DNA from: a virus
Direction: 5' to 3' (one strand)
IMG/VR virus record: IMGVR_UViG_3300035670_000159
Location: 7,182 to 71,181 of that record
Length of the DNA: 64,000 nucleotides
Program-made: the position numbers and the translations under genes
Shown: one piece after another, positions 1 to 64,000 of the stretch
Layout: every line of letters begins with the position of its first letter
Position numbering within the stretch: the first letter of the stretch is position 1
Notes under the pieces: model-generated
Database searches by the model: none
Told to the model about the DNA's origin: nothing
Seen by the model: the letters and a program-made list of their open reading frames with translations, nothing else

Positions 1-259
1 ATCTCGATTATCCCGGAGATAATCAATAATATTATCTTCCCGGATTAATTCCCGGATTTTCCGGGGTTCCCTATGCCATCTCAATTCTATACCTCTGTGG
101 AGGTTTTTGATTTTCAGAGAGATGTGAGGATTTTTATTTACGAACTATTGCCATTCCAAACCTATAGCCTGTATAGGAATTTTCGGAGTGTGAGGTTTTG
201 CGGTTCAACTCTATAACCAAATAAATTTACTTCAAGCCATAAGGATTTTCAAAAACAAG

Positions 260-308
260 AAATCCCTTGAATATTTCCTCAATCAAGAAGAAGTATTTCA
301 AGGGATTT
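260..308 (-). terminator. probable intrinsic terminator for leftward early genes
   Basis: AAATCCCTTGAA (260-271) / TTCAAGGGATTT (297-308) inverted repeat, followed on the - strand by CTTGTTTTT, just after the stop at 312; loop is long. Confidence 0.45.
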
Positions 309-311
309 TCA

Positions 312-635
312 TTAAGCACTAATCTTACCTTCACGGAGTTCTTGAGCGATCTTGCGGAGCCACTCAGAGCGTGTGAATGGAAGTAATTTCATAGTTCCAC
401 AGAATGTCCAAGTTCCGGTATCAGAAATACCGTCTTGTTGTAGGAGAGGTTCTAGGAATTCTCGCGCTAGGTTGTCCGCCTCAAATGAAGTAAGAATATA
501 AGGTTTACCCTCAATTGCACTCGCAAGAGCATAACAACAATAAGTCTCAGTATCAAGCCGTCCAATAGCTTCTTCTAGTACTTCTGGTGTAATTTGTTTG
601 TTTTTAGCGCTCGTAACAGCGTTACTCTCTTTCAT
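312..635 (-). CDS. hypothetical protein
   Basis: ORF, AAGGA RBS, co-oriented with neighbours. Confidence 0.7.
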   Translation of the reverse strand: MKESNAVTSAKNKQITPEVLEEAIGRLDTETYCCYALASAIEGKPYILTSFEADNLAREFLEPLLQQDGISDTGTWTFCGTMKLLPFTRSEWLRKIAQELREGKISA

Positions 636-644
636 AGTTTATCC

Positions 645-1019
645 TTATTCATCTTTAGCAAGGAATTCTTCGTACATGCTTTGCATCCATGCTTTTCTTG
701 TTGTCTGGAGTTTACGCCCTGCATTAGCACGGGTTTCTGCTTGAGTAATTCCATGTTTGCCCCACAACCACTCTTCAAAGGTACCATACCCTTGTAGACG
801 TGTCTTGATAACAGTGTGCAATCCAGTTTTATTCTCGGGTTTGTTCCAATTCTTCTCAAGCGTAACACGACTGATGCAGTGACAGATGAAAGGGTTAAGG
901 TCGTATTCTTCATCTGATTCTAATGTATAAGTAGGACTAAGATACTTCATAGCCTCCTTGAGCACTTCATGCTTCTTAGTGACACCTTCTTTGTACACGA
1001 ACTTTTTACTCTTTGACAT
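645..1019 (-). CDS. hypothetical protein
   Basis: ORF with AAGGAG RBS. Confidence 0.75.
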   Translation of the reverse strand: MSKSKKFVYKEGVTKKHEVLKEAMKYLSPTYTLESDEEYDLNPFICHCISRVTLEKNWNKPENKTGLHTVIKTRLQGYGTFEEWLWGKHGITQAETRANAGRKLQTTRKAWMQSMYEEFLAKDE

Positions 1020-1290
1020 ACAGAATACTCCTTAAAGGTTGCCTTTAAGAGCGCTCGTAGCAGAGCTACTAAGCGTAACCGATAAGTTCAGTTACTTTCT
1101 CTCTTTCGGCACGATTGATGAAAGTCCTAGTTTATACCGAAACTGCAATGAAATCAAGACCTTGGATAGCATTTCCACCAAGAAATTTGAAAAGCCACAG
1201 GACTTTTCGGAGGCGACGGCAGAATGCCTAGCCGTCTTTCCATTTCCTACACAATATTTGAACTCAGCCCAAGAAATGCTACAAAATCCT

Positions 1291-1470
1291 TCAGAACCTA
1301 AATTCCACCTCGACCTTTACCGTATTAGGCAAGGGATTTTTCAGCATTTGCACAGAATCTAAACTCACGTAATCAACATGCGTTTCAGTCTCTTCTTCAA
1401 ACTGCTGAATAAGACTCAAGATATCTTGTTGCAGCTTATCACGAAGTTCTTTTGCTTTTTGGATTTCCAT
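1291..1470 (-). CDS. hypothetical protein (59 aa, MEIQKAKELRDK...)
   Basis: read manually, below the ORF-track cutoff; GAAAGGA RBS. Confidence 0.6.
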   Translation of the reverse strand: MEIQKAKELRDKLQQDILSLIQQFEEETETHVDYVSLDSVQMLKNPLPNTVKVEVEFRF

Positions 1471-1498
1471 TTTGGTTTCCTTTCAAAATAATTACAAT

Positions 1499-1861
1499 TT
1501 AAGATTCTACAAACTCTTCCAAGCCTTGAGTATAAGCCAACAACTGCTTCTCTGTCAACACATCTTCTGGTTTAACCTCATTCCCTTCATGGTCTTCTAC
1601 AGAGATGACTTCCCATGATTTCAGCTCTACATAGCCATGATAGTCCAAATCTGAAGCCCATGTTGTAGGATCAGGGGGCGTTACCTCCCAGATGCATTCT
1701 ACTGTTGTAAACAACTCGTATTCTTCGCCCCAGGCATCTTCATACGCGAAGTAATATTGCTTGAGATCTGTATCAAAATAGCTGCGCTTATTCTTGGGTG
1801 TGTCGTAGTACATATCAAAATCTTCTTCGTTGTAGTGATCAAGGTTGTCAAAGTGCTGCAT
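1499..1861 (-). CDS. acidic hypothetical protein
   Basis: ORF with AAGGAG RBS; D/E/Y-rich. Confidence 0.75.
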   Translation of the reverse strand: MQHFDNLDHYNEEDFDMYYDTPKNKRSYFDTDLKQYYFAYEDAWGEEYELFTTVECIWEVTPPDPTTWASDLDYHGYVELKSWEVISVEDHEGNEVKPEDVLTEKQLLAYTQGLEEFVES

Positions 1862-2058
1862 CGTGTTCTCCTTTAGTTCATTTCAAAATTAGGAAAACTT
1901 TTGTCTTTTCGTTTAAGAAATTTTATTATCTAATGATTCAAGAAAGGCGTTAGCGGCTTCAAGTTCTTGACTCCATGCTGCTGTACTTTGCCATGAAGAT
2001 ATGTAAGCGTTGTTTAAAGCCTCTGTGAGACTCTTCAACAGTTCGATAGCATCTTTGT

Positions 2059-2250
2059 TCATCCCCTTTCCCTTTCAATTGCTTCTGTTGCACCAATGTC
2101 ATACCCTTGATTATAGCACTCTTCAGCAAACTTCTCCAGCTTAGAAATCAATCGCATATGCGCTGGATGATTATAATCCGAAGAGGACTTAGGTTCTGGA
2201 TAGAGAAGCCCTAGAGATTCTGCTAGGGTGATGATTTCTTGTCGGGTCAT
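2059..2250 (-). CDS. hypothetical protein
   Basis: ATGA-coupled to neighbours. Confidence 0.65.
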   Translation of the reverse strand: MTRQEIITLAESLGLLYPEPKSSSDYNHPAHMRLISKLEKFAEECYNQGYDIGATEAIERERG

Positions 2251-2489
2251 TCTATGTCCTTTAACATCTTTTCAACTTCTTGCCCCTTCAGCATTGCAGT
2301 AACATCCTCAAGCAAATCCCGCCACATTCTTTCTTGCATATCAAGATAGAAGGCATCAGTATCCGTAAGGTCTTCTGCGTCAATACAGCCAAGTAACTGC
2401 AATTGCGTATTCTTGATATGTCGTGTGCAGGTATCTCGGATATCCTCCAAGGACTTACAGCGGATTTCGCAGTAGCGTTCTTTATTCAT
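2247..2489 (-). CDS. hypothetical protein
   Basis: tightly packed ORF. Confidence 0.65.
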   Translation of the reverse strand: MNKERYCEIRCKSLEDIRDTCTRHIKNTQLQLLGCIDAEDLTDTDAFYLDMQERMWRDLLEDVTAMLKGQEVEKMLKDIE

Positions 2490-2490
2490 C

Positions 2491-3096
2491 TCAACCCCAA
2501 TTCAACTTAGCCAACTCAGCTTCAAGTTCTTTCTTTCGCTGTTGCTTGAGCTCATCTTGAACTTTACCTTTGTACTTATTGAAGATACTCCAGAAGGCTT
2601 CATAGACTGCTTTGGAGTTCTCTTCTGAGAAGTACATACTATGGTTTACCGTATCACAATACTTCGGATCAAAAGATTTAAGTTCATCCCAGAAGGCGTT
2701 GAACGTTTCGATAGGATAAGTGCTAGTTAAAGCACTACCAAATGTGTATGCACCACTAGGAAAACTAATGCAGTACAGCCACTCACCTTCTGGTTGTCGT
2801 CCATCGTCAGACCATGAAATCTTACGAACTTCGCCATCCATGTAGTATACACGAGTCCAATTGTCGTAGGCACCTTGGACATTGTAATAACCATATGTAC
2901 CACTAAGAGGGATGCCGAATTTTTCGGAAATCTCCAGACGTTCAAGCGTATCAATTACGTTTTTCAAATCATAATCGTGCTTAAACTCTTCTGGGTATTT
3001 CTCAATAACACTTTGGAGTTCTTTGTAGGCTTGGATTTGTTTGTTCATGTCTTTTCCTTTATTCGTTAATGCCGTCTTATTCAATTCATCATTCAT
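2491..3096 (-). CDS. hypothetical protein
   Basis: 201-aa ORF in operon. Confidence 0.75.
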   Translation of the reverse strand: MNDELNKTALTNKGKDMNKQIQAYKELQSVIEKYPEEFKHDYDLKNVIDTLERLEISEKFGIPLSGTYGYYNVQGAYDNWTRVYYMDGEVRKISWSDDGRQPEGEWLYCISFPSGAYTFGSALTSTYPIETFNAFWDELKSFDPKYCDTVNHSMYFSEENSKAVYEAFWSIFNKYKGKVQDELKQQRKKELEAELAKLNWG

Positions 3097-3754
3097 AAAT
3101 AGCTTTCAATCGGAGATATTCTTGATACTCTGGTGAGTTGATCTTCGTAATATTCTTCTGGAAAGTATTCCAGCTTGATGTAGCTACAACCCAACCAGAA
3201 GCATCCCAAGCCTCTTTAATCTCTTGCATACTGTACCGAGGCTCTTCCTTGAGTTCTTCCTTCTTGTCAGCAGGAGCCTCCAAGCTTTGAGGGATTATTT
3301 CTCGGATACCGTATTCTTCTGGACACGCCAATGCTTCTTCATCCCAATCTTGCCATCCTTCATCATATTCAGATTTATGATAACCTAATATGGGTTTATC
3401 GCTTCTGATACCTGTAGAAATAGTCTCGTGCAAAAACTCCAACGTACAGCAAATAAACTCCTCGCCGTTATTGCAGATGATCTTGTCGCCGGGTTGTGGG
3501 TTGAATTTGTTTGTCATAGCAGTTTTCTCCTCTGATTCGGGGTTGTAGATAAGTTTATTAAGATCGTAATAAGAATAGTCTACACCGTTAAATTTTCCGT
3601 CGTTCGTGAGGGTGCTATAGCCGCCTCCTTCGGTGTTCTCACCAATCCACGGGAAATCTACAGAGCCTGAAGGGTTTCTATTGATTGTCCTTCGGATACC
3701 TACATTGTCTTCCCAAATCTGACCTTCTTTAAGTTCAATTCCGTTTACTGGCAT
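3089..3754 (-). CDS. hypothetical protein
   Basis: 221-aa ORF with AAGGAG RBS. Confidence 0.7.
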   Translation of the reverse strand: MPVNGIELKEGQIWEDNVGIRRTINRNPSGSVDFPWIGENTEGGGYSTLTNDGKFNGVDYSYYDLNKLIYNPESEEKTAMTNKFNPQPGDKIICNNGEEFICCTLEFLHETISTGIRSDKPILGYHKSEYDEGWQDWDEEALACPEEYGIREIIPQSLEAPADKKEELKEEPRYSMQEIKEAWDASGWVVATSSWNTFQKNITKINSPEYQEYLRLKAIYE

Positions 3755-4278
3755 TTAAATCTCCTTATAAAAACATGCTGATGAATGACTTTAACACGTT
3801 CAAACTTCCTTGTCCATGAATTCTTCACCTTCTTGTGAGCGTAATACAACGTTCCTTCCGGTAGATCATTTTTAAGAGTTCCTTGAGCAGTCAACTCTGA
3901 GAGATAGTGTATCTTCTGTAGAACTTCCTTGTCAAGAGAATTCTTTATCTTGATGGGCTTCATCTGTCCGGGTTGCAGGTCGTTTCTATACGAGAACTGC
4001 TTAGGTTGCTGCACTACGCCACAGAAGGACGATGGGAAACCTTTAGCTTCTTTCCTATTCTTGATGACTTGAAGGACTGCACGTATACCTTCCTCGGGTT
4101 GATTAGCAGCTTCATGATATGCAGCTTCAGTCAAGCATTGAACTTCTTTTTGGTACTGCGTAGTACCAATAAGAACCCCTCCAGACTCTCTACTCTTTGA
4201 AGGAATAGAAAGAAAGGAGGGGAATGAAATCCCGAGAATAAAAATGAAAATCAACCAAGAAATTTGAAATTTACGCAT
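3745..4278 (-). CDS. SleB/Hydrolase_2-like cell-wall hydrolase with N-terminal membrane anchor
   Basis: CLTEAAYHEA...AVLQVIKNR...FPSSFCGVVQQPKQFS...LYY...HVF motif set; hydrophobic N-terminus; TAATG overlap with upstream stop. Confidence 0.85.
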   Translation of the reverse strand: MRKFQISWLIFIFILGISFPSFLSIPSKSRESGGVLIGTTQYQKEVQCLTEAAYHEAANQPEEGIRAVLQVIKNRKEAKGFPSSFCGVVQQPKQFSYRNDLQPGQMKPIKIKNSLDKEVLQKIHYLSELTAQGTLKNDLPEGTLYYAHKKVKNSWTRKFERVKVIHQHVFIRRFKCQ

Positions 4279-4454
4279 TACCAAAATGCCTGGCCTTCTT
4301 CAAATCCTTCATCGTAACTGTCTTTAATAATATTCAACAAATCCTCAAGCTGTTCCCAATCAAACTGAGCCAACAATGCACTGAAACGAATTGGGTTGTA
4401 ATCAATACCTTTAACGTCTAGGTATTCTGTAATGTCTTTAGAAGTCGTAGTCAT
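4278..4454 (-). CDS. hypothetical protein (58 aa)
   Basis: read manually; ATGA and TAATG coupling on both sides. Confidence 0.6.
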   Translation of the reverse strand: MTTTSKDITEYLDVKGIDYNPIRFSALLAQFDWEQLEDLLNIIKDSYDEGFEEGQAFW

Positions 4455-4669
4455 TCTTCATCCTCTCGGTGATAACCAAGAACAGCATGTTCGTAGTCAG
4501 CTTCATTGTAATAAGCCTCTCCGTCTTTATAAAAAGGTTGATTGTCAATCTCTGGTTCGTTATCTACGCAGTATTCCATATTGTCCAACCAATTCACATA
4601 AAAGCATTCTCCTGGATTGTCCAGAGAAAGCCTCTGAGCTAGTTTTTCAGCTTCTTTGTAGTTCATCAA
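4451..4669 (-). CDS. hypothetical protein
   Basis: ORF coupled to neighbours. Confidence 0.65.
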   Translation of the reverse strand: MMNYKEAEKLAQRLSLDNPGECFYVNWLDNMEYCVDNEPEIDNQPFYKDGEAYYNEADYEHAVLGYHREDEE

Positions 4670-5015
4670 TGAAACCTTTCTTTATCAAATACGTTAATAA
4701 TCAACTCATTCAGCGTCAAGTCCTCGTCTAGCACTTCGCTAAGATTCTTCAGCAATTGTACTTCATTCCTACCGATTGCCGCAAGAGCTTCAATACTGAA
4801 ATACTTCGGATTGATCTTCATGATGGATGTGGTCATGACGTAGATGATTAGTTTTGCTGTGTCTAACTCAGTCACCATCAATCTCCGATAGCAAGTCTGC
4901 AAGATTCTCAATATGTATCGTAAGTACACATCCACGTTCTTCGTGGAGTTTTACAATTTCACGAAGTAACTGAAGCAGTTCATTTTCTTGGTCTATAGTC
5001 ATACATTTTCCTTTC

Positions 5016-5438
5016 TTAATTACCATTGAACTTCAGATGATACAACTCCGCTTTCAATAAGTCGATATCCTGTACTAACTTTTTAATCTGCTCATACTGA
5101 ATCTCTCGCATCTCTTCTGAGTATACCAGACAACTTCTAGCAATCATCAAGTCATCCTCAAGAGATTGAAGTTCTTCCATGAGTTCACAGACCTTATCAT
5201 CATAAGCACTCTCAACAACCCTGAGGTACTTCCAAGGGATGCACCAATACCGTCCTTGGAAAGTCTCCATAAGGTTTCCATCTTTACTTCGCTTCTCTGC
5301 AGGGAATTCTACCACGCAGGACATAAAACTCAAGGACTCTCGGACAATCCCTTTGGAGTATACCAAGCCAGGGAAGGGGCAACCGGGGAGAACTTCAATG
5401 ACATCAAGCTCCTTTACAGGGAGTTGTTTACTACTCAT
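5016..5438 (-). CDS. hypothetical protein with C-terminal coiled coil
   Basis: ORF 5016..5558; likely start MSSKQLP at 5438. Confidence 0.6.
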   Translation of the reverse strand: MSSKQLPVKELDVIEVLPGCPFPGLVYSKGIVRESLSFMSCVVEFPAEKRSKDGNLMETFQGRYWCIPWKYLRVVESAYDDKVCELMEELQSLEDDLMIARSCLVYSEEMREIQYEQIKKLVQDIDLLKAELYHLKFNGN

Positions 5439-5585
5439 GTTCGCCCCGCTTGCGTGAACGCTCTTTTGAGTAGTCTTTCTTTTTCGATTTATCTTTACTC
5501 TTTTCTTTATAGGGTTGCTTGTCTTTGCCAGAACCAACCAAAGAGCGAGTAGGGACAAAGCCAGAGAGGGTTTCTTTATTTGTTT

Positions 5586-5861
5586 TCATTTCGTAGTAAT
5601 GTTATAAACCTTAGATTCTCCACCAATCTCTACAAAAGCAACTTCTGTAGGACTCGGAACCACAGGAAAGTACTCCTTATTCACAGCATCTACTTTCTGT
5701 TGTGCTTCCTCAAGACTAAGATCACATTCTACACAAAACAAAGGCTCATAGTTATCATCCACTGCGAACACATTGAAAAGTGCCTTATTTGTAGGGCTTC
5801 GTTTGATCAAATACCCTGCGATTTCATCAGGGTGGATTTGTTGGATATCTTCGTTTTGCAC
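5586..5861 (-). CDS. hypothetical protein
   Basis: AAGGAG RBS, GTG start. Confidence 0.65.
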   Translation of the reverse strand: MQNEDIQQIHPDEIAGYLIKRSPTNKALFNVFAVDDNYEPLFCVECDLSLEEAQQKVDAVNKEYFPVVPSPTEVAFVEIGGESKVYNITTK

Positions 5862-6056
5862 ATGTACTCCTTTGCATTACCAGTATTTACTAACCCGACT
5901 ATCCTCTTCAAGATAACCGCTCTGTTTGAGATTATACCCCAGAGTCTCTAGGACTTCAACTTCATCGTCTTTTCCTACGTAATAAAAGAAGTCCTCTCCT
6001 TCTGCTTGTCGTGTTGGGACAACGCCATAGTTTTTATTCTTTTCTTTTGGCAAGTT

Positions 6057-6407
6057 TTAGGCCCCCATCTCTTTTTCAAGTGCTTCAATCCGAGCAAGAC
6101 GCTCTTGCAATTCTTTCTTCTCTGCTACAAGGGCTTCATCTGCTTTCTTCAGAAGCAAGTCCAAAGCAGCTTGGGAAAGTTCAGCGAAGTGCCCTTTGAT
6201 GACTTCAGACAAAGCCCAGTCGAACTTAGCATCACTCCAGTAATTCTGAGCACTGGGGTTTGATTGGTGGCAGATTTCAGTATTCACTTCGCACTTAGTT
6301 AGCCTACCAACAGAACCATCTCGAAAGTGCAGTTGAGGGGCACCGATTTTATCAATGTACTTCACTGCTGCTTGGTGCAGTTTATAGAGGTTATCTGCGT
6401 CTGTCAT
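6057..6407 (-). CDS. hypothetical protein
   Basis: AAGGAG RBS. Confidence 0.75.
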   Translation of the reverse strand: MTDADNLYKLHQAAVKYIDKIGAPQLHFRDGSVGRLTKCEVNTEICHQSNPSAQNYWSDAKFDWALSEVIKGHFAELSQAALDLLLKKADEALVAEKKELQERLARIEALEKEMGA

Positions 6408-6417
6408 ATTTTACTCC

Positions 6418-7437
6418 TTATCGTTCATTAGTTCCAATAGTCTTCGTAATGCAACCCAATCCGTTGCAGTGCTGGCATTCTACCACAGGTTTGTTAATCT
6501 CTTGCATCAAATCCTTCAAATATTGCTGAATGTACTCATAAAGTTCTTGCAAGCTATTAGCCTCCCAAGGTTCAATACAAGTGTATCCATTATACCCACC
6601 TCCGTGGTGAGCACCCTTCCAAGTCATCTCAAAGATTTTCTGTTGCTTTGTCGTCTTGGTTGCTGTAGTGAATCGTGGAGGCTTGTAGCTACGCAAAGAA
6701 GATGTGAACTTTTCAGTCTTGACTTCGTAGGGCTTAGTCTCAATGACTTTTTCTACTGTAAAGCAAAAATCATAATTACTTGTTACACGAGCTACCTTGC
6801 CGTCAACATTATTCAGGATATGAGCACGAACGATCTTGTAGACTTGTTCGCTTGTCAAGGAACAAGGACGAGTGTGCAAGAGGAAGTCCGGTGTAAGCAT
6901 TCGCTCAATATCAGCAAAGACAGCAACCTTGCTCAAGTCCTGTACTTGAAGTTTACCACCGTAATTACCATCTTGAACTTGAATCTTCATTTCTGAAGGA
7001 GCTTCGTAGTTTTCGATGTGCAAGTCACGGAGTTTGTAAACCTCTACCTCCACAGGGACAATCTCTGCGGGAAGTTCAGTGTAATCAGCTTGATAGAGAC
7101 TGGCTAGACTTGCATAAGCACCATGATAGGTGTACTCATCCTCATCAGAGTCCCATACTTGACAAAGCTGCTGCATTGTAAGGGTCAAAGGAATCTTCTC
7201 TGAAGCAAGTTCAGGGTTGATCAACTTCCAGCCGGTTTGTTCTTTCTTCGGCGGATTGCGCTTCTTGAAATCCTTGAGCTCACCTTCAAAATGATACCAC
7301 CCGTTGTTAGGCACAAGAGAAGTAACATCCTTGCCGTTGATTTCAACGATGTTTAGTGCTTGAAGGTTCTGGTAAGACCAAGACGAGTCAATCTTGAAAA
7401 ATACTCCAATGTTTGTTGAGTAGTATTGGATTTTCAT
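6418..7437 (-). CDS. hypothetical protein with C-terminal CxxCxGxG motif
   Basis: 339-aa ORF; CQHCNGLG near C-terminus. Confidence 0.8.
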   Translation of the reverse strand: MKIQYYSTNIGVFFKIDSSWSYQNLQALNIVEINGKDVTSLVPNNGWYHFEGELKDFKKRNPPKKEQTGWKLINPELASEKIPLTLTMQQLCQVWDSDEDEYTYHGAYASLASLYQADYTELPAEIVPVEVEVYKLRDLHIENYEAPSEMKIQVQDGNYGGKLQVQDLSKVAVFADIERMLTPDFLLHTRPCSLTSEQVYKIVRAHILNNVDGKVARVTSNYDFCFTVEKVIETKPYEVKTEKFTSSLRSYKPPRFTTATKTTKQQKIFEMTWKGAHHGGGYNGYTCIEPWEANSLQELYEYIQQYLKDLMQEINKPVVECQHCNGLGCITKTIGTNER

Positions 7438-7559
7438 TTATGACCTTTCAAATATTCCTAAAACTAACACCCCTGATAACATCAGGACTCTTCTTCATCT
7501 GCTGTAGATGCCACTCCAAGTGCTCCTTTGGTGTATCAAAAGAACGATCAACAAAGCCT

Positions 7560-7790
7560 TTAGAGGTCTTCTCTTGGAAGGAGATTCGGTGGGTTTTGAC
7601 TTGTGTCTTTTTCATCTTTACTTTTTAGTGAATCAATATGGTTAAGCATAGCATGAATGAACTTACTAAAGCGGAAGTCCTCGTAACCTACTTCCCAGTG
7701 TTCACCATGTCTACGAATGTCCAAGATTGTACCATAGTCTTCGTGTCGGTCTATTTCGTATTTACCGTCTTCAAAGGAATAAGTTTTCAC
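7560..7790 (-). CDS. hypothetical protein
   Basis: GTGA-coupled ORF. Confidence 0.6.
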   Translation of the reverse strand: MKTYSFEDGKYEIDRHEDYGTILDIRRHGEHWEVGYEDFRFSKFIHAMLNHIDSLKSKDEKDTSQNPPNLLPREDL

Positions 7791-8026
7791 AGAACCTCCG
7801 TTTCAATGTGTTCATGAAGTTCAGTATAGCCTACATTTCCAATCCCTTCAACAAAAGATTGATCAAGTCGTGCAACGTATTGTCCTGCGTGTTCAAACAA
7901 GTCATCTACAGAATCAACAGGGAACATATAAGAGCTAAACTCTTCGAGATGTTCTTCGGTCAACATATCATCAGGGATATCCACTTCGATTTCTTTTGTG
8001 ATGGTTACGAGTACAGTCTTTTTCAT
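7787..8026 (-). CDS. acidic hypothetical protein
   Basis: GAAAGGA RBS. Confidence 0.7.
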   Translation of the reverse strand: MKKTVLVTITKEIEVDIPDDMLTEEHLEEFSSYMFPVDSVDDLFEHAGQYVARLDQSFVEGIGNVGYTELHEHIETEVL

Positions 8027-8040
8027 ATATTTCCTTTCAA

Positions 8041-8135
8041 ACTGATTTAAACGCCTTTTAAGCCCTTCTAGTACCTTCAGGCTACCTACCCCTTAGTCAA
8101 TGGGTTTAAGGGGCTTCTAGGTGCCTTTAAAGCGA
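8041..8135. repeat. dispersed helically phased element, copy 1
   Basis: TTAA/CTAG at 8047, 8058, 8068 and 8106, 8117, 8127 around core TCAGGCTACCTACCCCTTA (8077-8095). Confidence 0.7.
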
Positions 8136-8167
8136 TAACAGACCTGTCGGGGATGTGTCTTTGGGTT

Positions 8168-8377
8168 TTAGAGGCTTTTGTAAATCCCTGCAAGCATCTC
8201 TTCCAGCAAATCCTGCTCATCTGAAGAAATATCTTCTACACCAGCGATAGCCTTACCTACGGTGTAGCTGTTACTACACAGCATAAAGAACAGATTGTAC
8301 TCCTCTTGCCTCTCAATCGTAATCTTAAGCTCGATAGGTTGGAATGCTGGTTGGGTTGATGTTTTGTTTACTTTCAT
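8168..8377 (-). CDS. hypothetical protein
   Basis: AAGGA RBS before MKVNK. Confidence 0.65.
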   Translation of the reverse strand: MKVNKTSTQPAFQPIELKITIERQEEYNLFFMLCSNSYTVGKAIAGVEDISSDEQDLLEEMLAGIYKSL

Positions 8378-8387
8378 TTGGTTTCCT

Positions 8388-8564
8388 TTATTTCTTTGCA
8401 CAAACATAAGTGATATTCTTCACAGTACCGCCAGCCATCTTGACAGCAGCTTCACCAGCAGCCTTGCAAGTCTCAGCAGAGGAGAACTCCGCAGTTGTCA
8501 AAGCATTGGAGTTGCCACTGCCCATAAGACCGACATGAGCAAAGAGAATTAGAACGTAGATCAT
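8388..8564 (-). CDS. small exported protein with two Cys
   Basis: hydrophobic N-terminus MIYVLILFAH; FSSAETC...YVC. Confidence 0.65.
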   Translation of the reverse strand: MIYVLILFAHVGLMGSGNSNALTTAEFSSAETCKAAGEAAVKMAGGTVKNITYVCAKK

Positions 8565-8732
8565 TGTGTTTCCTTTCGTTTGTTTAGAAGCCTCAAGCAT
8601 ACAACTCTTCAATCATCTTTGCAAGTTCTTTTTCAGCTTGTTGTTTATACATCCCTTGAGAGATTTGCTTGTCTGCAAAGAAGATGTAGTACATACAGCG
8701 GTGTTTGCGGAGGTGGTACATGGGTTAGTCCT

Positions 8733-9086
8733 TTAGTTAAGATGGTTTGATCTTAGCACATTAAGTCTTGTTGTCAAGCGAAGCCCGCCAGGGCTAGCGG
8801 TTTCGTCAAGGGCTTGTTTGAAATCTGCACTACTTATCAATTTATGTAGTGAATTTGCAACAATCTCACAACTGCCGTCATGTAGAACACTCACAGCATG
8901 ACTCATGTACTTGCAATTATAAGGTGTGTCAGGCTCTACACCTAGCTTCAAAGAGTATGTTTGAATTCTAGGGTCAAAGTAAACTTCATACACATCTTCT
9001 TCATCAAACGTCATGTTACCAGCAAGAGATACGAAGTCTCCTTCTTTAATTTCTGTTCCGTTCTTATCAAATAGTCCTGTAAGCAT
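8733..9086 (-). CDS. YopX-like protein
   Basis: TGLFDKNGTEIKEGDFV matches the YopX TGLxDKNGxEIyEGD motif. Confidence 0.65.
   Translation of the reverse strand: MLTGLFDKNGTEIKEGDFVSLAGNMTFDEEDVYEVYFDPRIQTYSLKLGVEPDTPYNCKYMSHAVSVLHDGSCEIVANSLHKLISSADFKQALDETASPGGLRLTTRLNVLRSNHLN
8773..8810 (-). repeat. CTTGAC-hairpin-CTTGAC element, copy A, ending in a TTGACA promoter
   Basis: - strand CTTGACGAAACCGCTAGCCCTGGCGGGCTTCGCTTGAC; similar to 10862-10896. Confidence 0.6.
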
Positions 9087-9101
9087 TCAGTTCTCCTTTG
9101 T

Positions 9102-10346
9102 TTACAATACAATCTTCTTCTCAAGCACACTCTTATCTACATCACGCCACTTGATCGACATAGGCACAGGACAATCAATCTTGAATCTCTCCCTGAACTT
9201 GTCTGCCATAGTCAAGACTAGGAGTTCTAGATGTTCTTTTGCTACAACGAAGCTATCATGCACACAGAGGATAGGGATTTCTTTGAGTACAAAGACTTCA
9301 AGGATATCCGCTGCTAGATGACTGTCTAGATTCTGGAGGACTCTGCCGAAGGGTTCCATAGCAAAGAATAACCCTTCAAAATCAGGGTAGCTCTGTAGGA
9401 TCAACGCCATGACAGAACGTGCGTTACCTAGCGTATACACAACCTTGTCTTCTTCAGACAGAGTATTAATTTCACTTTGGATAGCACGCTTCGCGGTATC
9501 GCTTCTGTCGCAGTTAAACATGATGTTCACAGCCAGCTTCACGATGCGACGATCAACCTTGTTAGTAACATCCTCTAGGATATCAGCGTACATATCCATC
9601 GGAACATCCTGCATGGGTACACCTACAACCGCAGCAGCTATGCGGAAGTGCAGATTCTGAAAGTCCACTTCAACAACAGGCTTACCGTCAATAGTAATAT
9701 CCAAACGTTGATCACCATCCTTGCTGTGAAGCTGCAGGATATCAGCACGGTAGAACCTTCCTCCTTGGTCGAAGGACTCATTGAAGATTCTGCTGTATAC
9801 GTTAGACAAGCGTTCACCTGTACCTGTCAGGACTGTTGCTTTCTCGTTCAGGATGTTTAGCTTTACAACCAAATCCTTCATCTTTTCTGTTTCGTCTGTG
9901 TGCTCATACGGGATAGCCTTCTTGTCTTTGTTCCGAAGAATAAGACTCTCGATTGCTGTCAAGTAAGCACGTTCAACCTCATCCATTTCGATTTCAGAGA
10001 GGTCTGGGAATTCATTCATAAATTTCTCCGTAGGTAGGATTGTACTGATTGTTCGGTTCTCAGGAATAGACGAACCTTTACCAATCAGATTTGTAATGTA
10101 ACCTTGTTGTTCAAGGAAGTCAACAGCCTTGATGATCTTTCTTACCGAAATCTTTCTTTTGGATGTGATAGAGTCAGCACTCTTGTCCCTTGAGTACACG
10201 ATAGCATTCTTATGTCTGATACCAGCTAAGAGGTTAGTTACAATGACACCTAGCACAACATTGTCTTTGTACCTTAACTTTCTTAACTTGTTTCTGACAT
10301 GCTGTGGTATAGTTATGTCGTATGTGAGTAGCTTAGTATTGAACAT
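9102..10346 (-). CDS. stand-alone family-A polymerase/T7-RNAP-like protein with probable N-terminal wHTH
   Basis: GGRFY; motif A VEVDFQNLHFRI; motif B RRIVKLAVN; motif C VHDSF; no exonuclease domain; AGGAGG RBS before MFNTK (10346). Confidence 0.75.
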   Translation of the reverse strand: MFNTKLLTYDITIPQHVRNKLRKLRYKDNVVLGVIVTNLLAGIRHKNAIVYSRDKSADSITSKRKISVRKIIKAVDFLEQQGYITNLIGKGSSIPENRTISTILPTEKFMNEFPDLSEIEMDEVERAYLTAIESLILRNKDKKAIPYEHTDETEKMKDLVVKLNILNEKATVLTGTGERLSNVYSRIFNESFDQGGRFYRADILQLHSKDGDQRLDITIDGKPVVEVDFQNLHFRIAAAVVGVPMQDVPMDMYADILEDVTNKVDRRIVKLAVNIMFNCDRSDTAKRAIQSEINTLSEEDKVVYTLGNARSVMALILQSYPDFEGLFFAMEPFGRVLQNLDSHLAADILEVFVLKEIPILCVHDSFVVAKEHLELLVLTMADKFRERFKIDCPVPMSIKWRDVDKSVLEKKIVL

Positions 10347-10383
10347 CTCAATCTTGTACCTCCTTGTAGTTATGAAGAGTAGA

Positions 10384-10413
10384 AGTATAGCACAGATAGA
10401 ACTTAGAGTACAA
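10384..10413 (-). promoter_or_regulatory. sigma70-type promoter for the polymerase-like gene
   Basis: TTGTAC-18-TATACT with extended -10 TG. Confidence 0.6.
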
Positions 10414-10551
10414 CCTACAGCAGAACATCCTCGTCCCTTCGGTGTACCCATGCAAGGCACTTTTTTCTATAAAGTCGTGTGAAACTTTCAGGGCTGTAGG
10501 TGAATTTCAACCTTGATGGTGCGTGTACGAAACAAACAACACAAACCTTTG

Positions 10552-10581
10552 TTGACTTCCTTCACAAGCTCATGCTATACT
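10552..10581 (+). promoter_or_regulatory. sigma70-type promoter starting the rightward arm
   Basis: TTGACT-18-TATACT with extended -10 TG. Confidence 0.7.
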
Positions 10582-10608
10582 AAGTTTTCAACACACAAGG
10601 AGTGAAAC

Positions 10609-10866
10609 ATGACCAAGAAAATCTTCCACAAGGACACTCAATCAATGTCTGTGACAGTTCAAGGAAAGTACCCTACGCACTATATCGTGGGAGCACCTTC
10701 GGATTTTTACGTGTATCTGTCAGACAAAGGTGCAGATTCATGGTCAGAGTGGATCAAAGGAGAGCCTCGTCTCTACCGTGATCTTTCTGACTTACACAGG
10801 AAGCATGACCTAGAAGGTTTTGTCAGTGCTGTAGAAGAACTTTGGCAGAAGAATAAGAAGGCTTGA
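10609..10866 (+). CDS. hypothetical protein
   Basis: AAGGAG RBS, downstream of promoter. Confidence 0.75.
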   Translation: MTKKIFHKDTQSMSVTVQGKYPTHYIVGAPSDFYVYLSDKGADSWSEWIKGEPRLYRDLSDLHRKHDLEGFVSAVEELWQKNKKA

Positions 10867-10926
10867 CGATGCCGCTAACCTGTGGTGTCGCTTGACTGTA
10901 GCGCAGTTTCTGCGAAACAGCTTGAC
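10861..10926 (+). repeat. GCTTGAC x3 separated by hairpins (copy B), last repeat is a -35 box
   Basis: GCTTGAC at 10861, 10890, 10920; stems CGATGCCGC/GTGGTGTCG and CGCAG/CTGCG. Confidence 0.6.
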
Positions 10927-10986
10927 ACCCTCCTGAACTTCGTGCACAATTTAACTCAACATCAACAACACACGAAAGGAATCATT

Positions 10987-11190
10987 ATGAATATCCTCTA
11001 CCAAGAAATCACATCTCGATTGCAAAAGATTCTAGACCTACCTAGAACAACTATCCCTGATCTTTTTAAAGCATGGGAGGTTGAGGCATATAAGTTAAAA
11101 GAAGAATTACTGGCTGAAGGTTTGGAAGAGTCTGCCGAGGAAGTCCAACGTATCATTGACACACAACTTCAATTTAAACCGAAGGGATAA
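10987..11190 (+). CDS. hypothetical protein
   Basis: GAAAGGA RBS before MNILYQE. Confidence 0.65.
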   Translation: MNILYQEITSRLQKILDLPRTTIPDLFKAWEVEAYKLKEELLAEGLEESAEEVQRIIDTQLQFKPKG

Positions 11191-11199
11191 AGGATTAGC

Positions 11200-11376
11200 A
11201 TGACAACAATTACACTTTGGCTTTTGATTGTATCTAGCAGTAACTATCGAGGTGCCTCAGTCCCTCAAGTACTTGAACGCTTTGCTACATCTGCTGATTG
11301 TCAGCATGTACTAGAATCAATGCCTAAAGGATATGAGAATACTGCTCGTTGTGTTCAAGCAAAGGTTGTGAAATGA
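11200..11376 (+). CDS. small exported protein with two Cys (58 aa)
   Basis: read manually: MTTITLWLLIV...FATSADC...ARCVQAK; AAGGA RBS. Confidence 0.6.
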   Translation: MTTITLWLLIVSSSNYRGASVPQVLERFATSADCQHVLESMPKGYENTARCVQAKVVK

Positions 11377-11633
11377 CTCAACCAACACAAAAAGAAATCA
11401 TTGAACACATCAAGGAGCATTTCGGTATTTCAGGAGAACAGGTACTTCAAATCATGAGAACTCCTACACACCCATATGACCTCCGAGATAGGTTTGCAAT
11501 GATGACAATTTCAAGCGTACTTGCACCTAACCCAGTCACTGGACAGTTTGCGCTCGTAAGTGATTTCGAGGCTTGTGCAATTACTGCTTACAAGATGGCA
11601 GACGCAATGCTTAAAGCACGGAGTATGGAATGA
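11373..11633 (+). CDS. phage hypothetical protein (LRDxFA...AYxMADAML type)
   Basis: ATGA coupling; recurrent phage motif. Confidence 0.7.
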   Translation: MTQPTQKEIIEHIKEHFGISGEQVLQIMRTPTHPYDLRDRFAMMTISSVLAPNPVTGQFALVSDFEACAITAYKMADAMLKARSME

Positions 11634-11819
11634 CCCTACACCAAGCTCTAGATATCTCCCGCACCATTGCAAAGCACAATCCCTTTGTTAGAATGCAACC
11701 AAAAGAGCAAGAACTGGCTAACCAAGCAGGAACTTTGCTTAGTAGGATGGCTAACACGGAGGAGTTAGAGTTTTTGTTGAGAGATGAGAAGTGGAATGCG
11801 TTGTTTTGAAAGGTAACAC

Positions 11820-12269
11820 ATGAACAACTTTATTCAAAATGTTAGTAGGTTTGACATCATCACTGGTCACCATGCAGACGCTGGTGAAAACTCCATGTTG
11901 ATTCAAATCGTGGATTTCTTTGATACTTTCCCGACACCGAAGCACAATTTCAAAGAAGTTCTGCAGTTTAAGTTCGATGATGTTCTGGATGGCCCTACAG
12001 CTTGTACGGACTTACAAGCACAAGAACTTGCTAATGCACTGCAACGTGCAAAAGAGCAACACATGAGTGTAATTGTGCATTGCTTTGCAGGTCTTTGTCG
12101 TAGTGGTGCTGTGGCAGAAGTAGGAATCATGCTAGGATTCAACCCTCCTGATTGCATTCGTATTCCTAACTCTACAGTAAAGAATAAGATGCTGAAGGCT
12201 TTAGGCATGAAGATTGATGAGAGCACTTCTGTGTTCGCACAGGAATTTTATAACCGTGAATTTGATTAA
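11820..12269 (+). CDS. protein-tyrosine/dual-specificity phosphatase-like protein
   Basis: HCFAGLCRS CX5R P-loop; FDD general-acid loop. Confidence 0.85.
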   Translation: MNNFIQNVSRFDIITGHHADAGENSMLIQIVDFFDTFPTPKHNFKEVLQFKFDDVLDGPTACTDLQAQELANALQRAKEQHMSVIVHCFAGLCRSGAVAEVGIMLGFNPPDCIRIPNSTVKNKMLKALGMKIDESTSVFAQEFYNREFD

Positions 12270-12272
12270 GGA

Positions 12273-12476
12273 GTGACTATGACAAATCAAAACCAAATGC
12301 TAGAATCTTCTCGCTTTACATCCAGGAAGTTTCTCGCTACAATCTTTACTTTAGCAAGTGCAACGGCTTTGGTGTATTTTGGAGCTATCGCAGATGGTGT
12401 ATACTCTGCGGTGATTATCGCTACAAACACCGCATATCTTGCTGCGAATGTAATTCAGAAGACAAATACTAAGTAA
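12273..12476 (+). CDS. small two-TM membrane protein
   Basis: SRKF followed by two hydrophobic segments. Confidence 0.65.
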   Translation: MTMTNQNQMLESSRFTSRKFLATIFTLASATALVYFGAIADGVYSAVIIATNTAYLAANVIQKTNTK

Positions 12477-12491
12477 TTTTAAAAGGAGTAA

Positions 12492-12806
12492 ATGATGTTT
12501 AAGTCTTTGTTTGGTTTCTTTAATAACCAATCTGTAGGTGAAGTTTTTGATGATAAAATCGAGGTCGTCCTTCAAGAAGAAATGTTGAGTCAAACTGAAC
12601 TTCAAATGCTTCAGCGGATCATGGCTCAGTACATCCGAACGCATGAACAAGTACGCAAGGTGTTCAAAGAAGAAGCCTTGAGCTATCCTGTAGGGGATGA
12701 AATGCGGAATATGCTTTTCCGAGAGCACCGGGAAATCAAAGCAAAACTCAAAAAGCTCTCTGCTTTGCAATATCGCTTGAAGCATAAGATTGCTGCTCGG
12801 GATTAA
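12492..12806 (+). CDS. hypothetical protein
   Basis: AAGGAG RBS. Confidence 0.7.
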   Translation: MMFKSLFGFFNNQSVGEVFDDKIEVVLQEEMLSQTELQMLQRIMAQYIRTHEQVRKVFKEEALSYPVGDEMRNMLFREHREIKAKLKKLSALQYRLKHKIAARD

Positions 12807-12880
12807 AGGTTCATAGAGGCCCTTAATAGCCCCTAGAAGGTGGGTTAAATGCTGAGGTAAGTGGTGGGTAGCCTGACATA
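12807..12880. repeat. dispersed helically phased element, copy 2 (inverted)
   Basis: reverse complement of 12858-12876 is TCAGGCTACCCACCACTTA, 17/19 identical to 8077-8095; phased TTAA/CTAG flank. Confidence 0.7.
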
Positions 12881-12906
12881 GTGATAATTGATTATAGGAG
12901 GTTTAA

Positions 12907-13317
12907 ATGAAAGATATGTATTCACCTACGGGTTGGGAAAATGCTGTAGACTGTGGTAATACACTTGGTAGTGAATATCCGTGCACTTTGAAGAAAACAG
13001 CACCAGCCACACAGCAAGCGGTGGATGGTTCCACAAGGTGGTTCACCGTTGTCTACAAAGACATTAGTCCCGGTGACGAAGCGAGATTGCTGGGCGAGCA
13101 TCCAAAAGCATCAGCAATGAGTTGGAGCCACGCGCTGCGGGATCGTGACGCAGCGCGTGGCTCGGCAGAAAGCGTGAATCAAAATAATCTTGAAAGTCTT
13201 CTAGAACTTATTGACAACTTCGCAGAAACCCGGCATACTTGCGGACATTTGACTTATAACCTAAAGAGCAATGAATCTCGACAGAAGGTTATTGCAGCAC
13301 TTAAAGGAAAAGTATGA
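12907..13317 (+). CDS. hypothetical protein
   Basis: AGGAGG RBS. Confidence 0.7.
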   Translation: MKDMYSPTGWENAVDCGNTLGSEYPCTLKKTAPATQQAVDGSTRWFTVVYKDISPGDEARLLGEHPKASAMSWSHALRDRDAARGSAESVNQNNLESLLELIDNFAETRHTCGHLTYNLKSNESRQKVIAALKGKV

Positions 13318-13697
13318 CATTTCGATATAACACCCTAGAAGAAGCTCTGCCTAACGTTAAGTTTGTGGTAGAATGCAACTCTTTTGAACAACTTCAACTG
13401 TGGAAGCAGTACAAAGATGAAGTGAGCTGGGAAGAAAATCTTTGCGGATTCATGCCCAAAGTAGGAGAGCTTTGTGGGCGACCGATTCACCTTGAGACTC
13501 ATTTTGCTAAAATTCACGGTAAGACTGTGATGTTCTATGAAGCATGTAGCCAGCTTGTGGATTACTTGCAAGTAGATGATTGGCTAATTAAGAATGCATA
13601 TCCTCATTGCGGGTATGATGAAAACTCCGGAGGTTGTCATCCACGTACAAACGCAATGAATTTTCATATTTGCGTCCATAAAATGAAAGAAGACTAA
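13314..13697 (+). CDS. hypothetical protein
   Basis: ATGA-coupled. Confidence 0.75.
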   Translation: MTFRYNTLEEALPNVKFVVECNSFEQLQLWKQYKDEVSWEENLCGFMPKVGELCGRPIHLETHFAKIHGKTVMFYEACSQLVDYLQVDDWLIKNAYPHCGYDENSGGCHPRTNAMNFHICVHKMKED

Positions 13698-13698
13698 C

Positions 13699-13917
13699 AT
13701 GGAAATAATCCTAATCATCCAAGGTATCTTGATTGCTCTTCTGGTTTGGAGGGTAATTACACTAGGAAATCAAAACGAGAAAATGCTGAAATGGCAAGAC
13801 AATGTAGTAGCATTTCAGAGTGCTCAGGTGTATTTGAATGGAACGCAACGAGAGATTAATTCCTTGCTTGCTAAAGAGGTTGCTAATCTTAATTTGATTG
13901 TAAAGGATGAAGTATGA
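13699..13917 (+). CDS. small membrane protein
   Basis: N-terminal TM segment. Confidence 0.65.
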   Translation: MEIILIIQGILIALLVWRVITLGNQNEKMLKWQDNVVAFQSAQVYLNGTQREINSLLAKEVANLNLIVKDEV

Positions 13918-14396
13918 AGGTGCACATTGGGCCGTATCCAGACGGAGATGAAGAACGTAAGGTTGAGATTCAGATTGATCCTTGGGATTCTTGGAACGCC
14001 GGTCATACAATTGCTATGATTGCTGTTCCAATTCTGAAGCAATTACAAGCCACAAAGCATGGATCGCCTTATACAGACGATGAAGATGTGCCAGAAAATC
14101 TCAGAAGCACTTCAGCAAAACCTAAAGAAAACGAGTGGGACACTGATGAGTTCCATCATCAACGCTGGGAACATATCCTTTCGGAAATGATTTGGGCTTT
14201 GGAACAATTAGTGGAAAGTAAAGAAGACGACTTCTTTCATTGGGATAAAACTCAACCAGCAGAAGAAGGAAGTATCGGAGATATGTTTGGACTTGGTACT
14301 TGTACAATTGACAGAGAAGGTCTAGATGCATATAATGCACGAATCAAACGCGGTACTACTCTTTTTGGGAAGTACCTAAAATCTTGTTGGGATTGA
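13914..14396 (+). CDS. phage hypothetical protein
   Basis: ATGA-coupled 160-aa ORF. Confidence 0.8.
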   Translation: MKVHIGPYPDGDEERKVEIQIDPWDSWNAGHTIAMIAVPILKQLQATKHGSPYTDDEDVPENLRSTSAKPKENEWDTDEFHHQRWEHILSEMIWALEQLVESKEDDFFHWDKTQPAEEGSIGDMFGLGTCTIDREGLDAYNARIKRGTTLFGKYLKSCWD

Positions 14397-14410
14397 TTAA
14401 GGAGGACTAA

Positions 14411-14749
14411 TTGAGTCGTAAACGCTACCATATTCTTGCTAAATGCTACGATAAGAGAAAAAGAGTAATTTCAGTAGGAGAGAATTCCTATACTAAGACC
14501 AGCACTATCATGAGTCATTTCGCAGAGAAAGCTGGACTTCCAGATAAACTCTATTGGCACGCAGAGGGGTTAGCTTTGGTGCGTTGCAAGGATAAGGTTC
14601 CATATAGACTTACAGTAGAGCGTTACGACAACCAAGGAGAACAGGCTCTGGCAGCACCTTGTCCTGTTTGTAAAGAAATGATTAAGACATGGGGAGTAAA
14701 GATTTTGGAATACACATCACCTGATGGATGGGTTAAGGAGGTTTTATGA
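14411..14749 (+). CDS. small zinc-dependent deaminase (cytidine deaminase superfamily)
   Basis: HAE...APCPVC; AGGAGG RBS, TTG start. Confidence 0.8.
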   Translation: MSRKRYHILAKCYDKRKRVISVGENSYTKTSTIMSHFAEKAGLPDKLYWHAEGLALVRCKDKVPYRLTVERYDNQGEQALAAPCPVCKEMIKTWGVKILEYTSPDGWVKEVL

Positions 14750-15153
14750 AAGAGAAGTATCTCTCAGCCATGATGGATATGACCCTTCGCTTTGCTGAGA
14801 CTTCAGAAGCACAACGGCTAAAGGTTGCTGCAATGCTTGTTAAGCGAGGGTCTATCTTAGCTATCGGAATCAATGGTACATACCCAGGATGGGAAACTAA
14901 CGAATGCGAAGATGAAACAGGTCAGACGGCATGGTTTACTAGGCACGCAGAGGAAGCCTGTTTAAGTCGTATGCTGCACTCTAATGAGACTACTGATGAT
15001 TCAATCATGCTAGTGACCCATGCTCCCTGTAAGATGTGCAGTTTGAGGATCAAAGAGGCTGGTGTACGCTCTGTGTTTTATCGAAACGACTACCGCGATT
15101 TGAGTGGTGTTGAATATTTGCAACAGTCAGGTGTAGAAGTTAAGAAGATTTGA
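14746..15153 (+). CDS. dCMP deaminase
   Basis: RLKVAA...GING...HAEE...THAPCKMC...YRDLSG. Confidence 0.85.
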   Translation: MKEKYLSAMMDMTLRFAETSEAQRLKVAAMLVKRGSILAIGINGTYPGWETNECEDETGQTAWFTRHAEEACLSRMLHSNETTDDSIMLVTHAPCKMCSLRIKEAGVRSVFYRNDYRDLSGVEYLQQSGVEVKKI

Positions 15154-15215
15154 AACATACCGTGACATATCTGGGCTTGAGAGCGAACAAAGGGAGCGAA
15201 TGGAGCCAAAGGCTC

Positions 15216-15243
15216 TTGACTTACTGAAACAAGCAGGTATAAT
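15216..15243 (+). promoter_or_regulatory. sigma70-type promoter
   Basis: TTGACT-16-TATAAT preceded by GAGCC-AAA-GGCTC hairpin. Confidence 0.6.
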
Positions 15244-15328
15244 CACAAGACAGGTTCAACTACAAGAGAGCACGTAAGTGCGAACGCAAAGTAAGGAGTA
15301 ACATTTTGACAACAACATTGGTGAAATC

Positions 15329-15670
15329 ATGAGCACATACACACCTAATTCATGGGTTATCGTTAAGATTCAATCCGAGAAATACGGAACGATCTATAAG
15401 GTTCTAGCAGGATGGTCTGGGAGTTATCTCTATGGTGCTTCTTGGAAGCTATCTTCGGGGATTGTTACCTTTGAAGACAAGGGGGAGCATTACGAATCCT
15501 TACAAGATTCTGGAAGTACTTACGTGCTGTATAAGAGTTCAGAGAGAATGAGTGCTATTATGGCTAGTACTTTTGCGAGTTTTGAAGAGGAACTTAAAGG
15601 TATCAATGGTACAATTGAAGTGATTGATTCAAGAGATTACGTGAATAATAGCAAAGGAGTGAATGAGTGA
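15329..15670 (+). CDS. phage hypothetical protein
   Basis: YTPNSWVIV...YKVLAGWSGSY...WKLSSG. Confidence 0.75.
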   Translation: MSTYTPNSWVIVKIQSEKYGTIYKVLAGWSGSYLYGASWKLSSGIVTFEDKGEHYESLQDSGSTYVLYKSSERMSAIMASTFASFEEELKGINGTIEVIDSRDYVNNSKGVNE

Positions 15671-15987
15671 CTAACAAAATCTACGCTAAAGACCTTGCAC
15701 GAGCAATGTCCGAAACATCTGATAAGATGTACACCATCTACGAATGTCAGGACTTCTTGGATATCTTCCAAAGGACTATTGAAGGGCTGATGCTTGAAGG
15801 AACTCAAGTAACTCTTACAGGTTTTGGTTCATTCGCTCCTAAGTACAGCAAGCCTAGAGTTATGACTTCTGGGCTTACAGGAAAGGATTATGAAGTCCCT
15901 GCTGGAATGACTATGAAGTTCGTGGTGAGTCCTGCGTTTCAGGAGACTCTAAAATCTAAGTTCAGTGAAAGGAAGAATCATGAGTGA
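15667..15987 (+). CDS. HU/IHF-like DNA-binding protein
   Basis: VTLTGFGSF...PRVMTSGLTGKDYEVPA...KF arm motif. Confidence 0.85.
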   Translation: MTNKIYAKDLARAMSETSDKMYTIYECQDFLDIFQRTIEGLMLEGTQVTLTGFGSFAPKYSKPRVMTSGLTGKDYEVPAGMTMKFVVSPAFQETLKSKFSERKNHE

Positions 15988-16130
15988 CAATAAATCAGAC
16001 GTTGAACGTTTTTACGATGCTGTAGCTGCTAAGTTCGGAGTACAGCGAAAGTACCATGAGTTGCATCCTATGGAGCAAATGCAGTTAGTGCAAGCCGTGA
16101 ACGTTATTTTACAGGTTGTGAGGGATTAAC

Positions 16131-16529
16131 ATGACTGAACGACAACTAATCTATTCCGCTTGGAAGACACCAGACGGTACGCTTCTGCACTCACGTCACC
16201 GACATGACTATTGTGAGCACTTTGATGCTGTGTCTAAGGAGTGGTACATTCTAGACGGTGGTACAGATTATATTCGCTGTTCTGTCAATACTGTACCGCC
16301 AGAAGATTTGACGCTATACGCTGACGACCCTCACGAGAAGATCAGGGAAGTATTCGTCTGGAAGTCCTACGGAAAGAACTTCTCGCAGCCTGAAGGGGTT
16401 TATACACTGCTGAAGGATTTGACGGATGAGCATTTAGGTAATATCATTGCTACACAAACGCATCTTCCTGAGTACATACTGGAGATGTTTAGGAATGAGC
16501 AACTGTTTCGGAAGGAAAACCAATGCTAA
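16131..16529 (+). CDS. phage hypothetical protein (SRHRHDY...DGG type)
   Basis: recurrent phage motif. Confidence 0.75.
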   Translation: MTERQLIYSAWKTPDGTLLHSRHRHDYCEHFDAVSKEWYILDGGTDYIRCSVNTVPPEDLTLYADDPHEKIREVFVWKSYGKNFSQPEGVYTLLKDLTDEHLGNIIATQTHLPEYILEMFRNEQLFRKENQC

Positions 16530-16870
16530 CAATTCAAGACTGGCTTTACGCTGGTTACAAGCGCTATGACAATTACCAGTACAAGAGTGCAGACTTTCTC
16601 TTGCAGAAACGTTTTGATGACGACAAAGGTAAGAAGTACTGCATTGACATTTTGGTGTACGAGCATTCAAAGCATGAGTACTACAATCGCAACCCTGCCT
16701 TGCCACCTGTGAGTTTTCAACCCGAAGTGCAGTTTCAGCGAGGAGATAAGATGACATTGGACATGACGTTCCTAATGAATCGAGACAGCACCATTGCTGA
16801 GATTGAACAAGAGGTTGAGTGCTTTTGGTTGTTTTTGGAGAAGCCTTATTACCGCAAGTGGGAGGAGTAA
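16523..16870 (+). CDS. hypothetical protein
   Basis: AAGGA RBS. Confidence 0.7.
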   Translation: MLTIQDWLYAGYKRYDNYQYKSADFLLQKRFDDDKGKKYCIDILVYEHSKHEYYNRNPALPPVSFQPEVQFQRGDKMTLDMTFLMNRDSTIAEIEQEVECFWLFLEKPYYRKWEE

Positions 16871-16872
16871 AC

Positions 16873-17112
16873 ATGACAGTAAAAGTTAAATTCAAAGGCG
16901 ATAAGATTAAGGTTCAAGCTGGTGAAGGTTATTGCTCGAATGTCAAGGACTTGTTGATTCTTAAAGACAACGGGAACGGGTACTTCGTGAAACGCAAGAG
17001 TTATGTTTCAACGGAAGCAGATCAGGTGTTTAATTTAGATTACGCTGCGTTGGAGTACTTGTACTTTGCTTATAAGGCTATTTTGGAGAAAGAGGGTCAT
17101 TGTGGGAATTGA
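16873..17112 (+). CDS. hypothetical protein
   Basis: GGAGGAG RBS before MTVKV. Confidence 0.7.
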   Translation: MTVKVKFKGDKIKVQAGEGYCSNVKDLLILKDNGNGYFVKRKSYVSTEADQVFNLDYAALEYLYFAYKAILEKEGHCGN

Positions 17113-17392
17113 TATTAGCGCGAAGTTAATCTATGGACTACCCTACTCAGACCTTCCAGAAGAGATTCTAGAAGAGGTCAATGAGATGCTTGACGATGGA
17201 GAACTTGATTATGCAAGTCCTTATTATGATGCTCCTCGGGATGAGTGGATTGTTGGGGTTGAGATTAGTGCTTGGAAGAAGGGTCATTATGATTTAGGAT
17301 ATGAGATTTCTCAGATTGATGACGAGATTCCAGAGATTCTTGTTAGTGATGATATTGATTTGAGTGTTTATGTTACACCTCACGTGAGCTAG
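17102..17392 (+). CDS. acidic hypothetical protein
   Basis: GTG start overlapping upstream gene. Confidence 0.65.
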   Translation: MGIDISAKLIYGLPYSDLPEEILEEVNEMLDDGELDYASPYYDAPRDEWIVGVEISAWKKGHYDLGYEISQIDDEIPEILVSDDIDLSVYVTPHVS

Positions 17393-17461
17393 TACGGAGT
17401 GCTAGTGAATAGGTTTATTGAATCGCTTGTGATAACAAATGCGATTGTTTATTGAGGAGGG

Positions 17462-19213
17462 TTGATGGGGAAGAAAGAAGATTTTGAAGACGGAGAACTT
17501 CTATATCACACTGCTTGCATTGGAGAAGATTGCACAAGTAGTGATGCTATGGCTGTGTATAAAAAGAAAGACGGAAAGCTAGATGCTTTCTGTTTTAGTT
17601 GTCAAGGGTACTTTAATGATTCAGAACTTGATGACGCTGGAGTAACACTACAAGAAACAAAGGTGCATAAAATTAAAGATATTGAAGTTGACTTTTCTTC
17701 TATTGAGAGCATTAAATGCAGAGGCTGGAAAGAACGGGGCATTACTCGATTCACCAGTGAGAAGTACGGAGTACACACAGAGCTAGACGAAGAGAATAAT
17801 GTAGTCTCTCGTTATTACCCTGTCACAAGTAACGGTAAGGTTGTAGGGTACAAAAAACGCACACTACCAAAGACTTTTATTGGTATCGGTAACACGAAGG
17901 CTTCAAATGAACTCTTTGGCCAAAGTGTATTTGAATCAGGTCAGAAGTACCTTGTAGTTACTACAGGTGAAGAAGACGCTATGGCATTCGCTGAAGTGCT
18001 TCGGAATACTTCTGGTGGTGTAGAGTACTGGACTCCTTGTGTCTCTATCACGGCTGGTGACGGAAGTATCATTAAGCAGTTCAAAGCTAACTATGAATAC
18101 CTAGCATCCTTCTCCAAAGTCGTGTTGGCATTCGATAACGATGAACCGGGTCAACGATATCTTGAAGAAGCTGCACGTATTCTTCCACCGGGGAAAGCTT
18201 TTATTGCTAAGTTTCCTCGTGATATCAAGGATGCTTGTGATATGCTCAAAGCCGGTAAGGCTGCTGAACTCAAGCAAGTGTTCTGGAAAGCTGAACCTTT
18301 TAGTCGCGTAGACGTTCTACACCTCTCTCAGATGTGGGATGACTTTGAGAATGAAGATTCCAACGTTAAGATTCCATTTCCGGGTGCTTGGAGTGGTCTT
18401 AATGAAATGATGAACGGTGGCATGGAGAAGGGTGAAATCACTGTCTTGGGTGCGTTGACCTCGATTGGTAAATCCACGTTGATTTCTAACATCGTGTATA
18501 ATCTAATTGAGAACACTAATTTCAAGGTTGGTACGATGTACTTGGAGAGCACCAAGCGAGAGGTTGTGCGCGACCTTCTTTCTCTTGATGCTGGGATTAA
18601 TCTTCGCACTAAAGCACGAGAAGGTATCGACATTGAAGCACTGAAGAAGCGATTCTTTGAAGGTCTAGCACGCAAGAACCAGTTCGTGTACGTTGACCAT
18701 CAGGGTAGTATTAGTACATCAGAAATCTTTGATAAGTTGAACTATCTTGCCAAGGCTGAAGGTTGCGATGTTATCGTGATAGACCCCGTGCAGGCGGGGG
18801 TTAATAGTTCTGATAATGGAGCTATCATTGAGTTCATGGATACGCTTTTGAAGTTCGCTAAGGAAACAGACACAGCTATCATTGCAGTGTCACACATGAA
18901 AAAGCCTTCAGAAGATAATCCTCATGCTGTAAGCGAATACCAGTTAATGGGTTCGTCGAGCATCAATCAGATTGCTTTCAACACAATTCTATTGAGTCGA
19001 GACAAGATGAACCCTGACCCAGTGAAAAAGTCAGCCACTAAGCTACAATTGGTGAAGTGTCGTAGAACGGGTAACACTGGTGAAGCAGGTTGGTTGAAGT
19101 ACGACCATGAAACAACGCACTTGTTTGCTACGTCTAACCCATATGAACAAGTAGTATCTGAGGATGAAGCACGAGAGTTGTCAAAACCTCAGAATGTAAA
19201 GATTGATTTTTAA
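17462..19213 (+). CDS. T7 gp4-like DNA primase-helicase
   Basis: N-terminal Cys4 zinc finger, TOPRIM (TGEEDA, FDND), DnaB-like helicase (SIGKST, VIVIDP, VSH, KCRRTG). Confidence 0.93.
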   Translation: MMGKKEDFEDGELLYHTACIGEDCTSSDAMAVYKKKDGKLDAFCFSCQGYFNDSELDDAGVTLQETKVHKIKDIEVDFSSIESIKCRGWKERGITRFTSEKYGVHTELDEENNVVSRYYPVTSNGKVVGYKKRTLPKTFIGIGNTKASNELFGQSVFESGQKYLVVTTGEEDAMAFAEVLRNTSGGVEYWTPCVSITAGDGSIIKQFKANYEYLASFSKVVLAFDNDEPGQRYLEEAARILPPGKAFIAKFPRDIKDACDMLKAGKAAELKQVFWKAEPFSRVDVLHLSQMWDDFENEDSNVKIPFPGAWSGLNEMMNGGMEKGEITVLGALTSIGKSTLISNIVYNLIENTNFKVGTMYLESTKREVVRDLLSLDAGINLRTKAREGIDIEALKKRFFEGLARKNQFVYVDHQGSISTSEIFDKLNYLAKAEGCDVIVIDPVQAGVNSSDNGAIIEFMDTLLKFAKETDTAIIAVSHMKKPSEDNPHAVSEYQLMGSSSINQIAFNTILLSRDKMNPDPVKKSATKLQLVKCRRTGNTGEAGWLKYDHETTHLFATSNPYEQVVSEDEARELSKPQNVKIDF

Positions 19214-19225
19214 GTAAAGGAAGCA

Positions 19226-21394
19226 ATGAGTAATAAAGACGTGATTTATGACTTGGAAACCTACAAGAACTGTTTTACATTTACCATTGCTTTAGCTAAT
19301 AACCCAGCAAAGATTCGTACCTTTGAAATCTCTGATCGAAAAGATGACACCGAAGAAATGCTGAAGTGCCTTCGTAATCTCATGAACCAAGGGTGGCGAA
19401 TGGTTGGATTCAATAACATTGGATTTGACTATCCTATTCTTCATGAGATTATGATGAAAGCTGCTAAGGCTAAGTCCGAAGGGGTAAAGCCTAAGTTCAC
19501 AGCTAAGTGGATTCAGAAGCTAGCACAAGAACAGATTAACTCCACGAAAGACGGAGGGTTTCCCAAGATTGTTAAAGATGAATTGATTCCGCAAGTTGAT
19601 TTGTATCTAATTAACCACTTCAATAACAAGGCTAAGGCTACTTCTCTGAAGATGCTTGAAGTCAATATGCGAAGTGAAAACGTAGAGGATTTACCATTTC
19701 CTTTTGATAAGGTTCTGACTTCAGATGAAATGGATATCTTGATTAAGTACAACCAACATGACGTGCTTCAGACTATGAAGTTCTATAACTACTGCAAGGA
19801 CGCTTTACAACTTCGTGAAGAACTCACGGAGAAGTTCGGGTTTGATTGCACGAATTACAACGATACGAAGATTGGTTCAGAGTTGTTTATTCGTACTCTT
19901 GAGAAAGAGCAACCGGGTAGTTGCTATGAGCAAACTTCTAGAGGTAGGAAGATGCGTCAAACAAAGCGAGATAAGATTGCTTTGAAAGATTGTCTTTTCT
20001 CTTATATCAAGTTTAACCGACCAGAGTTTCAGGCTGTTCATGAATGGTTTAAGACTCAAGTTATTACTGAAACAAAAGGAGTGTTTACTGATCTTCTTGA
20101 GCATAGACTAGGGGATGTAGCTAAGTATGCAGAAATGCTAACCAAGAAGAAGAAGATTAGTAATCCTGCTGATAATAAAGATAAGAAGTATGTACCTACA
20201 GAAAGTCACATTGCTAAGTTGCGCAAAGAACAGCCTCTTGGGTGGGTGGAAGAGAAAGAACTGAAGTCCCCTAAAGGAGCTAAGTCTTACTATTGGTGCT
20301 ATCGTATTGCTGAGACTCTGAATGTGGTCATTAATGGCTTCAGATACGACTATGGTGTTGGAGGAATTCATGGTGCAAAACAAGGTATTGTTCGGACAGA
20401 AGGTGACAAAGTGTTACGAACATTAGATGTTTCATCTTTTTACCCCAACATGGCAATTAGTAATAATCTACATCCTGCACACCTTGGAACAACGTTTTGT
20501 AGAGTGTATAAAAGCCTCTACGACGAAAGAAAGAGTCATCCTAAAGGCTCAGGTGCCAACGCTGCTCTGAAGCTTGCTCTGAATGCCTCCTATGGCAATA
20601 GTGCGAATGAGTTTAGTCCACTTTATGATCCAGCTTACACAATGGCTACTACAGTAGGAGGTCAACTTTCTTTGTGCATGTTGATGGAGAGATTGATTGA
20701 TGAATGTAGTGCAGAAATTATCATGTGTAACACTGATGGTTTTGAGTACTTGATTGATAAATCCTATATTGATAAAGCGGATTCTTTGGTGAAGGAGTGG
20801 GAAAATACTACTAAGCTAGAAATGGAAGGCGATACTTATGCTGTGATGTATATTGCAAACGTGAATAATTATATTTCGATAACTACTTCTGGTAAGGTAA
20901 AGACAAAGGGAGCATATGAAATTCCCGATTACAAAAAGGAAGGTTATAAAAATATCGCTTTTGAAAAACATGGTTGGCATAAAAACCACTCTGCTTTTGT
21001 CATTCCTTTAGCTGCAGTGGAGTTTCTTGTTAACGATAAACCTATTGAATACACAATCATGAATTGGGATAACCCTTACGATTTTTTGTTGAGAACTAAG
21101 GTTCCTCGTAGTAGTCGCTTAGTTTTGTGTTATGATGATGGGAGAGAAGAACTTCAACAAAATATTTGTAGGTACTATCCATCTGTCAATGGTGGAAAGT
21201 TAGTAAAAATTATGCCACCCTTGGAGCAAGGTGGGGAAGAGCGACGATTAGGTATTGACACTGATTGGAATGTGCAAACATGTAACAATATTAAGGATTT
21301 TACATGGAATCTAAATTATGATTACTACATCAGTGAAGCAAATAAATTAGTTAATGCTATAACAATAGGAGGAGATATAGTTGAAATGGAATGA
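19226..21394 (+). CDS. family B DNA polymerase with 3'-5' exonuclease
   Basis: ExoI YDLET; DVSSFYPN, KLALNASYG, CNTDG polymerase motifs. Confidence 0.92.
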   Translation: MSNKDVIYDLETYKNCFTFTIALANNPAKIRTFEISDRKDDTEEMLKCLRNLMNQGWRMVGFNNIGFDYPILHEIMMKAAKAKSEGVKPKFTAKWIQKLAQEQINSTKDGGFPKIVKDELIPQVDLYLINHFNNKAKATSLKMLEVNMRSENVEDLPFPFDKVLTSDEMDILIKYNQHDVLQTMKFYNYCKDALQLREELTEKFGFDCTNYNDTKIGSELFIRTLEKEQPGSCYEQTSRGRKMRQTKRDKIALKDCLFSYIKFNRPEFQAVHEWFKTQVITETKGVFTDLLEHRLGDVAKYAEMLTKKKKISNPADNKDKKYVPTESHIAKLRKEQPLGWVEEKELKSPKGAKSYYWCYRIAETLNVVINGFRYDYGVGGIHGAKQGIVRTEGDKVLRTLDVSSFYPNMAISNNLHPAHLGTTFCRVYKSLYDERKSHPKGSGANAALKLALNASYGNSANEFSPLYDPAYTMATTVGGQLSLCMLMERLIDECSAEIIMCNTDGFEYLIDKSYIDKADSLVKEWENTTKLEMEGDTYAVMYIANVNNYISITTSGKVKTKGAYEIPDYKKEGYKNIAFEKHGWHKNHSAFVIPLAAVEFLVNDKPIEYTIMNWDNPYDFLLRTKVPRSSRLVLCYDDGREELQQNICRYYPSVNGGKLVKIMPPLEQGGEERRLGIDTDWNVQTCNNIKDFTWNLNYDYYISEANKLVNAITIGGDIVEME

Positions 21395-22001
21395 GTATTT
21401 TTATTACGATGAAACAAGCCCAACAGGTTTGAGATGGAACAGAGATGTTTTTGCTGGTAGAACAGGTAAAAGTAGAATTGTTGCAAAAGGTGATGTAGCA
21501 GGAAACTTGGCGACCTATAAGAACGGTCTACCAAAATGTGTTGATGTTGGGTTTAACAATAAATTAGTTAAAGCACACAGAATAATCCATGAAATGTTGA
21601 TTGGAGAAATACCTAAAGGATACGTTGTGGATCACCTCGACCAGAATCCTTGGAACAACAAAGTTGAAAATTTATGTGCAAAACCAAAAGCCTTGAACCA
21701 CAGAAACACTAAAATGATTGCCACGAATACTTCTGGTGTTACAGGAGTAAGTTGGCAAACAATGAACAAAGGTAAGCACACTTATGCCGTGGGTGAAGTA
21801 AGGTTAAATGGGAAAAATTTCTCCGCACGTTTCGGTGTTCATCACTATGGGCTTCTTCCAGCTTTCAGGTTAGCATTCTTGTGGCGTGAAAACAAAATTA
21901 AGGAACTCAATGAAAAATTTGATGCTGGTTTTACTGAACTTCATGGTGTAGAATGCAAACACACTTCCACTACTTGTACAACTCCGAATTCTCCTGTATA
22001 A
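21381..22001 (+). CDS. free-standing HNH homing endonuclease with AP2-like C-terminus
   Basis: AHRII...VVDHLDQNPWNNKVENL...N; NTSGVTGV. Confidence 0.88.
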   Translation: MKWNEYFYYDETSPTGLRWNRDVFAGRTGKSRIVAKGDVAGNLATYKNGLPKCVDVGFNNKLVKAHRIIHEMLIGEIPKGYVVDHLDQNPWNNKVENLCAKPKALNHRNTKMIATNTSGVTGVSWQTMNKGKHTYAVGEVRLNGKNFSARFGVHHYGLLPAFRLAFLWRENKIKELNEKFDAGFTELHGVECKHTSTTCTTPNSPV

Positions 22002-22002
22002 T
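21974..22002 (+). promoter_or_regulatory. sigma70-type promoter at 3' end of HNH gene
   Basis: TTGTAC-17-TATAAT. Confidence 0.7.
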
Positions 22003-22024
22003 CAAACTCAGTGACTCAGGAACA

Positions 22025-22120
22025 GAACTCCAGCGAATCAGCATCCCTCGGTCTGACCTGATGAAACTTGCTCTGGTTTGCTGGGAGAGTTCGATTGATA
22101 AACTTGATACCGAAAGGGAG
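22025..22120 (+). ncRNA. candidate structured 5' leader (long hairpin with loop complementary to the RBS)
   Basis: GAACTC/GAGTTC plus 11-bp CAGCGAATCAG/CTGGTTTGCTG stem with G-U pairs; loop TCCCTCGGT vs ACCG(AA)AGGGA. Confidence 0.5.
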
Positions 22121-22124
22121 TAAA

Positions 22125-22517
22125 ATGATTCTTTACCATGCTGGACTATCAAAGATCAAGAAGTTCGACTTGTCCAAAGGTTGTCACTTTGGAAGTAAAG
22201 AGTCGGCACTAGAGGCTGCTCTAAGAAAAGTTGAACTCTTTGCAGAAGCAGCAATCTACTTGCACAAGGTCAGTGTCCCTGATGAGGTCATGCGTACATA
22301 TGAGACATTTGATGCAGGTTGCGAGGAAAACTGGAAATCTGTGATAGAATTCGCTGTTCTTTCTGGTCACAACTCAGTTAAATACATGAATAAGTACGAA
22401 CCTAGTTCTTGCCCTAGCTTTATCCTGCTAGAAGAATTGACTGATTGTGTAGTCTTAGAATCTGTAGTCACATACAATAGCGGCGACGTTGAGCAATATT
22501 TGACTACGTGCTTTTGA
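22125..22517 (+). CDS. hypothetical protein, possibly ADP-ribosyltransferase fold
   Basis: AGGGAG RBS; ILYHAG...GCHFGS...YMNKYE pattern. Confidence 0.55.
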   Translation: MILYHAGLSKIKKFDLSKGCHFGSKESALEAALRKVELFAEAAIYLHKVSVPDEVMRTYETFDAGCEENWKSVIEFAVLSGHNSVKYMNKYEPSSCPSFILLEELTDCVVLESVVTYNSGDVEQYLTTCF

Positions 22518-22523
22518 AAGAGA

Positions 22524-22775
22524 GTGATGCACAAGTACCAACAAAAGATTTGGACAAAACAGAGTCCTCGTGATAAGATGATCAGGAACCGTACTTTCGG
22601 TGTAACCCCAGGTTGCATCCCTGATCCAAAGAAAGGTTACAAACGATTTGAACGCTGGCTTAAACGTCCTCGGAAAGCTATTGAGTTGTATTGGCGAGTA
22701 CGAGGGGTTAAGACTTGGCGTGATATGCAAGGACGCAACGTGGTTGCGGCTGCTCTGTGTAATGGCTTACATTGA
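22524..22775 (+). CDS. basic hypothetical protein
   Basis: K/R-rich ORF in operon. Confidence 0.55.
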   Translation: MMHKYQQKIWTKQSPRDKMIRNRTFGVTPGCIPDPKKGYKRFERWLKRPRKAIELYWRVRGVKTWRDMQGRNVVAAALCNGLH

Positions 22776-22805
22776 AGTAGCAAAAATACAACACAGTAAA
22801 AAAGA

Positions 22806-22835
22806 TTGCACAGAGTAAAGTGCTTGTGCTATAAT
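22806..22835 (+). promoter_or_regulatory. sigma70-type promoter for the tRNA locus
   Basis: TTGCAC-18-TATAAT with TG extension, 9 nt before tRNA 5' end. Confidence 0.75.
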
Positions 22836-22844
22836 TCAGGTTAT

Positions 22845-23382
22845 GCAACAGTAGCTCAGAGGTGAGAGCAGAGAAGAAGTAGGAGGAGGAATTGAAAAGA
22901 AAACAAGCAGAATACCCATACAATGATTTTTGGATTTATAAGGTTTGGCATAAACAAGAAGGAAGATGGCAAGCCAATCTGATTAGAAAATCAAACACAG
23001 ATGATAGAACAACTATTTCGTATGCACGATATGTGCTGTCGGTATTTTTAGGTAGAATTTTAGATTCTAAAACCGAGCACGTAGACCACATAGACAATGA
23101 TAAATCTAACGATTCAATAGAAAATCTTCAGATTCTTACCCCAGAGCAGAATAAAGAAAAACAAGAGTTATTGTACAGGTCGCTAAACCCAAAATTTATA
23201 GTGCTAGACTGCTACGTTTGTGGTGCAAAGTTTAACTACATAGCTCGAAATTTTAAATTTCACCAGAGTAAAGGAAGGTATAAGTTTTATTGTTCTAAGG
23301 ATTGTGTCCATGAAAATTTACGAAACAAAACACTAGTATAGTATTTCTTTGGCCGTCTGTTCGATTCAGACTTGTTGCACCA
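22845..23382 (+). tRNA. interrupted tRNA (Thr-like); halves 22845-22875 and 23345-23382 separated by 469 nt in place of the anticodon loop
   Basis: acceptor GCAACAG/TTGTTGC + A + CCA; D arm GCTC-AGAGGTGA-GAGC; anticodon stem GAGAA/TTCTT; T arm GTCTG-TTCGATT-CAGAC. Confidence 0.85.
22892..23341 (+). CDS. HNH endonuclease with C-terminal zinc finger, inside the tRNA anticodon loop
   Basis: EHVDHIDNDKSNDSIENLQILTPEQN; CYVC...YCSKDC; AGGAGG RBS, TTG start. Confidence 0.88.
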   Translation: MKRKQAEYPYNDFWIYKVWHKQEGRWQANLIRKSNTDDRTTISYARYVLSVFLGRILDSKTEHVDHIDNDKSNDSIENLQILTPEQNKEKQELLYRSLNPKFIVLDCYVCGAKFNYIARNFKFHQSKGRYKFYCSKDCVHENLRNKTLV

Positions 23383-23388
23383 AGTTAT

Positions 23389-23474
23389 GCGAGTATGATG
23401 GAATAGGTAGTCATACCGGATTTAAAATCCGATGCCTTTTAGGCGTGCCAGTTCGAGTCTGGCTACTCGCACCA
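23389..23474 (+). tRNA. tRNA-Leu(TAA)
   Basis: GCGAGTA/TACTCGC-A-CCA; loop TT-TAA-AA; long variable arm; GTTCGAGT T loop. Confidence 0.92.
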
Positions 23475-23497
23475 AGGTTTTAATGAAAGGAAATAAC

Positions 23498-23869
23498 ATG
23501 ACACGATTGATTTCAATCAAAGCAGTATCTGAACTGCCAGAGGCTTTTAAGGATAAGGTATCCTTTCAAGTCGTAGATAATAACGTAGAGGCTGTAGTGA
23601 TTACTCTAGGAGAAGAAACTCTACGGATTGTCGGCACTGATACCTACAGTAAAAATGTAAAGGTTCTAAAGACTCAACCTAAGAAGGAAGTCACTAAGTA
23701 TAAGCTCAGTGGTATTGTTGGAGGTCTTACGATGCAACCTGAGATGTTTGATTCTGAACACGAAGCTGACGAGAAACGTAAGAGTTATGAATACAAGTTT
23801 AACTTCGGTGAAGTCGAGTTGAAGATTGAACCTGTAGTAGAATACGTAGACGAAGAAAAGATTTCCTAA
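23498..23869 (+). CDS. hypothetical protein
   Basis: GAAAGGA RBS before MTRLIS; the longer ORF-track start overlaps tRNA-Leu. Confidence 0.75.
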   Translation: MTRLISIKAVSELPEAFKDKVSFQVVDNNVEAVVITLGEETLRIVGTDTYSKNVKVLKTQPKKEVTKYKLSGIVGGLTMQPEMFDSEHEADEKRKSYEYKFNFGEVELKIEPVVEYVDEEKIS

Positions 23870-23877
23870 TCGGAAAA

Positions 23878-23945
23878 GAAGTTCGTGATCTTCCTTAAAA
23901 TCACATTTTTAAAACTTAACTAACTCTGACAAGGAGAAAATTACA
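23878..23945 (+). promoter_or_regulatory. candidate H-type pseudoknot and AU-rich translational operator of SSB
   Basis: S1 GAAG/CTTC, S2 GTGAT/ATCAC, then unstructured AU-rich leader to RBS. Confidence 0.45.
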
Positions 23946-24602
23946 ATGACACAAGAAACACAACCACAAACCATCTCTGGTGTATTTGCTTACGCAAAGA
24001 TTCAAGAGCCTGCGTTTAAGTACCAGAGCACTACCGAAAAGGAATTCTCGATTGACATTATAGTAGACAAGGCGACCGCTAAGGCTTTCGGTAAGCAGTT
24101 CCCCAAGCAGAAGGGTAAACAAGTTGATAACGATGACTTTGAGGAAATCTACAAGATGCCTCCTCCATTTCCTGACCAAGACGAACAGTATGTTCTAAAG
24201 CTGAAGCGCCCTGCTCAATACAAGGACGGTAAGCCTCTTCCAGAATCTTACTGGCCGAAGGTCATGCAAAAGAAGGGCGGTAAGGCTGTTCAGATTCCTC
24301 GTGAAGTTCTGGTTGGTAATGGCTCTACTGGTAAGGTTTCGTATGATGTTAACGAGAACGATTACGGCACCTTTGCAAAGCTCAAGAACATTCTTGTTGA
24401 AGATTTGAAGGAGTACAAGAAGACTGGGGGCAGTGGTGCTGATGACTTCGGCTTGGAGCTTGAAGAACCTACTGCCGATGAGTTTGGTTCTGCTGATGAT
24501 GGCGAAGGTAATGAAGTGAAGGTGCCTGCAAAGGCTGTTAAGACTTCTACGAAGGCTAGTAAGAAGAGTGCTGAACCAGAAGAATCGGACAGCCCCTTCT
24601 GA
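23946..24602 (+). CDS. single-stranded DNA-binding protein (T7 gp2.5-like)
   Basis: FAYAKIQEP...VGNGSTG; acidic tail ending EESDSPF; replication context. Confidence 0.8.
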   Translation: MTQETQPQTISGVFAYAKIQEPAFKYQSTTEKEFSIDIIVDKATAKAFGKQFPKQKGKQVDNDDFEEIYKMPPPFPDQDEQYVLKLKRPAQYKDGKPLPESYWPKVMQKKGGKAVQIPREVLVGNGSTGKVSYDVNENDYGTFAKLKNILVEDLKEYKKTGGSGADDFGLELEEPTADEFGSADDGEGNEVKVPAKAVKTSTKASKKSAEPEESDSPF

Positions 24603-24710
24603 TGCGATATAAAGCCCCTTAAAGGCACTTTCTAGGCCAGGTAATACCCTTGCCTACCTAGATTACTTAAAAGGGCTGGTAGAGCGTTTTAAAGCGTTCT
24701 AGGGCCTTCT
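24603..24710. repeat. dispersed helically phased element, copy 3
   Basis: TTAA/CTAG/GTAG at 24619, 24632, 24667, 24679, 24689, 24699 around core GGTAATACCCTTGCCTACC. Confidence 0.6.
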
Positions 24711-24712
24711 AT

Positions 24713-24786
24713 CCTCGGTTATCATAACTGGACAATGAACGAATCTTCTAAATTCGACTATACTCGTTCAAATCGAGTACCGAGGG
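24713..24786 (+). tRNA. tRNA-Arg(TCT), CCA not encoded
   Basis: CCTCGGT/ACCGAGG; CGAAT-CTTCTAA-ATTCG; ACTCG-TTCAAAT-CGAGT. Confidence 0.85.
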
Positions 24787-25111
24787 CAGAGGGTCTTAGA
24801 ACTAAAATATTTGAAAGGAGAAATCAAATGAATAAAATCTGGGTAGTAACACAACGAGGTATCCCAATCATGGCGTATAATCAATCTGAAGTAACTCCAC
24901 TTGAACTGTGGGAGAAGCATTTGGGTTGTTCTGTGTTTGATGTTGAAGTTCAATAAGGAGGTTTAGATGAAATATGTAGCTAAGTTCGTAAATGGATATT
25001 GGGTTTCGTTTAACACAGAAACTTACGAGAACACACAAGTCTTTTATCTGCGTAAGGATGCAGAAGAAGCTGTGAAGAAGATGAATAGTAACCAACGAGG
25101 AGGTAAGTGAT

Positions 25112-25303
25112 ATGCAAAAGACTATCCAACGAAAGCCCATTACAGCATGGGCAGTAGAAATTGACGGAACCTTGGAGGACTTGGCTGTGATTCCTACACG
25201 AGCAATGGCACGACAAGTGCGAAATCAACTTATCAAGTACGATCCGGTGATTACAAAAGCTACGGTGCGTAAGGTTGTTCTGCAAGTTGTACCGGGGCGT
25301 TGA
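25112..25303 (+). CDS. hypothetical protein
   Basis: AGGAGG RBS. Confidence 0.7.
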   Translation: MQKTIQRKPITAWAVEIDGTLEDLAVIPTRAMARQVRNQLIKYDPVITKATVRKVVLQVVPGR

Positions 25304-25608
25304 TCATGAGTGAGATTCTCAAGACCATTCTGTTGAAAGACGAAGAAGAGGCTAAGTACTTTGCATGGGGTGATCATCAGGACTTTGACATTGTAGAAAC
25401 CGTTAAGGACTATGACGCTCTTTATAAGGATTACTGTCCTGCAACTACAATTGCAAAGCATATTGAAACTGGTAAGTTCTATGCTCTTGATTGGGATTCT
25501 TATGAAAGCCACTACGGTTGTGGAGAGAACATGTTCAATGAACTTTCTGTCTATGAAGTAGAGCAACAAGAAGAAGTCCGAGTAACTAAAACATGGGTGG
25601 CAGTTTGA
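25300..25608 (+). CDS. acidic hypothetical protein
   Basis: coupled ORF. Confidence 0.7.
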   Translation: MIMSEILKTILLKDEEEAKYFAWGDHQDFDIVETVKDYDALYKDYCPATTIAKHIETGKFYALDWDSYESHYGCGENMFNELSVYEVEQQEEVRVTKTWVAV

Positions 25609-25785
25609 CTAACTACGAAACATTTGTTCTGACAATTGGATATATCGCTTTCATCTTGTTCATCCTTGCTGTGATTGGTATCGGTGGTGTACTGACGGTT
25701 ATTGCAGCAGGGATTGCTTTGGTGGGGTATTATCCGATTAAGGTGTTTGGCTGGCTTGATGGTAAGCTTTTAAGAAAGGAAATAA

Positions 25786-25989
25786 ATGAAATACGTTGCT
25801 GTTATTGGTGCTTTGGTTGTGCTGCTTGGGGTTATTATTGCAGGCCCATTGTTGACCATTGCCTCGTTGAATACGTTGTTTGGTTTGAACATCGCCTATA
25901 CACTAGGAACTTACTTTAGTGTTATGTGGCTTAACCTTGCTACCTTCGGTGGTTTGGGTTTGTCGATTCGTAGTTTGAAGAAGGGTTGA
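25786..25989 (+). CDS. small membrane protein
   Basis: two hydrophobic segments; GAAAGGA RBS. Confidence 0.7.
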   Translation: MKYVAVIGALVVLLGVIIAGPLLTIASLNTLFGLNIAYTLGTYFSVMWLNLATFGGLGLSIRSLKKG

Positions 25990-26157
25990 TATGTTTACAC
26001 TAAAAGATTTTGTAATTGCTTTCGAAAAGTGGGAGAATGATTACCGAGTTAATCCCACTAACTACTACACGCCAGATGAAACAGCAGGATTGGAAGTCAG
26101 TGCTGTGTCTGTCGGTCGTGCTGAATATTTTATGGATTTGTTGACTGAAAATAAGGA

Positions 26158-26409
26158 GTGAATGTGGAAAATCAAGAAACACAAAAGCGTACTAAGGTTG
26201 AACTGGTTGAGGCTATGCAAAAACTCTACACAGAAATCAGCTCATTGACAGAACAAATTGATGAGATTAAGGTTGAGGCAAAAGAACGATCAATGCCTTA
26301 CACCCTTATGGCTAAAATTGCCAAACTTAGAGCTGAATCCAAAATTGACGATGTTCTAGACAAAAACGAAGAATTTGCAGAGCTAGTGGATGAAATCAGA
26401 GGAAATTGA
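26158..26409 (+). CDS. T4 DsbA/GapR (DUF2312)-like dsDNA-binding protein
   Basis: coiled coil then IKVEAKERSM...MAKIAKLRA pattern. Confidence 0.55.
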   Translation: MNVENQETQKRTKVELVEAMQKLYTEISSLTEQIDEIKVEAKERSMPYTLMAKIAKLRAESKIDDVLDKNEEFAELVDEIRGN

Positions 26410-26992
26410 TAGATACACACAGGTGGATTGGCACGAAATCTTTTACTACGACGAAAGTTCAAAAAGCTGTCTCAGGTGGAAAAAAGATTTCGGCTTCTCT
26501 GGAAGAAAATGCAATAACCGAAAAGACTCTGAGGCAGGGTTCACTAACAATAAAGAACCTTTCCCTGGGAGCCATGACTATTACAAAGTAAATGTCTTGA
26601 AGAACAGGTACATGATACATAAAATTATTTGGTACATGTTCAGAGAACCTATACCAAAGAAGTTAGTAATTAATCACATAGACTGCAATCAGCTAAACAA
26701 TAAACTTTCGAACTTGGAGGTTTGTTCCGAAGCAGATAACCAAAGACGGAGAAAAGAGCATAAACCGGGTAATTGCACTGTTGTGTCAAAAACCGGAATA
26801 AACGGAGTCGTTTTTCGGGACAATAAGTTTGGTGGAAGATGGATAGCTCATTGGTCTGAAGATGGGAAGGTCAGGACTAAGTCATTCTCTGTATTAAAAT
26901 ACGGTAAAGACGCTGAACATATGGCTAAAGAAGCCAGAAGATCAGCTATTCTGAAATTAGTTGAAAAAGGTTATGGCTACATAGTAGAATGA
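26390..26992 (+). CDS. free-standing HNH homing endonuclease with AP2-like C-terminus
   Basis: IHKIIW...VINHIDCNQLNNKLSNL...N; SKTGINGV...KSFSVLKYG. Confidence 0.88.
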   Translation: MKSEEIDRYTQVDWHEIFYYDESSKSCLRWKKDFGFSGRKCNNRKDSEAGFTNNKEPFPGSHDYYKVNVLKNRYMIHKIIWYMFREPIPKKLVINHIDCNQLNNKLSNLEVCSEADNQRRRKEHKPGNCTVVSKTGINGVVFRDNKFGGRWIAHWSEDGKVRTKSFSVLKYGKDAEHMAKEARRSAILKLVEKGYGYIVE

Positions 26993-27004
26993 AAGGAGAG
27001 ACTA

Positions 27005-27979
27005 TTGAAGAAACTTTGCTTTGATTACGATGCCACTTGTTTCCGGGCTGCGGCAGCAAACCAGCAAAGGTCAATCCGTTGCTTGCACAGACCCACAGGA
27101 AACATTGAGACATTCAAGACGCGCACGGACTTCTATGGGCATTGGAAACGTAAAGAAGGAGGTTGGCTTTCTGCACATCCAGAACTCAAGCTTGAAGACT
27201 TTGACATTCAAGATGTTACTGAACCTGAGCCGGTGGAGTACGCATTAAAATCCATCAAGAGCACAATTGAAGGGATGCTTGATAAATTCGATACTAAGGA
27301 TTACTACGGGTACGTAGGCGGTGACACGAACTTTCGGAAAGACATTTGTACACTGCAGCCATATAAGGGTCAAAGAACTGCGGAATTGCCTGTACACTTA
27401 GCTGCTTGTAAAGAGTATGTGATGCAGCACCACAGGGCCACTATGTCTAAGTACGTGGAAGCTGATGATTTGGTCAGCACTGACAATTACAATGCCGTCA
27501 AGAACAAACAGGACTTTGCTGCAGTGGTTCTTGACAAAGACTTCAAAGGTTGCGAAGGAAATTGGTATTTTTACTTGAATGATGATAGGCGTAAGGTCAG
27601 AGGGTTTGGCAAGCTGTGGAGAAACGGGAGCGATGTAGATGGAGTTGGTAGGATGTTCAAGTATCTTCAAATTTGCCAGGGCGACAAAAGTGACTCATAT
27701 GAGCCTCATTGCTTCTCCGATAAAGAAAACGGTCCTGTCACAGCGTACAATGCGCTCAAAGATTGCAAGAACGACACAGAAGCTTTCCTTGCAATGAAGG
27801 AGCACTTTATGTACCTCTATCCTGAACCCAAAGTCATCACAAACTGGAAAGGAAACTCCTTTGAAATTGATTGGTTTTATGTCATGAACGAGATGTTTCA
27901 GTTAGCTCATCTTCAGAGATGGAAGAATGATCGAATTGACCTGAAGAGAGCTTTTAAAGGATTGGGGATTGAAATATGA
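27005..27979 (+). CDS. 5'-3' exonuclease (T7 gp6/RNase H-like)
   Basis: NFRK...PYKGQR, EADD, DKD, GDKSD motifs. Confidence 0.88.
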   Translation: MKKLCFDYDATCFRAAAANQQRSIRCLHRPTGNIETFKTRTDFYGHWKRKEGGWLSAHPELKLEDFDIQDVTEPEPVEYALKSIKSTIEGMLDKFDTKDYYGYVGGDTNFRKDICTLQPYKGQRTAELPVHLAACKEYVMQHHRATMSKYVEADDLVSTDNYNAVKNKQDFAAVVLDKDFKGCEGNWYFYLNDDRRKVRGFGKLWRNGSDVDGVGRMFKYLQICQGDKSDSYEPHCFSDKENGPVTAYNALKDCKNDTEAFLAMKEHFMYLYPEPKVITNWKGNSFEIDWFYVMNEMFQLAHLQRWKNDRIDLKRAFKGLGIEI

Positions 27980-28176
27980 TTCAAATCAAAACACAAGAAC
28001 TTCGTGATGCTGTGCAAGCTACTTATGAGTTCGACAAGGAACATGGTAAATGCACTGACGAAAGTACAGGACAATTTACGGGAAACTTTTACCACGAGAC
28101 TTATGAGTTTGACGATAAGAGCAAGACGTATTACTTTGACTCGGGGAAGTTGTTTGCTTATGAGGATGTAGTGTGA
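27976..28176 (+). CDS. hypothetical protein
   Basis: coupled ORF. Confidence 0.6.
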   Translation: MIQIKTQELRDAVQATYEFDKEHGKCTDESTGQFTGNFYHETYEFDDKSKTYYFDSGKLFAYEDVV

Positions 28177-28676
28177 TTCGTGAGTTATACAACCCAAAAG
28201 ACAAAGCTGAAGTCCGAGACTTACTGCTTAAAGAGCAAGACTATACATGTGCAATCACCGGCTTACCTTTAGACAAGAAGGAAGCTGTTTTAGAGCACCG
28301 TCATGATGATGAAATGTTTGTCCGAGGTGTAGCCAGCAGAGCAGCTAACAGTGCCTTGGGAGTACTTGAAAATGCGTTTAAACGCTATCTGCAATGGTGG
28401 TACAATGGTAGTCTTAGTGACTTCTTGAGACAGTGTGCTTCGTATCTTGAGCAACCAATTGATAGACGCTTTCGGCACGATCAGTGGTTAAAGAAGTCCG
28501 GGATTCTTTTTAATAAACTCTCAGAAGGGCAGAAGAAAGAAGTCCTTCACCTACTAGGACAACCTCAAGGTAATAACGCAACTGAGCGAAGGAAGTTGTT
28601 TCGCTCTGCTCTGATGACTCGGCAATTTAGTTATGAGCAGGTGAAAACAATGATTGAAGAAAGGAAGAAAATATGA
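28173..28676 (+). CDS. endonuclease VII-like (Holliday junction resolvase) protein
   Basis: EQDYTCAITG...VLEHRH...VRGV...NSALG. Confidence 0.75.
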   Translation: MIRELYNPKDKAEVRDLLLKEQDYTCAITGLPLDKKEAVLEHRHDDEMFVRGVASRAANSALGVLENAFKRYLQWWYNGSLSDFLRQCASYLEQPIDRRFRHDQWLKKSGILFNKLSEGQKKEVLHLLGQPQGNNATERRKLFRSALMTRQFSYEQVKTMIEERKKI

Positions 28677-28900
28677 AGTTTAAACTACAAGCAACTCACG
28701 ATGACGGTACGGTTATTACTCACGAATTTGAAGAGGCTGTGTGGTATGCTGCACTAGATGGCTTCGTGAAGTTTCTACGAGGTAACGGTTATTTTGTCAG
28801 CGACAAAAGCGTAGGTATTAATCTGAAAGCAGGGCATTACTTCTATAATGAAGACGAGCCTTACCATAACATTACTTTCTTCGAACAAGAAAAGGAGTAA
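28673..28900 (+). CDS. hypothetical protein
   Basis: coupled ORF. Confidence 0.7.
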   Translation: MKFKLQATHDDGTVITHEFEEAVWYAALDGFVKFLRGNGYFVSDKSVGINLKAGHYFYNEDEPYHNITFFEQEKE

Positions 28901-28902
28901 AT

Positions 28903-29769
28903 TTGACGCAGCATTCACAAAGCATAAAAGACAAGATGAAAGCTCTGAGTGAATTGGGGTTTTCTTCTAGGGAAATTGCTAAACTTGTTCTTGGGTCAGA
29001 GACTAAGAAAAGTAGTGTAAATCGGGTGTTGGCTTCTGAGGGAACCACTTCTAAACCAAAAAAGGATGCAGAAGACAACTCTAGAATTCTGTTTATCTCG
29101 GATTTGCATATTCCGTTTCATCACGAGGACAGCTTTGATTTTCTTCGGCACCTGAAACAGAAGTACAATCCTACGCGAGTGATTTGCTTGGGAGATGAAC
29201 TTGATAAAAACTCATTGAGCTATCATGAAAAGAATCCTGACTTGTACTCGCCAGGACATGAACTTCAAGTTAGTATTCCGTTCATTCATGAACTTGAAGA
29301 AATCTTTCCTAAGATGGACATTCTAGAATCAAATCATGGTAGCCTTGTGTGGCGTAAAGCACAAAGTAGTGGAATCCCTAAGCACTACATCAAGAGCTAT
29401 CAAGATGTACTGAGTGTGGGTGATGGGTGGAGGTGGCATTTTGATATGGTTATCGACCTACCAGACGGGAGTCAGTGTTATGTGCATCATGGAAAGACTT
29501 CAGATATTGTTAAACTCAGTCAGACAATGAGTATGCACGCTGTAAGCGGTCATTTCCATGAAAAGTTCAAGATTGACTTCTGGGCTAATCCGCAAGGGTT
29601 GTACTGGGGGATGAGCGTCGGCTGTTTGATTGATGACAATGCTTTGGCTTTCAATTACAACAATGTCAATCTGAAGCGACCACTAATTGGTACAGGTCTT
29701 GTGATAGACTCTATCCCTGTGCTTGAGCCAATGATTTTGCTCCAGTCGGGACGTTGGAAAGGGCCTTAA
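28903..29769 (+). CDS. calcineurin-like metallophosphoesterase with N-terminal HTH
   Basis: SDLH, GDELD, SNH, HHG, GHFH; N-terminal GFSSREIAK. Confidence 0.88.
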   Translation: MTQHSQSIKDKMKALSELGFSSREIAKLVLGSETKKSSVNRVLASEGTTSKPKKDAEDNSRILFISDLHIPFHHEDSFDFLRHLKQKYNPTRVICLGDELDKNSLSYHEKNPDLYSPGHELQVSIPFIHELEEIFPKMDILESNHGSLVWRKAQSSGIPKHYIKSYQDVLSVGDGWRWHFDMVIDLPDGSQCYVHHGKTSDIVKLSQTMSMHAVSGHFHEKFKIDFWANPQGLYWGMSVGCLIDDNALAFNYNNVNLKRPLIGTGLVIDSIPVLEPMILLQSGRWKGP

Positions 29770-29908
29770 TGACCAAAGAATACATCAATGAAGTGTATAA
29801 CTTTTTGTTCTACACAAACGGGGAGTGGAAACATGAAGGGTCAACTCAATATTATTGGGGAACTTTGATTCATTACCGAGACTTCATGAAAGCAAAGAGA
29901 GGTACGCT

Positions 29909-30094
29909 ATGAAAATCAAAATAACCAAGTCAAGTAACAACCGTTCTTGGTATGATAGCCGTATCGGGGAGGTCTTTCACGTCAGACGTATCGACAGTGA
30001 TTGCTATTGGGTTAAGCCCAATCCTGATGACCCTTACTCTGGTTGGAACTTTGTTCCGTTTGAGCACTGTGAAATTTATAAGGAGAAAGATTGA
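29909..30094 (+). CDS. hypothetical protein
   Basis: GAGG RBS before MKIKITKS. Confidence 0.6.
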   Translation: MKIKITKSSNNRSWYDSRIGEVFHVRRIDSDCYWVKPNPDDPYSGWNFVPFEHCEIYKEKD

Positions 30095-30561
30095 AAGAAC
30101 TAACTTACCTATACGAGAATAGCCTACGGGCTTGTGAGATTGCCGGACAAGATAAGGAGTTTTCTTATCAGTTTCGTAAACAACAACTCTCGTACATTCA
30201 AAGCGAAGTCCAAGAACTTGCAGACGCTCTTGAGGAACTTGATCTTGTAGAAGAGCTGGACGCTTGTCAGGATATTTTGGTTACGGTGTTTGGGTATCTT
30301 CAGAAGCTAGAAGCACTAGGGGCACGAGTAGACAAGGCTATGGTAAAGACCGCTGATAATAACCTTTCCAAGTTCCCTACTACACTAGAAGAGGTTCAAC
30401 AGACGCAAGAGTTCTACAAGACTGTTAAGAACAAAGAGACTGTCTTCGGTTATAATTCTGAGTACAAACGCTACGTTGTCCGGGATATGAACGGGAAGTA
30501 CTTGAAGTGTAAAAGTTTTGTAGAGAATGATTTGAGCGATTGTTTTGATAAAGGAGAATGA
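30091..30561 (+). CDS. MazG-like NTP pyrophosphohydrolase
   Basis: SEVQEL...EELDACQD...NLSKF. Confidence 0.8.
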   Translation: MKELTYLYENSLRACEIAGQDKEFSYQFRKQQLSYIQSEVQELADALEELDLVEELDACQDILVTVFGYLQKLEALGARVDKAMVKTADNNLSKFPTTLEEVQQTQEFYKTVKNKETVFGYNSEYKRYVVRDMNGKYLKCKSFVENDLSDCFDKGE

Positions 30562-31025
30562 TGTTTAAACCAACATATATTACAGTAGCGTCAAATGCTG
30601 ATGTTAGGTGTGGCGAGTTACTTCAACATCTCGCTGATATTCAGTACTTAAACGAAAACGGAGGTGTAGTGGTTACAGGTAAACATCAAGCCATGCCAAT
30701 TGAAAATAAATCAGACATGCTCCTCCCGACAGACGCTCAAGAACGAAAGCAAATTCCGATTGTCTCTGGTGTACTTGATTACTTCCCATTGGCTATTGCT
30801 GAAGTCGCTAAGTGCTCTAAAGCGGGGAATGATCAGCATCATCCGGGAGAACCATTGTTCTGGGATAAGACGAAGAGCACTGACCACGCAGATTGTATTG
30901 GACGGCATTTGATTGACAGGGGTAAGTTCGATACAGATGGTCAAAGGCATAGTGCAAAGCTGGCTTGGCGTGCTCTTGCACTGCTTCAGTTAGAGTTGGA
31001 AGAAGAAACTAAGAAAGGAAATTAA
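30558..31025 (+). CDS. dATP/dGTP diphosphohydrolase (DUF5664-like)
   Basis: AIAEVAKCS...GNDQH...W...ADCIGRH...HSAKLAWRALALL. Confidence 0.78.
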   Translation: MMFKPTYITVASNADVRCGELLQHLADIQYLNENGGVVVTGKHQAMPIENKSDMLLPTDAQERKQIPIVSGVLDYFPLAIAEVAKCSKAGNDQHHPGEPLFWDKTKSTDHADCIGRHLIDRGKFDTDGQRHSAKLAWRALALLQLELEEETKKGN

Positions 31026-31027
31026 AA

Positions 31028-31252
31028 ATGGAAAATCAACATCGACAAATTAAAGGCTATCGGGAACTGACTCAGGTTGAGATTGATCTTATGAATGAAA
31101 TTAAAACCAAAGGAGCAGAGTTGGGAGAATTGGTCAATAAACTACGCAATACAGAAGGTCTTGATCAGCGATGGGTAAGCATTGGTGCTACGGATTTTCA
31201 AACTGGTCTAATGGCGCTTACACGTAGTGTAGCTCAACCAACATTCTTTTGA
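31028..31252 (+). CDS. acb2: anti-CBASS protein Acb2 (cyclic-oligonucleotide sponge)
   Basis: MENQHRQIKGYRELTQVEIDLMNEIK...RWVSIGATDFQTGLMALTRSVAQP closely follows Acb2 as I recall it; Y11 and K26 conserved. Confidence 0.9.
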   Translation: MENQHRQIKGYRELTQVEIDLMNEIKTKGAELGELVNKLRNTEGLDQRWVSIGATDFQTGLMALTRSVAQPTFF

Positions 31253-31497
31253 AAGGAAACACTATGAAAGAGAACAACGAAGTTGTGAGCGCTAAAACTA
31301 AAGAAAACAAAATCCAAGAAGTAAAGCAAGCTATTGCAAAGGTTGCTGAGAAGAAGATCTATAAGCTAGGCGATGAAGTGAAAGCCTATGGGAAGAATTG
31401 CAAGATTGTGGAGGTGCTTGATGTTGGACGCTATCACCTGAAGAATCTACAGGAACCCTACGATAGTTTTGTTGCACTTGTGGAAGAGTTTGAGTAA
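31249..31497 (+). CDS. hypothetical protein
   Basis: ORF in operon. Confidence 0.65.
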   Translation: MKGNTMKENNEVVSAKTKENKIQEVKQAIAKVAEKKIYKLGDEVKAYGKNCKIVEVLDVGRYHLKNLQEPYDSFVALVEEFE

Positions 31498-31498
31498 C

Positions 31499-32122
31499 AT
31501 GGAAGTTGAGAACTATCCAAAGGAGTACAGTAACCATGCCCTAATCATAATGAAAGCAGCAGAACGTGGTTATTGGTTTGATTTTGAAACAAAACAAATG
31601 GTGACACCGAAAGGAACAAAGGTAACTCCAAAGACATTTGGTAAGCAGAGATACCCATGCATGACTATTAATGATGGAACAGGCATGAAGCACAATGTTT
31701 CTTTCGCAATCCATAAATTTGTAGGCTACATGATTTTTGGAGAGATTGCTTTGCGTAAAGGTGTGAATGTTAGGCATCTTGACGATAATCCTCTAAACCT
31801 CTCTAAAGAAAACATTGCAATTGGCACATCTAGGGACAATAATTTAGACAAGTCTCCCTGTGTCAGAAGTGACACGGCTAAACGAGGAAGAAGTTCCCAA
31901 GGAGTCAGGCCAGTGACCTCTGTTGTAAAAGACGATGAAGCCGAAATAATTCTTAGGAAATACCTAAAAATAAAAGGTAATTTGAAGAGAGCAAAGCAAG
32001 GTACTATTTGTGCTATAATGAAAGAGCATCCTTACACAAGAGAATGCCTTCAGTCAATTTGTAGTGGACATAGTTTTCCAGATATCTATGAACGAGTAAT
32101 AAAGGAGTTTAGTTTTGAGTGA
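31499..32122 (+). CDS. free-standing HNH homing endonuclease
   Basis: AIHKFV...VRHLDDNPLNLSKENIAIGTSRDN. Confidence 0.85.
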   Translation: MEVENYPKEYSNHALIIMKAAERGYWFDFETKQMVTPKGTKVTPKTFGKQRYPCMTINDGTGMKHNVSFAIHKFVGYMIFGEIALRKGVNVRHLDDNPLNLSKENIAIGTSRDNNLDKSPCVRSDTAKRGRSSQGVRPVTSVVKDDEAEIILRKYLKIKGNLKRAKQGTICAIMKEHPYTRECLQSICSGHSFPDIYERVIKEFSFE

Positions 32123-32780
32123 TTATACAAAAGTACGCCTAGTTGGATACACACAACCTGCCGAAGAATTTAAAGATCAATTTAAATCCATTGGAGATTT
32201 GGTGGTTTTTTGCGCCAGGGTTTCAAACCCTAGTAATCAGTTCAATACTGAGACTTCAGAAAAGCTAATCAAATACCTGCTAAAGCACAAGCACTTCAGT
32301 CCTTTTGAAATGGCAAGCATTACTCTTGAGGTTGAAACAACACGAGATATTGCACGACAACTTCTTCGTCATCGCAGTTTCACATTTCAAGAATTTTCTC
32401 AGAGGTACGCCGATCCAACCAGTGATTTGAGTTTCGTTACACGACAAGCTCGATTGCAAGACCAGAAGAATCGACAGAATAGTATTGTCACGGATGATCC
32501 TCATTTACAAGTCTCTTGGGATGCTTATCAACAATCAGTAATTGATGCAGCAAAGCTGGCCTACAACTGGGCAGTAAATAATGGAATTGCAAAGGAACAA
32601 GCTCGTGTTGTACTCCCAGAAGGGAATACAAAGTCTAGGCTGTATGTCCAAGGCACTATTCGAAGCTTTATTCATTACATTGAAGTTCGTAGAGCAAATG
32701 GTACTCAATTGGAGCATATTTGGTTGGCAGAGGCTGTAAGTAAAGCAATCAGTGAAGTGTTTGCTATGGAAAATAATTAA
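32115..32780 (+). CDS. thyX: flavin-dependent thymidylate synthase
   Basis: ARVS, HFSPFE, RHRSFTFQEFSQRY, KEQARVVLP. Confidence 0.96.
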   Translation: MSDYTKVRLVGYTQPAEEFKDQFKSIGDLVVFCARVSNPSNQFNTETSEKLIKYLLKHKHFSPFEMASITLEVETTRDIARQLLRHRSFTFQEFSQRYADPTSDLSFVTRQARLQDQKNRQNSIVTDDPHLQVSWDAYQQSVIDAAKLAYNWAVNNGIAKEQARVVLPEGNTKSRLYVQGTIRSFIHYIEVRRANGTQLEHIWLAEAVSKAISEVFAMENN

Positions 32781-32781
32781 C

Positions 32782-32810
32782 TTGTAAAAATAAGAAGTGA
32801 GGGGTATAAT
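32782..32810 (+). promoter_or_regulatory. sigma70-type promoter
   Basis: TTGTAA-17-TATAAT. Confidence 0.7.
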
Positions 32811-32828
32811 AGCTATTCCCCTTCTTCT

Positions 32829-33188
32829 GTGAAAGGAGAAACTGTGGCACTAAACATTGCAGCCTTTGAGGCTATCAGCCTATCAGAACTAGAAACGGTG
32901 ATGCCGTGGATTAATAAAGAGTGGATTGATGAAAATCCAGATACTTTTAAACAGATGCTTTACGACTGCGGTCTTGATGTATTTAATTTTCCTCTTGATG
33001 AACAATTGAATACACATCGTAATCGTTTCAACAATATCATCACTACATGGCGTTGGGTTTGTATGTCTAGGACGGATAAGAATTGGTGCGAGTCGGGTTA
33101 TGCTTCGCAAGCGTCCAAGGATCGTGCAACTGGAAATCGTCTTTTGGTTGACTGTTACAGGCTTCGAGGGGAAGTAGAGAGTGAATAA
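32829..33188 (+). CDS. hypothetical protein
   Basis: ORF with AAGGAG RBS (start probably a few codons in). Confidence 0.7.
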   Translation: MKGETVALNIAAFEAISLSELETVMPWINKEWIDENPDTFKQMLYDCGLDVFNFPLDEQLNTHRNRFNNIITTWRWVCMSRTDKNWCESGYASQASKDRATGNRLLVDCYRLRGEVESE

Positions 33189-33213
33189 GATTTAACAACA
33201 ACAAAGGAAATGA

Positions 33214-35010
33214 ATGAAGTACAATATTGAAATGGATTTTTCTCGGGATGGTTTGTTTGACGATCTTGGTAAGACTCGCCTAAAAGATTCTTACATGCGA
33301 GAGGACGAACAATCCCCGCAAGAGCGTTTTGCTTATGTATCCGCTGCGTTTGCAAGCAACCAAGAGCATGCACAACGGCTGTATGATTACGCAAGTAAGC
33401 ATTGGTTGTCCTACTCTACACCCATTCTCTCGTTTGGACGTAACAAACGTGGACTTCCTGTTAGCTGCTACTTGAATCATCTAGACGACAGTGCTGAAGG
33501 TCTTGTTAATAATCTTTCAGAAACTAATTGGCTATCAATGATGGGTGGCGGTGTAGGTGTTCATTTTCAAATTCGCGGTGCTGATGACAAGTCTGTGGGT
33601 ATCATGCCACATTTGAAGACTTACGATGCATCCAGTCTTGCTTATAAACAAGGTAAGACTCGTAGAGGTTCGTATGCAGCTTTCTTGGATGTGTCGCACC
33701 CTGATATTATTCAGTTTCTGGAGATGCGCAAAGCTACTGGCGATCAAAATCTGAAGGCTTTGAACTTGCATCATGGAGTCAATATTACGGATAAGTTCAT
33801 GCAGATTATTGAGCAATGTATGATCAATCCAGATTATGATGACACATGGGAATTGATCCAGCCTAATACTGGAAAAGTAGTTGATACCGTTTCAGCTAAG
33901 TACTTGTGGATGAAACTTTTGGAAGTACGGATGCACACAGGTGAACCCTATATTTGGTTTATTGATCGTGCTAATGAAGGACTACCGGACTATCAAAAGA
34001 AAGCTGGCTTGAAGAATTACGGAAGTAACATCTGCGTCGAAATCAGTTTGGCTACTTCTCCTGAGCGAACAGCAGTCTGCTGCTTGAGTTCTGTCAATCT
34101 TGAATACTTTGATGAATGGAAGAACGATCCTCTCTTTTTGCAAGATATTCTTGAAATGCTAGACAACGTAATTGAGTATTTTATTCAAAATGCTCCCGAT
34201 ACAATCTCTCGTGCAAGGTTTAGTGCCATGCGAGAACGAAGTGTTGGTGTTGGTGCTTTAGGTTTTCATGCTTATCTTCAGAAGCATAATATTGCTTTTG
34301 AAAGTGCAATTGCTAAGTCAGTCAACATGCAAATGTTCAAGGGCATCCGTGAACGCCTTGACTTGGCTAACACTAAACTTGCAGAGGAACGTGGAAGTTG
34401 TCCAGACGCTGCTGATTATGGGGTTGTAAAGCGTTGTAGCCACGTGATGGCAATTGCGCCTAATGCTTCAAGCTCTATCATCATGGGTAACACCAGCCCA
34501 AGCATCGAGCCTTACGCAGCAAATGCTTACCGACAAGACACTTCCTCCGGGGCATACTTGAATAAGAACAAGTTTCTTGATAAGATTATCCTAGAAGAGT
34601 CAAAAGGAAAATCTGAGTCATGGTATGATGACACATGGGCTGCAATTATTGCTAATGATGGCTCTGTATCTGACTTGGAATGGATGGACGACTATACGAA
34701 GGATGTTTTCAAGACTGCACAAGAGATTGACCAGCGTTGGATTGTAGAGCACACAGCAGATAGGCAAGTATATGTTGATCAGTCAATTTCGACAAACGTA
34801 TTCTTCAAACCTGACTGCAGCGTCAAATACCTTCATGCTGTGCATTTCTTGGCATGGAAGAAAGGCTTGAAGGCTCTTTACTACCTCCGTAGCGGTAAAC
34901 TCCGTAAAGCGGATAAAGTTGGTAAGAAGATTGAACGTAAACGAATTGAAGATGAAATCAATATGCAAGAAATTGTAGAGGGTGATAGCTGCATTGCGTG
35001 TGAAGGTTAA
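33214..35010 (+). CDS. nrdA: ribonucleotide reductase class Ia alpha subunit (no ATP cone)
   Basis: VSCY, SNICVEI, VCCLSS, APNASS, LYYLR, C-terminal CIACEG. Confidence 0.96.
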   Translation: MKYNIEMDFSRDGLFDDLGKTRLKDSYMREDEQSPQERFAYVSAAFASNQEHAQRLYDYASKHWLSYSTPILSFGRNKRGLPVSCYLNHLDDSAEGLVNNLSETNWLSMMGGGVGVHFQIRGADDKSVGIMPHLKTYDASSLAYKQGKTRRGSYAAFLDVSHPDIIQFLEMRKATGDQNLKALNLHHGVNITDKFMQIIEQCMINPDYDDTWELIQPNTGKVVDTVSAKYLWMKLLEVRMHTGEPYIWFIDRANEGLPDYQKKAGLKNYGSNICVEISLATSPERTAVCCLSSVNLEYFDEWKNDPLFLQDILEMLDNVIEYFIQNAPDTISRARFSAMRERSVGVGALGFHAYLQKHNIAFESAIAKSVNMQMFKGIRERLDLANTKLAEERGSCPDAADYGVVKRCSHVMAIAPNASSSIIMGNTSPSIEPYAANAYRQDTSSGAYLNKNKFLDKIILEESKGKSESWYDDTWAAIIANDGSVSDLEWMDDYTKDVFKTAQEIDQRWIVEHTADRQVYVDQSISTNVFFKPDCSVKYLHAVHFLAWKKGLKALYYLRSGKLRKADKVGKKIERKRIEDEINMQEIVEGDSCIACEG

Positions 35011-35019
35011 AGGAGAAAA

Positions 35020-35988
35020 ATGAAAAAGAAATTGAAGTTGACAGATAAGCGAGATTCTTTCAAGCCTTTCAGTTACCCGTGGGCGTTCGACGCATTCTTG
35101 CAATCAGAGCAAATGCACTGGCTGCACACCGAGGTTCCGATGATTGAGGATGTTAATGACTGGAAGAATAAACTGAAGCCAGAAGAGAAGGAGTTCTTGA
35201 CTCACATCTTTCGATTCTTCACGCAAGGCGACATTGACGTTGCCGGGGCTTATGTAAATAACTACCTTCCAGTATTCCCTGCCCCTGAAGTACGAATGAT
35301 GCTGTCCAGTTTTGCTGCTCGTGAAGCTATTCATATTGCAGCTTACTCGCATCTAATTGAAACACTTGGCATTCCTGAGACAACCTACAATGAGTTTCTT
35401 GAGTACGCTGCTATGAAGGACAAACATGATTACGTGGAGTCCTTTGTCGCTCAAACAGAAGAAACTGCTGCTCAACAGATTGCTGTATTCAGTGCTTTTA
35501 CTGAAGGTATGCAACTGTTTAGCTCTTTTGTGATGTTGCTTAACTTTACTCGATTCGGTAAAATGAAAGGCATGGGTCAGATTATTGCGTGGAGCATTGC
35601 TGATGAGTCGCTACACACTGAAAGCATGATTAAGTTGTTCCGGGAGTTTGTTAAAGAAAACAAGCACATCTGGAACGACACCCTGAAGGCAGAATTGTAT
35701 CGAATCGCAGAGAAGATGGTAGAGCTAGAAGACACATTTATTGATCTTGCTTTTGGAGTTAGCTCTCAAGAGGGTTTGACCAAAGAAGAGGTCAAGCAGT
35801 ATATTCGTTACATTGCTGACCGACGATTGATTGCTCTTGGTCTGAAGGGTATTTTCAAGGTTAAGAAGAACCCTCTTCCTTGGGTTGATGGGATGCTTGG
35901 TGTGACACATAGCAACTTCTTTGAACAGAAGGTGGTTGATTATGCTAAGGGTTCTATGACTGGAGATTGGTCGGAGGTTTGGGCATGA
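35020..35988 (+). CDS. nrdB: ribonucleotide reductase class Ia beta subunit
   Basis: QGD, REAIHIAAY, FTEG, DESLH, NFFE. Confidence 0.96.
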   Translation: MKKKLKLTDKRDSFKPFSYPWAFDAFLQSEQMHWLHTEVPMIEDVNDWKNKLKPEEKEFLTHIFRFFTQGDIDVAGAYVNNYLPVFPAPEVRMMLSSFAAREAIHIAAYSHLIETLGIPETTYNEFLEYAAMKDKHDYVESFVAQTEETAAQQIAVFSAFTEGMQLFSSFVMLLNFTRFGKMKGMGQIIAWSIADESLHTESMIKLFREFVKENKHIWNDTLKAELYRIAEKMVELEDTFIDLAFGVSSQEGLTKEEVKQYIRYIADRRLIALGLKGIFKVKKNPLPWVDGMLGVTHSNFFEQKVVDYAKGSMTGDWSEVWA

Positions 35989-36242
35989 AATTAGTCAAAT
36001 ACCAATCCGCATGGTGCCAATCCTGCAAGACTCAAACTTCTTTGCTCAATACAATTGATCTTGGAGACATTATTCTTGAACAGATTGACATTGACAATCT
36101 TGATATGCAACAATTGTCAAAAGTAAAGGTGCACGGAATTCCTACCCTAATCCTCTACGACAACCAAGGCAACGAAATAAAACGCAAGACTGGAGCTTTG
36201 ACTAAAAAGCAACTTGAGGACTTTCTAGGTCTTGACAACTAA
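35985..36242 (+). CDS. thioredoxin
   Basis: WCQSC; GIPTL; ATGA-coupled to nrdB. Confidence 0.88.
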   Translation: MKLVKYQSAWCQSCKTQTSLLNTIDLGDIILEQIDIDNLDMQQLSKVKVHGIPTLILYDNQGNEIKRKTGALTKKQLEDFLGLDN

Positions 36243-36299
36243 AATCTAATGCTGTAAGATGCCCAACATGACTTAACCGTTGTGTTGGGTTTTCTTTTA
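36232..36299 (+). promoter_or_regulatory. promoter overlapping an intrinsic terminator
   Basis: TTGACA-17-TAAGAT then CCCAACATGAC/GTTGTGTTGGG hairpin and TTTTCTTTT. Confidence 0.65.
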
Positions 36300-36313
36300 T
36301 CTGAAAGGAGTGT

Positions 36314-36568
36314 ATGCAATCAAAACTTGATTCGTTTATAGAAGCATGGTTGAACGTGCTTATCGGGTTCGGTATCTCCGTACTAGCTAACTTCGTAATC
36401 TTCCCTTGGGTTGGTATAAGTGCATCTACAGGGCAGATACTATGGACAGGAGCAGGAATGACCCTTGTAAGTGTAGCTCGTTCGTATTTTCTTCGTAGAT
36501 GGGCTAACAAATACCTCAGTCAAGTTCGTGCTAAGATGGTAGAGTTCTTTAGAAAGGAAGTTAAATGA
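36314..36568 (+). CDS. small membrane protein
   Basis: SFIEAWLNVLIGF...SVARSYFLRR; AAGGAG RBS. Confidence 0.75.
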   Translation: MQSKLDSFIEAWLNVLIGFGISVLANFVIFPWVGISASTGQILWTGAGMTLVSVARSYFLRRWANKYLSQVRAKMVEFFRKEVK

Positions 36569-36721
36569 AAGAAGACAATTATGAAATCGCTCTTTGTAGG
36601 TTATATGATCTGACTGCATTTCTTTACGGAGGCTACTACGAACCTAAGTCTGACAGGGATAAAGACCTTGCTGACGAGCTTCATCCGATTTGGTTAAAGC
36701 ACAGAGAAGAGAGGAAGTGAA

Positions 36722-36961
36722 ATGAATAAATTTAAATACGAATTGGAAACTAAGACCGAAGGAGATACGATCACACAGACTATGTATTTCTATTCAGACA
36801 TGGATGATTGTACCCAACGAGAACTGATGTACGTAAACGTCATGCAGACTCAAGACGCCTCTCAGCGTCAAGCCTTAGAGAAACTTGGGTGGACGAATCC
36901 TCATGGTAGACAAGTCAAGACTACACTGCATAAGTTTCTAGATTGGTTCAATAAACGATAG
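36722..36961 (+). CDS. hypothetical protein
   Basis: GAGGA RBS. Confidence 0.65.
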   Translation: MNKFKYELETKTEGDTITQTMYFYSDMDDCTQRELMYVNVMQTQDASQRQALEKLGWTNPHGRQVKTTLHKFLDWFNKR

Positions 36962-36964
36962 ACA

Positions 36965-37082
36965 AAAAGAAACCCCTAGACAGCTTTATAGGCCGTTCTA
37001 GGGGTTTAGTCATTTGGGGCATACACACCCCTTAGTTTTTATTTTCAGGCTCTTGTAGGCCCGTTTAATCGGTTTTAGGGGT
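36965..37082. repeat. helically phased element copy 4 and terminator at the convergence of the two arms
   Basis: AAACCCCTAGA/TCTAGGGGTTT inverted repeat; ACACCCCTTA core; phased TA steps. Confidence 0.55.
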
Positions 37083-37586
37083 GTTCTCTTCAATGAACCC
37101 ATCCCTAGCTTTCTTCACAGCCTCGTAGTCTCGGTAGCACTGCTGAAGAGCGATCTTCACTTCTTCTGCGTCAAAACTATATTTTGCAAGATCAGTTGCA
37201 TGTCTCCTACGAAGCTCCGCGATAACTTCTTCTCGTCCAGCTTCTGAATCTCCGGGATTTCCGGTGCTACTGCCACCGCTGGTTTGACTTGGGAGGTTGC
37301 GCACCCACTCAAGCAAATTATTGTACTTAGAATTAGCAATTTGAAGTTCACGATCTTTCTCCTGTTTGTTTTTAGCAATCTGTTCTTTGAGTCTTATACT
37401 CTCGTTATTTGCTTTATCAAGAAGTTTGAACTTTTCTCTTTGGGTTTGTAGTTCAAATTCAGCGACAGCTTCTGTGACTGCCTCATGAACAAGCACTTTG
37501 TGCCAAGCAAAAAGAGAGATAAGTACGATAGCTAGAATAAGTAACTTAACTTTCGAATTAAGAAAAAACGATAGTAAAGTATTCAT
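37065..37586 (-). CDS. Rz: i-spanin
   Basis: N-terminal TM plus coiled coil, downstream of endolysin. Confidence 0.85.
   Translation of the reverse strand: MNTLLSFFLNSKVKLLILAIVLISLFAWHKVLVHEAVTEAVAEFELQTQREKFKLLDKANNESIRLKEQIAKNKQEKDRELQIANSKYNNLLEWVRNLPSQTSGGSSTGNPGDSEAGREEVIAELRRRHATDLAKYSFDAEEVKIALQQCYRDYEAVKKARDGFIEENTPKTD
37157..37378 (-). CDS. Rz1: o-spanin lipoprotein embedded in Rz
   Basis: alternate frame within Rz; lipobox LSGC. Confidence 0.85.
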   Translation of the reverse strand: MLKTNRRKIVNFKLLILSTIICLSGCATSQVKPAVAVAPEIPEIQKLDEKKLSRSFVGDMQLILQNIVLTQKK

Positions 37587-37608
37587 AGCGTCCCTCTGTT
37601 ATCGTCTT

Positions 37609-38157
37609 TCATTTCACATCCTTCAAGCAAGTCTGCATCTCATCAACTCTACGATTATGCAAGCCCTTCACGAACTTCCCATCAGAGAAAGACCAGTTAG
37701 GAGTAGTACCGTCATATTGGTAAGCAATGAGTCTACAACCTAGATCATAATCCTTTTTGTTCCATTGCTTCATAGCTCCAGAAGTACAAGTCTTACCTAC
37801 ACCAAAGTTCCAAGCGTGAGATGTAGCAGCATCAAAGACACTTTGAGGAGGGAGGACTTTAAAGCATTGCGCTAAAGAGTCTTGTATCTTTGCTACTGCT
37901 TGTTCTTCTTGCTGGTTGCACATTTCTTGTGTCCACTTTTCCCCTACGACAACAGGAATTGTAGCTACGTGCTTCGTAATACCGTTGCACACAGTAGGCA
38001 GACCTTGGGCAAGTTTATCTGCATAGACTACTAGATGAGCATCAGGAGAGCCCTTAGCGGGTTCCCACCGATCTAGTAGCCCCTTCCCGCCTACAACCGC
38101 TGCACTAGCTAGAATCAAAGACCCAGCTAAGTGCGGAAAGTATTTCATTCTAGCCAT
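37609..38157 (-). CDS. SAR endolysin (GH24 lysozyme)
   Basis: weakly hydrophobic Gly/Ala N-terminus; WE...YAD...PTVCNGIT; KGLHNRR. Confidence 0.9.
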   Translation of the reverse strand: MARMKYFPHLAGSLILASAAVVGGKGLLDRWEPAKGSPDAHLVVYADKLAQGLPTVCNGITKHVATIPVVVGEKWTQEMCNQQEEQAVAKIQDSLAQCFKVLPPQSVFDAATSHAWNFGVGKTCTSGAMKQWNKKDYDLGCRLIAYQYDGTTPNWSFSDGKFVKGLHNRRVDEMQTCLKDVK

Positions 38158-38166
38158 ATCATCTCC

Positions 38167-38511
38167 TCAAATCAACCCTACAGCTTTAGCAATAAAGCTA
38201 ACAGCAGCTACAGCAGCCATCCAAAGAGCTTTGTAAGCTAACCCTATAATTCTACGAGTCTCTGGTTGCTCTTTCTCAATCGCATCAATTCTCCGTTCTT
38301 GCTCAATTTGATTTTTTTTGAGTTCTTCATAAGACACATAAAGAGTCATTTGCTTTTCTTCAAGCCTTACTAGACTCTTAATAGCCTCTGACATTTCTTT
38401 GTAACTATCTCGCATATCGCTACGCAAGTCAGTAACGTCATTGTGCAATGAACTAATTCGTTCAGCCACTACTTGAAGAGTAGCGTGTTCTTGTGGTGGA
38501 GTATTGTTCAT
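38167..38511 (-). CDS. putative holin/lysis membrane protein
   Basis: coiled coil plus C-terminal TM, directly upstream of endolysin. Confidence 0.55.
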   Translation of the reverse strand: MNNTPPQEHATLQVVAERISSLHNDVTDLRSDMRDSYKEMSEAIKSLVRLEEKQMTLYVSYEELKKNQIEQERRIDAIEKEQPETRRIIGLAYKALWMAAVAAVSFIAKAVGLI

Positions 38512-38519
38512 GTTTAGTT

Positions 38520-38789
38520 TTAGTCTTTTAGATGCTGCACAAAATTTCTTCCTTGCTCGAACGACTGCTTTCTGTGCAGTTCTGCAAGGTAGGATTGATA
38601 GCAGTGCTTATCTTGCCAGAAGAAAAGTAAATCAATCAAAGGGCGAAAGAGTCTCCCGAATAATCTACCTTTCTGTTCTAGGCGATAAGCCCTACTAGAG
38701 AGGGTTTCGTCTGCATACCCTCCTAAGAGGGTATTTAAACCTTGATCAAAAGCAATCAAGTTGTTTTTGATGTAGGGTAGAACTTTCAT
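38520..38789 (-). CDS. phage hypothetical protein (DQxxNxxxGGxxDETLSSR type)
   Basis: recurrent motif; ATGA-coupled. Confidence 0.75.
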   Translation of the reverse strand: MKVLPYIKNNLIAFDQGLNTLLGGYADETLSSRAYRLEQKGRLFGRLFRPLIDLLFFWQDKHCYQSYLAELHRKQSFEQGRNFVQHLKD

Positions 38790-39313
38790 ACCGGCCACTC
38801 TAAAGGGGGAAGTAGAGGTTCAATATCTGAAAAGCCTGTGGGAGCTTCTCTTTGCCCTGCTTGGACTTCTTCAAGAATCTGATACAAAGCAGCCCAAGTA
38901 GCATCTCGGAGATTTACGGCGACTTGCCCCTCAGCAGCGAACTTTGGAATGTTGCTTGTTGCGTAAGTACAAGCGGAGAGGATTCCGTCATAATTACGAG
39001 TGCGAGCGAACTCGTCCAGTCGCTGTTGAGTGGCGTCCACGATGGACTGCTGCAACGCCTGCGCTGCTGCGGCTTGGTTGGCTTTGACTTCTTCAGTAGG
39101 CAGGGGGTACACCTCCCACTGCTGCACACCACCCACAGGGGCAGCCTCGCGCACGGCGTGAGTGGCCGGGTTGTACTGCGGGGTTGGTGCTGGCACGTAG
39201 CTGCTCACCTCGGGTGTGTCGATCTGCCCGTCTGCCGGGAAGCTCTTGCTCGGAAACAGCTTGCGCACCTGGTCGAACGTCAGGCCGAACTGGTTTTGTG
39301 CTTGGTAATACAT
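38786..39313 (-). CDS. tail fibre assembly/chaperone-like protein (module 2)
   Basis: LDEFARTRNYD...RDATW...LPPLEW; paralog of 41721-42287. Confidence 0.7.
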   Translation of the reverse strand: MYYQAQNQFGLTFDQVRKLFPSKSFPADGQIDTPEVSSYVPAPTPQYNPATHAVREAAPVGGVQQWEVYPLPTEEVKANQAAAAQALQQSIVDATQQRLDEFARTRNYDGILSACTYATSNIPKFAAEGQVAVNLRDATWAALYQILEEVQAGQREAPTGFSDIEPLLPPLEWPV

Positions 39314-40353
39314 CAGATTGGTCCTTCAAAAGCGCGGGGGTAAAAGGCGACTCCATTGCCAGCGCCCGTAGGCAAAGTTGCAGGATCAGCCAGCTTGGTA
39401 AAAGTGTCTCCGCTTCGCTTGTAGATGGTCAGGTATGGCGATGCGAGGTGAGCCACCGTCATGTAGGTGCCGTCTGCGCTGAAGGCGACTCCGTAGCCAT
39501 TGTTTGTAGGCAAAGCGGCAGGGTTAGCCAGCTTGGTAAAAGTGTTTTCGCTTCGCTTGTAGATGGAGACGAATGGCGTTGTGCTGTGAGACACCGCCAT
39601 GTAGGCGCCGTCTGCGCTGAAGGCGACTCCACTGCCAGCGTCCGTAGGCAAAGTTGCAGGATCAGCCAACTTAGTGAAGGTGTCTCCGCTGCGCTTGTAG
39701 ATGGTCAGGTATGGCGATGTGGTGTGAGCCACAGCCATGTAGGTGCCGTCAGCAGAAAAGGCGACTCCACGGCTATTGCCCGCAGGCAGCGTTGCAGGAT
39801 CAGCCAGCTTCGTAAAAGTGTTTTCGCTGCGCTTGTAGATGGTGACAAATGGAGATGTGGCGTGCGCCACAGCCATGTAGGTTCCGTCTGCGCTGAAGGC
39901 GACTCCACGGCTATGGCCCGCAGGCAGCGTTGCAGGATCAGCCAGCTTGGTAAAAGTGTCTCCGCTTCGCTTGTAGATGGTCAGGTATGGCGATGTGGTG
40001 TGAGCCACAGCCATGTAGGCGCCGTCTGCGCTGAAGGCGACTCCGTAGCCAGCGCCCGTAGGCAGTGTTGCCGGGTCACTCAACTTGGTAAAAGTGTTTT
40101 CGCTGCGCTTGTAGATGGTCAGGTATGGCGATGTGGCGTGAGACACAGCCATGTAGGTTCCGTCTGCGCTGAAGGCTACTCCGTAGCCATTGTTTGTAGG
40201 CAAAGCGGCAGGGTTAGCCAGCTTGGTGAAGTCGTCAACATCTTGCCCGTAGATCGTCGCAAATGGAGATGTGTTGTGAGCCACCGCAAGATACTTCTCA
40301 AAAGCCACTGCACTTGCCGCCGCAGCCCGTCTTAGTTTGTGCGCCAGCATCAC
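39313..40353 (-). CDS. seven-bladed beta-propeller, putative receptor-binding protein
   Basis: 46-aa repeats GVAFSADGxYMAVxHxxSPxxTIYKRS...PAxLP. Confidence 0.8.
   Translation of the reverse strand: MMLAHKLRRAAAASAVAFEKYLAVAHNTSPFATIYGQDVDDFTKLANPAALPTNNGYGVAFSADGTYMAVSHATSPYLTIYKRSENTFTKLSDPATLPTGAGYGVAFSADGAYMAVAHTTSPYLTIYKRSGDTFTKLADPATLPAGHSRGVAFSADGTYMAVAHATSPFVTIYKRSENTFTKLADPATLPAGNSRGVAFSADGTYMAVAHTTSPYLTIYKRSGDTFTKLADPATLPTDAGSGVAFSADGAYMAVSHSTTPFVSIYKRSENTFTKLANPAALPTNNGYGVAFSADGTYMTVAHLASPYLTIYKRSGDTFTKLADPATLPTGAGNGVAFYPRAFEGPI
39340..40230 (-). repeat. 138-bp tandem intragenic repeats
   Basis: recurring GAAGGCGACTCC and CGCTTGTAGATGG blocks at 138-nt period. Confidence 0.9.
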
Positions 40354-41324
40354 GCATCCCCCGCCAGCCAGCCGTAGATCGTGCTTCCGACCTTCACCAG
40401 CTCAATGACCGTGTAGCCAGTCGTCAGCAGGGTTGGTGCAGTGCCGCCACCCGTCTTCCACGTAATGGACATGGACGCCCAGTTGATCGTGTAGGCGCTG
40501 CCGTCGTCCACCATCAGCGTCATGCTCTGCCCGCTGGCCCATGTGCCCGCCGTGGGCGTGGAGTTGCCCGAAAGCACCCATGTCTGGATGCTGCCGTTGG
40601 CGGGCGACAAGGCGGGTGCGGTGCCGGTGACAGCGAAGACTTCTTCGGTGTAACCATCGTTGAGAACGGCACCTGTAATTACTGCAGATGTTAAAGTTTT
40701 ATTAGTTAGTGTTTCAACTCCGGTAATAGTGGCGTACCCTGAAGTAGCATGATTACCCCATCCATATGCTGTATCCCAGTCAGACTGTTTCGCCGTTGTT
40801 GGAATAGAATACCCTGCTGTATAAGTAACAGCAAGAGTTCCAGACGTTGTGATTGGAGAATTTGATACAGTTAACCCAGTAGGTACACTTAACCCAACAC
40901 TGCTTACAGAACCAGCACCATCAGCCCCGTTATACACAGTAAAGGTGCTTGTAGTAGAATCGGTATATGTTATAGTGTAGGTATCTGTAGTACCCGCAGC
41001 ACCTGTGCCAGAAGTTCTAGTAATAGATACAATGCCTCTACCATTGACCCCATCAACACCGTCTGTCCCGTTGGTAACTGTAAACGTCTGTGTTGTACTG
41101 TCGTTAAATGTAATTGTATAAGTGTCAACTAAGCCTACCGTGCTTGTTTTCACTACGCTACTGATGCTTTTTCCTGCTGGGCCTGCTGGCCCTTGTAACC
41201 CCATCTCACTAAGAAGCACATCTAACTGAACACCTTCAGTGATTTCCAAAGTTTGTAAGTTACTACCGTCCTGTAGAGTAACTAAGTATTCGGTAGTACT
41301 TATTTCAATTTGTTCAATACTCAT
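40350..41324 (-). CDS. tail fibre protein (module 2)
   Basis: GPAGPAG, TYTITY repeats, TLTNKTL, C-terminal beta domain. Confidence 0.75.
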   Translation of the reverse strand: MSIEQIEISTTEYLVTLQDGSNLQTLEITEGVQLDVLLSEMGLQGPAGPAGKSISSVVKTSTVGLVDTYTITFNDSTTQTFTVTNGTDGVDGVNGRGIVSITRTSGTGAAGTTDTYTITYTDSTTSTFTVYNGADGAGSVSSVGLSVPTGLTVSNSPITTSGTLAVTYTAGYSIPTTAKQSDWDTAYGWGNHATSGYATITGVETLTNKTLTSAVITGAVLNDGYTEEVFAVTGTAPALSPANGSIQTWVLSGNSTPTAGTWASGQSMTLMVDDGSAYTINWASMSITWKTGGGTAPTLLTTGYTVIELVKVGSTIYGWLAGDA

Positions 41325-41331
41325 TTAACCC

Positions 41332-41718
41332 TCAATCTTCTTTAGTTACTTCTCTGAACACCTTGACAGTTCCATATACAACAGGGATGATTCTTCCGTC
41401 TGGTTGTTCAATCTCTAAATCCCACTGGTATTGACTCTCTGGCGAATCTTCCGTATCTCCGACTTGAAGTAAAGCAGTATCGGCAGCAAGAAATTCAAAA
41501 GAAAATTTGCCAGTTGGGCCGTCTACAATCAAGCAAGTCGCAGTACAACCTGTAGTTTTACGAGTAAAAGGAGTCTTACGAATCTGAGCACGTACTATAT
41601 ATCCTGTAATATTTACAGGAGAGCCTGCTGAGTCTTTAAGAGTCCCCACGATAGGGCCAAAGGTTGCCCCTTGGCGAATCGTAAGATTTAGCTCTTTACC
41701 TTTGTTAATGATTTCCAT
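41332..41718 (-). CDS. BppU-like fibre adaptor (module 2)
   Basis: IRQGATFGP...YQWDLEIE...VFREVT; paralog of 43957-44346. Confidence 0.7.
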   Translation of the reverse strand: MEIINKGKELNLTIRQGATFGPIVGTLKDSAGSPVNITGYIVRAQIRKTPFTRKTTGCTATCLIVDGPTGKFSFEFLAADTALLQVGDTEDSPESQYQWDLEIEQPDGRIIPVVYGTVKVFREVTKED

Positions 41719-41720
41719 AA

Positions 41721-42287
41721 TCAGTTCCACTCCAAAATAGGCAGTTCGCTTTCAATGTCAGAGAAATCCATTGGAACTTCAATTTCTTGATTTTGAACTT
41801 TATCTAAAATACCGAAAAGTGCATACCACATTTGGTCGCGCTTCTCTAAGCAAATCTCTGCTTCTTGTTTAAACTGAGGAATACTACTTTGCAAATACCC
41901 TATGGCTGATTTAATATCATCATATCCGCGACTTCTAGCAAAGTCATCTAGGAGTTTTTGTGCAGTTTCAATAAAGGACTTCTTCTGTTGTTCTAGAAAA
42001 ACTGCAGTATTTTCTGCAATCTTTTCCGGAGGCAGATTACCAACCTTATAACTACGATAAAAATAAGGGCCTTGGGAGGATTGCTTTTGCTCTACAACCC
42101 ACGTTAAAACTTGAGTAAGTTTATCGTAGCTAGGGGATTCTGTTTCTACGAGAGGGAACCAACCCAGTACGCTAATATCCGCTTTTTCAGGGATACTTGC
42201 ATTAGGATGATACCCGCGAATAGTCTCAATATCAGCAATCTCTTGTTTTACTGGATTCCAGTAATAAATAGTTAATTCTGTTGTCAT
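41721..42287 (-). CDS. tail fibre assembly/chaperone-like protein (module 1)
   Basis: LDDFARSRGYD...RDQMW...LPILEW. Confidence 0.7.
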   Translation of the reverse strand: MTTELTIYYWNPVKQEIADIETIRGYHPNASIPEKADISVLGWFPLVETESPSYDKLTQVLTWVVEQKQSSQGPYFYRSYKVGNLPPEKIAENTAVFLEQQKKSFIETAQKLLDDFARSRGYDDIKSAIGYLQSSIPQFKQEAEICLEKRDQMWYALFGILDKVQNQEIEVPMDFSDIESELPILEWN

Positions 42288-43366
42288 ACGTGGTTTCCAA
42301 AAAATAGACTAGAAGTAGGTTTTGTAAAATTGTCAAAATACCACTGCCAATTATTACCAGCATTAGTTGAGTTATAACTAATCCAAGTATTATCTGGGTA
42401 AGGCTGCATGTCTTTTACGTTCATATAATTGGTAGAGACAACTCCTCCTCCATTTTTACGAATAGAGGCCCTTACTCCCTCTACAGAGCTACGGACACTG
42501 ATCGTTGTACTAGAATCTCCAGATATGTCTATAGAGTCAACCGAGAAATTAGCTGTCGGTTCTACTTGTAAAGTAAACGGTAAAGAACTTGCAGCCCTGT
42601 TTAATGTTGTCACTGTAGACGATCCTCCGATTTTGAAGGTTCTATTACTTACAGCCGGAGAGATTTCTAGAAAGTCTATGGTGGAGTCAGTTAAAGAATA
42701 TCCGCTGTCCCCTAACTGACCAGTCAGGAAAACCTTGTTTCCTGAAAAGCTACGGAAGTTAATTTTACCTTGTGCTGCAGGAAAAGAACCCACTAGATAT
42801 AGATTCTTATCCGCCCCTGTTAGTGATGCCATTGATACCGCTGCATGAGCGCCTGTAGCCGGGCCTGTAAGACTGGCTACTTTAGTATTTGCACCCAATC
42901 TAACCAAAACACCGGCCTCAAGAGACAACTTTTCTACATAACTTGTTGTCACAGGAAGAGTAAGACTTAGGTCAATCCCTGCCTTGACATTAATCTTTCT
43001 CCACAATGACGTTGAACTTAGTGTAGCATTAATACCAGCAGCAGAATCCCCAAAAATTTGAAGAGTGCCAGAATAATTTGTGAAAGTTATAGTTCCAACG
43101 ATGGTTAGTTCATTCCCATAGCAGCGTAAATCTGAACTTCCTTCAAAAGCCATTGGGTCTGTTCGATTGAAAAAGAAGTCGTTGAAATTAACCGCGCCGT
43201 CAATTGTGACAACTGAACCAGATGCACCGGAGTTATTGTCAAAGAATACCCTATCGGATGACCCCGGTGCGCTAACACCCGGTGGGCCTCCAGAGGATGT
43301 TGACCAATTAGCCGTGCTTGTGCTGTTCCAAGTCCCGCTACCACCAACCCAGTATTTATCTGCCAT
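42284..43366 (-). CDS. putative receptor-binding protein, beta-helix-like (module 1)
   Basis: YWVGGSGTWN...NWS...DRVFFDNNS N-terminus; S/T/G-rich. Confidence 0.65.
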   Translation of the reverse strand: MADKYWVGGSGTWNSTSTANWSTSSGGPPGVSAPGSSDRVFFDNNSGASGSVVTIDGAVNFNDFFFNRTDPMAFEGSSDLRCYGNELTIVGTITFTNYSGTLQIFGDSAAGINATLSSTSLWRKINVKAGIDLSLTLPVTTSYVEKLSLEAGVLVRLGANTKVASLTGPATGAHAAVSMASLTGADKNLYLVGSFPAAQGKINFRSFSGNKVFLTGQLGDSGYSLTDSTIDFLEISPAVSNRTFKIGGSSTVTTLNRAASSLPFTLQVEPTANFSVDSIDISGDSSTTISVRSSVEGVRASIRKNGGGVVSTNYMNVKDMQPYPDNTWISYNSTNAGNNWQWYFDNFTKPTSSLFFGNHV

Positions 43367-43377
43367 TGAAAACTCCT

Positions 43378-43956
43378 TTAGACAGCATTACTACCCATTG
43401 CCCAATAGTTTGTGCCATCATACCAAAAGTTAATGATAGCACCTTTGTTTGCAAGAGCAGTCCAAGTGAAAAGTAACCATTTTACAGTAGCAGGCCATAC
43501 GAAAGTCTGTGCTGTACTTGTACCATCTGACTCAATACGGAGTTGCAAGTGACAAGGGCCTGGGGGTGCTGTGAATGTATAAGTAATAGACCCCGTAGGC
43601 TCTACTTGCCTGTAGTTTTGCGCGGCACTCCAGTCCACAGAGATGGCTCCTGAAGGATTGTTCAGAACACCCTCTCCAGTAAAAGAAAGGGTCTTTACGT
43701 TTGTCAAAGCAGCATTAGCAAGGTTAGTGCTTAGAACAGGGATGTCACCTGAACCCATCAGGCTCACGCCGCCTACCGTCTTAATGTTTGTACCAGATAC
43801 AAGAGAGGGCTGGACTCCGGTTAAAGTATTGTCGGAGTAAGAGATTGTCTTGTTAGTCAGGGTTACAGTATTGTCGGCTGTAATATTACCCGGTATACCT
43901 TCATTTACATAAAGTTGAATTTGATTTGTATCTTCATTAATAATCAAAGTAGTCAT
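43378..43956 (-). CDS. tail fibre protein (module 1)
   Basis: TLTNKTI, LVSGTNIKTV, C-terminal domain like 40350-41324. Confidence 0.7.
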   Translation of the reverse strand: MTTLIINEDTNQIQLYVNEGIPGNITADNTVTLTNKTISYSDNTLTGVQPSLVSGTNIKTVGGVSLMGSGDIPVLSTNLANAALTNVKTLSFTGEGVLNNPSGAISVDWSAAQNYRQVEPTGSITYTFTAPPGPCHLQLRIESDGTSTAQTFVWPATVKWLLFTWTALANKGAIINFWYDGTNYWAMGSNAV

Positions 43957-44346
43957 TTAATCCACCTTTGTAACTTCACGGAATACTTGAGCTTTTCCGT
44001 ACAATAAAGGAAGAACCCTGCCATCAGACAGTTCCACTTCCATGTCCCACACGTACTGTGATTCAGCGTCTGCTTCAGAATCACCAGCTACGAGAACTGT
44101 TGTACTATCTGCATCTACGCTCCAGTTGACAACACCCTCAAGAGGTGTTGCAATATCAAACGTAAACGTAACCCCAGCCAATGCAGGGGCTTCTGGTTTT
44201 CTACGAATTTCTGCACGAAAAACAGCAGACGTAAGATTCACATCTAATCCATCCGCTGTCATTACCTTCATGTTGAAAGGGCCAAGTGTAGCCCCTTGTC
44301 TAATTAGCAGATCAAGTTCTGCCCCTTTTGTGCCTAGTTGTGGCAT
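43957..44346 (-). CDS. BppU-like fibre adaptor (module 1)
   Basis: IRQGATLGP...YVWDMEVE...VFREVT. Confidence 0.7.
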   Translation of the reverse strand: MPQLGTKGAELDLLIRQGATLGPFNMKVMTADGLDVNLTSAVFRAEIRRKPEAPALAGVTFTFDIATPLEGVVNWSVDADSTTVLVAGDSEADAESQYVWDMEVELSDGRVLPLLYGKAQVFREVTKVD

Positions 44347-44361
44347 ATAATCTCCTATTTA

Positions 44362-45900
44362 TTAAACGACTAAACCTTGAACTTCGATATCAAGCATTGA
44401 GTATGTGGGGTAACTGATAACAATGTTGAAATCTTTAAAAGCACCAAAGATAATTGAACCGTTGGAATACTCAGCAGCATCCGTTCCAATCCATGCTGTT
44501 GGTTCTGCTAATACACTTTGAAGTGTTTCGACAACCCTGTTATAATCTTTGTTCTCTACATAAACACTACAGCTCATGGTTTTACTGAAACCTCGCTTTA
44601 CAAAGGTTGTTACACCGAACTCATTAGTCTCCTTCTTGGAGTAGTCAATGATTCCAGTACGAATTCCATAAGCGGTTTTTCCAAGATTTTGCAATTTACC
44701 AAACAGCAGTTCTCCGATGCTTACTTTTAACGATGGTTCAATGACTTGTCCTGAAAACATATCCACTCCGTTATGAAGGCGTAGTGACACGGTACAACTG
44801 TAAACAGATAGAACAAAATACCTACTCAAGAACTCATAAATATCGTCCACTACGCCGGTATTGGCTAAAGAACCTGAGTAGGTATCTCCTTTTACTACTT
44901 TTGTAAATACTCCTGCGCTAGTTGATACAGACACAACTAGTTCAGCAACTTTTGCGGAGACTTCTACAATTGCAGCAGAGTCAAAGAATGTTCCGAAAGA
45001 ACCTGGGACTTCCTCTAGAAAATCTGTAGGGTCATCTATCTTTGTAGTGTAAGAAAAATAAGCACCTAAAGAACCTTGTTCAATAACAGATGTTGAGTTT
45101 TCTTTTCTGTCAATAAGAGCTACACTATTAATGCTTTGAACTTTAACCCAAGCAGTACTTGATACAGAGGGTGCGTTCCCTATATTACTGTCAGATGTAC
45201 TTGACCATCGGAAGAAATCCTTGGTGACAATATCCCCTGAAGAATACGTAACTGTCCCGTCCCACGCAGAGTACGGCTCCGTAAAAGTTGACCAAATCAG
45301 TCCACTAGAAGTTACTTCATCTGCTGCACGTACTGCTGGGCTAGAGGTTGTAGGTATCCAAGATGTAGGTCTTGTCATACGAGTCAATACAACTTCGTCA
45401 GTCTCTGCACCTGACCCTATAGTGAAGATGGGAACACCTTCAAGATTCGCGGCATACACTTGTCCAGTGACTACAACATCCAAAATACTTGCTCGGGTAG
45501 GGAAGGTTTTATAGGCGGGCTTGCCGTCTGTATTATTCCTTCCAGTTAATGAGTAAGAAAACCCCCCGCCTGTTACCGTTACACTTCCTGTTCCATAGAA
45601 AGACAGTGTAAGATAAGCAGGCCCGCCGTCAATCGCAACAGTCTGAGATAGTACGTTTATCGGCGTGCCACTCCCAGGGGTAAGATTACTTGCAGTATTT
45701 CGTAAGTAGTTCACCCTAGACGGTTCAATCAACACGCCATTTAAAGTAGACATTCCCGACGAGTCCATGAAGTAATCAAAACGAAGTTCATTAGAACCTA
45801 CTATTTTAAAAATACCATCAGTCCCTCTAGTGCTTGCAATTGAAGCTCTTGAGTAAGTAATTGGATTTAAATTGAGCGGTTGCGGTAAAATAATATCCAT
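44362..45900 (-). CDS. tail tip/distal tail protein with inserted accessory domains
   Basis: immediately follows tape measure; C-terminal GIIDYSKKETNEFG...KRGFSK. Confidence 0.65.
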   Translation of the reverse strand: MDIILPQPLNLNPITYSRASIASTRGTDGIFKIVGSNELRFDYFMDSSGMSTLNGVLIEPSRVNYLRNTASNLTPGSGTPINVLSQTVAIDGGPAYLTLSFYGTGSVTVTGGGFSYSLTGRNNTDGKPAYKTFPTRASILDVVVTGQVYAANLEGVPIFTIGSGAETDEVVLTRMTRPTSWIPTTSSPAVRAADEVTSSGLIWSTFTEPYSAWDGTVTYSSGDIVTKDFFRWSSTSDSNIGNAPSVSSTAWVKVQSINSVALIDRKENSTSVIEQGSLGAYFSYTTKIDDPTDFLEEVPGSFGTFFDSAAIVEVSAKVAELVVSVSTSAGVFTKVVKGDTYSGSLANTGVVDDIYEFLSRYFVLSVYSCTVSLRLHNGVDMFSGQVIEPSLKVSIGELLFGKLQNLGKTAYGIRTGIIDYSKKETNEFGVTTFVKRGFSKTMSCSVYVENKDYNRVVETLQSVLAEPTAWIGTDAAEYSNGSIIFGAFKDFNIVISYPTYSMLDIEVQGLVV

Positions 45901-45903
45901 AAG

Positions 45904-48900
45904 TTATCCTTCATTTCTTGTAGCAAGTGCATCTCCTTCTGGCGTTACACGTTCTAAAATTTTCGCTGTCTTAGCATTATGTGCAACATCAGCACGGACT
46001 TCAGCGCGGAGCATCGTCAGTTCAGTAACCACAGCACTCAGAAGGTCAGCAAGACCTGAAGAACCTGCTGCATTAGCAGAAGATACCGACGAGACTACAG
46101 GTGCGCTTAATGCCGGAGTACCCATTAAGGAACTGGTTCCGCTGAAGGTTGCACCACTTGCTTTCGCGGTATTGTAGGATTGCTCTAGACTATTAGCCAG
46201 CACAGACCGCTGATAAGCATACTGCACTGCACTTGTAGCTGTGTTCTTGTAGTACTCATCAAGTAGTTTAGACGTGTCACCAAGAGAATTAAAGGCATTA
46301 GCGTCTCCACCACGAGCGAGAGTAGTTAACCTATCAAACTCAGCAATCAGTGCTTGAGGGCTGTTACCTGAAGTATCAGTATAACCACGTAAACGATTGA
46401 TTTCATCAACGATGGAAGAGCTAAGTTTTTCGACACTCTCAGCAGCATCTTCCAGCGCCTTGATCTGTGCGCGTAGGGCTGTGTTGTAGTCGTAGACTGC
46501 AATCTCAGCTTCTGTAAACCCTTGGGTATCTAATGCACGTTGTGCTGCATTAGCACCAGCGGTATCACCTTTAGCACGAAGCAGTTCAATCTCTAGGTTC
46601 GCGGTGTCTTCCTTGAGACTCTTCATTGTCTCGGAAAAAGTATTGAATAACTCATTCAGAGGATTCTGCAGAGCCATCAAGTTCTTGAACATCTCCCTAC
46701 CAGCTTCTGTAGTCAAGTCTTGACTTTCTACGATTTGCCTGAAAGCATCTCTAGTAGATGGAAGTTCAAGATTGTACTCACCGAAAGCCTTAGTCAACTG
46801 ACGAACCATCGTTTCTTGTTTTTCAGCTTCCGTATAGAAGTTCTGATAGTAAGACGAGGCACTAGCTGTAAATGTTTCAAGATTACCGAACAAGTCCACT
46901 AGCTTGCTAGCCATATCACCGCCGACAAGACTTGCGTCATACAAGGTGTAACCTAGAGTATCAAAAGCTGTGTTAACAGAAGACAAGCTACCTGCAAGTC
47001 TAGTAAGGGTGTCAATTGCTTTTTCGCCTTCTCTTGCAAAAGGACTAGCAGTATAAGAAACTTCTTCAACAACTCTTGTTATATTTTCAAAAGACGTTCC
47101 TTCTCCACTTCCTGATATCGACTCAATGACATCAGTTACTTCTTTGGTAGTTTTGCTCCATGTGCCTAAGATTTGCTCTGCCATTTCATTATTGGCAGTA
47201 GCAAGAGCTTCTTGAATCTTACCTTGAATTTCTTCTTCTTGGAGTCCTTGAAAACTGATCTTAAAAGTTGTACTGAAATCTTTTAGTTTATCTGTATTTA
47301 ATCCTAGAACAGTACCTAGTGTACCTACCTGAGTAATCATTTGCGTGAAAGCAGTGCCCAGCGTCTTAGCCAGGGCTGCATCCATTTCACTCGTCTTAGT
47401 CTTATCAGAACGGAACCACCCACCTTTGTAGAATTGGTAAGATTCTCCTGAGAAGCCGCCTTGAGTTCCAAACGTCCCTTGAATCCCGGAGTCTGCTAGT
47501 TTACGTCCAAACGCACGATTAACCACCCCCCCAATAACACCTGCAATTGGGCCTAAAAAGGCGCTGGAAACACCAGCCAACACGTTAACAGTATTCCCTC
47601 CTGTGGTGTAACCCCCAGAAATAGCAGAACTAATCCCATAGCCAGCCAGACCAGAACCAATCATCCCCGCCGCTGTTCCAATATTCTGACCCAACGATGT
47701 TAGTTGACCTCCTTCGGGAACGTAGGCAGAAGGATTGTTACCGACGATAGCAGTAGAGTTAGACAAGCCTAAAGATTGCCCAACAGAACTACCGGCAAAC
47801 TTAGAGAAAGCATTTGAAATTCCAGTTGCTATTCCTCCGTTTAATGCACTAAAGCCATTTGAAATAACGCCAAAAACATTCCCTCCTCCGTTAGACGTAC
47901 TACTACTACCAGAGGAACCAAACCCAAGAGCACCTGCAACAGTACCCATAATTGGATTAATGAAAGCGTCAATAGAAAGAGTGATTCTCTTGCGTAACTC
48001 GGTTTTTAGATAGTCCTTGATCTTACTAGAACCAGCCTTACCACCATCGAACAATGCAGCCGTAATACTTTCAGAGACGGTGGACTTAATCTTCTTGAAT
48101 TCGGCATCGTAATCTTCCGCAGCCTGTACAGCTACTTCGCGGTTGATTGCCTTTTCTTGTTCTGCTGCATCCTTACGGGCTTGAACTTGAGCATCAATCA
48201 AATACCGATAGTCGCTCTCTGGTAAACCCTTCTTTTTAGCCTTATCAATATCTGCTTCAATGTCTCGCAATTGCTTTGCAAGTTTGATACGAACGTCAGC
48301 AATCTTATTAGCACGATTGTACTCAGTAGAAAGAGCCTTCTGTTCTTCAGTCGTTTTACCGAGCAAAGAAATTCTATAATCCAAGGATTCATTTTCTTTG
48401 AGTGTCGCTGCTTGAGATGCAATACTATCTTCGTTGAACTTACGTGCAGCGGAATTAACATCCTCAAGAGCCTTCTCGTAATCTTTCCAAGCTGGAGTAG
48501 CCACGAAGATAGCACGAGTTAGTTCTTCGATTTCCTCCCTAGACTTACCTAGCAAGGCTGCGTCTTTCTCCATGTTAGCCATGTCAGTGTAATACTGCCG
48601 ACCAATACCGGAGGATTTACCTAGTAGTCTAAGCAGGCGCTCTTCAGCATCAGACTGTGCGTTTGTAAGTGCAATCTGTTGTTCTTTGCCTGCGTTAGCA
48701 GCCATTGTGCTAAGATATGCTTCTTGTTGAACTTTCGATAGTTTCAGAAATCGTGGATCGTTAACAGCTTCAAGAAGTTTTACTTGCGATGCTGTTAAAG
48801 ACTTGGTAGCATCTTCCGCTTTAATAGAGGAAGCAGTTGCTTCGCGCATTAGGGTTGCGAAGTAGTTTTCGGATGGGTCTTTTTTAGTTTTCTCTTCTCC

Positions 48901-51306
48901 GAGAATAATCTTCTTCCAACCTGCAAGAGCTTTATCGGCTTCAATCTGACTTACAGTTCCCGCAAGCACATCCTTTTGCATTTCAAGTTCTTTAGCCTTA
49001 TACTTATCAGTTTTACTGATACTTTTATCTAAGGCTTGATCATTTTCCTTACGCCACTTTGCGTACTGAGAATTTTGTTGTTTGCTTTGGTTGAAAGACT
49101 TTTGCTCTACACTAGTACGATTCAGGATTGCATCAACGTACTTCTTTTGCTCTTCAGCAGCAGAGGCTGCATCGGCTTTCATCATACGACCAATCTCAGC
49201 GGCACCGGAAAAATCACCTTGCATTACTGCTGCAATCTGAGCACCAATGCCACCGATTTCTTTACCCACTCCTTTAATCGTAAACCATACTTCAGAGATT
49301 ACAACAGCAACAGTTTCCCATACGGTACGCAATGCTCCGACAACAGCGTTAGACGTGGTAAGATCATAAATCTCTTGCTTTACGCTGCCAATAGCTGATT
49401 TGATATCGTTCCAAAGAACTTCAATAGGTGACCAATTATCTCGTACTTCGGCAGCTACCTGTGCGTTAGCAGAAGCAAGAGCAAGAGTAGCTACACGTGC
49501 AGCTTCAGTTTTATCTCCCTGTTGTTCAAGTGCATAGGCATAATCAAGCGTGGCTTTGTCAACAAGGCCGGTTTTCTGAGCAATTTCGGTGAGCGCTTTA
49601 GCGGGTTCTTCTTGTAGTTTAGCAAATTGCTTTGCTGTCTCTTCAATACTAATACCAGCCGTCTTTTCTAAGTCAATTGCAGATTTTGTAATAAGTTCAA
49701 GAGACTCTTTTCCGATGTTTCCTGCTTTTGCAATTTCGGTAATTGCAGCAACTGCTTTGAGTGTTCCTACCCCGAGAGAAGTCATTCCTTCTGCAGCAGC
49801 GATAGCCTCTGTTTTAGAGATGTCCAGAGCACCACCAGAAGTGGCAAGAGCATTGGTCAATTCAGCCTCTGCTTGAATAATCTTCTTGTATTCAAGGCCA
49901 AGCAGAATCATCCCCGCAATCATTGCAGCAATACCTGTAGCAGCAACAGCAGAGAACGTCTTACCTATTTTATCAAGAGATGCAATATATTTGAAATTAG
50001 CTTCACCACCAGAAACAATTGCTCGTTTAGCAATCTCCATTGCTGCCGTAATACCGGTTACATTTCCTACAAAACGGGTGACAGCACTTCCAGCAGACAT
50101 GAAAGATTCAAAAACAAGGCTAGTAAGCCCTTTTGCAACGGTAGCAATTGCCGGAATCATGCTGGCAAAAGCTTCCCTCATCGCCTTTCCTAAGTTGGCA
50201 GCTTCAATTCCAGAAAGATTGAAAAGGTCAACCATTTGACCCGATTGCTGCAACAAGACAGTGAGGGGAGCTTGACCAGAATAAAGTGAAACAGCAATAT
50301 CGGTAAACTGAGGTTGAAGTGCTCTAGCCAAGTGCTGTGCTCTGCGCTTTTCTTCTAGTCCTGCTACTTGTGTCAGTTGAGCTTTATATGTCGCCAACTT
50401 AGCTGTTGCTGCATCTTGAGAGATTCCAGATTTACGCAAAGCTGCTTCATACTTCACAAGCGAATCAGTCCCAGCCTTATCTAACGCAACATTTGACGTA
50501 TTCAGCGCAGCGGCCATCTTAGCTTCTGCTTGCGTTAGATAGTTTGTAGCAGAGACAACACCCTTGCGTTGCTTCTCAACTGCAGCCAGTGCAGAGGTGG
50601 CACGATTAACAGCATTAGCTTCTTCTACAAATCGTTGCTTATAAATAGCTTGTTCTTTAGTAATCTCTTGGTAGGATTTGCCTTGATGTTGTAATCTAAT
50701 ATTCAAACGATCCAAGTCATTGCTTAGTTCCTTGGCTTGTTTTGAAGTAAGATTCAAGCCATTGTTCAAGAAACCTTGAGCACTACTAGCTTCCTTCGCG
50801 GATTTAACCATACGGTCAAGTCCAGTTTCAGTTTGGTCAAAGGTGTTCTTACTAAACTGCCGAATGTCCGTCAGAACCTGTTTAAGTTGATCTGATAATT
50901 GACCAGTGGCCTTAGCCATTGCAAGAACTTTAGCATCACCCTTAGAGAAGCCTTCCAAAATGAAATCATAAGTATCATTTTGGAGTTGCAGCATATCTGC
51001 GTTTTTCTTAATCGCAGTAGAAGCACGTTCAGTGGCTTTAGTTTTTCTTTCAATTGCGGCCGCTGCTTGTTGGTCAGCTTTGTCTGCTGTAATAGTACTC
51101 TTCAGGCGGGTATCCTGAGCTTTAGCATTGTCAAGATTAGCCTTAGCCGAATCTTTGGCTGCACGTGCTAAAGTAGCTTCAGTTTGTGCAGCGGTTCTAG
51201 CTGCTTTATCGAGTTTTCCTACGTTGGTTACGAGTTCACCGATGGCCTTACCTGCACGGTCAAGCTCTGTGGTATCCACGGCAAATTTAATAGCTGACAA
51301 GTCCAT
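45904..51306 (-). CDS. tail tape measure protein
   Basis: 1800 aa, Ala-rich helical, PQFTDIAVSLYSGQAPLTVLLQQ motif, after tail chaperones. Confidence 0.93.
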   Translation of the reverse strand: MDLSAIKFAVDTTELDRAGKAIGELVTNVGKLDKAARTAAQTEATLARAAKDSAKANLDNAKAQDTRLKSTITADKADQQAAAAIERKTKATERASTAIKKNADMLQLQNDTYDFILEGFSKGDAKVLAMAKATGQLSDQLKQVLTDIRQFSKNTFDQTETGLDRMVKSAKEASSAQGFLNNGLNLTSKQAKELSNDLDRLNIRLQHQGKSYQEITKEQAIYKQRFVEEANAVNRATSALAAVEKQRKGVVSATNYLTQAEAKMAAALNTSNVALDKAGTDSLVKYEAALRKSGISQDAATAKLATYKAQLTQVAGLEEKRRAQHLARALQPQFTDIAVSLYSGQAPLTVLLQQSGQMVDLFNLSGIEAANLGKAMREAFASMIPAIATVAKGLTSLVFESFMSAGSAVTRFVGNVTGITAAMEIAKRAIVSGGEANFKYIASLDKIGKTFSAVAATGIAAMIAGMILLGLEYKKIIQAEAELTNALATSGGALDISKTEAIAAAEGMTSLGVGTLKAVAAITEIAKAGNIGKESLELITKSAIDLEKTAGISIEETAKQFAKLQEEPAKALTEIAQKTGLVDKATLDYAYALEQQGDKTEAARVATLALASANAQVAAEVRDNWSPIEVLWNDIKSAIGSVKQEIYDLTTSNAVVGALRTVWETVAVVISEVWFTIKGVGKEIGGIGAQIAAVMQGDFSGAAEIGRMMKADAASAAEEQKKYVDAILNRTSVEQKSFNQSKQQNSQYAKWRKENDQALDKSISKTDKYKAKELEMQKDVLAGTVSQIEADKALAGWKKIILGEEKTKKDPSENYFATLMREATASSIKAEDATKSLTASQVKLLEAVNDPRFLKLSKVQQEAYLSTMAANAGKEQQIALTNAQSDAEERLLRLLGKSSGIGRQYYTDMANMEKDAALLGKSREEIEELTRAIFVATPAWKDYEKALEDVNSAARKFNEDSIASQAATLKENESLDYRISLLGKTTEEQKALSTEYNRANKIADVRIKLAKQLRDIEADIDKAKKKGLPESDYRYLIDAQVQARKDAAEQEKAINREVAVQAAEDYDAEFKKIKSTVSESITAALFDGGKAGSSKIKDYLKTELRKRITLSIDAFINPIMGTVAGALGFGSSGSSSTSNGGGNVFGVISNGFSALNGGIATGISNAFSKFAGSSVGQSLGLSNSTAIVGNNPSAYVPEGGQLTSLGQNIGTAAGMIGSGLAGYGISSAISGGYTTGGNTVNVLAGVSSAFLGPIAGVIGGVVNRAFGRKLADSGIQGTFGTQGGFSGESYQFYKGGWFRSDKTKTSEMDAALAKTLGTAFTQMITQVGTLGTVLGLNTDKLKDFSTTFKISFQGLQEEEIQGKIQEALATANNEMAEQILGTWSKTTKEVTDVIESISGSGEGTSFENITRVVEEVSYTASPFAREGEKAIDTLTRLAGSLSSVNTAFDTLGYTLYDASLVGGDMASKLVDLFGNLETFTASASSYYQNFYTEAEKQETMVRQLTKAFGEYNLELPSTRDAFRQIVESQDLTTEAGREMFKNLMALQNPLNELFNTFSETMKSLKEDTANLEIELLRAKGDTAGANAAQRALDTQGFTEAEIAVYDYNTALRAQIKALEDAAESVEKLSSSIVDEINRLRGYTDTSGNSPQALIAEFDRLTTLARGGDANAFNSLGDTSKLLDEYYKNTATSAVQYAYQRSVLANSLEQSYNTAKASGATFSGTSSLMGTPALSAPVVSSVSSANAAGSSGLADLLSAVVTELTMLRAEVRADVAHNAKTAKILERVTPEGDALATRNEG

Positions 51307-51393
51307 TTTTCTTTTCCTTATTTATCAGTCACTCTTTTTGAATGAATCTTCTGTAAAAATTCAATTAAAAAGAAGGCCCCGAAGGGCCAGTCT

Positions 51394-51795
51394 TTACTTC
51401 TTTTTGTTTTGCTGAATAGTCTTTTGACGTTCTTTTTCTTGCTGCTTCTGATAATGCTTTATAGCTACGCTATCAAACATTTCAATTATCTCTATCTCAT
51501 AAGGCTCTGGCTCAATGCCTAGAAGGTCAAAGAAAGATCGCATCTCAGAGTAGGGTATAGCAGAAACCCCCATACCTGAAGGTCTACGATTAGAAAGCCT
51601 CGTAAACCAATGCCAATATTCGGCCATGCAATCAGGCAGTTCTACGAGTTCTTCTAGCTCTTTAGGAGTTCTCTTTAGTTGCCTCTGTACATTCAAGAGG
51701 TTTTCTTTGAGGGTTCTCCCATCGGCCTGAATCTCCGACATTTGGAACTGCTGTTCAGCATAAAGTAAAGCTTGATCTAAATCTTCAAGAAGGAA
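51394..51795 (-). CDS. tail assembly chaperone, GT-type C-terminal part (frameshift product)
   Basis: WHWFTRLSNRR...IPYSE...EIEII..FD; frame open back to 51795, overlapping end of G. Confidence 0.75.
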   Translation of the reverse strand, partial: FLLEDLDQALLYAEQQFQMSEIQADGRTLKENLLNVQRQLKRTPKELEELVELPDCMAEYWHWFTRLSNRRPSGMGVSAIPYSEMRSFFDLLGIEPEPYEIEIIEMFDSVAIKHYQKQQEKERQKTIQQNKKK

Positions 51796-52192
51796 AGTTC
51801 TCGGATTCCTTACTGACCTCCATTACCTGATCACGAATCCATTCATACTCCTCAAACAGCTCAGCAGCCTTTTCAACACTGAAGGGAAGATCAACTCCGT
51901 CCTTCTTGATGTTTCGCCAGCTAATCACCCGCATCGCTGCCGCTTCATTCAGGTCTTCAATATAATCCTCAACCAAACGAACCTTAGTGTCTTTGTTACC
52001 CCGCTTGGCATTGATAGCTTCTGCTTTGAGTTGTTGGTTGATTTGCTTACGTTGATATTCAACCACCACCTTAGAGCGTTCACCACGAACAGTAATAAAG
52101 CCGTCAAGCCCTTCTCCCGTATCAGGGTGGGTTACTTCAAATTCAAAACCGTTTTCAGCCGCTTGTGCGAGATTGTACTTAGAGATATCCAT
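51785..52192 (-). CDS. tail assembly chaperone G
   Basis: HPDTGE...VISWRNI...WIRDQV...ENF; GAAAGGA RBS. Confidence 0.8.
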   Translation of the reverse strand: MDISKYNLAQAAENGFEFEVTHPDTGEGLDGFITVRGERSKVVVEYQRKQINQQLKAEAINAKRGNKDTKVRLVEDYIEDLNEAAAMRVISWRNIKKDGVDLPFSVEKAAELFEEYEWIRDQVMEVSKESENFPS

Positions 52193-52287
52193 GTTATAAT
52201 TTCCTTTCTTAGTTGTAAACAAACAAAAGCCCTCGGCTTGAAAGCGAAGGGCTTAGGTGAATAGCCTTTATTGCTAACTCAGTACCT

Positions 52288-52316
52288 ATTATAGCACACA
52301 ATCTGTGATTTTACAA
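52288..52316 (-). promoter_or_regulatory. sigma70-type promoter downstream of the GIY-YIG gene
   Basis: TTGTAA-17-TATAAT with TG extension. Confidence 0.7.
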
Positions 52317-52321
52317 GAGAA

Positions 52322-53818
52322 TTATTCAGGTTGTTGTGGAGAAAGCGACCAGCCTTTATGCTTTTTCTTGGCCTTTTTGCAGAAGAGTATCCTGCACGTA
52401 ATATTGTACGCAATTTCAAATTCCCTTCGAGTACCAACGAACACATCCCCGGACTCGTGGACGAACTTATACTCAGTCTTATCTTGTCCCCTTCTGAAAG
52501 CAACGTCCGCGTTTCTTTCCAAAGCCCACCCTTTAGTTTGCAGAAAACTTTTACAAGCAAACAGAGGCTTTACACAAATTCCAATTTCTTCTTTCATTTG
52601 TTTGCGTGTTCCTGTAAATTTCACTCCTGTGGAGTGCACAAATGTATAGATATTTAAATCAGAAGGTGAAATTGCTTTGGCTGCATCAAAATTATCTTTA
52701 AGGCACCAATAATTAGCGCTCAAATAATTTCTTTCTGAGAAGAGTTGATTAACGTTTATACCGAACTTCTTTTTAAACTCCGACCGTGTTCCTATAAACT
52801 CTTCTTCAGTTATTAAGTTTTTAAAAGCATATTTCACCGTGTCGGCATTTACGTTTAGGTCGCCAGCTTGCGGGTTCCTTAACAAGTCGATGCCAACCTC
52901 ATCTACTACAGCACTTAACGCCCAATTGCGACAAGTCTTATTCCCACTAAAGAGAGGTTTTAATGTGAATCCGTATTTTGTTTCAAACTCAACTCTTTTT
53001 CCTGTGAAAATTTCACAAGTTTCGATGTTTGTGAAAGAATACACCTCATTGTCCAGATTTGATGCGTTTATCCCTTTCTGGTCAAGTCGTATATCTCCTG
53101 AAACAAACCTGTCAGTCAGTGCCCATCCCATTGAAACATTGCACTCTTTTCGCACAAGCGACCCGGCATCACAACCTATTTTATCACTCAACTCACTTCG
53201 TAATCCAACAAAAACTTCCAGTGTATTTACATTTGTGATTGAATATTTAGTTTTATCAGATACAGGATTATAAATGCCCTTGTAGTTGTTTATTTTAGCC
53301 TGCATTGAAAACTCCGTTTGGTTTTCAATTACAACCCAGTCATAACTACTACCATTGGAAGTGCAAATCGTATTAACTAATACTTCAGGATGAATCTGTC
53401 GAAATTGGTACCTTGTTGCTGAGACTTCCTCTCCAGTCTTCAAGTTTTTAAAAGTCCAAACTGTTTTGTCTTTATTAGGTGCGTCCTCTCTTTGCATAAT
53501 TTTCCTACGAAAATCTATGAACTCCTGAGACGGAACCCACCCTCCTGTCCCCTCACCACCGTCTGAGAGATTTACAAGAGTACCCAGACCGAGTTGACGC
53601 CTACCGTAATATGCAATCAAATCTCTTTCCAACTCAAAAGCGTACCACTCCTGCAAATTATTCGAGTGGATTTCAACGTCATATCCGTGTTTATTGACTA
53701 CCTTCTTCCAAAACTCATTTCGTCCTTCTTTCTTCCACGCCCTATCCCCGCTACCTTTGCCTACATAAAATACTTCCCCGTTCGTTTTCTTTTTGTGCAA
53801 ATAAACGTAAAAATCCAA
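52322..53818 (-). CDS. GIY-YIG homing endonuclease with six tandem C-terminal repeats
   Basis: FYVYLH...FYVGKG...RA...ELE...LVN; AAGGAG RBS before TTG at 53818. Confidence 0.88.
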   Translation of the reverse strand: MDFYVYLHKKKTNGEVFYVGKGSGDRAWKKEGRNEFWKKVVNKHGYDVEIHSNNLQEWYAFELERDLIAYYGRRQLGLGTLVNLSDGGEGTGGWVPSQEFIDFRRKIMQREDAPNKDKTVWTFKNLKTGEEVSATRYQFRQIHPEVLVNTICTSNGSSYDWVVIENQTEFSMQAKINNYKGIYNPVSDKTKYSITNVNTLEVFVGLRSELSDKIGCDAGSLVRKECNVSMGWALTDRFVSGDIRLDQKGINASNLDNEVYSFTNIETCEIFTGKRVEFETKYGFTLKPLFSGNKTCRNWALSAVVDEVGIDLLRNPQAGDLNVNADTVKYAFKNLITEEEFIGTRSEFKKKFGINVNQLFSERNYLSANYWCLKDNFDAAKAISPSDLNIYTFVHSTGVKFTGTRKQMKEEIGICVKPLFACKSFLQTKGWALERNADVAFRRGQDKTEYKFVHESGDVFVGTRREFEIAYNITCRILFCKKAKKKHKGWSLSPQQPE

Positions 53819-53894
53819 AACAAAACTCCTTTCAGAAATGAAAAATCCCCCTGAGCCGTTAAGCAATAGGGGGATTATAGCACAATTTTAGAGT

Positions 53895-55106
53895 TTACAC
53901 AATAGTCGTATCTTGGATGAGGACTGTACTTGGTACAAGACCTGAAGTTGTAACACTGTTCTGAAGAGCTTGAAAGTCCATGGACTGCACCAACCCGAGT
54001 TCCGCGTCGGTTTTGCTCGCTGAGTTGACCAAAACTTTTGGAAGCGCGAAGGAGAGTACGTCTGCATCTTTTTCTTCTCCGGTAGTCAGTGCAACAACAA
54101 CGCTGATGTGTGCTTCGTCGTCAAAGTAATCACGGAAAGCGTTATCGGTGAAGTAAACGCTCATATTCCCTGTTGCATTAATTCGACCGACAAAAATATC
54201 AGCATTAAGGTTAGAACCAACAACAGTAGCCATTTCCTGATTACGTTCAATGTTCAAAGACATTGATGTAATGAGCGCGGCAGGTGTTCCGTTAATTACA
54301 ACGGCACCCGACACCGATGCCATTACCGGATCGGTAGTAATACTTGCGGGGCTTGTAAAATACTGACTTGTACCAGTCTGTGCAAGGTCGCGCCCCATGA
54401 AGGAAAAACTTGCATTAACTAGGCCCGTACTCGGCAAATCCAAACTCATGCTAGATGGTTTCAGGCCAACTGCTAATTCCGACTGTGAAATGTCGGCATA
54501 CCAAGATTCTACCGTAAAACTCTGGTCTGTATGCCCAGTAGAGGGTACATATGTCTGTTGCCCCACGATAGCCATCCCGGCGCTGGCGATAGGCCCTTCG
54601 GCTACAAGAGGGGTGGCAGACAACTGCACTACTGTAGCCACAAGAGCAGTCAAACCTACCACGAGTAGATTATTACCTACGTTGGCAGGTGCAAAACCAG
54701 CGCCAGACAAGCGAACAACGTTACCCACATAAAAACCATCAGCCAACCAGCTACCAGCAGCACGAGTGATGGTATAGAAAGAACCGGAAGCGGCGACTGT
54801 AAGAGAAGCCCCGGTTGTAGAACCACCAGCAGTAAAATCACGGGCTAGAATTGCCTCCATGAACTCAGAATAAGTACCGGGAGAGAGTTCAGCAGACAAA
54901 GAACCCTCTACGCTGCGTACCCCGTGTCGCATTGTTACAGTTTGAAACGAAGGATTGATTTCCTCGGACTGATAGCTTTCCTTAACAAGATTAAAATCAG
55001 CAGTAACCCGACGAAGTTGTTGACCACCAGTATTACCGGCAGGAACACCCCACGAAGTTTCACGTTTGAAGGACAGAACCTTCGATACACCACGAGCAAT
55101 TGGCAT
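53895..55106 (-). CDS. major tail tube protein
   Basis: KRETSWG...LRRVT...SEEI N-terminus; position between terminator and chaperones. Confidence 0.88.
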   Translation of the reverse strand: MPIARGVSKVLSFKRETSWGVPAGNTGGQQLRRVTADFNLVKESYQSEEINPSFQTVTMRHGVRSVEGSLSAELSPGTYSEFMEAILARDFTAGGSTTGASLTVAASGSFYTITRAAGSWLADGFYVGNVVRLSGAGFAPANVGNNLLVVGLTALVATVVQLSATPLVAEGPIASAGMAIVGQQTYVPSTGHTDQSFTVESWYADISQSELAVGLKPSSMSLDLPSTGLVNASFSFMGRDLAQTGTSQYFTSPASITTDPVMASVSGAVVINGTPAALITSMSLNIERNQEMATVVGSNLNADIFVGRINATGNMSVYFTDNAFRDYFDDEAHISVVVALTTGEEKDADVLSFALPKVLVNSASKTDAELGLVQSMDFQALQNSVTTSGLVPSTVLIQDTTIV

Positions 55107-55172
55107 AGTATTTCCTTATTTATTATTAATTTGCAAATTAATTATTATTGTTTACGCCCGGTGGCGCGCTTA

Positions 55173-55580
55173 TTAATTCTCGTACACATCTACAGTTAGT
55201 GGAATAAGTACTGGAACAATAACTCTGTCGCCAGCAACGGTTGCACCGGCAATTTGAGGAGTCCGTAGAATAATCATACGAACTCCATCCTCTACTAATG
55301 TAAGACCCTTATGAAACAAATCCCGAAGAGCCTGTGCTCTAGTAATTGCTCCAGTAGTTCCTACATCTAACTTATCAGCTACAAAAATCTGAACTTGAAT
55401 ATTCTCTCTGTGATAATAATTACCAAAGGTAGGATCAGTTGGAGGATTGACAACAAACTGCAATCTCTGGTACATTCCTGTAGGCGCTGTAAAAGGAGTT
55501 GCTTCAAGTGCCGTTGGTAGCTGCGGAGACAAAGTAAGAAGGTGACGCCTTACCGCTTTTTCAGCTTTAATAATTGACAT
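55173..55580 (-). CDS. tail terminator protein
   Basis: position; QIFV...GT...RAQALRDLFHKG. Confidence 0.75.
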   Translation of the reverse strand: MSIIKAEKAVRRHLLTLSPQLPTALEATPFTAPTGMYQRLQFVVNPPTDPTFGNYYHRENIQVQIFVADKLDVGTTGAITRAQALRDLFHKGLTLVEDGVRMIILRTPQIAGATVAGDRVIVPVLIPLTVDVYEN

Positions 55581-55582
55581 TC

Positions 55583-56065
55583 TTATCCTTCTTTATACAA
55601 TCTAGGTAAATCAACTTTGTATGTCTGCATAATACTGTCCAAAGTGGGTTGCATAATACCTAAGTTGTTTGTTTGTTTACTTGAATTATTCTCTAGCAAT
55701 CTAATATAATAACCAGTATTACCGATATACAAAGTATCACCAAGTTTATAACTACCTAGATCAGCTTTGATTAAATTCAGGGCTTCACCAGCAGAATAAA
55801 CCTGTTGAATACTGAATTGTCCAGTTTCGTTTACTTGCCACGAACCGCGTGCCCATCCAGCTTCAGGCTTTAGACCACTACCATCTGTAAGACGCCTTTG
55901 GTATAGGTCGAAGTATTCTTCAGCATCACCTAAAGGAGTATTCTCAATAGCAGTCTTTGAGATGATGTAAGAAAACTCCCTTACCATGTGTGTAAGTTTG
56001 CGGACTGTCTCTTGATGATACGCTTTAAGCTCTTCTATTACTTTAGACACGTCCGCAGAAATCAT
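55583..56065 (-). CDS. HK97 gp10-like tail completion protein
   Basis: NTPLG...GWARGSWQ...IGN..YIRLLE. Confidence 0.75.
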   Translation of the reverse strand: MISADVSKVIEELKAYHQETVRKLTHMVREFSYIISKTAIENTPLGDAEEYFDLYQRRLTDGSGLKPEAGWARGSWQVNETGQFSIQQVYSAGEALNLIKADLGSYKLGDTLYIGNTGYYIRLLENNSSKQTNNLGIMQPTLDSIMQTYKVDLPRLYKEG

Positions 56066-56418
56066 TATCCTTTTACTCCGATTAGTTTGTAGAGGATAGT
56101 CTTTCCGTGAGCTGTAAAAGATTGAAAAGAGTTAATCCTATACACGTCTCCCAAATAGGTAATTTCGTCAGATGGTTTTGGTGTAAAGGAAAGACCCTCT
56201 GCTGCCATATAAAACTGCACAACTGACTTTCCAACAAGCGTAGGGAAGTTCCATTGATTGACTTGCAAAGGTTCTGGGTAGATTCTTAGAGTGACGCTCG
56301 TTATAACCTCTGTAACGGTACCTTCAATGGAATCTACGGTTCGGGTAATGGTTGAGTAAGGTAAATCCATTCCGTGACGTTGTAGAGCCCTTTTGGTTGA
56401 TCCTACGGCCCAATCCAT
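56065..56418 (-). CDS. head closure protein
   Basis: position; TPKPSDEI..GDVYRI. Confidence 0.65.
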   Translation of the reverse strand: MDWAVGSTKRALQRHGMDLPYSTITRTVDSIEGTVTEVITSVTLRIYPEPLQVNQWNFPTLVGKSVVQFYMAAEGLSFTPKPSDEITYLGDVYRINSFQSFTAHGKTILYKLIGVKG

Positions 56419-56843
56419 TAGAATCTCCAACCTAGTGTGAAAGGTCCGGTTTGATACAGAGGGTCAGTCTTACCGGGATTCTCTACGATGTTGTTATCTG
56501 GATTGGCTGCGTTTGCTTCCATGTCCGAGATAGAGACACCGCCAAAGTATCCTTGTAAGTTATTATACAGGGGGTTTAACTGAGGATTCTTAATGTACAG
56601 CTCAAGAGCAAGACGATATTGTTCAGCGGCCTTTGACCCGCGTACCGAAAAGATGCTTACAGTTTCATCTGTTTGTTGTGAGAGCTTCAGAAGAATAATT
56701 CTTGCTGCGTCTACTGATGCTCTAATAATAGAGTTATTATTCTTTTCAAGCAGATAGGTATATTCATCATCTACCAGCAGTGGAAAGCCGGGGTCTAAAT
56801 CGGCTACTTCAATTCGTACTTTTTGAATGTCTGTGTAAGCCAC
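56418..56843 (-). CDS. head-tail adaptor protein
   Basis: VRIEVAD...LLVDDEYTYLL; first neck gene. Confidence 0.7.
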   Translation of the reverse strand: MAYTDIQKVRIEVADLDPGFPLLVDDEYTYLLEKNNNSIIRASVDAARIILLKLSQQTDETVSIFSVRGSKAAEQYRLALELYIKNPQLNPLYNNLQGYFGGVSISDMEANAANPDNNIVENPGKTDPLYQTGPFTLGWRF

Positions 56844-56927
56844 TTCGACTCCTTTGTTGTTATAGTTCTTTCAAAAGCCCCTAGTTTTACAAAGAGTTTT
56901 GAGAGAAGGAGGCGAAGCCTCCGTTCT

Positions 56928-57743
56928 TTATTTGCCATGCCTCAAGGTATATCCAGCACCCTCTTCATTTAATAGTCTGATTTGCTCATTGCGCCAGTTA
57001 CAGGCTTGGATAAAGGCTTCATCATTTCCTAGTTTTGAAATGGAGAAATATTTATTGATTAGTTTTCCTTGTGAATTACAGTACTGTGCTCGCCAATAAG
57101 TGCAAGCAGTATTTTTAGATGTTTGTAACCCTACCCCAGTAACACCACTACTATTATTACTTAACTTTTGTGTGTTCTTAGTGTTCTCAGCTTGAGTAAT
57201 CATCCTAAGATTTGCGATGTTGTTATTTAAAGGGTCGCCGTCAAGGTGGTCTATTACAAAACCATCGGGAATTTGGCCATAAAACAACTGCCAAATGATT
57301 CTATGCACACTTACGTTTCTGTTTTTAAATTTAATTGCCCAGTAACGATCCCCATTTGATCGGGTCGCCCGAGTTCCACAATATCCAAGTTTCCCATGTC
57401 GAGAACCATTGCCTCCCAAAACTCCAAGAATTCTTGTCAGTCCGCTTGGGGAGTTTTGGTCATACTTAAAATACTCTGAAAAATCCTCAAATTTAATAGG
57501 GACGAGTGTGATTTTATTTACCAAATCACTAAGGGATGTTATTAAACTATCCTCGATCTTTAACGCATCTTTTTCAGACAGATTTTCGCAATATATTTCA
57601 GTTGTATAACCTTTACTTGATAACTCGTGCCAGCTTTTACTCCTGTGCGACTTATCCCATGCTCTTTTACATCGTCCTTTTCCAACATAAAACACCCTGC
57701 CATCTAGTGTCTTATGCAAATAAACATAATAGTCGTTTTTCAT
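56928..57743 (-). CDS. GIY-YIG-HNH-AP2 fusion endonuclease
   Basis: YYVYLH...FYVGKG...RA...KIE...LVN then VHRIIW...IDHLDGDPLNNNIANL...N, NSSGVTGV. Confidence 0.88.
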   Translation of the reverse strand: MKNDYYVYLHKTLDGRVFYVGKGRCKRAWDKSHRSKSWHELSSKGYTTEIYCENLSEKDALKIEDSLITSLSDLVNKITLVPIKFEDFSEYFKYDQNSPSGLTRILGVLGGNGSRHGKLGYCGTRATRSNGDRYWAIKFKNRNVSVHRIIWQLFYGQIPDGFVIDHLDGDPLNNNIANLRMITQAENTKNTQKLSNNSSGVTGVGLQTSKNTACTYWRAQYCNSQGKLINKYFSISKLGNDEAFIQACNWRNEQIRLLNEEGAGYTLRHGK

Positions 57744-57783
57744 TTTATTATTCCTCATCAAGAAATACATCACAATAAAAACA

Positions 57784-57832
57784 ATAGACAGGACGGTGAT
57801 GAGTCGTCTTTTCGGGGATCAACCTAGTCTAT
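57784..57832 (-). ncRNA. candidate structured leader RNA upstream of the double nuclease
   Basis: ATAGAC-T-AGG/CCT-GTCTAT stem; internal CTCATCA complementary to TGATGAG at the RBS. Confidence 0.5.
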
Positions 57833-57886
57833 GCTATCTAGAATTAACTTTATTACAACCATCTGAAGTTATCAAAAGGTTCTAAT

Positions 57887-57906
57887 AAAAGGACTCCGAA
57901 GAGTCC
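57887..57906 (-). terminator. intrinsic terminator after major capsid gene
   Basis: GGACTC-TTCG-GAGTCC-TTTT. Confidence 0.85.
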
Positions 57907-57918
57907 GATTATTTAGGC

Positions 57919-58950
57919 TTACAGAGCAGCCTTGGAACCGCCACTGACAAAAGACGGACGACGCATGACGTTAATCATGTTCATCTCAGCTTCTAGGGTA
58001 ACTTGAGTTCCGCGTGGGTCTTCAAAGGTCCACAGGTAAGTCCGTTCGGCTACAGTGTTGACGTAATTGAAGCGGTTAGGTGGGCCGTAGTAGGTCATGA
58101 AGGCACCGTCGCCGTCATCAGCGATAAACACGCATTTATCGGTATCAACCAGAGGAGTACCGTCGATGCTTTGAGTTACTTCAATCCACTCGATATTGCT
58201 AAAGGTGAAGCGACGATACAGAGCCATGCCACCTGCGCGATCACGCGAGATTTGCTGAGGTGCAGCCACTGCATACAGGTTGTAAGCAGCTTGAACCTTC
58301 GGATGAGCAATGAAAGCAGAGAAGAAACCGGGAGAGCAATATGCTACCACACGTTGAATTTCTTGACCTTCGGTAGCTTGCGATTGGAAGTTAGAAATAA
58401 CTTGCTGGCACTTGTCGATAATGTCAGTCGTAGCCGTAGCCAGATCGAAATTAACGTTTTGGCGAGTAATGCCGAAATCCGTATAGAAGTTGCCTGCAAT
58501 AGTACCGTTTGGTGCCCAGATATCACCGTTAGCAACAGTACGGAAACGTGCAAAGTTAATAGTACGGTCGTAGGACTTACGAATACGTTCCATCTTCACC
58601 ATCAGGGCACGATCCTTGCTATCCAGTTCAGGAGACAGAGCACCAGGACGCAGCACGGTAGCAATGTCTTGAGGAAGCAGGGCGTCCATGAAAGGGTGAT
58701 GCGACATTGGGTAGCTGTGCAGCTTACGCAGGTCGTTACCAGTGGTTTGAGGAGCAGCGCCAGGAACTTGATCCTTGACGATAAAGAGGTGACCTCCACG
58801 CTCTTCAAAAGTAACAGTACGGGTCGCGAGGAATTCCTCGTTCCACATGCCGGAATCATTCATAAGGGTCCAGTTTTGGGGTAGTACCAGAATCTCGTTA
58901 GTACGGTCTACTACCTCGAAATTACTTGTTGGGGAGTTATACAGAGCCAT
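57919..58950 (-). CDS. major capsid protein (lambda gpE-like)
   Basis: 343 aa after decoration gene; NFYTDFGI, YYGP, RRP C-terminus; followed by terminator. Confidence 0.9.
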   Translation of the reverse strand: MALYNSPTSNFEVVDRTNEILVLPQNWTLMNDSGMWNEEFLATRTVTFEERGGHLFIVKDQVPGAAPQTTGNDLRKLHSYPMSHHPFMDALLPQDIATVLRPGALSPELDSKDRALMVKMERIRKSYDRTINFARFRTVANGDIWAPNGTIAGNFYTDFGITRQNVNFDLATATTDIIDKCQQVISNFQSQATEGQEIQRVVAYCSPGFFSAFIAHPKVQAAYNLYAVAAPQQISRDRAGGMALYRRFTFSNIEWIEVTQSIDGTPLVDTDKCVFIADDGDGAFMTYYGPPNRFNYVNTVAERTYLWTFEDPRGTQVTLEAEMNMINVMRRPSFVSGGSKAAL

Positions 58951-58981
58951 TTTTAATCCTTATATTTATTATTCGTTAACC

Positions 58982-59377
58982 TTAGATCGTATCCAGGCAC
59001 TGAATACCGAGGTCTTCCAGCGATGCGTATACAGCAGCCTTTTCAGCGGCGGTGTCATATGTAGCATCCAGAACCAAACCATTCTTGCTCACGCCCATTG
59101 GGCCACGGAAGTAAACCAGAACTTGCGTATCGGTAGTACCAGCAATGGTCTTAGCAGCAGCAACGATAGCAGCAGCTACAGCAGAGCCATCAACAGCAGT
59201 CTGAACCGCACGCTTGAACTTGCCATCAGCAGTTACCTTGCCAAGAACTGTCCCAATTGCCAGAGTACCGGCGGTATCATTAACCGTCACCAGCTTCTTG
59301 CAGTAAGCATAGTCAGCACCATATTCGTGCTTGACAACGTTAGAAATCGTGTGAAGCGAAGTAGAAATTACACTCAT
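58982..59377 (-). CDS. head decoration protein (gpD-like)
   Basis: IGTVLGKVTADGKF...DGSAVAAAIV. Confidence 0.85.
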   Translation of the reverse strand: MSVISTSLHTISNVVKHEYGADYAYCKKLVTVNDTAGTLAIGTVLGKVTADGKFKRAVQTAVDGSAVAAAIVAAAKTIAGTTDTQVLVYFRGPMGVSKNGLVLDATYDTAAEKAAVYASLEDLGIQCLDTI

Positions 59378-59393
59378 CTTATTCTCCTAATTA

Positions 59394-60335
59394 TTATTGT
59401 TTTGCTTGATGACGAGCCTTCAGAGCCTTCATCAGTTTGGTTTCACCGGGCTTGTCTTCAGCAGCTTCAGCACTCACGCCTTGTTCTTGGAACAGGCCGG
59501 ACTTTTCCAGCAGATCATTCATGCTCTTGAACACAGCAATCAGTGCATCAAAATCAGCTTGGTCTTCCAGTGCCAGAGCAGCCTTCACAACCACAGCAGC
59601 TTGCTTTTCGTCCTTAACCACAGCCTTGACAGCTTCAGTCTTTGACTTTACAATTGCTTCTTTCTTTTCTTGCTCAATCTTGTTGAGTTGTTCCAGAGCC
59701 TTTGCCAGTTCGACCTTTTGATCTTCAAGCTGCTTCTGCACTTCAACAAACTTAGCCTTTTCAACCATTTCTGGTGTAGCCATTTGCTTTTCCTTTTTCT
59801 TATTTACACGAGAGGCAGATGCCTCAACTTTTGTATTCTCAACGTTGGTTGAGGTATCCGACTTTTCATCGAATGCTTTGATGGCTTTCTCAATCTGAAC
59901 TTGGTCAGAGAGAACGTCCAAATAGTCTTGTTCTGTCAGTTGTGCGAGGGCGTCTGGAAGATTTTCAGCTTCATGCAGAGATTTAATAATACTGAAGGAA
60001 GTAAAACGATCTTCTACCCAACTGTTGTAATCATCACGAGCCTCTGCTGCTTCGTCTTCAGGAGGTTCAACCCAACCCATGAGACGCGCAAGAAACTCTG
60101 CATCTTTGCCCCATACACAGAAGAACTTTTCAAGAAAATCTGGCAACTCCATGGTTACTTGAATTTCTTGCATCTTCTTGATAAACTCAGGAGAGAAGTT
60201 ATTTGCCTTAGCGATAAGAGTAGGAATGCCGTTAGCTGGACCGCCAACAGAGGGGCCTACTAGTGCAACCGCTGCACCTTCTTTAGCAAAGTCAAAACCC
60301 TTGAGCTTACGTTTTGCTTTTTGTTTATTTTCCAT
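59394..60335 (-). CDS. capsid scaffolding protein
   Basis: TAATG-coupled start MENKQK; charged coiled-coil C-terminus. Confidence 0.7.
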   Translation of the reverse strand: MENKQKAKRKLKGFDFAKEGAAVALVGPSVGGPANGIPTLIAKANNFSPEFIKKMQEIQVTMELPDFLEKFFCVWGKDAEFLARLMGWVEPPEDEAAEARDDYNSWVEDRFTSFSIIKSLHEAENLPDALAQLTEQDYLDVLSDQVQIEKAIKAFDEKSDTSTNVENTKVEASASRVNKKKEKQMATPEMVEKAKFVEVQKQLEDQKVELAKALEQLNKIEQEKKEAIVKSKTEAVKAVVKDEKQAAVVVKAALALEDQADFDALIAVFKSMNDLLEKSGLFQEQGVSAEAAEDKPGETKLMKALKARHQAKQ

Positions 60336-60946
60336 TATGTCTCCATAGGTTGTTCGTAAGCATCGCATTGGATTGACAATCCGTTAAACGTGCCATCCTT
60401 AATGCCTTCCCAAATCCAATCATATTGCTCGGAGTCCTCTACTTCGATAGTAGCAACCCAACTTCCTTTCTTCACTTTAGTTTCACCGATAGTGGCTTCA
60501 CTAGGAAGAATGTAAGATTCAATAAATTGAAAACCATTGGTGTCAATCAGATGAAGCAAATTAGCTTTGCGACAATGCTTGTTAAAGGAGTAACATCCTT
60601 CAGCAATATCTTCTTCTGAATACCAATCTCCATGAAGGTCTGTAGTAGTGCCGTCTTCTGGTTGAGGTTCAAGAACTACAAAAGTAGCTCGTCGCTTTTC
60701 CATGTCCAAAGACTTAGCAATTGGCTTCTTTTTACTAGATTTCTCCACCATTGCTGCATCATCAGACTTTTCAAGTTCTGCTTGGACGTACCATTTATGA
60801 ACTTCGTCCATGTCGTCAAACTTGATAGCCAGTGCTGGGGTAGAAATTTCTACAATACTTCCAGACATTTCCATGACCATATCGTCATGTTCTTTACCAG
60901 CTTTTACTTTGACCCTATCTCCTACAACAAATTCAGTATTCTTCAT
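60335..60946 (-). CDS. XkdF-like prohead serine protease
   Basis: DLHGD, NLLH, IESYI, KGSW, WEGIKDGTFNGLSI. Confidence 0.85.
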   Translation of the reverse strand: MKNTEFVVGDRVKVKAGKEHDDMVMEMSGSIVEISTPALAIKFDDMDEVHKWYVQAELEKSDDAAMVEKSSKKKPIAKSLDMEKRRATFVVLEPQPEDGTTTDLHGDWYSEEDIAEGCYSFNKHCRKANLLHLIDTNGFQFIESYILPSEATIGETKVKKGSWVATIEVEDSEQYDWIWEGIKDGTFNGLSIQCDAYEQPMET

Positions 60947-60993
60947 TTAGTCATCCATTTTCTTTCTTATAATTCTAGACAACAGATAAATCA

Positions 60994-61022
60994 ATTATAT
61001 CATACTTTTGTAATAATTACAA
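60994..61022 (-). promoter_or_regulatory. sigma70-type promoter for head genes
   Basis: TTGTAA-17-TATAAT with TG extension. Confidence 0.7.
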
Positions 61023-61076
61023 GTGAATTTTATGTCAAGTATAATATTGGATTATTGATTTATCTGTTTCTGTTTA

Positions 61077-62552
61077 TTAGGCTGCGTTCTCTGAATTCAT
61101 TGAAGAAGTGTCATTGGTAGCCGCAGAATTAGCTGTACCATTGAGGCCACCTGTCTCAGAGGCTAATCCGTCACCGCTGCGCGTAGTGGCATCGGGAAGA
61201 ATATCTTCAATTACAGTTCCTTCAGGAAGTTGGTCAATACCAAGACTATCCAGAACCGCATTAACAACTTCAAGACTCTTAGGAATATATCCAGTAGCAC
61301 CCATACGTTGTACAGCCTTAGAGAAGGTTTCCAAATCAGCAGGTTCAATGCCATCAAAGTCAAACGTACCCATACGGGATTCATCCCACCCGTTGAGTTG
61401 GTACGTCATTTTGATAAGATCGTTTTGAAGTACCTCTGCAATACTGGAAATTAGTCGTTCAGCGTATGCACCAGAGAGGCTGTTTTTAATAGCACCAAGA
61501 GCAAAAGAGCCTGTAGAAGTAGTCCCTTGGATCAAGATATCTGCAAAAAGACTGACAAAGATTAGGGTTTTGTAGTATTCCTTAATCTTGCTGATATCAA
61601 AATTCTTCTTACCGTCTACAGAAAGCAAGTCCAATTTGAACATCGGAGTCCGACTTTCGGCATCTATGACTTGGGGGAGAATCACAGCAGACTGTTCATT
61701 CATTTGCAGATTACGCATCACGTTCTCATAATACAAACGAATTGCTTGTACTTCTGGAGGTGCATCGGTTGCGAGGTATTGTGCTGGAAGGTATAGTACA
61801 GGCAGACCATTCAAGTCCTTAGCTACGCCTGTTGCTTCAAGTTCTTCAAGAGCAGTCAAGAATCTCCAAGCAAGATATGCATCACGTAAAGGAGACTTAC
61901 CGAAGGGATCACCACGATGCTTGCCAGTACGAAACAAGAGAAACTTGCTACGCGGGATATTAATCAGATTAGAACGCTTGCTAAAACGGTTATAGATATC
62001 ATTGATTGCAGAGAGATTCTGTTGAACACCAATGATTTCATTACCGTCTTCACTGAAGATGAACTTTGAGATACTTTCCTGCACACGGATAGGTAGCTTC
62101 TTCCAGCCAATGATGCCATCGTCGTAAAGGCTGCCGTTTGCCTTGTAACGCTTACGGAATACCTTTTCATGCACAGAGAATCCAAAGACATTAGAACTAA
62201 GAACATCCCGAATGAATTCAGACCAAGGTTGCTCCATGTCTTGCATCATTTGATTGATAATCTTAGCTTGTTCTTTTTCTTCTTCGGTGGCATCAGCAGG
62301 GGGCTTGTAAGTCCAAGTAGCTTTAGAGATAATGTTCTCAAAGAGAGTCAGAGGGGCATTCACTGCTGAGTGATAGCTCATGTCCCTGAATGTATTAATA
62401 CTTCTAGGCCAGTTCAACTCTGCTTTGAGTTCGTCTTGGGTTACACCTGAAAATGTACGTAGGCCGAGTGACCCCATCTCCCCAAGGCGAAACCGTTCAG
62501 GTTGATCCAAAGGACTTACAGCCTTTTCAATTGCTTTTTTTCTTGCAGCCAT
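61077..62552 (-). CDS. portal protein
   Basis: FGFSVHEKV, PFGKSPLRDAYLAW, GSFALG; between terL and protease. Confidence 0.9.
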   Translation of the reverse strand: MAARKKAIEKAVSPLDQPERFRLGEMGSLGLRTFSGVTQDELKAELNWPRSINTFRDMSYHSAVNAPLTLFENIISKATWTYKPPADATEEEKEQAKIINQMMQDMEQPWSEFIRDVLSSNVFGFSVHEKVFRKRYKANGSLYDDGIIGWKKLPIRVQESISKFIFSEDGNEIIGVQQNLSAINDIYNRFSKRSNLINIPRSKFLLFRTGKHRGDPFGKSPLRDAYLAWRFLTALEELEATGVAKDLNGLPVLYLPAQYLATDAPPEVQAIRLYYENVMRNLQMNEQSAVILPQVIDAESRTPMFKLDLLSVDGKKNFDISKIKEYYKTLIFVSLFADILIQGTTSTGSFALGAIKNSLSGAYAERLISSIAEVLQNDLIKMTYQLNGWDESRMGTFDFDGIEPADLETFSKAVQRMGATGYIPKSLEVVNAVLDSLGIDQLPEGTVIEDILPDATTRSGDGLASETGGLNGTANSAATNDTSSMNSENAA

Positions 62553-62568
62553 AAGGCTCCTTTATTTA

Positions 62569-63682
62569 TCATTTAATGTTGAAAGTAGGCAGAGTGAAGT
62601 TACCTTGGTTCTTACCGTAGGAGGTGTGGAAGGAGGGTAGGGGTTGGCCTGAGACTTGGATGTTGGGGAGGGTCATAATAGGTAACTCCTGTGGCCCCGA
62701 ATTCAACGCTTCGATGGCAAGCGATACTGCATCGCACATATCATCGTGACCATTATGCTTCTTACCATTGAACCTTTCGGCCTCTTCAAACCAATCATCA
62801 TTCCAGTCAGCTTCTACCACTCGTGAATAACCAGCTTCTGCAATTGCGGAGAAAGGAAGAAACCGCTGAAGCTTATTCTTCTGCGATTTAATAACCTTGC
62901 AGTAAACACCAAGTTCAGCAATTTTCTTGCGAAGATGATCCACATAAGCCAGTCCAGCACTTCCGGGGTCAACGTTCAATACAACAAAAGTCCCAGGAGG
63001 ATCATACTTTGCGTACTCTAAGATAAGTTCCTCTACTTTATGAGGTCTATCTCTTAATGACGCAATATCTTCAATTGTATAAAAACCGTCTTTTGTCTTC
63101 GATACTCTTACGCCTCTAGTCCAATCGGGCGACTGATTTGCCGTTGAGACTGGGGTGGAGGCAGTGTCCCAGCTTCTGCAAATCTTAGCTGGCTGGTATG
63201 GTGGAAACTTCACAATCTCACTAAAATGACGCTTATAATAGCCTGCTTCTTCTTCTCTGCAAAACCAAGAACCATCTAAAAAGATTTTCTTTTTGATAGG
63301 GGGTAATGCTAAAAGATTATAATAGTAGTCTGGATTATTTTTCATGAGCGGAATATTTTCCGTCACATGAGCACGAATACTACGGAAAGAACGAGGAATC
63401 CCTTCTCCATGAATAGCAACAGCTTCCTCCATAGTATCGTACCAAAGGAATTTACCATCTACCATCACATAATAACGTTCTATATTGGATCGTTCTGGAA
63501 TTGGAATACCTTCTTCATCAAGATAGAAGTCTTTAATAAGATTACCAATCGGGTGCCCGTACATGGGGTTAGTTGCCCAGTAGCAACGAGGTTTGTATCT
63601 CACCCTTGCGTTTCTTAGACGACTCATCAGAGGTAAAATTTGAGTGTTAAAGTCAAACAAGGTAGCTTCGTCAAAATAAATT
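62569..63682 (-). CDS. terL: terminase large subunit, 3' exon
   Basis: IYFDEAT Walker B, ATNP, SWDTAS, PDWT, HDDMCDA nuclease motifs. Confidence 0.92.
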
Positions 63683-63930
63683 CAGAATGTTCGTTATAGG
63701 TCGTTAATCTATAACCGCTTTTATGCAGCTTACTGTCACCAGTAAGATCAGATCATATCACCCTCCGAAACTGGAGGCTCTACCATTTCGCTGCACTTGC
63801 AGCTACGTCCGAAGACTGATCGTTAGGCTTTTATGCTTTCGCAATTTAGCACGGTAGGTTATCTTATTAAGATTTTCCCCGTTTAAGTAGAGTTTTCGAT
63901 GTGCATTACTACACAAAGCCGCAATTGTTT
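63683..63930 (-). ncRNA. ORF-less group I intron (IA-type), 248 nt
   Basis: P1 CCGU/GCGG with U-G, P3 CUCUAC/GUAGAG, P7 GAUCA/UGAUC, terminal G; removal restores the reading frame. Confidence 0.9.
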
Positions 63931-64000
63931 ACGGAATATTGAGCACCAAGATGACTATTCACATCAGAATCATACTGTAAATGCGAGAACTTTATCGTAG
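63931..64000 (-). CDS. terL: terminase large subunit, upstream exon (runs off window)
   Basis: TIKFSHLQYDSDVNSHLGAQYS joins in frame to (V)IYFDE. Confidence 0.85.

What the first reader, a model, noticed from the sequence alone, without database searches (positions are those of the whole stretch)
22806..23474. A tRNA whose anticodon loop is an entire HNH-nuclease mRNA, with no intron ribozyme
Seen: promoter, then a complete 5' tRNA half (22845-22875), 16 nt containing AGGAGG, a 149-aa HNH/zinc-finger ORF, 3 nt, and a complete 3' half ending in CCA (23345-23382), followed by intact tRNA-Leu. All four stems still pair. Only 19 non-coding nt lie in the insert, too few for a group I/II core, and I see no clear bulge-helix-bulge. 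AGTA falls in anticodon register at both junctions (GA-AGTA-G and AT-AGTA-T). G1-C72, C2-G71 and NGU are known Thr identity elements. Inference, alternatives: (a) a new minimal protein-spliced tRNA intron or homing element; (b) a tRNA-scaffolded mRNA matured by RNase P, tmRNA-like in layout but with its own RBS; (c) split halves as a decoy or sensor for anticodon nucleases; (d) a recent inactivating insertion.
Basis: partly seen in the sequence, partly recalled or inferred. Interest (0 to 1): 0.9.

Follow-up and report, generated by a model that had tools for sequence, protein, structure and literature searches.

The report
Selfish nuclease gene splitting phage tRNA
A mobile DNA-cutting-enzyme gene with no self-splicing RNA has replaced the anticodon loop of a phage tRNA gene and most likely just switches off a dispensable tRNA, because related phages in wastewater still carry the unbroken gene.

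Summary
A 5' tRNA half (22845-22875), a 469-nt insert that is almost entirely a 149-aa HNH endonuclease ORF (22892-23341), and a 3' half ending in CCA (23345-23382) lie behind a promoter-like site and ahead of tRNA-Leu(UAA). No group I/II core was found, although the same scan recovered group I introns in two control loci.

Contigs of public runs show the unbroken allele. One joins 22875 to 23345 with seven letters, CTCATAA, so the tRNA reads CAU (Met or Ile2), not Thr. A DNA run shows the same loop.

Two further contigs with the filled allele (L012, L013) match the insert at 467/469 and 469/469 nt. Their 5' halves match at only 27/31 and 27/32, as expected after recent homing.

Of 55 near-full-length homologue loci, 38 have a tRNA gene within 100 nt. 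A few others are also split (L065 clearly; L019, L040, L047 probably).

Best reading (about 0.8): a ribozyme-less, free-standing homing endonuclease gene sits directly in a dispensable tRNA gene and borrows its promoter. Protein-mediated splicing, a decoy role and a selected "tRNA-shell mRNA" are unsupported.

This scan has noted the same layout on other DNA. I found it in none of seven paper searches.

The parts
22807..22835 (+). Sigma-70-like promoter of the tRNA operon (TGCACA, 17 nt, TATAAT, with TG before the -10). It is the only promoter-like site ahead of the nuclease gene.
   Evidence: 10 of 12 positions match. The block is conserved in L012 and L013 while the upstream DNA is unrelated. 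Function is inferred.
22845..22875 (+). 5' half of a tRNA(CAU) gene: acceptor strand, D arm and the 5' strand of the anticodon stem.
   Evidence: Joined in silico to the 3' half through the 7 letters seen, it is called as a 76-nt tRNA-Met(cat) and folds as a cloverleaf at -21.7 kcal/mol.
22876..23344 (+). 469-nt mobile insert that stands in place of the 7-nt anticodon loop.
   Evidence: a joint 22875->23345 skips 469 nt, with CTCATAA in between; 467/469 and 469/469 identical in L012 and L013, against 27/31 and 27/32 for the 5' half.
22881..22889 (+). Shine-Dalgarno-like AGGAGGAGG ahead of the TTG start.
   Evidence: Read from the sequence. The start is fixed by the conserved MKR N-terminus in 20 aligned homologues.
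22892..23341 (+). HNH homing endonuclease gene, 149 aa. The stop codon TAG lies 3 nt before the 3' stem strand.
   Evidence: The D-H, N and N residues of the HNH motif and four Cys are invariant in alignment A1.
23345..23382 (+). 3' half of the tRNA(CAU) gene: anticodon-stem strand, variable loop, T arm, acceptor strand and ACCA.
23389..23474 (+). Intact tRNA-Leu(UAA), the next gene of the same operon. It is not part of the insert.
   Evidence: Rfam tRNA at 52.9 bits.

Best explanation
A free-standing HNH homing endonuclease gene with no intron ribozyme sits directly in a phage tRNA(CAU) gene. Its 469 nt stand exactly where the 7-nt anticodon loop stood.

Inferred steps:
- The enzyme cuts the unbroken tRNA gene of related phages during co-infection.
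- Repair copies the nuclease gene, with a little flanking sequence, into the break.
- The filled allele is immune because its target is interrupted.
- The tRNA is lost, which the phage tolerates because phage tRNA genes are accessory.
- The nuclease has no promoter of its own. It is transcribed from the tRNA operon promoter and translated from its own ribosome-binding site and a weak TTG start.
- The two halves can still pair (acceptor stem and T arm), so RNase P and 3' processing may trim the transcript. That would be a by-product.

Shown here: the anatomy, the absence of a ribozyme, the unbroken allele, the near-identity of the insert within diverged flanks, and the family's habit of living next to tRNA genes.

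Not shown: the cleavage, the homing and the fate of the RNA.
For: (1) Unbroken allele., table 5 and 5c: in run X15 one contig joins 22875 to 23345, skipping 469 nt, with CTCATAA between the sides. In DNA run X13 a contig end lying before 23345 reads a tRNA 5' half ending in ...CAGAGAA followed by CTCATAA. Window halves plus these 7 letters give a canonical 76-nt tRNA(cat).

(2) The insert looks like a minority form. In one search, table 2, depth over 22876-23277 is 15 (X5) and about 6 (X13). Over 22742-22875 it is 184 and 149.

(3) Homing signature. Window against L012 and L013: insert 467/469 and 469/469 identical; 5' half 27/31 and 27/32; promoter block 59-77%; upstream DNA unrelated. Fisher p is 2e-4 and 8e-7.

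(4) No ribozyme, with positive controls in L036 and L026. The 538-nt RNA folds no better than shuffles (z = -0.82).

(5) The enzyme looks active. HNH_3 scores above its cut-off, and the catalytic and zinc-binding residues are invariant in 20 homologues of 50-89% identity.

(6) The family lives at tRNA genes. Of 55 near-full-length homologue loci, 38 have a tRNA within 100 nt, 11 have the ORF end overlapping the tRNA, and 19 have a tRNA(CAT). Only 14% of positions in those loci lie that close to a tRNA. Three of five cultured-phage loci looked at show the same.

(7) The record is rich in such genes: 5 HNH_3 ORFs in 71 kb.

(8) Precedent. T4 SegB lies in the tRNA cluster and recognises a tRNA T-psi-C motif (PMC2330249, abstract and passages). 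SegB homologues associate with tRNA genes (PMC13096335, abstract and section 10). Seven free-standing T4 endonucleases are promoter-less cassettes using upstream promoters (PMC2988022, passages).
Against: The joint contig in X15 has only 27 letters on its shorter side and was laid at 85% likeness. The tool warns that such joints can come from other organisms, so it shows a relative's allele, not this phage's own ancestor. X15 is an RNA library.

Depths sum all contigs laid and are not allele frequencies.

None of the 7 loop letters survives recognisably at either junction (2 of 7 and 3 of 7 matches). The event was therefore a replacement, not a clean insertion, and I cannot say how it arose.

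All four stems of the window copy still pair. In L012 only pair 1-72 is broken, and in L013 a shifted register still gives 4 of 5 anticodon-stem pairs. Decay of the halves is slight.

L065 is a 41%-identical homologue in another tRNA with all stems perfect. L019 is a 62%-identical homologue followed at once by a diverged 3' half. These show the layout recurs, which could also mean it is kept for a reason.

Nuclease activity and target were not tested.
Confidence: 0.8

Rival explanations
1. tRNA-shell messenger. The split tRNA is kept because it serves the nuclease gene. The paired halves would recruit RNase P and 3' processing or CCA addition, giving a defined mRNA with closed ends whose stability or dosage is tuned by the shell.
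For: The acceptor stem and T arm form in both the minimum-energy and the centroid fold of the 538-nt RNA. The only promoter-like site ahead of the gene is the tRNA promoter. The stems are largely kept in window, L012, L013 and L065. The SegB paper discusses transcript processing in tRNA clusters as a brake on endonuclease expression (PMC2330249, passage).
Against: Most family members manage without a shell: 38 of 55 sit beside whole tRNA genes. The three near-identical filled alleles give no power to see selection on the stems. L012 has lost pair 1-72, next to the RNase P site. There are no RNA ends data, because all four runs laid were contigs.
Confidence: 0.1
2. A new protein-dependent tRNA intron. 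Host or phage enzymes would cut out the 469 nt and ligate the halves into a working tRNA, read by the first reader as Thr with an AGU anticodon.
For: The halves are intact, and AGTA stands in register at both junctions. The layout recurs in L065. Earlier notes of this scan describe many ribozyme-less inserts in phage tRNA genes (unchecked leads).
Against: The unbroken allele reads CAT, and no CAT lies at either junction, so splicing could not restore it. The record, estimated 91% complete, has no RtcB, no Rnl2-type ligase and no tRNA splicing endonuclease, with working controls. Bulge-helix-bulge-like geometry is at chance level: 2 found, and 88 of 1000 shuffles give as many. No such splicing is known in bacteria or their phages (established knowledge). 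The only joined form seen carries letters that the filled allele lacks.
Confidence: 0.03
3. Decoy or sensor. The loop-less tRNA body would soak up or report host tRNA-cutting defence nucleases.
For: Phage tRNAs are known to counter tRNA-targeting defences (PMC13096335 abstract; the PMC11464382 abstract start as shown in the search listings).
Against: The anticodon loop is gone, and the one defence nuclease read about here (Septu, PMC13096335 abstract) cuts the variable loop of a different tRNA. Nothing in the sequence or in relatives points to this role. The unbroken allele appears to be the commoner form in the wastewater contigs.
Confidence: 0.02
4. Assembly artefact. The halves and the nuclease gene were joined wrongly.
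For: By the tool's 31-letter rule, none of the listed run contigs bridges both junctions (table 8).
Against: Two further metagenome contigs, L012 and L013, have different upstream DNA yet carry the same two junctions. Run contigs from other studies reach across single junctions: X5 22846-23343, X13 22867-23359 and X17 23168-23366.
Confidence: 0.01

Closest known systems
T4 SegB and other free-standing homing endonucleases that move by 'intronless homing'. The F-Tfl HNH enzymes of the T5 tRNA region belong here too, cited through PMC2330249 and PMC10644984; I could not read the 2004 Akulenko paper itself.
   Same: A selfish nuclease gene in a phage tRNA cluster, present or absent among close relatives, probably targeting tRNA gene sequence, promoter-less and riding on an existing transcript. 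SegB recognises the T-psi-C motif of tRNA genes (PMC2330249, abstract and passages).
   Different: SegB is a GIY-YIG enzyme and lies between tRNA genes, leaving them whole. Here an HNH_3 enzyme lies inside the gene, in place of the anticodon loop, and destroys it.
Group I introns in bacterial tRNA anticodon loops, with or without an endonuclease ORF, such as cyanobacterial tRNA-Leu(UAA) and tRNA-fMet. These names are recalled. Examples seen here: L036 3239-3550 and L026 4031-4733.
   Same: Same landing place (the anticodon loop) and the same logic: the mobile element interrupts the nuclease's own target.
   Different: Those carry a catalytic core that Rfam detects (39.1 and 38.6 bits, E about 1e-6) and they restore the tRNA. 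This insert has 19 non-coding nt, no core and no anticodon to restore.
The 'tRNA-Stop interrupted by ~2.5 kb' reported in Vibrio phage pVa5 (PMC5746245, abstract and passages).
   Same: A phage tRNA-like gene found only when ARAGORN is allowed long inserts.
   Different: That report rests on ARAGORN alone, and its authors say it may be an artefact. Here an unbroken allele, three filled contigs and a defined mobile gene support the call.
Earlier notes of this scan on other DNA (e1-5959873, e1-4046720: a ribozyme-less nuclease gene in a phage tRNA(CAU); e1-5327122 and others: nuclease plus spare tRNA cassettes).
   Same: Same layout and the same reading. L040 and L047 here look like the cassette form, with a whole tRNA inside the insert.
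   Different: In this window no spare CAU tRNA comes along. The record has only Leu(taa) and Arg(tct). A look-up by this protein's sequence found no look-alike stretch among the scan's earlier windows.

Membership tests
Pfam HNH_3 (PF13392) / PHROG 14913 homing endonucleases | Profile match above the curated cut-off, with the H-N-H catalytic residues present. | tested here: met
   33.9 bits against a cut-off of 24.8, E 2.3e-8. phrog_14913 at 1.3e-29 over residues 5-147. D65, H66, N78, N87 and four Cys are invariant in 20 sequences.
Free-standing homing endonuclease gene (intronless homing) | Presence or absence of the gene at the same site in close relatives. | tested here: met
   A joint 22875->23345 with a 7-letter loop in X15 and the same loop at a contig end in DNA run X13. 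Low depth over the insert in X5 and X13.
Free-standing homing endonuclease gene (intronless homing) | The gene is more alike between genomes than its flanks, showing recent lateral spread with short co-conversion. | tested here: met
   Insert 467/469 and 469/469; 5' half 27/31 and 27/32; promoter block 59-77%. Fisher p 2e-4 and 8e-7.
Free-standing homing endonuclease gene (intronless homing) | The enzyme cuts the empty allele and is over-inherited in crosses. | not testable with these tools
   Needs purified protein and mixed infections.
Group I (or II) intron in a tRNA gene | Conserved catalytic RNA core. | tested here: not met
   No intron family at E<=10 in 21000-26000 or at gathering score in the whole window. 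None at E<=0.01 in L012, L013, L065, L040, L047 or L054, while L036 and L026 gave group I hits in the same call.
Group I (or II) intron in a tRNA gene | Removal of the insert restores a working anticodon loop. | tested here: not met
   The unbroken loop is CTCATAA. Neither junction holds CAT.
Archaeal/eukaryal protein-spliced tRNA intron | Bulge-helix-bulge at the exon-intron junctions. | tested here: inconclusive
   2 loose geometries found (G-U pairs allowed, purine-rich against pyrimidine-rich strands). 88 of 1000 shuffles give as many.
Archaeal/eukaryal protein-spliced tRNA intron | Splicing endonuclease and RNA ligase available. | tested here: not met
   PF01974, PF01139 and PF09414 are absent from the record, with working controls. 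The PF09511 search had no working control. The host genome is unknown.
tmRNA | tRNA-Ala-like domain with G3-U70, and a tag ORF entered without a start codon. | tested here: not met
   ARAGORN, which also looks for tmRNA, reports none. Pair 3-70 is A-T, and the ORF has its own ribosome-binding site and TTG start.

The most novel reading that the evidence does not exclude
Ribozyme-less endonuclease genes in tRNA anticodon loops may be a stable class of mobile element rather than accidents. In that reading the tRNA halves are kept as an RNA-processing and end-protecting shell for the nuclease mRNA. In some lineages the halves might even be rejoined by cellular RNA repair enzymes.
Probability: 0.08. 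Interest if true: 0.75.

Novelty: new variant of a known kind. Interest (0 to 1): 0.4.

Why it matters
Homing endonuclease genes are thought to need an intron, an intein or an intergenic spot so that they do not kill their host gene. Here one sits bare inside an RNA gene. It is tolerated, presumably because phage tRNA genes are dispensable.

Together with the family's strong attachment to tRNA genes, this suggests that such nucleases drive gain, loss and turnover of phage tRNA genes. These are the same genes that phages use against tRNA-cutting host defences.

It also warns annotators: split tRNA genes are invisible to default tRNA finders. The filled and empty alleles found here make a simple homing assay possible.

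Tried and rejected
**Searches for close relatives that found nothing**
- Megablast of 22700-23600 against phage records gave no match.
- Exact searches of IMG/VR for the 5' half, the 3' half and the L012 version of the T arm plus acceptor each gave 0 matches.
- A search with the upstream ORF 22068-22514 found no relatives.
- Six loci found through the SSB-like protein hold no tRNA like the split one.
- None of the 139 tRNAs in the homologue loci matches the rebuilt tRNA at more than 52 of 73 positions, the usual level between unrelated tRNAs.

**Contigs I could not reach**
I could not test whether diverged inserts keep paired halves.

**Other negative or unusable results**
- A PDB sequence search with the family profile gave no hit at E<=0.01.
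- ARAGORN on the five cultured-phage loci fetched (Bestia, Bas91, TC6, CBB, B9) found no split tRNA, only chimeric calls.
- RNA runs X15 and X17 hold contigs over the nuclease gene. Contigs in RNA libraries do not show transcription, so I draw nothing from them. Parts without cover are not used as evidence either.
- The PF09511 search had no working control.
That neither confirms nor refutes it.

**Readings rejected**
- Thr identity, because the loop is CAT.
- tmRNA-like layout.
- Bulge-helix-bulge intron, because the geometry is at chance level.

**Papers.** Seven searches found no description of a bare endonuclease gene inside a phage tRNA anticodon loop. Subscription journals, including the 2004 T5 F-Tfl paper, and all supplementary files were not seen and may bear on this.

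Full report
**What is there**

The window is 64 kb of a single 71,181-nt virus record. The record encodes a T7-like primase-helicase and DNA polymerase, ribonucleotide reductase, an 1800-aa tape measure protein and a portal protein. It has no near relative among 50,697 phage records.

- a 5' tRNA half (22845-22875);
- 16 nt holding AGGAGGAGG;
- a TTG-started ORF of 149 aa (22892-23341);
- 3 nt;
- a 3' tRNA half ending in ACCA (23345-23382).

tRNA-Leu(taa) follows six nt later. The ORF is an HNH_3 endonuclease (E 2.3e-8, above the Pfam cut-off). It is a full-length member of PHROG 14913. Twenty homologues of 50-89% identity all begin MKR, which fixes the TTG as the start. They keep the HNH residues and four cysteines.

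**Is it more than chance?**

On 230 kb of related loci read backwards it called none, against 59 on the real sequences.

**No ribozyme**

Rfam finds no intron family here at E<=10 or anywhere in the window at gathering score. The control is good. Two ORF-less split tRNA-Leu(taa) genes in related loci (L036 3239-3550, L026 4031-4733) gave group I hits of 39.1 and 38.6 bits (E about 1e-6, below the gathering score of 50). The nuclease-bearing inserts of L012, L013, L065, L040, L047 and L054 gave none in that same call.

The 538-nt RNA folds no better than shuffles (z = -0.82), though its ends pair as acceptor stem and T arm. Bulge-helix-bulge-like geometry is at chance level. The record encodes no RtcB, no Rnl2-type ligase and no tRNA splicing endonuclease. 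The Rnl1 search had no working control.

**The unbroken allele**

Twenty listed public runs from 11 studies hold the stretch or part of it, mostly wastewater. I laid 21000-25000 on contigs of two DNA runs (X5, X13) and two RNA-library runs (X15, X17) at 85% likeness.
- One X15 contig joins 22875 to 23345, skipping 469 nt, with seven letters between the sides: CTCATAA.
- In DNA run X13 a contig end lying before 23345 reads a somewhat different 5' half that ends with the same stem strand and the same seven letters.
- So the joined form exists as DNA in relatives. It is an allele, not a splicing product, and the filled allele does not even contain those letters.
- The window halves plus the seven letters are called as a 76-nt tRNA-Met(cat) and fold as a cloverleaf. 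Whether it is a Met or an Ile2-type CAU tRNA I cannot tell.

Depth over the insert is 15 and about 6 in the DNA runs, against 184 and 149 just upstream.

Caveats: the joint's shorter side is 27 letters, depths sum all contigs laid, and every run was contigs.

**A mobile gene**

Two metagenome contigs (L012, L013) carry the filled allele. Against the window, the insert is identical at 467/469 and 469/469 positions. The 5' half is identical at only 27/31 and 27/32, the promoter block at 59-77%, and the DNA upstream of it is unrelated. Fisher p is 2e-4 and 8e-7. An identical nuclease gene within diverged flanks is what recent homing leaves behind.

The halves are not perfectly kept. L012 has lost pair 1-72. 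L013 has a changed 5' stem strand that pairs 4 of 5 only in a shifted register.

**The family lives at tRNA genes**

Of 55 near-full-length homologue loci from IMG/VR and metagenomes, some of them near-duplicates:
- 38 have an ordinary tRNA gene within 100 nt of the ORF;
- in 11 the ORF's end overlaps the tRNA's start;
- 19 have a tRNA(CAT).

Only 14% of positions in these loci lie that close to a tRNA. A profile scan of IMG/VR returned 22 loci. I examined the 13 best matches (L083-L095), and all but L085 showed a tRNA close by. In cultured phages CBB, Bestia and Bas91 the homologue also abuts a tRNA. TC6 and B9 show none.

**Other split cases**

- L065 (the same contig as L095) holds a 41%-identical homologue in a 393-nt insert in the anticodon loop of another tRNA. 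All four stems are perfect and the stop codon lies in the 3' stem strand.
- L019 comes from a phage with the same SSB-like gene. Its 62%-identical homologue is cut by the contig end, and its stop codon is followed at once by an orphan, diverged 3' tRNA half.
- L040 and L047 have orphan halves with 7 of 7 acceptor pairs around an insert that holds the nuclease gene plus a whole tRNA. L054 is weaker. L050 and L060 have an orphan 5' half only. These last five rest on ARAGORN alone.

**How it most likely works**

See Best explanation. The nuclease gene is a promoter-less cassette that uses the tRNA operon promoter, as seven free-standing T4 endonucleases use upstream promoters (PMC2988022, passages). 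It probably cuts the unbroken tRNA gene of co-infecting relatives and is copied into the break. The loss of an accessory tRNA is tolerated. Why all seven loop letters were replaced, rather than split, is not explained.

**Compared with what is known**

The closest match is T4 SegB, with 'intronless homing' generally. SegB targets a tRNA motif and associates with tRNA genes (PMC2330249; PMC13096335 section 10), but it lies between genes.

Group I tRNA introns share the site but not the ribozyme.

Seven paper searches found no account of a bare endonuclease gene inside a phage tRNA anticodon loop. A 2017 phage paper reported an ARAGORN-only 'interrupted tRNA-Stop' and called it a possible artefact (PMC5746245).

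This scan has noted the same layout on other DNA. Those are unchecked leads that agree with my reading. One group of them describes inserts that keep the anticodon and carry a conserved RNA helix, which I do not see here.

**Verdict**

It is a new variant of a known kind and of moderate interest.

Noticed in passing
L036/L037 3239-3550; L026 4031-4733: tRNA-Leu(taa) genes split by ORF-less inserts of 236 and 614 nt. Both give Rfam group I intron hits (39.1 and 38.6 bits, E about 1e-6, below gathering score). They lie in phage-like contigs that also carry this HNH family.
   Followed up: partly
L001 3429-3519 (same contig as L084); L002, L014 and L087 just after the HNH stop codon; L028, L029, L035, L038 and L044 just before the HNH start: A 91-100-nt tRNA-like gene with a long variable arm and a TAT anticodon abuts or overlaps the nuclease ORF. 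ARAGORN misses it in L002, L014 and L087. A long-arm tRNA with this anticodon is unusual.
   Followed up: partly
window 24713-24787: ARAGORN calls a tRNA-Arg(tct) with a clean cloverleaf (C1-G72, D stem TCAT/ATGA). Rfam's tRNA model does not report it even at E<=10.
   Followed up: partly
window 21381-22001, and the whole record: A second HNH_3 gene with an AP2-like tail also has low depth in the wastewater contigs (about 12, against 150 or more beside it). The record holds 5 HNH_3 ORFs in 71 kb.
   Followed up: partly
window 22068-22775 and 23498-23869: Contig joints 22118->22776 and 23476->23862 in two runs each suggest that these small ORFs are missing in some relatives. The tRNA region is a mosaic.
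   Followed up: no
L012 751-779: 29 extra nt stand between the -10 box and the tRNA start. They are absent from the window and from L013.
   Followed up: no
L065 2397-2410: The 5' junction of the split tRNA carries CTAGGAT twice in tandem (stem strand plus two loop letters). This may be a trace of how the insert arrived.
   Followed up: no
Rfam gives no hit there at E<=1, which does not settle it.
   Followed up: partly
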